A stretch of DNA of 32,000 nt, from positions 1,890,001 through 1,922,000 of the forward strand of contig NC_007969.1 in assembly GCF_000013905.1 (NCBI RefSeq), written 5' to 3'. Positions 1 to 32,000 of the stretch are shown one piece after another (the stretch's first letter is position 1; each line of letters starts with the position of its first letter). Source of the stretch: Psychrobacter cryohalolentis K5. Lineage in GTDB: Bacteria; Pseudomonadota; Gammaproteobacteria; Pseudomonadales; Moraxellaceae. A model generated the notes under the pieces. That model was not told the origin of the DNA, made no database searches, and saw only the letters and a program-made list of their open reading frames with translations. The translations under genes and the position numbers were made by a program.

Positions 1-60
1 CGTTCTCCTCAAAACTTCATTATCTAACAAATATCCAATGAAATATTAAAGGGACTTATT

Positions 61-1269
61 ATGACCCAGACCGCTTATATCTATGATGCCATTCGCACCC
101 CACGTGGCAAAGGCAAAAAAGATGGCTCCCTCCATCAGGCGTCACCTATCTGGCTGATTCGCACGCTACTAAAAGAGATGCAACAACGCCATAATTTAGA
201 TACCAGTTTGGTAGACGACGTCATTTTAGGCTGTGTGACACCAGTCGGTGAGCAGGGTTCTGATATCGCACGTATCGCCGTTATCGACGCTGATTGGCAT
301 GAGAGCGTAGCAGGGTTAACGCTGTCACGCTTTTGTGCGTCTGGTCTCGAGTCAATTAACCTTGCGGCAACCAAAGTCATGTCTGGTATGGAAGACTTAG
401 TCGTCGCCGGTGGTGTTGAGTCAATGAGCCGTGTACCAATGGGTATGGACGGCGGCGCTTGGTATATGGATCCACGAGTAAACGATGCCGTTCAGTTCGT
501 ACCTCAAGGGGTTGGCGCTGATACCATCGCAACGCTAAAAGGCTTTAGTCGTAAAGACGTTGACGAGTTTGCATCAGAATCACACAGAAGAGCAGCGGCT
601 GCATGGGGGAAAGGCTACTACGATAAGTCAGTCGTTCCCGTAAAAGATCTAAACGGTTTATTGCTATTAGACACAGACGAAACCATTCGTCCAAACACTT
701 CAGTGGAAACGCTAGCAGGCCTAAACCCATCATTTATAATGTCAGGCAAAATGGGCTTCGATGGCGTTATTCTTGATAAATATACGACGATTGAAAACGT
801 CAATCATGTGCACCACGCTGGTAACTCATCGGGTATCGTTGATGGTTCAGCATTGTGTCTTGTGGGTAGTAAAGCTGCTGGCAAAAAAGCAGGTCTAAAA
901 CCACGCGCTAAAATAACGATGGCATCTGTGATTGGCTCAGAGCCAACCATCATGTTAACTGGCCCTACCCCTGCCTGCAAAAAAGCACTGGCTAAAGCCG
1001 GTATGACTGCTGCTGATATCGACCTTTGGGAAATCAACGAAGCATTTGCAGCTGTGCCGCTTAATACCGCTGATGACTTTGGTCTCTCGCTTGATAAAGT
1101 GAACGTCAATGGTGGCGCTATCGCTATGGGTCACCCACTGGGTGCGACAGGCGCGATGCTGCTGACCACGGTACTTGATGAGCTTGAGCGCCGCGATCTA
1201 AAAACAGCAATGATTACCCTATGTGTCGGTGGTGGTATGGGTATTGCTACCATTATTGAGCGTGTTTAA
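61..1269 (+). CDS. Acetyl-CoA C-acyltransferase (thiolase family)
   Basis: 402-aa ORF. Thiolase hallmarks are present: the active-site Cys region [11 protein letters not shown], and the C-terminal [17 protein letters not shown] and CVGGGMG motifs. An AAAGGGA SD-like sequence lies upstream of the ATG. Confidence 0.93.
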
Positions 1270-1325
1270 GCCTCAAATATTACCTATATATGGACAAACC
1301 TACGCATAGAAAATAAGGATATCGA

Positions 1326-3512
1326 ATGAACGCAAACAGTGTAAATGCCATTAATGAATTAAACAGTTTTTCAGCAGAATCAGACAACGGTATTATCACG
1401 GTTACTATCGATCAAGCAGATCGTAAGATGAATGTCATCGGTGATGGCTTTAATGACGCCTTTGCCAAATTGACGGATGCTTTTGTCAACGACCAAGAAG
1501 CAAAAGGTTTGATCCTCACGTCTGGTAAATCAACCTTTGTAGTTGGTGCAGATATTGACCAACTGGCCACTCTTGAAACTGCTGAGCAAGCGTTTGACTT
1601 GGTTGAGGACTTAAAAACTAGCCTGCGTAAACTTGAAACTTCAGGTAAGCCAGTGGTTGCTGCCATTACTGGTACGGCACTAGGTGGCGGTTTAGAGCTG
1701 GCGTTAGCCTGTCATTATCGCATCGCTATTGACTCTTCTCCAAAGACCGCGTCTAAAACCAAGCTTGGTCTACCTGAAGTTAAACTAGGCCTATTGCCTG
1801 GTGGCGGTGGTACTCAGCGTCTGCCACGCTTGGTTGGTATTCAAAAAGCTCTTGAGCTGATGACGCAAGGCAAAGAGCTGCGCCCACAGCAAGCGGTTGA
1901 CATTGGTCTTATCGATGATGTGGCTGATGATAATGATGGGCTTATCAGTAAGGCTAAAGCGTGGATTAATGACAATCCAAAAGCGCAGCAACCTTGGGAC
2001 AAAAAAGGCTTTAAAATCCCAGGCGGTGACAGCAAGCATCCTAAAATAGTGCAAGTATTTTCGATTGCGCCAGCGATGGCAAATCAAAAATCACACGGCA
2101 ATTATCCTGCCATTACCCATATCTTATCTAGCGTATTTGAGGGCTGCCTAACCGATATCGATAACGGTCTTAAAATCGAATCACGCTTTTTTGTCGCTTG
2201 TGTATTATCAGACGCGTCCAAAAATATGATAAATACGCTTTGGACACAGTTAAATAGCATTAAAAAAGGTCAGTCACGCCCAGAAGGGTTTGAGCGTTCT
2301 AAAGTAAGCAAAGTCGGCATACTTGGTGCTGGCATGATGGGTGCTGGTATCGCTTACGTCTCAGCTAAAGCGGGTATGGAAGTGGTGCTGTTAGATACGG
2401 CTATCGAAGGCGCTGAAAAAGGCAAAAACTATTCTACTAAGTTGCTAGATAAGGCGATCAGCCGTGGTCGTTCAACACCAGAGAAAAAACAAGCACTGTT
2501 AGACCTTATTAAAACCACAACGTCTTACGACGATTTAGAAGGCTGTGATTTAATTATCGAAGCGGTATTCGAAGATGTAGACATCAAAGCTGAATGCACG
2601 CGTAATGCTGAAGCAGTAATTCCAGAAAATGCCGTTTATGCGTCAAACACGTCTACATTGCCTATCACTGAACTTGCCAAAGCCAGCAAGCGTCCAAACC
2701 AGTTTATCGGTCTACATTTCTTCTCGCCAGTAGATAAGATGCCATTGGTTGAGATTATCGTGGGCGAAGAAACGGACAATGCAACGTTAGCCAAAGGCTT
2801 TGATTATGTTGGTCAAATCGGTAAGACACCTATCGTTGTCAATGACAGCCGAGGCTTCTACACTTCTCGCGTCTTTGGTACTTATGTCTCAGAAAGTATT
2901 GCCATGTTAAGTGAAGGTATTCATCCTCGTAGTATTGAAGTGGCTGGTATGAAATCTGGTATGCCGATGCCGCCACTCGCACTGCAAGATGAGGTGTCAC
3001 TAAGCCTATCATTACATGTCATGCAGCAAACCAAGCGTGCCTTAGAAGCGCAAGGCAAAACCTTTACACCGCATCCAGCCATGCCAGTGGTAGAAAAAAT
3101 GGTCAAAGAACTTGGCCGTGAAGGTAAAAAGGTTGCTAAAGGCTTCTATGATTATCCAGAAAATGGCGAAAAGTACTTATGGTCTGAACTCACTGAACTG
3201 TACCCAATAACAGATGAGCAGCCGACTCAGCAAGACTTGGTAGACCGCCTACTTTACGTGCAAGCCAATGAGACCGCGAAGTGTTTCGAGGAAAACGTCG
3301 TACGTACGGTAGCTGATGCAAACGTAGGTTCAATCTTCGGTTGGGGCTTTGCACCGAACCAAGGTGGTACGCTTCAGTTTATCAACTCAGTAGGCGTTGA
3401 TAAATTTGTTGAACGTAGCCGCGAGCTTGCTAGCAAATATGGTAAACGGTTTGAACCGGCTCAAATATTAGTGGATATGGCTTCAAGTGGTGAGGAGTTT
3501 ATAGATGGCTAA
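1326..3512 (+). CDS. Bifunctional enoyl-CoA hydratase / 3-hydroxyacyl-CoA dehydrogenase (FadB/FadJ-like)
   Basis: 728-aa ORF. It has an N-terminal crotonase signature (AAITGTALGGGLELALACHYRIA), a central Rossmann motif (VGILGAGMMGAGIA) and the HFFSPVDKMPLVEII dehydrogenase motif. An AAGGA SD is present, and the gene lies 57 nt after the thiolase. Confidence 0.92.
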   Translation: MNANSVNAINELNSFSAESDNGIITVTIDQADRKMNVIGDGFNDAFAKLTDAFVNDQEAKGLILTSGKSTFVVGADIDQLATLETAEQAFDLVEDLKTSLRKLETSGKPVVAAITGTALGGGLELALACHYRIAIDSSPKTASKTKLGLPEVKLGLLPGGGGTQRLPRLVGIQKALELMTQGKELRPQQAVDIGLIDDVADDNDGLISKAKAWINDNPKAQQPWDKKGFKIPGGDSKHPKIVQVFSIAPAMANQKSHGNYPAITHILSSVFEGCLTDIDNGLKIESRFFVACVLSDASKNMINTLWTQLNSIKKGQSRPEGFERSKVSKVGILGAGMMGAGIAYVSAKAGMEVVLLDTAIEGAEKGKNYSTKLLDKAISRGRSTPEKKQALLDLIKTTTSYDDLEGCDLIIEAVFEDVDIKAECTRNAEAVIPENAVYASNTSTLPITELAKASKRPNQFIGLHFFSPVDKMPLVEIIVGEETDNATLAKGFDYVGQIGKTPIVVNDSRGFYTSRVFGTYVSESIAMLSEGIHPRSIEVAGMKSGMPMPPLALQDEVSLSLSLHVMQQTKRALEAQGKTFTPHPAMPVVEKMVKELGREGKKVAKGFYDYPENGEKYLWSELTELYPITDEQPTQQDLVDRLLYVQANETAKCFEENVVRTVADANVGSIFGWGFAPNQGGTLQFINSVGVDKFVERSRELASKYGKRFEPAQILVDMASSGEEFIDG

Positions 3513-4563
3513 TCAAGCTGATGCTATGAAAAACTGCCTACAGGGGCTGCGCGTTGTTGATTTGACGCGCAACCTCCCAGGGCCTTTTGCGACTAGACTA
3601 CTTGCTGACTTGGGCGCGGATGTTATTAAGATTGAACCGCTTAATGGCGATCCTGCCCGCGCCTTTGGCGAGCTATTCACCGCGTTAAACCATGGTAAAA
3701 AGACTCAAAAAATTGATTTTCGTGATTCAGCAGGTATTGAAACAATCAAAACGCATCTTAAAGATGCCGATGTGATGCTTGATAGTTTTCGCCCAGAAGT
3801 GCTTGAAGGTATAGGGCTGGACGCTAAGACCCTGCATGCTATTAATCCAAAGCTGGTCATGGTATCGATTACGGGTTATGGCGTTGTTGATGGCGAGAGC
3901 ATTACCCATGATTGGGCTAATAAAGCTGGTCATGACATCAACTTTATGGCGATGAGCGGCGTGCTTGATCAGCTCAAAACCGCAGATGGTGATCAAGCAA
4001 TGCCTAATATCCAGTTTGCAGATTTGGCAGGCGGCAGTGATACGGCAGTCATTACCCTTTTGGCTGCCGTGTTGTCAGCACAGCGCACGGGTAAAGGTCG
4101 TCACGTTGCGGTCAGTATGACCCATAGCTTGTATCAGCATCTGGTCATGCCAAAAGCAACTGGTAAGTTGGTTGCAAGCTTCTCTGGTAAAAACCCAAAG
4201 CCGGAGCATGATTTTTTAGGTGGTCTACTACCCTGCTATCGTTTGTACAAAACAGCAGATGATCGTCATATGGCAGTCGGCTCTTTAGAGCTAAAGTTTT
4301 GGCAAGGGTTATGTGACGTATTAGAATTACCTGAGCTCAAAACTAAACATTGGCAAATGGGTGTCATGCCTAATACCAGAGACAGCCAAGAAACGGCGCA
4401 ATTGGTCGCTGATACCTTTGCCAGATATGGTCTTGCTCACTGGCAGCAGGTTTTTGAATCGGCAGATGTGTGCGTTACGCCAGTTCTTACACTAGAGGAA
4501 GCGCGCGCGCACCCTTTATTTGCGCACCAAGATGAGCATGGTGCAACATTAGGCTGGCAGTAA
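3505..4563 (+). CDS. Family III CoA-transferase (CaiB/BaiF) / alpha-methylacyl-CoA racemase-like protein
   Basis: 352-aa ORF whose N-terminus LQGLRVVDLTRNLPGPFATRLLADLGADVIKIE is typical of family III CoA-transferases and racemases. Its start overlaps the fadB-like stop by 8 nt (ATGGCTAA), which suggests translational coupling. Confidence 0.8.
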   Translation: MANQADAMKNCLQGLRVVDLTRNLPGPFATRLLADLGADVIKIEPLNGDPARAFGELFTALNHGKKTQKIDFRDSAGIETIKTHLKDADVMLDSFRPEVLEGIGLDAKTLHAINPKLVMVSITGYGVVDGESITHDWANKAGHDINFMAMSGVLDQLKTADGDQAMPNIQFADLAGGSDTAVITLLAAVLSAQRTGKGRHVAVSMTHSLYQHLVMPKATGKLVASFSGKNPKPEHDFLGGLLPCYRLYKTADDRHMAVGSLELKFWQGLCDVLELPELKTKHWQMGVMPNTRDSQETAQLVADTFARYGLAHWQQVFESADVCVTPVLTLEEARAHPLFAHQDEHGATLGWQ

Positions 4564-4619
4564 AATGACATAGTCAGGACGCTATGTTAAAGTTAATCGT
4601 CAAAAACCAAAGAAGGTTT

Positions 4620-4855
4620 ATGTTGGAAAAAATCGTTCATGATACCAACATTACAAATATCAGCAGCAGCGGTATCGACACGATGGACACAAAAGGCTAT
4701 ATAAAATCTTCGTCGTTAAAGCAGATCTAAGTTTGACTAAAGAGGAAGTCTTGCAATTTTGCAAAGAAGGTTTGACGGGATGTAATAGTTATCGCGGTGA
4801 TAGCAATAAGACACCGCATATGAACCTAAAACATTATTTGCATTGTTGTTTTTAA
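4620..4855 (+). pseudogene. Decayed C-terminal remnant of an AMP-dependent acyl-CoA synthetase/ligase
   Basis: Two short reading frames resemble the C-terminal domain of adenylate-forming enzymes. Frame 1 gives GIDTMDTKGYIKSSSLKQI* (compare D..dGY..i.gR.Kd.I). A shifted frame gives IFVVKADLSLTKEEVLQFCKEGLTG..YRGDSNKTP (compare afVV...lt.eel..fc...La.YK.P...PkT). The piece is far too short to be a functional gene. Confidence 0.45.
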
Positions 4856-5031
4856 TTATCTTTATTCAAGCATTTTGAGACATCAAAATAACCACTAATA
4901 ATTACTCTTTTAGTTAAGAGCAGTCGTTGTCAGTGCCATTGGCAAGTATTTAACACCTTTTAAGTTGCTCTAAGCGAATCTATACAGGCATTACAAACTT
5001 AGCCAAAACAAACACCAACGCATAAACAAAG

Positions 5032-5937
5032 TTAAAAACGATCCCAATAAGGATCATCGCCAAAACGCTCAGCGATAAAATCGATTAGATAACGGCAGCG
5101 CTGCGATAAAAATCGGTTTTTGGGATAAACAGCATAAGCATTTAAAGTCGGCAATTGATACTGCTGCATGATGGGCACAAGTGCACCACTGGCTAAGGTT
5201 TTGTAAGTAATAAAATTGGGCAAAAAAGCGATTCCATGACCTTTTACCGCCATTTCTCGTAAAAAGTCGCCATTATTGACCTTTATCTTTGAGTTGATAG
5301 CGACTTGGTGCTTTTTACCTTGCTCGTCTATGAGCTCTATCGTGCTGGATTTGTTTAGACCGTATTGTAAAAACTCATGCTTGGCAAAATCTTCTAGGGT
5401 AGTTGGTGTGCCCATTTTACTCAAATATTCAGGGCTGGCACATAAGGTATAGCGAATTAGCGCCAGACGTTTGGCTTGATAGCTCGAGTCCTGCAGTTCT
5501 CTAATACGAATCCCCAATTCAAACCCTTCTTCAACCAAATCTGTATGCCGATCAGAGAAATCGAGCTCAAAGTTCAAATTGGGATGCTGATTGGCATATT
5601 CATCAATGACATCATTTAGATGCATCAAGCCAAATGACAATGGCGCGGTCATTTTTAAGATGCCCTCGATACGCGTAGGCGCACCACTGGTTTCTTCGTT
5701 TAGGGCGTCAACTTCGCTCAGTATATTGTTCACCTTTTGGTAATACTGCTCACCGGCTTGGGTTAAGTTGGATTGGCGCGTGGTGCGGCTAATAAGTTGA
5801 CTGCCTAACCGCGTCTCTAAATCCTTGAGGCGACGGCTAACCGCTGATTTGGCAATATTTAGTTGTTCGGCAGCCTTGGTAATGCTACCGGCTTCAACAA
5901 TGCGTACAAACATTGCCATGTCTTCTAATTGTCCCAT
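5032..5937 (-). CDS. LysR-family transcriptional regulator
   Basis: 301-aa ORF with an N-terminal helix-turn-helix (HTH), GSITKAAEQLNIAKSAVSRRLKDLETRLG, and a LysR substrate-binding domain length. It is divergent from the DoxX-pirin cluster. Confidence 0.9.
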   Translation of the reverse strand: MGQLEDMAMFVRIVEAGSITKAAEQLNIAKSAVSRRLKDLETRLGSQLISRTTRQSNLTQAGEQYYQKVNNILSEVDALNEETSGAPTRIEGILKMTAPLSFGLMHLNDVIDEYANQHPNLNFELDFSDRHTDLVEEGFELGIRIRELQDSSYQAKRLALIRYTLCASPEYLSKMGTPTTLEDFAKHEFLQYGLNKSSTIELIDEQGKKHQVAINSKIKVNNGDFLREMAVKGHGIAFLPNFITYKTLASGALVPIMQQYQLPTLNAYAVYPKNRFLSQRCRYLIDFIAERFGDDPYWDRF

Positions 5938-5955
5938 ATAAGATGCTCCTTGACT

Positions 5956-5972
5956 GTTCTCTAAATAAGAAC
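5956..5972. promoter_or_regulatory. Candidate LysR operator, GTTCT-N7-AGAAC dyad
   Basis: Perfect 5-bp dyad GTTCTctaaataAGAAC in the divergent LysR/DoxX intergenic region. A near-identical dyad lies at 7376..7392. Confidence 0.3.
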
Positions 5973-6087
5973 TGTTATTTGCGATTATTACGGTTTATCT
6001 ATACATGGTCAACAATTAAAATATAATCATTACTTAGCGACATACAAACGATTTAGATCCACATTGTGACATTTTTGGAGAATTACT

Positions 6088-6477
6088 ATGGATAAATTAC
6101 AAGAGCTTAGCGCCCCAATTGGTCGCCTATTTTTATCAATGATTTTTATCTTTTCAGGCTTTACCAAAATCACAGGCTACGCTGCTACTCAAGGTTATAT
6201 GGAGTCGATGGGCGTACCGGGTATGCTATTACCGTTGGTGATTGCCCTTGAGTTATTTGGTGGCATTGCTATTTTGCTTGGTTTTAAAGCACGCCTGATT
6301 GCGTTATTGTTCGTGGGTTTTAACATTATATCAGCACTGCTTTTCCATCAGTTCTGGATTGATGAATCACAAATGAACCCGTTTATGAAAAACATCGCGA
6401 TAGCAGGTGGTTTCTTAATGATTTTTGCTCATGGTGCAGGCGCTTATTCGATTGATCACAGCAACACGCGTAGATAA
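6088..6477 (+). CDS. DoxX-family membrane protein
   Basis: 129-aa ORF with four hydrophobic segments and a DoxX-like N-terminus (GRLFLSMIFIFSGFTKI). A GGAGA SD lies 6 nt upstream. Confidence 0.75.
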   Translation: MDKLQELSAPIGRLFLSMIFIFSGFTKITGYAATQGYMESMGVPGMLLPLVIALELFGGIAILLGFKARLIALLFVGFNIISALLFHQFWIDESQMNPFMKNIAIAGGFLMIFAHGAGAYSIDHSNTRR

Positions 6478-6554
6478 CTGCCTATAACTAAAAGTAAGAA
6501 AACAATGGTTAAACGTGTATTTATACTCACTTATACTTATGACAGCTCCTTATC

Positions 6555-7277
6555 ATGACAACTAACGCTCACAGCCCATCTAAGGATAACTTACCAAGTT
6601 TTTGGCAGCGTCATCAAACGCCTGTGTTATTGACAGTAGTTGGCGGTGCTATTGATACCATTGGTTTTATCACCTTGTTTGGTTTCTTCACCGCACATGT
6701 CACGGGTAACTTGGTGATGGCGGGCAGTGGCTTGGTGAAAGGTGAAGCCGGTCTATGGATTAAACTTGCCGCCTTACCGTTATTTATTTTGACGGTCATG
6801 GTGACCAAGATATTTATTGACCATAGTAAAAATAAACAGCTAACGCTGAGCCATTTATTCTTAGCGGAAGCATTTTTTCTGACCGCTTTTATGATTGCCG
6901 GTTTGTACTATCAGCCTTTTGTCGATGCTGGTGATATAACCGTGGCGATAACGGGTGGATTAGGCTTAATTGCGCTGGCGATTCGCAATACCGCTAGTAA
7001 AACGGTGATTAAGCATATGAGTCCGACAGTATTGATGACGGGTAATACTACGCAACTGGGTATCAATCTGACCGATTACTTGGTCAGTCGCACAGCGGAC
7101 AATCGCAAAAAACTGGCACACAGCTCAGTATTGGTATCTAGCTTTTTAGTAGGTGCATTAGTGGGTGCGTTGTTATATATGCAGCTAAGTTTTTGGGCAG
7201 TAGGCTTATTTGTTTTGCCCGTGCTGTATCTATCAGTTAGGGCGCGTGATAGAGACTTTTTACAACATATTGCGTAA
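6555..7277 (+). CDS. YoaK/DUF1275-family membrane protein
   Basis: 240-aa polytopic ORF. The motif GGAIDTIGFITLFGFFTAHVTGNLV resembles the DUF1275 signature (G..D...f..l...F....TGN). Confidence 0.65.
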   Translation: MTTNAHSPSKDNLPSFWQRHQTPVLLTVVGGAIDTIGFITLFGFFTAHVTGNLVMAGSGLVKGEAGLWIKLAALPLFILTVMVTKIFIDHSKNKQLTLSHLFLAEAFFLTAFMIAGLYYQPFVDAGDITVAITGGLGLIALAIRNTASKTVIKHMSPTVLMTGNTTQLGINLTDYLVSRTADNRKKLAHSSVLVSSFLVGALVGALLYMQLSFWAVGLFVLPVLYLSVRARDRDFLQHIA

Positions 7278-7375
7278 TGGATTTTTGGGCTTATAGCAAC
7301 CGTTTATGCAACTGACCCTGTTATAGAATCCATGGTTCCACTATGAATATGTGGCGCTATCTCTGCCATCCAATT

Positions 7376-7392
7376 GTTCTAAAAACAAGAAT
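7376..7392. promoter_or_regulatory. Second GTTCT-N7-AGAAT dyad, upstream of the pirin gene
   Basis: GTTCTaaaaacaAGAAT lies 125 nt upstream of the pirin ATG. It has the same half-sites and spacing as the 5956..5972 dyad. Confidence 0.25.
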
Positions 7393-7516
7393 AGCTAATT
7401 GCATTTAACGTTGTTTATCTATTAGCTGACAACAATTATAATAGACCCATTGTTTAAGCAAGTTAATTAATAATAAATTTATAGACATTTAACCTATTAA
7501 TATCTAAGGATAAATT

Positions 7517-8227
7517 ATGAAAACCATCTATCATGCAGCAGATTCTCGTGGCGATGCCAACCATGGCTGGCTCAAAAGCAAGCACACCTTTAGCTTTGCC
7601 AATTATCACAATCCAGAACGTATGGGCTTTGGCGCGCTACGTGTCATCAATGATGACTTCGTCATTGGTGGTCAAGGCTTTGGTAAGCACTCACACCGCG
7701 ATATGGAAATTATCAGTATTCCTCTATCCGGTAAGCTCGGTCACGGCGATAACATCGGTAATAATGGCATCATCGAAACCGGTGAAATCCAAGTCATGTC
7801 AGCGGGTACTGGTATCACGCACAGCGAAATGAATGGCGATGACAAAGAAGAGGTGAAGTTCCTACAGATTTGGGTTATTCCAAATAAAATGAACGTTGAG
7901 CCTCGTTATCAGCAAGTTCGTATGGACGATATCCTAAAGCCAAATGAGTTCAATCAAGTATTGTCACCCAATGCTGACGATGCAGGCGTATGGATTCATC
8001 AAGATGCTTGGTTTAGCATGGGTGATTTCGATAAAGGTGTTACCCATACCTATCAGCTAAAAGATCCTAACAATGGTGTTTATGTCTTTGTCATTAGCGG
8101 TAAAGTTGTCGTAAACGGTAACACTTTGGATACACGCGATGGCCTTGGTGTTTGGGATACTAAGAACTTTACGATGGACGTCATCGATGATGCTAAAGTA
8201 TTGCTAATGGAAGTACCAATGAGCTAA
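7517..8227 (+). CDS. Pirin-family protein (YhhW-like, quercetin 2,3-dioxygenase type)
   Basis: 236-aa ORF with a bicupin length and the metal-binding region FGKHSHRDMEIISIPLSG...GITHSE. An AAGGA SD is present. Confidence 0.88.
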   Translation: MKTIYHAADSRGDANHGWLKSKHTFSFANYHNPERMGFGALRVINDDFVIGGQGFGKHSHRDMEIISIPLSGKLGHGDNIGNNGIIETGEIQVMSAGTGITHSEMNGDDKEEVKFLQIWVIPNKMNVEPRYQQVRMDDILKPNEFNQVLSPNADDAGVWIHQDAWFSMGDFDKGVTHTYQLKDPNNGVYVFVISGKVVVNGNTLDTRDGLGVWDTKNFTMDVIDDAKVLLMEVPMS

Positions 8228-8362
8228 TGGACGCTTCAACGCATTTTAATTTATCTATACTAAAAGATAATTATTGGAAGTGTAGATACTGGATATAACC
8301 ATTAATAGTACCGATCATTTATTAGTTCGAATCAATTTATATTAACCATGTGGAGAAATACT

Positions 8363-8971
8363 ATGTCAGACCTAAATACCTTACAACAACTTGCTGAAAA
8401 ACGCCGTTCTATCTATGCGTTGAGCAATCAATTACCCGTATCGAATGACGAAGTCGTTAAGTTGGTTGAGCATGCAATCTTGCATACGCCGTCGTCGTTC
8501 AACTCACAATCGACGCGTGTTGTCGTATTGTTTGGTGAAGAGCATCAGAAACTGTGGAATATCACTGAAGAGACGTTACATGCAATCGTTGGTGATGAAG
8601 AGAAGTTTAAATCAACAAAAGACAAAATCGCGGGCTTTAAGGCGGGTGCAGGTACAATCATGTTCTTTGAAAATCAAAGTGTCGTGAAAAGCATGCAAGA
8701 AAACGCGCCGTTATATGCAGATAAGTTCCCCATTTGGGCACATCAAACCAACGCGATGCATCAGTATGTTATTTGGACGGCTTTGGCCAGTATCGACGTT
8801 GGCGCAAATCTGCAACACTATAATCCTATTATCGATGACAAAGTTGCTGAAGCATGGAATATTGACAAAGACTGGACGCTAAACGCTCAAATGGTATTTG
8901 GTGCTATCGAGCAGCCTGCAGGCGACAAAACGTTTAAGCCTGTCGAAGAGCGCATGAAAGTATTTGGTTAA
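8363..8971 (+). CDS. Nitroreductase-family oxidoreductase
   Basis: The N-terminus RRSIYALSNQLPVSNDEVVKLVEHAILHTPSSFNSQSTRVVVL is typical of FMN nitroreductase-like proteins. I prefer the ATG at 8363 (GGAGA SD 7 nt upstream) over the track start at 8348. Confidence 0.8.
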   Translation: MSDLNTLQQLAEKRRSIYALSNQLPVSNDEVVKLVEHAILHTPSSFNSQSTRVVVLFGEEHQKLWNITEETLHAIVGDEEKFKSTKDKIAGFKAGAGTIMFFENQSVVKSMQENAPLYADKFPIWAHQTNAMHQYVIWTALASIDVGANLQHYNPIIDDKVAEAWNIDKDWTLNAQMVFGAIEQPAGDKTFKPVEERMKVFG

Positions 8972-9010
8972 TATCGCATAGTTTTCAATACTAAGCTGCT
9001 CACAATATAG

Positions 9011-9055
9011 ACAATAAAACCGCTATCGAAATATCTTAGCGGTTTTATTGTTTTG
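9011..9055 (+). terminator. Rho-independent terminator after the nitroreductase gene
   Basis: Perfect 15-bp stem (acaataaaaccgcta / tagcggttttattgt) with an 11-nt loop, followed by TTTT. Confidence 0.8.
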
Positions 9056-9133
9056 ACATTCTTTTAATTTAATTGTGCTTACAAGGTATTTACCACAGCA
9101 ACCCACTTGCTTGTCATAATTTTGTATTGGCTT

Positions 9134-9162
9134 AAAAAAGCCTCCTTATTGGAGACTTTTCT
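9134..9162 (-). terminator. Rho-independent terminator of the minus-strand guanidino operon
   Basis: The minus strand reads aaaaGUCUCC-AAUAA-GGAGGCUUUUUU, with one G-U pair. It lies immediately downstream of the ALDH remnant stop at 9181. Confidence 0.55.
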
Positions 9163-9180
9163 GTGTACAGATTTTGAGCA

Positions 9181-9640
9181 TTATTGCGGTAACAAGACAT
9201 GCTTGCTCTTTTGATAAGCCGATAGACCACCTGCGCCTAACTCTCGACCAATACCACTTTGCTTAAACCCGCCCCAGCCTGCTTCTGGCAATACTATTTT
9301 TTGCTCATCTATCTAAATACGACCTGCTTGGATTAATGTCACCTCAGAAGGTTTTAACAGTACGTTACAGCCTGCAGCCAATGCAAAGGCTAATTTCCAA
9401 GCAGTGGTTACCATTGGAAAATTCCACGGGACAATAAGCGCACAGATATCAACGGGTGTAAGACCGATAGACTTGAGTAGTGACATCCACCGCCATATCT
9501 ACGTGGACTTCTGCGCTCAGTCTGGTCGTAGTAATCACCTCTCCTAAATTTGGGTCATATAATGCATAAGTATCTTTCTCATCATTTCGGTCTACCGCTT
9601 CAATAGCTACCTTTAATCAGGCAAAATCGATTGCTGGCAT
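9181..9640 (-). pseudogene. Aldehyde dehydrogenase pseudogene (start and stop retained, interior deleted, in-frame stops)
   Basis: Minus-strand translation gives MPAIDFA*LKVAIEAVDRNDEKDTYALYDPNLGEVITTTRLSAEVHVDMAVDV..., which resembles an ALDH N-terminus. Next comes ...DICALIVPWNFPMVTTAWKLAFALAAGCNVLLKPSEVTLIQAGRI* , the PWNFP / KPSE region. This joins directly to IDEQKIVLPEAGWGGFKQSGIGRELGAGGLSAYQKSKHVLLPQ*, the ALDH C-terminus. The remnant is about 460 nt, against about 1.5 kb for an intact ALDH. The catalytic Glu/Cys region is absent. Confidence 0.85.
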
Positions 9641-9663
9641 AGCATTACGCACAAGCACATTTT

Positions 9664-11070
9664 TTAATACAACAGATGCGCCACAGTAGTAATGACCACC
9701 AAACTGATCAGCGTGCGCAGAATAAAAATCATAAACAGCTCTAGCACATTCAGCTTAATATTTGATTTTAGAATCAGCGCGCCTACCTCAGACATATAGA
9801 TAATCTGGGTAATAGAAGCAGCACCGACGATAAACCTTGTCATCTCACTCTCAATACTTTTACCGACCAAAGCAGGCAGATACATATCGGCAAAGCCCAT
9901 AATCATCGCTGGAGCTGCCTCTGCTGCCTCTGGAATCTGCAATAGTTCAAGCAATGGCACGAGCGGCGCCGACAGCCAATTAAATACCGGCGTGTATTCT
10001 GCCAAACCAAGACCAATGGTACCGATAGCAAAAATTACAGGAATGAGGCCAAGGTAGATATCAAACAAATTCTTTAAACTGTGTTTGAATACATTACCCA
10101 AACTTGGCATAGAATGCGCGCGCGTAACCGCACGATTGACCGCCCATTGGTAGGTAGAGTACTCAGCAGGAATACCTTCATCCAGCATGCTTTTGCCCGA
10201 GTGATAAGTATCAGGTTTTAGCGATAGCGGCGGTATACGCGGCATAATAATAGCGGCAATAAAGCCCGTTAACGCAATGGTTAGATAAAAGAAAACAAAG
10301 TTATTATCGACGCCGATGGTTTTAGCAACGACATAGGTAAAGGCGATGGACGTTACCGAAAATGTGGTGGCAATAATCGCAGCCTCACGCAGACTATAGT
10401 AGCTTTTATTGTACTCTTGCATGGTAACCAGCAAGCCAATGGAAGCGGCACCAAACCAAGAAGACATCGCATCGACCGCAGAGCGACCGGGTAACTTAAA
10501 CAATTTAACAAACACTTTGCTGGATAAAGTACCCAAGAATTCCATCAAACCAAAATCCGTCAGAAACGGTAAAGATAAAATGGCAAAAAAGAACAAAGGA
10601 ATCAAAATAGGGATCAGGTCTTCAAAAATCACGCTGCCGGTATTACGGTTAATAATAAACTCAGGGCCAACTTGTAGGTAAATCATCCATGCAAACAGAA
10701 CGCCCAAAAAGCGCGCGCCAAGCCAAAACCAGTCCACATCAAAAAGCTTTGCCCACATAGAGCCTTCGTGCAAATTGGGTCTTAATACCTTAACTGCCAG
10801 CGCTCCAATAAAGGATGTCGTCACAATTGCCAATACTGCGTAAACAACATAACCTCCCAGCACTGCTTGCAGGGTATCGGTTAATACGCCCAGTAAAATG
10901 GTGATTTTGCCATCCCACTGAAAAGGTATGATAAATAATGCCATACCCAGCGCTGAAAATAGCAAAAACTTCCACATGGATGCTTGCCACTGCGCCCCTT
11001 GCGGCGTTTCTAGATCGACAGGGTCATTTCCCAAAATCGGCTGCTGCGACTTATCGATATAATTCGTCAT
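9664..11070 (-). CDS. Polytopic membrane protein, YjiH / nucleoside-recognition (Gate) domain-like putative transporter
   Basis: 468-aa ORF with about 10-12 hydrophobic segments and a strong AAGGAGGA SD. The family assignment comes from overall resemblance to YjiH-type proteins, for example the ...GLMEFLG...KLFKLPGRSAVDAMSSWFG... region. Its substrate is unknown. Confidence 0.55.
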   Translation of the reverse strand: MTNYIDKSQQPILGNDPVDLETPQGAQWQASMWKFLLFSALGMALFIIPFQWDGKITILLGVLTDTLQAVLGGYVVYAVLAIVTTSFIGALAVKVLRPNLHEGSMWAKLFDVDWFWLGARFLGVLFAWMIYLQVGPEFIINRNTGSVIFEDLIPILIPLFFFAILSLPFLTDFGLMEFLGTLSSKVFVKLFKLPGRSAVDAMSSWFGAASIGLLVTMQEYNKSYYSLREAAIIATTFSVTSIAFTYVVAKTIGVDNNFVFFYLTIALTGFIAAIIMPRIPPLSLKPDTYHSGKSMLDEGIPAEYSTYQWAVNRAVTRAHSMPSLGNVFKHSLKNLFDIYLGLIPVIFAIGTIGLGLAEYTPVFNWLSAPLVPLLELLQIPEAAEAAPAMIMGFADMYLPALVGKSIESEMTRFIVGAASITQIIYMSEVGALILKSNIKLNVLELFMIFILRTLISLVVITTVAHLLY

Positions 11071-11205
11071 TTAATCCTCCTTGATAGGCGACGATCGCCA
11101 AATTTCTTCCTTCGCTGTCTGACCTATCCCTAGTTTTAGCGAATTGAGCAAATAGTTGAATGCCGTTTTATTAGTTATTTTTCATGTAAATGATGCTTGA
11201 TTACA

Positions 11206-12948
11206 TCAGCTAAAACAGGTAAAACTCTTGCCCATTTCAAGAAGAAACTCATCGGCTTCATCAACCTCATAAATAATCGGTTGTTTGCCTTTGATGTCTT
11301 CTTTTAATGCCTCGAGCAGCTGCTGCTTATCTGTGATTCGACGATAACCGGCACCAAATCCTGCGGCTAATGGCTCAAAGTTCGGGGTTTTAATATTGAC
11401 CCCGATCAGTGGCAGGCCGCCCTCTTCCATATAGCGGCGAATCTCACCGTAACCTTGGTTGTTCCATAACAGCACAATCAATGGTAGATCAAGCTCGGCG
11501 GCGCAGATTAGTTCTGTGATGGTAAACTGAATGCCGCCATCACCAATCAGACTCACAACCGGCGCTTTTGAGCCAATCATGGCACCAATCGCGGCAGGCA
11601 AACCATAACCCAAGGTGCCAAAGCCAGTCGATGAGTTAAACCATCGACGCGTGGCTAAAGCCTCAAAACCAAGGTTGCCACTATAAACAGGCTGGGTTGA
11701 ATCGCCAACGAAAATGACGTCTTTTACTTCATCTCGAATCAGCTGTAGCAGTGCGTTTTGACCAGCAAAATTTGGCGTCATTTCTTCTATCAACGCTTGC
11801 TTTACCTTTGCTACTCGCGGTGCGGCTTGATGATTCAGCGGTTGATTTTCTAAGCGCGTACATAAACCGCTGATAGCCATTTGCGCATCTGACAATAGCG
11901 CAATATCTGCTCTAAACGGACGCTGTAATTGCTGAGCATCGCAGTCGATACGAATCAGCGTGCCATTGATTTGGAACCCACCATTAAAAAAGACGTCATA
12001 ATCAGTCTCGCCAAGCTCAGTACCAATCGCCAATACTAAGTCGGCCTCGCTAATGACAGCGCGACCAACATCCAATGACTGATTGCTACCCAAACTCAGC
12101 GGATGAGCAGGCGGCAGTAAACCTTTGGCATTGATGGTCAAAAACGTCGGTGCATCGATAAGTTCTGCTAATTTTTGTGCGTCATGATTAACATCAACGC
12201 AGCCACCGCCATAGAGCAATACTGGATTTTTTGCGCTTTTAAGCTGCTCAACAATCAAATCCAATTGCGCAGGATGAGGTAGCGGTTTGTTTGCTTGTAG
12301 TTGCGTCGAAATATTATTAGTAGATTGGCTGTTTAGAGAAGCATCTAGCTTATTTAGCTTAGGCGGCTTGGCGACATGACTGGCATCGGCGGTAATCACA
12401 TCAATGGGCAGCTGGATATGTACCGGCCCTGGACGCGCGCCATTGAATAACGCAAAAGCTTCAGCGATGACTTTTGGTAATGACTCAGGCTGCCAAATCG
12501 TTTTACTCATGAGCGCAACCTTACTGACCATACCTTGCTGATCGTGCAATTCATGCAAGTGCCCTTCACCGCTGCCGGTATGCTGCACTTTATTGACGCT
12601 AGATATCACCAGCATCGGTATAGAATCCGCCAATGCTTGTGCCATCGCCGTCATGATGTTGGTCATGCCGGGACCGGTGATGATAAAGCATACTCCAACT
12701 TTACCAGAAGCGCGGTAATAACCATCCGCCATAAAGCCTGCGCCTTGCTCATGACGCGGTGTCACGTGGCGAATATCGGTATTGGGCAGGCCACGATATA
12801 GCTCGACCGTATGTACGCCCGGAATACCAAATACCGTCTCCACCCCATAATACTCTAACCACTGAACAAGCAGCTCACCGCAAGTTAGAGATGAGGCAGT
12901 TGGCGCGGAATTTGGCAATGAAGAAGGCGTTTGTAGAGAATGCGTCAT
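11206..12948 (-). CDS. Thiamine pyrophosphate (TPP)-dependent enzyme, acetolactate-synthase-like; probable 2-ketoarginine (5-guanidino-2-oxopentanoate) decarboxylase, AruI-like
   Basis: 580-aa ORF. The N-terminal pyrimidine-binding domain is present (GVETVFGIPGVHTVELY...HEQGAGFMADGY). The TPP motif GDGGIQFT-x-LLWNNQGYGEI is also present. The functional guess comes from its position directly downstream of a GbuA-like gene. Confidence is about 0.9 for the family and about 0.5 for the specific activity. Confidence 0.7.
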   Translation of the reverse strand: MTHSLQTPSSLPNSAPTASSLTCGELLVQWLEYYGVETVFGIPGVHTVELYRGLPNTDIRHVTPRHEQGAGFMADGYYRASGKVGVCFIITGPGMTNIMTAMAQALADSIPMLVISSVNKVQHTGSGEGHLHELHDQQGMVSKVALMSKTIWQPESLPKVIAEAFALFNGARPGPVHIQLPIDVITADASHVAKPPKLNKLDASLNSQSTNNISTQLQANKPLPHPAQLDLIVEQLKSAKNPVLLYGGGCVDVNHDAQKLAELIDAPTFLTINAKGLLPPAHPLSLGSNQSLDVGRAVISEADLVLAIGTELGETDYDVFFNGGFQINGTLIRIDCDAQQLQRPFRADIALLSDAQMAISGLCTRLENQPLNHQAAPRVAKVKQALIEEMTPNFAGQNALLQLIRDEVKDVIFVGDSTQPVYSGNLGFEALATRRWFNSSTGFGTLGYGLPAAIGAMIGSKAPVVSLIGDGGIQFTITELICAAELDLPLIVLLWNNQGYGEIRRYMEEGGLPLIGVNIKTPNFEPLAAGFGAGYRRITDKQQLLEALKEDIKGKQPIIYEVDEADEFLLEMGKSFTCFS

Positions 12949-13012
12949 GAGTTAATCATCCTAAAAAAATTCAATAGCAATTAAATAAGTCGTTCAATAT
13001 CAAATCCAAGCT

Positions 13013-13058
13013 AAACCCAAACTGCCCTTTAATTCCCTATAAAGGACAGTTTGGGTTT
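13013..13058. other. Long intercistronic hairpin (19-bp stem, 1 mismatch, 8-nt loop)
   Basis: The arms aaacccaaactgcccttta and taaaggacagtttgggttt lie between the ureohydrolase stop (13070) and the TPP-enzyme start (12948). No clean U-tract follows on the minus strand. Confidence 0.6.
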
Positions 13059-13069
13059 ATAAATTATTT

Positions 13070-14038
13070 TCAATAAATGGCTTTAACCTTATCGTCATAG
13101 CGCACGCCCGGTAGAATACATAGCATCTCAAATAGCAGGTTCGCGGCTAGTACCGAGGTGTTACCAAACGGGTCATACGGCGGTGACACTTCTACTAAAT
13201 CACCACCGACCACATCAAGGCCACGCATACCACGAATGATTTCAATACCTTGCGTTGACGTCAAGCCACCAATTTCAGCGGTTCCCGTACCCGGTGCAAA
13301 AGCAGGATCAATACCATCAATATCAAAACTTAAATAAACAGGGCCAGCGCCTAATTTTTCGCGCACTTCTGCCATCAAAGGTGTCAGCGATTTATACCAA
13401 CATTCTTCAGCAGGCACTACGCGAAAACCTTGCTCGGTTGACCAATCAAACTCTTCAGCACTATAACCCGTACCACGTAAACCAATTTGTACCACACGAT
13501 TACCATCGATGAGGTTCTCTTCAACTGCGCGGCGGAACGGCGTACCATGGGCAATTTTTTCGCCAAACATTTCATCATTGATATCGGCATGCGCATCGAT
13601 ATGCACCATACCAACAGGGCCATGTTTTTTGGCGAGCGCACGCAAAATAGGCAGTGCAATCGTATGATCGCCGCCTAACGTTAAAGGAATAGCGCCATGA
13701 CTGACGATTTTATCGGTATAGAATTTCTCAATAATATCGACGCTTTTTAGCAGGTTAAAGGTATTGATAGGAACGTCGCCAATGTCAGCGACTTGCAAAG
13801 ACTCAAAGGGAGCGGCGCGAGTGGCGACGTTATAAGGGCGAATCATGCGTGATTCATCGCGAATCTGGCGTGGTCCCAATCTTGCACCGCTACGGTTTGA
13901 TGCGCCAATATCTAAAGGCACCCCAACGAATGCTACATCCAGTCCTTCAGCATCGGCTTGGGTTGGCAGGCGCATCATAGAAGCAAAGCCGCCAAATCTT
14001 GGCATATCGTTGCCGCTTAATGGTTGATTGAATTTCAT
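13070..14038 (-). CDS. gbuA: Ureohydrolase of the agmatinase family, guanidinobutyrase-like
   Basis: Mn-binding motifs GGDHTIALP, HIDAHADIND and SFDIDGIDPAFAPGTGT are present. End-to-end it resembles what I recall of Pseudomonas GbuA (QPLSGNDMPRFGGFASMMRLP..., EVSPPYDPFGNTS). The track start at 14041 is a GTG; I prefer the adjacent ATG at 14038, which has an AAGGA SD 8 nt upstream. Confidence 0.8.
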   Translation of the reverse strand: MKFNQPLSGNDMPRFGGFASMMRLPTQADAEGLDVAFVGVPLDIGASNRSGARLGPRQIRDESRMIRPYNVATRAAPFESLQVADIGDVPINTFNLLKSVDIIEKFYTDKIVSHGAIPLTLGGDHTIALPILRALAKKHGPVGMVHIDAHADINDEMFGEKIAHGTPFRRAVEENLIDGNRVVQIGLRGTGYSAEEFDWSTEQGFRVVPAEECWYKSLTPLMAEVREKLGAGPVYLSFDIDGIDPAFAPGTGTAEIGGLTSTQGIEIIRGMRGLDVVGGDLVEVSPPYDPFGNTSVLAANLLFEMLCILPGVRYDDKVKAIY

Positions 14039-14078
14039 CACTTACATCCTTGTATCGATTGGTCAAAACAGACAATTT

Positions 14079-14126
14079 GTCTATATTACTTTTTGTCTAT
14101 ATTACTTTTTATCTATGCCACTTTTT
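14079..14126. repeat. Three tandem 16-bp repeats in the gbuA / LysR divergent promoter region
   Basis: gtctatattacttttt (14079-14094), gtctatattacttttt (14095-14110) and atctatgccacttttt (14111-14126), followed by a partial ctatag. The repeats lie 41-88 nt upstream of the gbuA-like ATG. Confidence 0.85.
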
Positions 14127-14282
14127 CTATAGCTCTGACAATACCTAAATATCAGAGGCGAGACCATGGTAAAATTTAGAAGTAAACTTCTGATTTTTCG
14201 TAGTAACTTTGATTTATTCGTTATTTATAGAAGTTTTATAAAAAAATCGGTTAAGACAATAGATACGGGGACATGACTTTCG

Positions 14283-15203
14283 ATGCTAGATGAATTGATA
14301 AAAATTGACATCAAAACCCTGCGGAGCTTTATGGCCATCGTAGAGTGTCAAGGTGTGACCGCCGCGCAGTCACGCTTAAATGTCACGCCGTCTGTCATCA
14401 GCGGTCATTTGACCCATTTAGAAGACCGCTTGGGTATGACGCTCTGTCATCGTGGACGCGCGGGTTTTAAGCTCACCGAAGATGGGGCAGCGGTTTACGA
14501 GGCTTGCTTAAGCTTTAATGAAGCAGTGGCCAGCTTTCAGCATCAATTGCATTATATTCGCCAATTAGATTCGGTGCGTGGCGGTCATATTCGATTATGT
14601 TTGATCGATCAGATGCCAACGGTTTTTTATGATGCGTTACGTCAGTGCTTAGCAGCAAGCTATCGTAATAATCCATTAATACATTTTTCTATCGATGTGC
14701 AAAGCCCTGAGAGTATGCTTGATAAGCTTTTAAGTAATGAAAGTGATATTGGCGTGGGATATTTTGGTAGCTTCCCACCCCTATTAACTTTCCAGCCAGC
14801 ATTTATCGAAAAGCAAGTGGTTTGCTGTGGACGTGAGCATCAGCTATTTTATGAGGCGGAAGGGTTAACCTTTGAGGGTTTGGAACAAAACTATCCATGG
14901 ATAAAACGAGGCTATATTACTGATTTGAGTATCAATCATGTCCGCCCAAAAACGTTAAGCGCCACCACTTACCATATGGAGGCGACCGCGCAATTAATTT
15001 TGGCAGGTCATCATGTCGGCTACTTGCCCAATGATTTGGCAAAGCGTTATGAAGAGATGGGGATGATGAAAATACTACTGCCCAATGAGGCAAGTTACGA
15101 GGTCAAGCATCATTGGGCTTATCGAGAAAACCTTCATAAGCACGTCGCTGATTTTTTAGAGCAGATGATTAGCCTATTACGAAAAAACCCCTTTAAAGAA
15201 TGA
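14283..15203 (+). CDS. LysR-family transcriptional regulator (GbuR-like by position)
   Basis: 306-aa ORF with the HTH VTAAQSRLNVTPSVISGHLTHLEDRLG. It is divergent from the guanidinobutyrase-like gene, as with gbuR-gbuA in Pseudomonas aeruginosa. Confidence 0.85.
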   Translation: MLDELIKIDIKTLRSFMAIVECQGVTAAQSRLNVTPSVISGHLTHLEDRLGMTLCHRGRAGFKLTEDGAAVYEACLSFNEAVASFQHQLHYIRQLDSVRGGHIRLCLIDQMPTVFYDALRQCLAASYRNNPLIHFSIDVQSPESMLDKLLSNESDIGVGYFGSFPPLLTFQPAFIEKQVVCCGREHQLFYEAEGLTFEGLEQNYPWIKRGYITDLSINHVRPKTLSATTYHMEATAQLILAGHHVGYLPNDLAKRYEEMGMMKILLPNEASYEVKHHWAYRENLHKHVADFLEQMISLLRKNPFKE

Positions 15204-15223
15204 ATATTCTTTAAAGGGGTTTA
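15186..15223. terminator. Bidirectional terminator between convergent LysR and NhaC-family genes
   Basis: Perfect 17-bp stem (aaacccctttaaagaat / attctttaaaggggttt) with the 4-nt loop gaat. It is flanked by an A-run and a T-run, and it overlaps the LysR stop codon. Confidence 0.8.
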
Positions 15224-15235
15224 TGTAGCCGTTAT

Positions 15236-16660
15236 TTAATTAACTGATTGCGCTTTTTGATGCTTACGGACGCTAGACCCATCTTTACGCGTAATCGTTA
15301 TCCCTGTAAAGCCAAACAATATCGTCAGTAGCAATGATAAATAGCAGAAGAACGCATAAGGTAGATAATCAAGCACTGGTACGCCTAACGCTTGACTGAT
15401 AAACACACCGCACACACTCCATGGTACAAGTGGATTGATCACTGTACCGGCATCTTCAATGGTGCGTGATAGATTTTTTGGATGCAAGTTCAAGCGCTCA
15501 AACGTCGGACGAAATGCCGTACCCGATAAAAGAATACTCAAATACTGCTCACCGATAAGGACATTGATACTGAGTGCTGACATGGCAGCGGCAAAAATGG
15601 CGCGTCCTGCTGTCGTTAAACTGTCTTTAATACCAGATAACAATGCTGGCAAGATACCCAACGCCGTCAGCAATCCGCCTAAACTCAGCGCCAATATCAC
15701 AATCGCTTGAGTAAAGAACATACTTTGCACACCGCCACGCGACAGCATACCGCCCACTTCACCAAGCTCCAATGACTCTGCGGGTGTATAACCTGCAAAG
15801 AAATAACCGCCCAACTGCCCAACGTTTGGCGTGCTATGCATATAAGTAATGATAATTGCCACAGCAATGGTACAAATAATGGTGTAAATGGCATTAACTC
15901 GAAATAGAGCCAGCGCAATCAAGACCACAAATGGTAATACCGCATAACCATGTACCAAACCACTGTCAATCAATTGTCCTTTTAGCACCGTTACTTGACT
16001 TAAATCTGAGCCAGCTGTCTGTCCTGAGAAAAACCAAAATAATATAACCGTTAATATCCATGCCGGCACTGTAGTATACATCATATTGCGTATATGCTCG
16101 AACAAATCGATGCCTACAACCGCTGAAGCAATGGTACAAGTGTCTGATAATGGCGACATTTTATCACCAAAAAACGCCCCTGATACCACAGCGCCTGCCG
16201 CTATCGCAACGTTAGCATCAAAGGCATCACTCATACCAATGAAAGCCACGCCAAGCGTCGCAGCAGTCGTCAAACTACTGCCCAAAGCAATACCAATAAT
16301 AGAGGTCAATACAAAGGCGGAGATATAATAATACTGCGGAGATATCAGCTCAAAACCGAAATACATCAGCGTTGGGATGGCACCAGACATCATTAAGGCG
16401 GCGACCATCAAACCGATAAAGAAGAATAAATAGATCGCACCAATACCGCGCATAACGCCGGATGCCATTTGCGCTTGCATGTCATCAAAACTTAATCCTT
16501 TAAATATACCAATGCCTAGCAGGACACAGATAGCGAGGATCAATGATAAATGCGGTACCCAGCCAAAGCCAATCATGGTAACGCCCATGATAGCAATGAC
16601 AATGGCTGAAATCATAAATGCCAGTTGCGGTGAGATTTGGGTTAGAATTTTTGGAGGCAT
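15236..16660 (-). CDS. NhaC-family Na+/H+ antiporter-type transporter
   Basis: About 474-aa polytopic ORF. The C-terminal region IEDAGTVINPLVPWSVCGVFISQALGV resembles the conserved NhaC-family motif. The track start at 16663 is a GTG; the adjacent ATG at 16660 is better spaced from the AAGGA SD. Confidence 0.75.
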   Translation of the reverse strand: MPPKILTQISPQLAFMISAIVIAIMGVTMIGFGWVPHLSLILAICVLLGIGIFKGLSFDDMQAQMASGVMRGIGAIYLFFFIGLMVAALMMSGAIPTLMYFGFELISPQYYYISAFVLTSIIGIALGSSLTTAATLGVAFIGMSDAFDANVAIAAGAVVSGAFFGDKMSPLSDTCTIASAVVGIDLFEHIRNMMYTTVPAWILTVILFWFFSGQTAGSDLSQVTVLKGQLIDSGLVHGYAVLPFVVLIALALFRVNAIYTIICTIAVAIIITYMHSTPNVGQLGGYFFAGYTPAESLELGEVGGMLSRGGVQSMFFTQAIVILALSLGGLLTALGILPALLSGIKDSLTTAGRAIFAAAMSALSINVLIGEQYLSILLSGTAFRPTFERLNLHPKNLSRTIEDAGTVINPLVPWSVCGVFISQALGVPVLDYLPYAFFCYLSLLLTILFGFTGITITRKDGSSVRKHQKAQSVN

Positions 16661-16752
16661 CACACATCCTTAGAGTGCCAGTAGAGTCTGGCAACAGGGT
16701 TTGATTTTAGGGTGACAAGTTTAATCAGTTGCTAGCAGTATTGCTACTCTGA

Positions 16753-17094
16753 TTATTTGGTGAGCAAGCTGTCGGTCTTGGCTGCCATGACAAAGTCATT
16801 GCGATGCAAACCTTTAATACTGTGCGACCACCAAGTGACCGTCGCCTTGCCCCACTCTACCAATATGCCCGGATGATGCCCTTCTGCCTCAGAAATCTCA
16901 GCAAGCTCATTGGCAAATGCCATTGCTAAAACAAAGTTCTTAAATTTATATTGGCGCTGTAATTGCTTGATGCCATCGATTTCAATCAACGTCCACTCTG
17001 GAATTTGTTGTAATAACTCTGTTGCTTCGCTGTCGCTGACTGTCGGTGCGCCAATACGGCAGGCTTCACAGCTGGCTTGTGATAATGTCGTCAT
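16753..17094 (-). CDS. phhB: Pterin-4-alpha-carbinolamine dehydratase
   Basis: 113-aa ORF with the signature [31 protein letters not shown]. An AAGGA SD is present, and the gene is directly downstream of phhA. Confidence 0.93.
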
Positions 17095-17189
17095 GATAAT
17101 ATCCTTTTATATTAACTATTGGTTTTTTAATGAATGTACGTCCGTGTTGACGTTGGTTCTTTTACTACTTATAAAAAATGCACTATCTA

Positions 17190-18065
17190 TTAAGCCGTCT
17201 TAATAGCATATGTTGGCTCAAACAATCCTAAGCTCATCGCCTTTTTTACAGCGCCCATAATGTCGCTATTCACGATATCAAATAACGTATCCAAATCGTC
17301 AATTGCATAATAGATAGGCTGAATTTGATCAATACGGTAAGGCGTGCGCAATACGTCAATCAAATCAAACGCACGACAGTCCGGATCATCGCTTAGGGCA
17401 TAGATGGTTTCAGACGGTGAGCTTAAAATGCCGCCACCATAAATCTTGCGGGTTTCTTTGGTCGCGCCCATTAGACCAAATTCGATGGTGAACCAATACA
17501 GGCGTGCTAAATAAAGACGCTCTTGCTTAGTCGCATTGAGACCAAGCTTGCCATAAGTCTCATTAAAAGTTGCAAAAGCAGGATGGGTCAGCAGCGGACA
17601 ATGCCCGACGATTTCATGAAAAATATCTGGCTCTTCGATATAGTCCATATCATCAAAGCGGCGGATAAAGGTCGCAACCGGAAAGCGTTTATCAGCTAAG
17701 AGTTTGAAGAATTTACCGAAGCTGATTAACGCCGGTACAGCAGCGGTTTGCCAACCAGTACTGGCTTGCAATACTTCATCAATATCTTGTAGTTGCGGAA
17801 TATGCGTTGCTGGTAGCTTGAGTTTCTCTAAACCCTCAAGATAGGCTGAACTGGCACGATTGGGTATTTGCTTGGCTTGACGTTCAAGCAGTGCTTGCCA
17901 CATCGCGTTTTCATCGTCACTATAATGAATATGACCATGATTATCTGGCTGGCGCGATACGTAAGGTTGCTTCTTCTGAGTTAAATGATGAGTAGAAGCT
18001 TCAGTGCTTAACGAATTGCTACTGAGAGGCTTTATGTACGCAGTTGTCTGGTGACGGCTTTCCAT
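17190..18065 (-). CDS. phhA: Phenylalanine 4-monooxygenase
   Basis: 291-aa ORF with the aromatic amino-acid hydroxylase catalytic core (EEPDIFHEIVGHCPLL...YWFTIEFGL...KIYGGGILSS). An AAGGAA SD is present. Confidence 0.93.
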   Translation of the reverse strand: MESRHQTTAYIKPLSSNSLSTEASTHHLTQKKQPYVSRQPDNHGHIHYSDDENAMWQALLERQAKQIPNRASSAYLEGLEKLKLPATHIPQLQDIDEVLQASTGWQTAAVPALISFGKFFKLLADKRFPVATFIRRFDDMDYIEEPDIFHEIVGHCPLLTHPAFATFNETYGKLGLNATKQERLYLARLYWFTIEFGLMGATKETRKIYGGGILSSPSETIYALSDDPDCRAFDLIDVLRTPYRIDQIQPIYYAIDDLDTLFDIVNSDIMGAVKKAMSLGLFEPTYAIKTA

Positions 18066-18269
18066 GCCTAGTTTCCTTATATTGCAATGAGTCCAATACC
18101 TTGGTATCAGTCATTTGCTTTATTCACTTTGTCTGCCTCGCTTTTAACGTTTATTATTAATAGCCGAGTAACAAAGGTAATAAGGACAAGATAAACCCCT
18201 TTCATCTTGCCCTTTTGATACTTGTTTAAAAGTGCTTTTTTAAAGGCACTCTTAAGAAATCTCTGAAAA

Positions 18270-19376
18270 TTATGGCGCTTCTGTCTCTATCTCTGTCTGA
18301 CCAACCATGCCACGGCGTACTTGATCGCGCTCGATTGATTCAAACAATGCTTTAAAGTTACCTTCGCCGAAGCCTTCTTCGTAATCACCTTTGCGCTGGA
18401 TAAACTCAAAGAATACTGGGCTGCCTAAGATGGTTTCAGAGAAAATCTGTAGTAGCAGACGCGGAACATCGCCCTCCGTCGTGCCATCTAACAAGATACC
18501 GCGCATCTGTAGCTCAGAGATATTCTCGCCATGACCTGGTAGACGCTCATCAAGCATCTTATAATAAGTATCATTTGGTGCCGTCATGAGTGGAATACCC
18601 ATCTCTCGCAATTTGTCGATGCTAGACAATAAATCATCACTCAATAGCGCGATATGCTGGATACCTTCGCCATTAAATTGCATCAAGTACTCTTCGATTT
18701 GACCGCCGCCCTGCTTTGACTCTTCGTTCAATGGGATACGAATTTTGCCATCAGGTGCAGTCATCGCTTTACTGGTCAAGCCAGTGTATTCACCTTTGAT
18801 ATCGAAATAACGGATTTCGCGGAAGTTAAAGATACGCTCGTAGAAGTCAGCCCAGTAAGCCATGCGACCACGGTAGACGTTATGCGTTAGATGGTCGATG
18901 ACTTTGAAGCCAAAGCCTTTTGGATGCTTATCAACATCAGGCAGATATTCAAAGTCGATGTCATAAATAGAGTTACCAGCGGTAAAGCGGTCGATAAGAT
19001 AAATGAGCGAGCCGCCGATACCTTTGATCGCTGGCAGACGTAACTCCATCACCCCTGTTTTCACATCGACTGGTTCAGCACCGTTTTCGATCGCTAAATC
19101 ATAAGCTTTCTGGGCATTTTTTACACGGAAACCCATGCTACAGGCGCCGGCACCATGCTCACCTAAAAAGTAGCTGCCATGGCTTTTTGGCTCACGGTTT
19201 AATATGAGATTGATGTCTCCTTGGCGAAACAAGGAAACATCTTTTGAGCGGTGATTGGCGACATGGGTAAAGCCAAGGTTGCGAAACAGCTCTTCGACAA
19301 GCTCAGGCTCTTGTGAGACGAACTCAACAAAATCGAAGCCTTGTAGACCCATAGGGTTGTCAAATAAATCTGCCAT
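18270..19376 (-). CDS. hppD: 4-hydroxyphenylpyruvate dioxygenase
   Basis: Two VOC modules and the conserved C-terminus [23 protein letters not shown] prefer the start at [19 protein letters not shown] (ATG 19376, AAGGA SD upstream). The 24-codon extension in the track does not look like HppD. Confidence 0.92.
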
Positions 19377-19473
19377 TGTCATCATCCTTAATTGCAATTG
19401 GTGGTATAAAGCGCTAAAAATTAGCAAAAAATAAGTTTCATCAATCATTCCTATTGACGATTCATTTATATTA

Positions 19474-19499
19474 GATTAGCTTGATTTATAAGACTAATC
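19474..19499. promoter_or_regulatory. Candidate LysR operator dyad GATTAG-N14-CTAATC in the hppD / LysR divergent region
   Basis: Perfect 6-bp inverted arms at 19474-19479 and 19494-19499. The assignment as an operator is speculative. Confidence 0.2.
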
Positions 19500-19530
19500 G
19501 TATTTTTTGATTTATTTATCAGGTTTACTT

Positions 19531-20460
19531 ATGAATATCAGCATTCGCCAACTTACCGCTTTTATCAAAGTCGCTGACAACGGCAGCTTTACTCGTGCCA
19601 GCGACCAGATGCATTTGACCCAATCTGCGGTCAGTGGATTGATAAAAGAGCTTGAATCTAGCCTTGGCATTGTGTTGTTTGATCGCACTACACGCCAGCT
19701 GTCGTTGTCGGCAGTTGGACGGCATCTATTGCCGCAAGCTCGGCGCATCTTAAATGAGATGCAGCTGTTTGAAAATGAAGCCAGTAGCTTAACGAGCTTA
19801 GCGCAAGGTCAGGTCAGGCTCGCTGTATCACAGTTTGCGGCCTCCTCTATGCCAGCGGTTATCGCTCAGTTTGCCAAAGAATATCCTGAGATTAGCGTGT
19901 CTTTGCTCGATTGCTCAGCAGAAAATGTCTTAGAACACATTCAAAACATTGAGGTGGATTTGGGCGTGGGCACTGAGCTTGAATTTATGGACGCTGAAGA
20001 TGACATCAGCGCCGATTTGTTATATCAGCTGCCATTCTGTGTGGTCATGCCTGATAGTCATGCTCTGGCACGTAAATCTGAGATTGTTTGGCAAGATTTG
20101 ATTGATACGCCGCTCATTACCCTGCAAGGTCCATTTATTGAGCAAGTGACCGCAGAGCTTGATGAGCGTATCGCAAACCACATACAACAAGCACGCTATA
20201 AAGTAAATTTTATGTCGACAGCGCTCGAGATGACCCGTCAAGGCTTTGGTATTACCTTGTGTCTGCCTTATATGCCTGAGGTGATAGACTGGGTCAGCGC
20301 TAATGGTTTGCAGATGCGACCTTTGACGCAACCTGTCAAAATGCGCCGATTCTTTATTTACCAACGTTCATCGCGAGCTTTATCGCCGGCGAGTATCGCT
20401 TTTAAGCATTTTTTGCAGGGCTACTTTGCGACCCATTTTGATGATTTGCAAAATATTTAA
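19531..20460 (+). CDS. LysR-family transcriptional regulator, divergent from hppD
   Basis: The HTH is GSFTRASDQMHLTQSAVSGLIKELESSLG. The track start at 19507 is a TTG; the ATG at 19531 (MNISIRQLTAF) matches the usual LysR N-terminus. Confidence 0.88.
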   Translation: MNISIRQLTAFIKVADNGSFTRASDQMHLTQSAVSGLIKELESSLGIVLFDRTTRQLSLSAVGRHLLPQARRILNEMQLFENEASSLTSLAQGQVRLAVSQFAASSMPAVIAQFAKEYPEISVSLLDCSAENVLEHIQNIEVDLGVGTELEFMDAEDDISADLLYQLPFCVVMPDSHALARKSEIVWQDLIDTPLITLQGPFIEQVTAELDERIANHIQQARYKVNFMSTALEMTRQGFGITLCLPYMPEVIDWVSANGLQMRPLTQPVKMRRFFIYQRSSRALSPASIAFKHFLQGYFATHFDDLQNI

Positions 20461-20648
20461 CAGCCAGCTTTCTACCCTTTATCAAAACAAGTCAGACGAT
20501 GATTCAAGAAAATGGCATCACTAGGCAAAAAAATGCATGAATTGGTGGGGATAATGGAATCTAACATTGAGTTAATGCCCAAACTGGTTTATGCTTTTTA
20601 GCGCCTCAACTTATACCTTTGTACTTATATCCCTTGTAAGGAAAACAC

Positions 20649-21845
20649 ATGTTTGAACGTATCGATTACTATGCCGGCGACCCAATCTTAGGATTGATGG
20701 ACAAATTTGCAGCCGATAACAACCCAGATAAAGTCAATTTGGGTGTCGGTGTCTATTATGACGAAGATGGCAAAATGCCAGTACTTGAGTGTGTAAAAAC
20801 AGCTGAACAACGTATTGCAGACCCAATCTCTCCTCGCCCGTATTTACCAATGGCAGGTTTACCAGGACATCGCAAAGGCTGTCAAGAATTGCTGTTTGGT
20901 AAAGACGCTCAGATTTTACAAGATGGCTTAGTGGCTACTATCGCGACCATCGGTGGCTCTGGTGCACTAAAAGTCGGCGCAGAATTCATCCACGAATGGT
21001 TCCCGCAGTCTAAGTGTTACGTGAGCGACCCTACATGGGGCAATCACATTGCTATTTTTGAAGGGTCTGACGTCGAAGTCGGTAAATACCCGTACTACGA
21101 TACTGCTACTGGTGGCATCAAATTTGATGAGATGATCGCGTTTTTTGAGACATTGAATAAAGATGATGTTCTGCTGCTTCATCCTTGTTGTCATAACCCA
21201 ACGGGCGTTGATTTGACTCGTGAGCAATGGGATCAAGTCCTAAACGTCATTCAAGCGCGCGAGCTGATTCCGTTTATGGACATCGCTTATCAAGGCTTTG
21301 GCGAAGATATGGACAGCGATGCTTACGCCATTCGTAAAGCCGTCGATATGGGTCTGCCATTGTTTGTGAGTAACTCATTCTCTAAAAACTTATCGCTATA
21401 TGGCGAGCGTGTCGGTGGTCTATCAGTTGTTTGCCCAACGGTAGATGAAACTGATCGCGTCTTTGGTCAGCTGAACTCTACGGTACGTCGTATCTACTCA
21501 AGCCCGCCATCACATGGTGGTCGTGTGGTTGATATCGTTATGAACGACGAAGCCTTGCATGAGCAATGGGTTGGCGAAGTATATGCGATGCGTGACCGTA
21601 TCAAATCTATGCGTACCAAACTCAAATCAGTATTAGAAGAAAAAATCCCAGGTCGTAGCTTTGATTACTTGACCGCCCAGAACGGTATGTTTAGCTTTAC
21701 AGGTCTGACGCCTGAACAAGTTGCACAACTACAAAGCAAGTATGGTATCTATATGGTATCGAACTCACGTATGTGTGTTGCCGGCTTAAACAGTACCAAT
21801 ATCGACTATGTTGCCAATGCGATGGTTGACGTTTTAAAAGATTAA
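20649..21845 (+). CDS. tyrB: Aromatic-amino-acid / aspartate aminotransferase (class I)
   Basis: 398-aa ORF with the AspC/TyrB-type N-terminus MFERIDYYAGDPILGL and the PLP-lysine motif SNSFSKNLSLYGERVGG. An AAGGA SD is present. TyrB rather than AspC specificity is inferred from context. Confidence 0.85.
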   Translation: MFERIDYYAGDPILGLMDKFAADNNPDKVNLGVGVYYDEDGKMPVLECVKTAEQRIADPISPRPYLPMAGLPGHRKGCQELLFGKDAQILQDGLVATIATIGGSGALKVGAEFIHEWFPQSKCYVSDPTWGNHIAIFEGSDVEVGKYPYYDTATGGIKFDEMIAFFETLNKDDVLLLHPCCHNPTGVDLTREQWDQVLNVIQARELIPFMDIAYQGFGEDMDSDAYAIRKAVDMGLPLFVSNSFSKNLSLYGERVGGLSVVCPTVDETDRVFGQLNSTVRRIYSSPPSHGGRVVDIVMNDEALHEQWVGEVYAMRDRIKSMRTKLKSVLEEKIPGRSFDYLTAQNGMFSFTGLTPEQVAQLQSKYGIYMVSNSRMCVAGLNSTNIDYVANAMVDVLKD

Positions 21846-21876
21846 TTCCCTCATCGCTTTTATTAACATATAAACA

Positions 21877-21906
21877 AAGGCTAAGTATCGTTACTTAGCC
21901 TTTTTT
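21877..21906 (+). terminator. Rho-independent terminator after tyrB
   Basis: Stem aaggctaagta / tacttagcctt (11 bp) with a 4-nt loop, followed by TTTTTT. Confidence 0.85.
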
Positions 21907-21970
21907 CATGCGTTGGATTTCGTAGTGGGGATATTTTTAGCAAAAAAGGCAAATATAGTCAAAACGCTAC

Positions 21971-22048
21971 GGTACTGCTGGTACAATTTTTTTGCAGCCT
22001 CTGTCTGCATGGGCACAGCAAGCAAGAAAAATTGATACCAGCAGTACC
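21971..22048. repeat. 78-bp imperfect palindromic element (21/22-nt arms) with a nested hairpin
   Basis: Arms ggtactgctggtacaattttt (21971-21991) and aaaaattgataccagcagtacc (22027-22048) are complementary apart from one inserted base. The 35-nt centre contains tgcag-N7-ctgca. Confidence 0.8.
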
Positions 22049-22221
22049 TAATGTGTTGATATGACTTTTCACTGACTATAGCTTTTAGTCTCGGTCAAAA
22101 CTCAATCAATTTATAGGACGAGCACATAAAAAAACTTGCAATCGATTACACTATAAATTACATTATACGTAAGTAGTTAATTATAACGTAATTTAATATT
22201 CGCTTTAGCAAGGAGCCGATC

Positions 22222-23511
22222 ATGTCAACGATTGACAAAAACCTCTCATCTTTCCTCGATATCGCAACCGATTCTGACTTCTCTATTCATAACCTACCTT
22301 ATGGCATTTTTAGCGATACTGCCGACGGCAAACGCCGCGCTGGTGTGGCTATTGGCAAGCACGTATTGGACTTATCGGTACTTGAAGCTGAAGGGCTATT
22401 AAGTCTAGACGGTGGTCCATATTTTGATCAAAATACCTTAAACGCCTTTATTGATTCTGGTCGAGACAACTGGACCAAAGCACGTCAAACCATACAGACG
22501 TTACTTTCTAGCGACTGCGATACCTTACGTGATAACGAAGATTTGCAGCAAATAGCCCTATTTCAACAATCAGACGTCACTATGCATCTGCCGGTTCAAG
22601 TGCCCGGCTTTACCGATTTCTATTCGTCTAAAGAGCACGCAACCAATGTCGGTACTATGTTCCGTGACCCAAGTAATGCCTTACTGCCTAACTGGACTGA
22701 GATGCCAGTAGGTTATAACGGACGCGCCAGCACCGTCATCGTCAGTGGTACAGATGTGATACGTCCATCAGGTCAGCTAAAACCCAATGCCGATGACCGC
22801 CCTATTTTCTCACCCTGTAAGCGTCTGGACTTTGAGCTTGAAACGGCGTTTGTCGTTGGCAAAGGTAATAATATTGGTCAACCAATTGCCGTAGATAATG
22901 CTATTGATCATATTTTTGGTATGGTTTTGCTAAACGATTGGTCAGCTCGTGACATTCAAAAATGGGAATATGTGCCGTTAGGTCCATTTAACGCCAAAAC
23001 TTTTGCCTCTGAAGTGTCTCCTTGGATTGTGACGATGGAAGCCTTAGCACCGTTCAAGATGCCATGCCCAACGCAAGAACCAAAGCCGCTTGCTTATCTA
23101 AACGAAAAAAACAGCAATAATAGTTACGATATCCATTTATCAGTAGAACTATTGCCTGAAAATGCTGAAGAAGCAACGGTGGTTTGCGAAACCAATTTTA
23201 AATATATGTACTGGTCAATGGCGCAGCAGTTGACTCACCATACTATCACTGGCTGTAAAGTAGAAGTGGGCGATATGATGGGTTCAGGGACTATCTCAGG
23301 ACCGATGCCTGATTCTTATGGCTCGATGTTAGAGATTGCGTGGAATGCAACCAAACCTGTCACCCTCCAAGGCGGTGAGACACGCAGCTTTATCGAAGAT
23401 GGTGACACGGTCATCATGAAAGGCTATAGCGAAAAAGACGGTATTCGTGTTGGCTTTGGTGAAGTACGCGGCAAAGTATTGCCTGCCCTTACCTTCGATT
23501 TTGACAAATAG
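22222..23511 (+). CDS. fahA: Fumarylacetoacetase
   Basis: 429-aa ORF with conserved FAH motifs (FYSSKEHATNVG, NDWSARDIQKWEYVPLGPFNAKTF, MYWSMAQQLTHHT). An AAGGAG SD is present. Confidence 0.93.
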   Translation: MSTIDKNLSSFLDIATDSDFSIHNLPYGIFSDTADGKRRAGVAIGKHVLDLSVLEAEGLLSLDGGPYFDQNTLNAFIDSGRDNWTKARQTIQTLLSSDCDTLRDNEDLQQIALFQQSDVTMHLPVQVPGFTDFYSSKEHATNVGTMFRDPSNALLPNWTEMPVGYNGRASTVIVSGTDVIRPSGQLKPNADDRPIFSPCKRLDFELETAFVVGKGNNIGQPIAVDNAIDHIFGMVLLNDWSARDIQKWEYVPLGPFNAKTFASEVSPWIVTMEALAPFKMPCPTQEPKPLAYLNEKNSNNSYDIHLSVELLPENAEEATVVCETNFKYMYWSMAQQLTHHTITGCKVEVGDMMGSGTISGPMPDSYGSMLEIAWNATKPVTLQGGETRSFIEDGDTVIMKGYSEKDGIRVGFGEVRGKVLPALTFDFDK

Positions 23512-23665
23512 TACTTATTTGTTGACCTGTATATAGTAAACGTTTATGTATAAAAAGGCGTGCAAACGATAGCGTTACGCTGTTAGGGGTTAATGACTTA
23601 TATTCATAGTTACTAACAGCCAACCGATTGATACAAATTGTACGTCCTATCAAAAGGAGTTTGAT

Positions 23666-24241
23666 ATGAGTTTTAAAATTGAAAAAATCCATCATGTGGC
23701 CTATCGCTGCAAAGACGCTAAAGAGACCGTTGAATGGTATAAAAAATATCTGAATATGGAGTTCATCCTAGCATTCGCTGAGGATCATGTACCTTCTACC
23801 AAAGCCTTTGACCCTTATATGCATGTGTTTTTAGATGCGGGCAATGGCAATGTCTTAGCATTTTTTGAAGTGCCTAATCAACCTGAAATGGGCTTTGACC
23901 CTAATACCCCAAGCTGGGTACAACATCTAGCGATGAAGGTAAAAGACCGTGATGCCTTAATGGCAGCTAAAAAGCATTTGGAAGAAAACGGCATCGACGT
24001 GATCGGTGTGACGAATCATGGCATCTTCCATTCTATCTATTTCTTCGATCCTAATGGACATCGTATGGAGCTTACTTACGATGATATTACCTCAGAAGAA
24101 AAAGTTTCGATGATTACTAAAGAGATGAAATATGAGATGCTGGACGAATGGTCACGTACCAAACGTGCGCCAGCACATACTCAGTTTTTACATGCAGAGG
24201 AGCTGGCTGAAGCACGAGAAGTCGCGCCTGCCGGTGAGTAA
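23666..24241 (+). CDS. One-domain VOC-superfamily (glyoxalase / extradiol dioxygenase-like) metalloenzyme; candidate homogentisate ring-cleavage enzyme (hypothesis)
   Basis: 191-aa ORF with a strong AAGGAG SD. The VOC fold pattern shows putative metal ligands H9/H10 (KIHHVAY), E68 (AFFEVP), H87 (VQHLAM) and E135 (HRMELTY). The family call is solid. The specific function is inferred only from its position in the fahA / IclR / maiA locus. Confidence 0.85.
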   Translation: MSFKIEKIHHVAYRCKDAKETVEWYKKYLNMEFILAFAEDHVPSTKAFDPYMHVFLDAGNGNVLAFFEVPNQPEMGFDPNTPSWVQHLAMKVKDRDALMAAKKHLEENGIDVIGVTNHGIFHSIYFFDPNGHRMELTYDDITSEEKVSMITKEMKYEMLDEWSRTKRAPAHTQFLHAEELAEAREVAPAGE

Positions 24242-24270
24242 TATTTTTTAGCGTTTAGAGTATTCTTTAT

Positions 24271-24300
24271 AAAATAGCTAAGATAATTCTTAGCTATTTT
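24271..24300. terminator. Bidirectional terminator between the VOC gene and the convergent IclR gene
   Basis: Perfect 12-bp stem aaaatagctaag / cttagctatttt with a 6-nt loop. A- and T-rich flanks are built into the stem. Confidence 0.75.
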
Positions 24301-24305
24301 ACGAG

Positions 24306-25166
24306 CTACACTATTTGATAACGTTGTGCAATTGCTAATATTTGCTCGACCACATTACGCTGATCACTCATGGGCAACTGCTCTGTGGTACCAATGATAG
24401 TAATGGCATACTCCAAAGACAAACTTTCAACAGATAGTTTGTCTTTGTCATATAGATTCGCAGTGGTTGAGAGCTGCGGTATGATAACGGGAATAGTAAT
24501 CGCATTAATCCCCATTAACATATCACCAGTAACAGTCGCATAGCCTTGGGTTCGAACTTTCGCTCGCAACTGGTTAAAGTGCTGCCATTTCTCTGTTATT
24601 GCTGACTCTTGTTTCGCCTGCCATTCTGTGATGACCAAGGGTTTGATAATGGCGTCTGGCTGATAGCTTGCAAACAAATGACCTGTCGCAGATGTAGTCA
24701 GCGGCATACGCGATCCGATGCGAGTAATAATACTAATAGTGGTGTCTGGTTCAACGGATTGAATGATAATCGGTCCTTCGCTAAACCATTTAGCGATTTG
24801 TACACCGCAGTTAAGCGTGTCTTTGATCTCATTAGCAATATGCGTCAGACGATCCAAGATATTATTTTGATTAAACCCACTATGACCTACTGCTCCTAGC
24901 GCGCCCATTGCATGAACTCTATCACCAAGTCCATAACGTCCATCACTGAGCTGGCGAGCATAGTGTTTACGAATAAGACTGACCAAATAACGGTGGCACT
25001 TTGCTGGATGCATTTGCATGGCTTGTGCAATATCCTTTAGCATCATCGGCTCGTTACAATCGATGAGCACGTCTAATATCGACAGCCCAATCTCAAGCGA
25101 TTGTACGCCGCCTTGGTTTTTATTCATCCTAGTAAGATTGTCTATCAGGTTTTCAGCTGCTGGCAT
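24306..25166 (-). CDS. IclR-family transcriptional regulator (HmgR-like by context)
   Basis: 286-aa ORF. The N-terminal winged HTH is present (VQSLEIGLSILDVL...MLKDIAQAMQMHPAKCHRYLVSLI), followed by an IclR effector-domain length. It is divergent from maiA. Confidence 0.88.
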   Translation of the reverse strand: MPAAENLIDNLTRMNKNQGGVQSLEIGLSILDVLIDCNEPMMLKDIAQAMQMHPAKCHRYLVSLIRKHYARQLSDGRYGLGDRVHAMGALGAVGHSGFNQNNILDRLTHIANEIKDTLNCGVQIAKWFSEGPIIIQSVEPDTTISIITRIGSRMPLTTSATGHLFASYQPDAIIKPLVITEWQAKQESAITEKWQHFNQLRAKVRTQGYATVTGDMLMGINAITIPVIIPQLSTTANLYDKDKLSVESLSLEYAITIIGTTEQLPMSDQRNVVEQILAIAQRYQIV

Positions 25167-25335
25167 GGTTTACTCTGTGAATGATTAACTGAATGCGTTA
25201 TCAATACAATATTAGAAAATTGAAATAAAGACTTAATGTCATAATAGGTATCTTTTACTCTTTAAGACATTAATAAGCTCAGTAATTATAACCCTTTATC
25301 TTACTCACAACACAGCATAATAAAAGGAATGCACT

Positions 25336-25983
25336 ATGATGACACTTTATGGCTACTTTCGCAGTAGTACCTCTTACCGTACACGTATCGCAATGAATTT
25401 AAAGCAGTTAGATTACGATTACATTGCGGTTAATTTAGCAAAAGATGAACAATTAGAAGCCGTCTTTCAATCTATTAATCCTCAAGGCTTGGTACCCGTC
25501 GTACAAATAAATGATTTATGGTTGTATCAAAGTCCTGCTATTTTGGAGTGGTTAGAAGAGGTCTATCCTGAGCATCCTCTATTGCCCAAAGACGCAGCAG
25601 GTCGCATGCAAGTACGGGCTTTGAGCGCTATGATTGGCTGTGATATCCATCCGCTAAATAACCGACGTATTTTGCAGTATCTGCGTAATGAGCTGTCAGT
25701 AGATGAGGATCAAGTCATGGCTTGGTGCCATCGCTGGATGAGTGAAGGTTTTGACGCTCTCGAAAAACGCTTGGCACAAGACAAAACACGCGGTAAATTC
25801 TGCTATGGCGACAGCCCTACTTTTGCAGATTGTTATCTGATTCCGCAGGTCTCTTCTGCCGAACGCTTCAAGGTAGATCTCAGTGCTTATCCAAATATCG
25901 TTGCGATCGACGCCCACTGTCGAACATTAAAGGCTTTTGCCGACGCTGACCCTATGGTGCAGCCTGATGCACCAAATGCTTGA
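25336..25983 (+). CDS. maiA: Maleylacetoacetate isomerase (zeta-class glutathione S-transferase)
   Basis: 215-aa ORF with the zeta-GST N-terminal motif YFRSSTSYRTRIAMNLK and the INPQGLVPVV region. An AAGGAA SD is present. Confidence 0.9.
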   Translation: MMTLYGYFRSSTSYRTRIAMNLKQLDYDYIAVNLAKDEQLEAVFQSINPQGLVPVVQINDLWLYQSPAILEWLEEVYPEHPLLPKDAAGRMQVRALSAMIGCDIHPLNNRRILQYLRNELSVDEDQVMAWCHRWMSEGFDALEKRLAQDKTRGKFCYGDSPTFADCYLIPQVSSAERFKVDLSAYPNIVAIDAHCRTLKAFADADPMVQPDAPNA

Positions 25984-25993
25984 TATAAGCTGC

Positions 25994-26024
25994 AAAAAAG
26001 CCTCCTAAATTGGAGGCTTTTTTC
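25994..26024. terminator. Bidirectional rho-independent terminator after maiA
   Basis: aaaaaaGCCTCC-taaatt-GGAGGCtttttt. It lies between the convergent maiA and the small minus-strand ORF. Confidence 0.85.
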
Positions 26025-26087
26025 TGAAAATATAGTGGTACTATTGCCATTTATACTATTTAACTTAAAGTATGAAAAATAGGCTAT

Positions 26088-26333
26088 TCAAATATTCATA
26101 TCAGATTGTGTTGCAGCCACTGTTTTTATGGGTACTGCGAACAGCCAAGCCGTACCACAATTACAGTAAAAAAAGCCATCTTTAAATTCGACAATATAAG
26201 CGGTAAAATCGTTACCACAATGATCCATCATCGCTTGTTCGTCACTGTCATCATCGACTGCGCACCATATTTGTTTGTCACCTCGTGCAAGCAATGCGCG
26301 TGTTAAATCGCTTCCTCTCAACTCATTATTCAT
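26088..26333 (-). CDS. Small hypothetical protein (81 aa, acidic centre, Cys-containing C-terminal half)
   Basis: I prefer the start at MNNELRGSDL... (ATG 26333), which is preceded by an AAGGAG SD 6 nt upstream. No family was recognised. Support for coding comes only from the SD, the ORF length and the shared terminator. Confidence 0.5.
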   Translation of the reverse strand: MNNELRGSDLTRALLARGDKQIWCAVDDDSDEQAMMDHCGNDFTAYIVEFKDGFFYCNCGTAWLFAVPIKTVAATQSDMNI

Positions 26334-26897
26334 ACCCAGCTCCTTAACTTCTCTCACCATAGTTTGAGCTATTCGTCATGAAATATAGGGTTTTCTATAC
26401 TGATATTTATTAATGATCTTTATCGTTGTTAAAGCGATGAGCTTGATATAAGCGATGCAAATCCATTTGCTACTCATCTGTACCCATCAAAAATTATGCC
26501 TATATTTAACGATGATTTACCTTTCTTGCTCTATTCTATAAACGCTTTGTATCCTAGCTGTCTTATTGTAACGCTATGCAAGCAAAAGTGTAACAACCAG
26601 ATATAGTATTTCCGATGAATGGTCAAGATATGAATATGAACGGTCGGTACATTTAAAAATACTACTAAGTGTTATGCATATTAATCGGATTTGGCACCTT
26701 ATAATCTAATAGTTCTTTGAATATTATCGATTAAATGAACGATGATGCACTATCGATATTAAATTTTTAGAATAGTTTTCAGTAGTTAAAAAAATCTAAT
26801 GAAACTCTTGTTTTTTATTAACCTATGTAACACTTCTCACTTTTTGAGTGAGCATTAGAGACCAAAATCGGTGCGAAAAATCAGGTAAAATAGTTTT

Positions 26898-28013
26898 ATG
26901 ACAATACATGTTACAACAACAAACACTAAACCTGCCGTTAGCCAATCTAACCTTCGCAAAATCATTCATATCGATATGGATGCTTTTTATGCCAGTGTAG
27001 AACAGCGTGATTTTCCTGAGCTGCGTGGCAAGCCATTGGTGGTTGGCGGCGATCCCAATGGTCGCGGTGTGGTTGCGGCAGCAAGCTATGAAGTTCGTAA
27101 GTTTGGCGTACGCTCCGCGATGTCATGCTATGAAGCCAGAAAGCGCTGTCCTGAGGTGATATTTGTACCGCCGCGCTTTGATGTTTACCGTGCTGTTAGT
27201 GTTGAGATACGTCGTATCATGCACATTCTGACCCCACATGTTGAGCCGTTATCATTAGACGAAGCCTATTTGGATGTTACTGGATTGTCTGTTCATCAAG
27301 GCTCAGCCACATTAATGGCAAATTGGTTACGAGCGCAGATTTTAGGACAAACGGGTCTAAACGCCTCTGCCGGTGTCTCATTTAATAAAATGCTGGCGAA
27401 AATTGCCTCTGATATTAATAAACCTAATGGCACAGCGGTCATCACGCCAGCGGATGCTGATGCCTTTATCAGCGCTTTGCCTATTGAACGCTTCCACGGT
27501 ATTGGTAAAGCAACGGCCAAACGCCTGCATGCAATGGGTGTTAGTAACGGCGCTGACCTTCGGCGTACGCCAGCTGCCATACTAGTCAATGAGTTCGGTA
27601 AGCGTGGACAGTTTTATCATGATATCGCTCATGGACGTGATGAGCGTGCGGTCAAGTCTGAGCGTACACACAAATCAGTGGGCTCTGAGACTACGTTTAG
27701 AGAAAACTTAACGGATGATAATGAACTAAAAATACAAATCTATGAACAAAATGCTGATGCCTTTAGTCAGCTGCACAAAAAACAGCTTATTGCCTATACT
27801 ATTACTCTAAAGGTCAAATACTCAGATTTTACTCAAGTCACGCGCTCGCATACCTTATCGACGGCATTTGATAGCGCAGAATCCGCTCACTTTTGGTTAG
27901 ATAAGCTATTTTTGGACATTCCGCGTACTCTTCCTATTCGATTGGTTGGTGTGACATTTTCTTCGCTCACATCTGCAACGCAAGTCACGCCACAATTAAA
28001 TTTATTTGAATGA
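26898..28013 (+). CDS. dinB: DNA polymerase IV (Y-family)
   Basis: 371-aa ORF with the catalytic motifs IIHIDMDAFYASVEQRD and SLDEAYLDVT, plus the HhH region GIGKATAKRLHAMGV. Confidence 0.93.
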   Translation: MTIHVTTTNTKPAVSQSNLRKIIHIDMDAFYASVEQRDFPELRGKPLVVGGDPNGRGVVAAASYEVRKFGVRSAMSCYEARKRCPEVIFVPPRFDVYRAVSVEIRRIMHILTPHVEPLSLDEAYLDVTGLSVHQGSATLMANWLRAQILGQTGLNASAGVSFNKMLAKIASDINKPNGTAVITPADADAFISALPIERFHGIGKATAKRLHAMGVSNGADLRRTPAAILVNEFGKRGQFYHDIAHGRDERAVKSERTHKSVGSETTFRENLTDDNELKIQIYEQNADAFSQLHKKQLIAYTITLKVKYSDFTQVTRSHTLSTAFDSAESAHFWLDKLFLDIPRTLPIRLVGVTFSSLTSATQVTPQLNLFE

Positions 28014-28189
28014 TTTTTCGCCTGAATTTTTTAGAGAGTTTTCCTAAATAAATATCTCAATTTTTTACTTAGGCTATTTTATTTATATTTAGAGGTAAAT
28101 AAAAAAGTACCACTTAGTAAAACATTCTTTCATATCCTCATTTCTGCTACAATTGCTCTCAAAATTCTCATCTATCGAAAGACTTTCTT

Positions 28190-29407
28190 ATGACTGACTC
28201 TGAACCTCAAACCTTAAATAATAACTCTGAAATTACTGCCAGTCATAATGACGATATTTTAGAGTATCTAAGTGTTGATGATTATGATTATGAGCTGCCA
28301 GACCAGCTGATTGCCCGTTATCCATTGGCACAGCGCTCCGCGTCAAAGCTACTTTACTTGCGCGCTAACAATGCTAATAGTCAGGTTGAAGTTGAAGATA
28401 AGCTGTTTTCTGAGTTGCCAGAATTACTTAATGCAGGCGACTTGATTGTTTTTAACGATACCAAGGTAATGAAAGCGCGCTTATTTGGTCAAAAAGATAC
28501 CGGTGGAAAGATTGAAGTATTAATAGAGCGTTTGGTCGCTCTCTCCGATTTAAATAGCGCGGATCTAGACACAATAACGTCAAACTCTGACATCATAGAC
28601 ATGACGGTTATTGCAGAAAAGCATATCGCTCTTTGTCATGTCAAAGCCAGTAAAGCGTTGAAGCTTGGACAAGGTCTTGTACTTGCTGATGGTCATATGA
28701 CTGGTGTCATGATTGGACGCCAAGAGAACTTATTTATCTTGGCTTTTGATACGCCCATTCTGCCTGATTTAGAGCTATATGGTGAGCTGCCTATTCCACC
28801 CTATTTCGAACGCCATGCTGATGCGACCGACAATACTCGCTATCAGACTGTTTTTCATGATCCTGCTAAGCTTGCCAGCGTCGCTGCCCCGACAGCAAGC
28901 TTACATTTTGACGATATTGTATTAGAAAAGCTGGCGGCAAAAGGTATTCAAACCGCTTTTGTTACACTGCATGTCGGCGCAGGTACTTTTGCTCCGGTAA
29001 AAACAGAGAACCTGCTGAATCATACGATGCATAGCGAATATGCACACCTGCCTCAAGCCACTGCCGACCTTATCAATCAGACCCATGCCAATGGCAAGCA
29101 AGTCATTGCTATCGGGACTACTGTCACACGTGTCCTTGAAACGGCTTACCAACAAACCGCAGTCGATAGACAGCCACTCTCTGGCTGGGCAGGTGATACA
29201 GAGATTTTTATATATCCCGGTTTTGAGTTTGGCGTCGTGGATAAGCTACTGACCAACTTTCACTTGCCAAAGTCTACGTTGCTGATGCTAGTGTCCGCAT
29301 TTGCGACAAAAAAATCTATCGAAGAAGCTTATCAACATGCCATCGAATCCGAGTATCGGTTTTTTAGTTATGGTGATGCCATGCTGCTTGATAAAAAAGT
29401 TGACTGA
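28190..29407 (+). CDS. queA: S-adenosylmethionine:tRNA ribosyltransferase-isomerase
   Basis: 405-aa ORF with QueA motifs YELPDQLIARYP, PTASLHFD, TLHVGAGTF, FHLPKSTLLMLVSAF and YRFFSYGDAML. It is longer than the roughly 350-aa enzymes I recall, because of an N-terminal extension and an internal insert. Confidence 0.92.
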   Translation: MTDSEPQTLNNNSEITASHNDDILEYLSVDDYDYELPDQLIARYPLAQRSASKLLYLRANNANSQVEVEDKLFSELPELLNAGDLIVFNDTKVMKARLFGQKDTGGKIEVLIERLVALSDLNSADLDTITSNSDIIDMTVIAEKHIALCHVKASKALKLGQGLVLADGHMTGVMIGRQENLFILAFDTPILPDLELYGELPIPPYFERHADATDNTRYQTVFHDPAKLASVAAPTASLHFDDIVLEKLAAKGIQTAFVTLHVGAGTFAPVKTENLLNHTMHSEYAHLPQATADLINQTHANGKQVIAIGTTVTRVLETAYQQTAVDRQPLSGWAGDTEIFIYPGFEFGVVDKLLTNFHLPKSTLLMLVSAFATKKSIEEAYQHAIESEYRFFSYGDAMLLDKKVD

Positions 29408-29527
29408 TGTGTGTAAGTATTAAACATGCAATTGAACTATTGGTCACAACAGCAGTGGAATAAACTGGTAAACTAAACAGTATTTTGTTATAACAACACA
29501 GACAACTTTTACTCCAAAGGGCTGCAT

Positions 29528-31333
29528 ATGTCTTGTCATTTATCTTACCGCTTGACTAGCATACATCGCGCAGTATCGATGGCATTGTTTTATTCAATAA
29601 GTTATGCAGCCTTAATATCTAGCGCCCAAGCAGCGACTATCGGCAAAACAGTTGTTATTTCAGCTCAGCACGAACCTTTAGTTGCCAGTATTATGGTCAC
29701 TGATATTGAAAACACTGACTTTTCAGCCAGTTTGGCAAATTCTGCCATTTATCAGCAAATGGGTCTAACCCCAACTGATTCCATGATCGTACGCTTTCAT
29801 CCGACTTCAGCTACAAGTGGTCAAGTTTTTATTACCACCACCAAGCCTATGTCCAAACCCTTTGCCGATGTGGTTCTAGCAATTAATGATGGCAATCAGC
29901 GTAATGTTATCCCAAAAACATTACTGATGCCGCTTAATGATAGCTTGCCGATTGCGACTTCTAAAAATATCGTAACAGGCGCAAAAAAGCCTAATTTACC
30001 CGTGGTTTCTACAACTAACGCGCAGCCATTGACGGTTAGAAATGGTGCACCGCCACCTTTATTATCATCTGGTTCATCGAAACCTACACTAAAGGCTGCA
30101 ACATTACCCGAGCGCAATGTTCAATCGCCTAATATACGAGTACCTGTTATTCAAACGCCAAGTATCCAAGCGTCAAGCTCACAAATACCAAGCGTTCAGG
30201 CAACGACTATACCCTCTGGCTTACCAACAGCAGTTGCAACAACGACACAAAGCAATATCACAACCTATGCGCCTAGCCGTTTAGAAAACGGTCGATTAAA
30301 TAATCCTATTGATATAAAAAACGATAGTGTCATGGCGGTCGCAAATAATGACAATAATACAGCTTTAACCGTCTCATCAAATAGTACGCTTTCTGCTACT
30401 AGCGAGACTGATAAACAGCTCGATATTTTAAACATACAAATTACTCGTCAGATACAGCCGAAGAGTCAAAGCAATACAGATATGATGGTTGCTAGTCCTA
30501 TGGCTCCTAAAACCCTGACGCCGAATGAAGCAGCTTTCACCAATAAAAATAAAGCTATTATTCCAAATGATAGTAATAATATGGTCGCTACAGCCCCACT
30601 CAACAATATTCCCCCTAACTCGAATGCTTGGCAGAAAGCAGTGACGCCTAAAACGTCGGCCGCAGCAAAAAACACTTCAAGGCAAGTATCAGATAATTCA
30701 GCTAGTAGCGAGATCAATTATACCGTGCAGCGTAACGACAACTTGTGGGTGATTGCCCAGCAAATTGCAGAGAAGAACAATATCGACGTTCAAACCGTCA
30801 TGAAAGAAATTCAGACGCAAAATCCTGACGCTTTTATCAATAGAAACGCCAATCAATTAAAAGCAGATGCACAGTTGAGTTTACCTAATTATGATGCGCT
30901 ACCTTCACAGCAAAAACTTGAAGCTGCTATCAGTGCTCAAAGGCAATATAGAGGCGCCAATACACCTGTCGCAAAAAAACCAACTGCATCAAATCCTGTG
31001 TCCAAAGGTGACAATACGCAAGCAACAAAACATACTGAAAAGCCGGCGACCACTAAGACTCAAATTTTACCAAAGGCGCAGTTTTCTGTCCTTGCTCCCG
31101 GTCATGAAGGCAGCGCAGATGGCACTAAAACCAAAGCAGGCATAGCAACGGGTAACGGACTTAGCATGGAAGTGTTAGACCTGCTTAAATCATCAAGACA
31201 AAGTACTGCTTCACAAGCGCAGCAGTTATCAAAAACTAGTGGTACGCTTGAGAGCTATACTCGCAAATTACAATTACAAAATCGAAAACTGGCTGAGCTG
31301 CAAGCTCGTCTCAAAAAATTACGCAATCAATAA
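29528..31333 (+). CDS. fimV: FimV-like protein, periplasmic N-terminal part (signal peptide, FimV N-domain, low-complexity linker, LysM-like motif, coiled coil)
   Basis: A signal-like N-terminus ends in ...ISSAQA. The FimV N-domain-like block is GKTVVISAQHEPLVASIMVTDI...VRFHPTS...ITTTKPMSKPFADVVLAI. The LysM-like motif is YTVQRNDNLWVIAQQIAEKNNIDVQTVMKEIQTQNPDAFI...QLKADAQLSLP. The ORF ends at a single TAA that is in frame with the next ORF. Confidence 0.8.
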   Translation: MSCHLSYRLTSIHRAVSMALFYSISYAALISSAQAATIGKTVVISAQHEPLVASIMVTDIENTDFSASLANSAIYQQMGLTPTDSMIVRFHPTSATSGQVFITTTKPMSKPFADVVLAINDGNQRNVIPKTLLMPLNDSLPIATSKNIVTGAKKPNLPVVSTTNAQPLTVRNGAPPPLLSSGSSKPTLKAATLPERNVQSPNIRVPVIQTPSIQASSSQIPSVQATTIPSGLPTAVATTTQSNITTYAPSRLENGRLNNPIDIKNDSVMAVANNDNNTALTVSSNSTLSATSETDKQLDILNIQITRQIQPKSQSNTDMMVASPMAPKTLTPNEAAFTNKNKAIIPNDSNNMVATAPLNNIPPNSNAWQKAVTPKTSAAAKNTSRQVSDNSASSEINYTVQRNDNLWVIAQQIAEKNNIDVQTVMKEIQTQNPDAFINRNANQLKADAQLSLPNYDALPSQQKLEAAISAQRQYRGANTPVAKKPTASNPVSKGDNTQATKHTEKPATTKTQILPKAQFSVLAPGHEGSADGTKTKAGIATGNGLSMEVLDLLKSSRQSTASQAQQLSKTSGTLESYTRKLQLQNRKLAELQARLKKLRNQ

Positions 31334-31384
31334 CTGCCTAACAGATCAATGCAAGCAGCTCTGATCGTAGGCGTGGGAGTAACT

Positions 31385-32000
31385 ATGGACAATATGCTAT
31401 ATATCATCGCCGGATTGGTGGTTATTTTACTCGTTGCGGTCTTGGTCATGCGCAAAAACAAAGCGCAAAAGCCATCAGAGCATTTGAGTACAAATACTGG
31501 CAAAATTGAGCCCTTATCGAAGCATGCTGCTTCTAGAAGTACGCCTACTCAAACAGCTATCAATCATGAGAAAAAGTTTGATCATATTGAGATTGCTCAA
31601 CGTTTTATGGATCAACAGCGCTATGATAAAGCGATTGAAACGCTCAATCGCGGCTTAAGCGAAAAGCCAAATGATAGCCAATTATCTCTCAAGCTCCTTG
31701 CGGTATATGCCACGATAGATGAGTCTGAGAATTTCAATAAAGTCTATGATGCTATCAAAGCAAATAATGATGACAAAAGTATCGCACAAGCTGATGAGTT
31801 AAAAGCTTTGCTGACTGAAGAACAAAACCAAGTCACTAAACAAACTATGTTAGCAGACAAAAGCGAAGATGCTGGATTTGAAAGTTTAGATTTTGATCTG
31901 CCGACCAATAAAGCGAGCAGCAATAGTCCAATCCTTGATACTAATACGGTTCAAAATGTTGAATACAAAAACGACTTGTCAGAGGCTACTAATGAAACCT
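31385..32000 (+). CDS. FimV-like protein, transmembrane (TM) plus cytoplasmic TPR-like part (partial; runs off the window end)
   Basis: This ORF is not in the supplied track; I translated it by hand. It reads MDNMLYIIAGLVVILLVAVLVMRKNK (TM segment), then IAQRFMDQQRYDKAIETLNRGLSEKPNDSQLSLKLLAVYA (TPR-like), then acidic repeats (FESLDFDLP). A GGGAG SD lies upstream and there is no stop before position 32000. It is in the same frame as 29528..31333. An alternative in-frame ATG lies at 31349. Confidence 0.75.
   Translation, partial: MDNMLYIIAGLVVILLVAVLVMRKNKAQKPSEHLSTNTGKIEPLSKHAASRSTPTQTAINHEKKFDHIEIAQRFMDQQRYDKAIETLNRGLSEKPNDSQLSLKLLAVYATIDESENFNKVYDAIKANNDDKSIAQADELKALLTEEQNQVTKQTMLADKSEDAGFESLDFDLPTNKASSNSPILDTNTVQNVEYKNDLSEATNET

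Follow-up and report, generated by a model that had tools for sequence, protein, structure and literature searches.

A one-domain VOC-fold protein as the probable homogentisate 1,2-dioxygenase of the phenylalanine/tyrosine cluster of Psychrobacter cryohalolentis K5

Gene organization of the locus

The stretch of Psychrobacter cryohalolentis K5 DNA analysed in this work (32 kb in full, termed here the window) contains, on the forward strand at positions 23666–24241, an open reading frame of 191 residues with an ATG start, of which residues 7–136 match the Pfam glyoxalase/VOC family PF00903 (E=1.7e-14). The nucleotide sequence reveals a Shine-Dalgarno motif, AAGGAG (23654–23659, forward strand), 6 nt 5' of the start codon. 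The gene is discussed below as one for a VOC-type (glyoxalase-fold) homogentisate 1,2-dioxygenase (HGD), and its surroundings are rich in genes for the catabolism of aromatic amino acids. Directly 5' of it and on the same strand lies fahA, for fumarylacetoacetase (22222–23511; TIGR01266, 594.6 bits against a cut-off of 375.3). On its other side, on the reverse strand, is a gene for an IclR-family transcriptional regulator, HmgR-like by its position (24306–25166; PF09339 HTH_IclR and PF01614 IclR_C), followed on the forward strand by maiA, which codes for maleylacetoacetate isomerase, a zeta-class GST (25336–25983; TIGR01262, 278.8 bits, cut-off 171.05). The 915-bp gap between maiA and dinB holds only an open reading frame of 90 residues.

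The earlier steps of the pathway are encoded upstream. The reverse strand carries phhB, for pterin-4a-carbinolamine dehydratase (16753–17094; NF002016, 179.7 bits, cut-off 133), phhA, for phenylalanine 4-monooxygenase (17190–18065; TIGR01267, 323.4 bits, cut-off 264.75), and hppD, for the homogentisate-making 4-hydroxyphenylpyruvate dioxygenase (18270–19448; TIGR01263, 382.9 bits, cut-off 277). The hppD reading frame as listed probably includes about 25 surplus N-terminal residues, the TIGR01263 match beginning at residue 37. Divergent from hppD is a LysR-family regulator on the forward strand (19507–20460; PF00126 and PF03466), whose position is kept in the Psychrobacter loci, and the same strand codes for a tyrB-type aromatic amino acid transaminase (20649–21845; NF006719, 560.1 bits, cut-off 377). 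All six neighbouring enzymes (phhB, phhA, hppD, the tyrB-type gene, fahA and maiA) are thus identified above the curated NCBIfam cut-offs. A preliminary description, made from the sequence alone, had already named these pathway genes, the IclR regulator and, between the latter and fahA, the 191-residue VOC reading frame with its strong Shine-Dalgarno motif, and the profile searches bear it out on each of these points. Structured RNAs were searched for across the whole window, with no Rfam match at gathering thresholds.

Expression and regulatory elements

The VOC gene is probably co-transcribed with fahA, which stands 1.4–1.6 kb upstream of it in all eight Psychrobacter loci compared. The spacer between the two genes gives no support to a promoter or operator of its own: a consensus scan returned no more sites there than in shuffled sequence, and the only part of the spacer conserved in six Psychrobacter sequences is the ribosome-binding region, TATCAAAAGGAGTTTGATATG.

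A different picture emerges 5' of fahA, where a conserved promoter- or operator-like footprint is found on the forward strand (22135–22195), consisting of CTTGCAAT together with an imperfect inverted repeat of 19 nt (repeat I3; arms at 22154–22172 and 22177–22195, 84% complementary). The footprint is kept in the window and in eight other Psychrobacter loci while its flanks drift. The inverted repeat, probably overlapped by the promoter, is a candidate site that is likely to serve as the operator of the adjacent IclR repressor, whose gene adjoins the VOC gene in the Psychrobacter and Acinetobacter loci alike. By analogy with HmgR of P. putida, homogentisate would be the inducer of this repressor. 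The VOC and iclR genes converge, and between them lies a perfect 14-bp inverted repeat with a 4-nt loop (repeat I8; 24270–24301, assigned to neither strand), which is 100% complementary and resembles a terminator hairpin; the consensus scan did not score it as a terminator.

Search for hmgA and orthology to an Acinetobacter enzyme

The ring-opening step of the pathway is classically that of the cupin HmgA, and the preliminary description had stated that neither its gene nor a remnant of it occurs in the window. This statement stands: tblastn with an HGD query gave no match anywhere in the window at a threshold as permissive as E≤10. The query was a human HGD sequence, validated by its Pfam matches to HgmA_N (2.6e-138) and HgmA_C (1.1e-81). 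The sole cupin in the window is a Pirin (7517–8227), recognized by Pfam among the other large reading frames, and the HgmA models were absent from the Pfam and NCBIfam scans of the VOC reading frame itself.

The best PDB match of the VOC protein is entry 9u42, from Acinetobacter, whose title reads homogentisate 1,2-dioxygenase. The two proteins are 79% identical, with 181 of 181 residues aligned without gaps, and 9u42 is matched at E=5.5e-101 by phmmer and at E=4.4e-114 by profile search, the next PDB match of the latter standing at 5e-09. According to a later article (PMC13572102), which cites Seo et al. 2025 (Proteins 93:2150), the homologous gene of A. baumannii codes for a working homogentisate 1,2-dioxygenase. 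Genetic data come from Zhao et al. 2022 (PMC9431530), in which a Tn2006 insertion in the A. baumannii gene termed hmgA led to pyomelanin production and the gene supplied in trans reversed it. The 9u42 protein begins and ends with the sequences that the hmgA primers of that study encode, MTFAIKK... and ...EEELGA*; the gene disrupted was the orthologue of the VOC gene. Moreover, Fonseca et al. 2020 (PMC7646211) report that A. baumannii AB4353 is without a canonical hmgA and that its VOC gene sits between hmgC and hmgR, and the genes A1S_3414–3416 (fahA, maiA and glyoxalase) are co-induced (PMC5423435). The surrounding homogentisate-pathway cluster (fahA, maiA, hppD and the IclR gene) is present in the window, in all eight Psychrobacter loci and in all five Acinetobacter loci.

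Conserved residues and fold

The VOC protein has relatives in 593 species or more, among the alpha-, beta- and gammaproteobacteria; 81 family members were aligned and their loci compared. Sixty-five residues are invariant across the 81 sequences from the three classes, every candidate catalytic residue being among them. H9, H10, H87, H118, Y125 and E135 are found in all 81, and 95% or more of the sequences have E68; the 9u42 protein is identical to that of the window at all the candidate metal and catalytic positions. The candidate metal residues named in the preliminary description (H9/H10, E68, H87 and E135) are all among these. The conservation extends into a C-terminal segment of about 55 residues, in which W162, T165, P169 and H176 are invariant in the 81 members.

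In a profile alignment H87, H118, Y125 and E135 pair with H214, H246, Y255 and E265 of XylE, so that the 2-His-1-carboxylate triad and the second-sphere His and Tyr of the type I extradiol (VOC) module are represented in the window protein. By this alignment to catechol 2,3-dioxygenase, the metal ligands would be H9 or H10, H87 and E135, where the candidacy of H9 or H10 as the first histidine derives from its position in strand 1 and from an alignment of residues 4–140 with HpaD. E68 is a possible fourth ligand of the glyoxalase-I-like kind, and H118 and Y125 would be the second-sphere acid/base residues. Fe(II), the metal of the extradiol dioxygenases, is the presumed one here too; that in the 9u42 crystal is Zn, not Fe. 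An AlphaFold2 model of the window protein, built on a shallow alignment of 12 sequences, is mediocre (pLDDT 68.6) and superposes with an rmsd of 18 Å on 9u42, as against about 4 Å on the MMCE-like intrachain pairing; the geometry of the metal site was therefore not taken from the model.

Membership of the VOC superfamily would also accord with a glyoxalase I, a methylmalonyl-CoA epimerase (MMCE) or a thiol transferase of the fosfomycin-resistance type that happens to lie in the cluster. The protein has weak matches to the NCBIfam models for YaeR-like proteins, FosB/FosA, MMCE and GlxI, its Foldseek neighbours next after 9u42 are MMCE, GlxI and FosB, and public annotation calls it a 'glyoxalase' or a 'VOC family protein'. 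The scores, however, are far from those of true members: 19.9 bits against 120 for glyox_I, 23.4 against 114.95 for MMCE (TIGR03081) and 30.7 against 171 for FosB, and these identities were rejected. The conserved H118 and Y125 fit the second-sphere residues of extradiol dioxygenases, the tie to homogentisate-pathway genes is kept across three proteobacterial classes, and the title of Seo et al. 2025 (Seo, Hwangbo, Kim and Park) speaks of an enzyme that lacks functional convergence with glyoxalase I. A chance neighbour of this kind is thus very improbable.

It is slightly more improbable still that the gene is an inactive relic, with the pathway open at homogentisate and pyomelanin being made. 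Fonseca et al. 2020 put forward a relic of this kind, distantly homologous to HmgA but lacking the dioxygenase activity, for a pigmented strain of A. baumannii, and Acinetobacter sp. Tol 5, which has the cluster, failed to grow on Phe, 4-hydroxyphenylpyruvate or homogentisate (PMC13572102). Against this stand the invariant residues described above, the conserved ribosome-binding site and the loss of pigment when A. baumannii receives the gene in trans (PMC9431530); furthermore, intact fahA and maiA would have no purpose downstream of a ring that is never cleaved.

Distribution of the family and co-occurrence with cupin hmgA

The link between the VOC gene and homogentisate catabolism reaches well beyond the Moraxellaceae, as fahA, maiA, hppD or hmgA is found within 10 kb of it in 62 of the 81 loci. 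In Ramlibacter the order hppD-VOC-fahA is contiguous, and fusion proteins of HPPD and VOC moieties exist (P0221 and P0128). Nearly all the loci of the Moraxellaceae, Marinomonas, Paenalcaligenes and the Burkholderiales have fahA, maiA or hppD adjoining the VOC gene, and at none of them, including all 13 of the Moraxellaceae, does a cupin hmgA occur within 10 kb.

The alphaproteobacteria present a different arrangement. In 21 loci, all from this class, the VOC gene (encoding homologues 64–71% identical) and an intact cupin hmgA share one cluster, the hmgA of Leisingera (locus L075) scoring 630 bits on TIGR01015; the VOC gene here also adjoins genes for an FAD monooxygenase and a protein of the metallo-beta-lactamase (MBL) fold. 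The order hmgA-fahA-MBL-FAD monooxygenase-VOC-maiA recurs in at least 21 species (Ruegeria, Phaeobacter, Leisingera, Rhizobiaceae and others). Taking all 81 loci, a PRK08132-type FAD monooxygenase is encoded within 10 kb in 43, mostly by the gene that directly precedes the VOC gene, and 37 loci likewise have the metallo-beta-lactamase-fold gene. Among the 81 sequences no residue separates the cupin-associated VOC proteins from the others, those of the Moraxellaceae included.

These loci qualify the proposal of the preliminary description that the VOC enzyme has replaced HmgA. Where the Moraxellaceae are concerned the proposal agrees with the lack of a nearby cupin gene, whereas the coexistence of both enzymes in the 21 alphaproteobacterial clusters means that replacement does not hold throughout the family, and its role may thus not be only, or always, that of an HGD. 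Since the two genes are kept together and no residue distinguishes the VOC proteins concerned, the enzyme could serve a further or wider function. It might cleave a hydroquinone produced by the neighbouring PRK08132-type monooxygenase, or it might be an HGD isoenzyme with different requirements for metal or O2. A scheme in which the family is not simply a stand-in for HmgA, and in which the Moraxellaceae arrived at their present state by losing the cupin from a partly redundant pair, may be entertained as a tentative and rather unlikely one.

The same observations could be taken further, such that the protein would be an accessory ring-cleavage enzyme acting on another hydroquinone or a catechol, for which the substrate might be, for example, the product of an aromatic hydroxylase, and the true HGD would be a cupin HmgA whose gene lies beyond the window. 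The joint occurrence with hmgA, the frequent FAD monooxygenase, the lack of distinguishing residues and the scope of the hmgA search in this Psychrobacter, namely the 32-kb window, all lend themselves to such a proposal. It is nevertheless distinctly improbable, for disruption of the A. baumannii orthologue alone suffices to bring about homogentisate-derived pyomelanin in an organism where no canonical hmgA was found; PDB entry 9u42 and Seo et al. 2025, by its title and as cited elsewhere, call the protein an HGD; and the loci of the Moraxellaceae, Marinomonas, Paenalcaligenes and the Burkholderiales are free of a cupin hmgA within 10 kb.

Functional assignment and its implications

The reading frame thus very probably codes for a homogentisate 1,2-dioxygenase of one domain and VOC fold, orthologous to the Acinetobacter 9u42 enzyme. 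The present work establishes this orthology, together with the conservation of the residues and the context of the gene; enzyme activity and the pyomelanin phenotype were reported by others for the A. baumannii orthologue, the former as cited in a later article, and would carry over to Psychrobacter at 79% sequence identity. In the proposed pathway, PhhAB would convert Phe into Tyr, from which the TyrB-type transaminase would yield 4-hydroxyphenylpyruvate, to be turned into homogentisate by HppD. The VOC enzyme, employing O2 and a divalent-metal centre, would then open the homogentisate ring to give maleylacetoacetate, MaiA would isomerize this to fumarylacetoacetate, and FahA would hydrolyse the latter to fumarate and acetoacetate. 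Once this function is assigned to the VOC gene, the pathway of the window is closed, and the locus would offer a clear-cut example of non-orthologous enzyme displacement, with a VOC fold in the place of a cupin.

The preliminary description had placed a one-domain VOC enzyme at the homogentisate step, and this is supported by the 9u42 orthologue and by Seo et al. 2025 (as cited), Zhao et al. 2022 and Fonseca et al. 2020. Its further suggestion, that such an enzyme would stand for a new family of homogentisate dioxygenases, has been overtaken by the description of the family in Acinetobacter, genetically in 2022 and structurally in 2025. The main discovery, a VOC-type HGD, is accordingly a published one, to which the Psychrobacter gene adds another member. 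Literature searches combining Psychrobacter, vicinal oxygen chelate or GapMind with homogentisate returned no further relevant reports.

The family has nonetheless escaped the reference libraries: NCBIfam holds no model for the VOC-type HGD, and the public names found for its members were 'VOC family protein', 'glyoxalase', 'catechol 2,3-dioxygenase-like lactoylglutathione lyase family enzyme' or 'hypothetical protein'. With at least 593 species involved, automated reconstructions will therefore show a false gap in phenylalanine and tyrosine catabolism at the homogentisate dioxygenase step, and false predictions of pyomelanin formation may follow in Psychrobacter, Acinetobacter, Marinomonas and many Burkholderiales. 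The coexistence of the cupin and VOC enzymes in marine alphaproteobacteria poses a testable question.

Comparison with known systems

The canonical HmgA/HGD (PF20510 and PF04209; TIGR01015) shares with the window protein the proposed reaction and stands at the same point of the pathway, after HppD and before MaiA/FahA. The folds are unrelated, a cupin of about 430–450 residues as opposed to a VOC protein of 191, and the canonical enzyme has no sequence similarity to the window (no tblastn match); in the alphaproteobacterial clusters the two coexist. Glyoxalase I (TIGR00068; E. coli GlxI, PDB 1f9z) is closer in architecture, with a core fold of similar size (Foldseek E=4.3e-06) and an H/E/H/E set at the strand positions equivalent to H9, E68, H87 and E135. 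Apart from the low score on its model, it differs in that the window protein has the conserved C-terminal segment in addition. MMCE structures resemble the model in general fold only, at 15–19% identity.

The type I extradiol dioxygenases, such as XylE (PDB 1mpy), have in common with the window protein the beta-alpha-beta-beta-beta modules of the VOC fold and the catalytic His, Tyr and Glu. Identity is only about 15–20%, XylE and BphC possess two domains in contrast to one, and their substrates are catechols rather than the para-hydroquinone (2,5-dihydroxyphenylacetate) of the VOC HGD; the named catechol-cleaving equivalogs are likewise out of reach (32.7 bits against 320.2 for catechol_2_3 and 30.9 against 321.4 for HpaD). 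L-DOPA dioxygenase (PDB 6on1), a Foldseek neighbour, is also a short single-chain VOC protein, with chains of 142–148 residues. Within the VOC superfamily, PcpA and LinE cleave hydroquinone rings beside a hydroxyl group; they are two-domain proteins of about 320 residues, and their substrates are (chloro)hydroquinones. The analogy drawn with them in the preliminary description seems to be one of chemistry and not of close kinship; no PcpA or LinE chain turned up when the PDB was searched by sequence (E≤0.01) or among the 50 Foldseek matches listed.

The Acinetobacter enzyme (9u42; hmgA of Zhao et al. 2022; A1S_3416) remains by far the nearest of the known systems. It shares the one-domain VOC fold with its C-terminal helical tail and the invariant His, Glu and Tyr residues, and the neighbourhood of fahA, maiA, iclR and hppD is common to both genera. 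The Psychrobacter protein has a C-terminal tail longer by about nine residues, the gene order is fahA-VOC / iclR / maiA in Psychrobacter as compared with fahA-maiA-VOC-iclR in Acinetobacter, and the Psychrobacter cluster adds phhAB and tyrB.

Gene content of the homogentisate cluster

The VOC ORF (23666..24241, + strand, ATG start, 191 aa) bears out the preliminary description of a gene with a strong Shine-Dalgarno sequence: AAGGAG lies 6 nt upstream of its ATG, and the Pfam family PF00903 (glyoxalase/bleomycin-resistance/dioxygenase, VOC superfamily) covers residues 7-136 of the product (E=1.7e-14). The pathway neighbours named in the same description, phhB (16753-17094, -), phhA (17190-18065, -), hppD (18270-19448, -), an aromatic transaminase gene (20649-21845, +), fahA (22222-23511, +) and maiA (25336-25983, +), all score above their NCBIfam curated cut-offs, and a gene for an IclR-family regulator (24306-25166, -; Pfam) is convergent with the VOC gene. 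The reported lack of a cupin hmgA, or of a remnant of one, also holds for the 32-kb window, since a human homogentisate 1,2-dioxygenase (HGD) query, confirmed by Pfam (HgmA_N 2.6e-138, HgmA_C 1.1e-81), gave no tblastn match there even at E<=10. The other large ORFs of the window are unrelated, coding for a thiolase, a FadB-like protein, a CoA-transferase, LysR regulators, DoxX, Pirin, a nitroreductase and a TPP enzyme, among others.

Several features of the surrounding genes are of separate interest. The hppD ORF as called encodes 392 aa; family models match it from residues 29-37 onwards, and translation probably begins at a Met codon further in, among residues 22-25 (MMTMADLF...). The gap between maiA and dinB (25984-26897) is unusually long at 915 bp and holds a single plausible small ORF (26088-26360, -), coding for 90 aa with a Cys-rich C-terminal half; Rfam gave no match in this gap or across the whole window. 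Directly adjoining phhB is a gene for an NhaC-family membrane protein (15236-16663, -), which barely passes the NhaC cut-off (375.8 vs 370) and scores 294 bits, below the cut-off, for the ArcD arginine/ornithine antiporter. This protein may carry substrates for the homogentisate cluster, or for the neighbouring TPP enzyme and a 323-aa ORF (13070-14041) that reads like a candidate member of the arginase/guanidino-acid hydrolase family.

Orthology to the Acinetobacter enzyme

The window protein and the only chain in PDB entry 9u42, the VOC-type HGD of Acinetobacter, are 79% identical without gaps (143/181), and in a profile search the second-ranked PDB sequence match is about 90 orders of magnitude weaker. 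Its top protein matches are 85-95% identical and named Psychrobacter, the closest VOC locus among the matches listed being that of P. immobilis (96%).

Fonseca et al. [quoted passage not shown] Zhao et al. 2022 (PMC9431530) reported that a Tn2006 insertion in A. baumannii "hmgA" leads to pyomelanin, which is abolished by a plasmid copy; translated, the primers in their supplement give MTFAIKK... and ...EEELGA-stop, with which the 9u42 protein begins and ends, so this "hmgA" is the VOC gene, and their genetic proof extends to the VOC family. A 2026 Acinetobacter sp. paper (PMC13572102) credits the A. baumannii gene with HGD function, with reference to Seo, Hwangbo, Kim and Park 2025 (Proteins 93:2150). 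Papers on A. baumannii pyomelanin disagree on what 'hmgA' is (PMC11945678, PMC7646211): the reference in a 2025 outbreak paper (PMC11945678) is a gene of 633 nt (NC_016603.1:3098928-3099560) that overlaps the end of hmgB and that by position and size looks more like maiA than like the VOC gene.

By orthology, conserved residues and synteny alike, the window ORF belongs to the Acinetobacter VOC-type HGD family, and it is very probably the homogentisate dioxygenase of the pathway. The proposal that a VOC enzyme performs this step thus gains strong orthologue support, from the identity to 9u42 and from A. baumannii genetics, the function in Psychrobacter itself being a prediction from sequence. 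The further suggestion of a new homogentisate dioxygenase family was anticipated by the genetic work of 2022 and by the structural description as an HGD in 2025.

Predicted active site and structure

A profile of 12 VOC family members, aligned to the catechol 2,3-dioxygenase XylE (PDB 1mpy), pairs H87 with H214, H118 with H246, Y125 with Y255 and E135 with E265. In type I extradiol dioxygenases, these positions supply two of the three metal ligands and both second-sphere catalytic residues. For the first of the three ligands, position on strand 1 and the alignment with HpaD point to H9 or H10 as candidates. An alignment of 81 members, drawn from three classes of Proteobacteria, has 65 invariant positions, including H9, H10, H87, H118, Y125 and E135, as well as Y13, R14, Y51, H53, H132 and H176. 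The candidate metal site proposed earlier (H9/H10, E68, H87, E135) is invariant in its histidines and E135, and E68 is kept in at least 95% of the members.

An AlphaFold2 model (me5d60d9b9774; pLDDT 68.6), built from a shallow alignment, shows two beta-alpha-beta-beta-beta modules followed by C-terminal helices. In a sequence-aware Foldseek search 9u42 ranks first for this model, yet with an rmsd of 18 A and a TM score of 0.44-0.49, and the model fits methylmalonyl-CoA epimerase (MMCE) structures at ~4 A. The misfit to 9u42 could mean that the crystallised protein is a domain-swapped dimer, like glyoxalase I and FosB, or that the model is poor.

Distribution and gene order

The family is compact, with only 93 clusters (50% identity) at E<=1e-30, many of which are fragments, and widespread, with confirmed relatives in at least 593 species (one genome per species). 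A survey of 80 fetched loci and one Acinetobacter locus, searched with the pathway proteins of the window, showed one or more genes of the homogentisate pathway less than 10 kb from VOC in 62 of the 81 loci (fahA, 45 loci; maiA, 41; hppD, 23). Moraxellaceae, Marinomonas and Paenalcaligenes have fahA-(maiA)-VOC, in many cases close to iclR and hppD; in Burkholderiales and Kangiella hppD-VOC is followed by fahA or phhA, as in Ramlibacter, where hppD, VOC and fahA (504 bits on TIGR01266) are contiguous. Neither arrangement includes a cupin hmgA within 10 kb. Two metagenomic proteins join the enzymes physically: P0221 (517 aa, on a single 2.3-kb contig) is a full-length HPPD (TIGR01263, 358 bits) fused to a VOC domain of the present family, and P0128 (778 aa, four members) is an HPPD-VOC fusion with a partial HPPD part. 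Such fusions constitute a Rosetta-stone tie between the enzymes that make and consume homogentisate.

Some loci carry additional genes. In one Psychrobacter locus (L001:10720-11775) an extra gene of about 1.2 kb lies between VOC and iclR, and its 351-aa product starts with a lipoprotein-like signal sequence; spacing suggests the same in L004, L005 and L007, and the gene is absent from the window, L002, L003 and L006. In Marinomonas foliarum (L013:10613-12895), a 760-aa protein, a cytochrome P450 over its first 400 residues, is encoded directly 3' of fahA-maiA-VOC and is followed by TRAP-transporter genes; it may be another aromatic hydroxylase feeding the homogentisate pathway.

A third arrangement, mostly alphaproteobacterial, clusters the VOC gene with genes for an FAD monooxygenase and a metallo-beta-lactamase (MBL)-fold protein. 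The former, a 557-aa FAD-dependent aromatic hydroxylase, is encoded within 10 kb in 43 of the 81 loci, mostly right next to the VOC gene on its upstream side; 37 loci also have the gene for the MBL-fold protein (316 aa). An intact cupin hmgA is present in the VOC cluster of 21 loci, every one alphaproteobacterial. In Leisingera (L075:4360-11240) the order is hmgA-fahA-MBL-monooxygenase-VOC-maiA, with hmgA scoring 630 bits on TIGR01015 and the monooxygenase 805 bits on NF006002/PRK08132, and the cluster is similar in L018, L020, L030, L033, L037, L041, L051, L055, L063, L064, L078 and others.

The VOC family is therefore not everywhere a replacement of HmgA: that part of the preliminary proposal agrees with the Moraxellaceae loci, which have no cupin hmgA within 10 kb, but not with the 21 loci that keep both. 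The two dioxygenases of these alphaproteobacteria may be redundant, or the VOC enzyme may there have an additional substrate; the VOC proteins concerned are 64-71% identical to the window protein, and no column of the 81-member alignment sets them apart from the rest. Coexistence lowers confidence that a VOC gene of this family means HGD throughout, yet it weighs much less on Moraxellaceae, where the direct evidence was obtained.

Proposed regulation and mechanism

The VOC gene lies 155 bp 3' of fahA on the same strand, and conservation of the spacer among Psychrobacter species is limited to the ribosome-binding site; the two genes would form one transcription unit. Upstream of fahA, CTTGCAAT (22135-22142) and an imperfect 19-nt inverted repeat (22154-22172 / 22177-22195; TAAATTACATTATACGTAA / TTAATTATAACGTAATTTA) are both kept in 9 of 9 Psychrobacter sequences with diverging flanks, making 22135-22195 a candidate promoter and IclR operator. 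The repeat would be bound by the adjacent IclR regulator, with homogentisate as a possible inducer, as reportedly for Pseudomonas putida HmgR (Arias-Barrau et al. 2004). Between the convergent VOC and iclR genes, an AT-rich, perfect 14-bp inverted repeat with a 4-nt loop (24270-24301) looks like a shared terminator hairpin; a terminator scan made no call at this repeat.

In the proposed reaction, homogentisate would bind the metal centre, presumably Fe(II), and attack by O2 would open the ring beside the 2-hydroxyl to give maleylacetoacetate, which MaiA and FahA would then convert to fumarate and acetoacetate.

Annotation and comparison with known enzymes

No NCBIfam or Pfam family model names a VOC-type HGD, and the public names of homologues P0002-P0120 are 'VOC family protein', 'glyoxalase', 'catechol 2,3-dioxygenase-like lactoylglutathione lyase family enzyme' and 'hypothetical protein'. 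As VOC-type HGD function is already known, the Psychrobacter gene is a further member of a described family; the residual value lies in this annotation gap, with homologues in at least 593 species still labelled "VOC family protein", and in the alphaproteobacterial coexistence with cupin HmgA.

The window protein fails the curated NCBIfam cut-off of every named VOC equivalog, including glyoxalase I (19.9 vs 120), MMCE (23.4 vs 115), catechol 2,3-dioxygenase (32.7 vs 320) and FosB (30.7 vs 171), and hence does not cluster tightly with glyoxalase I or MMCE, a relationship that the preliminary description had regarded as contrary to its proposal. It belongs neither to the cupin HmgA family nor to the equivalogs of glyoxalase I, MMCE, Fos proteins or catechol dioxygenases. 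The matched glyoxalase I and MMCE models and structures (121-151 residues) lack its C-terminal helical segment of about 55 residues, in which W162, T165, P169 and H176 are invariant. The analogy drawn earlier with PcpA and LinE stands for the chemistry only, as neither appeared as a specific match in PDB sequence searches or among the Foldseek matches listed. In mechanism, the protein would resemble a type I extradiol dioxygenase module, here acting on a para-hydroquinone.
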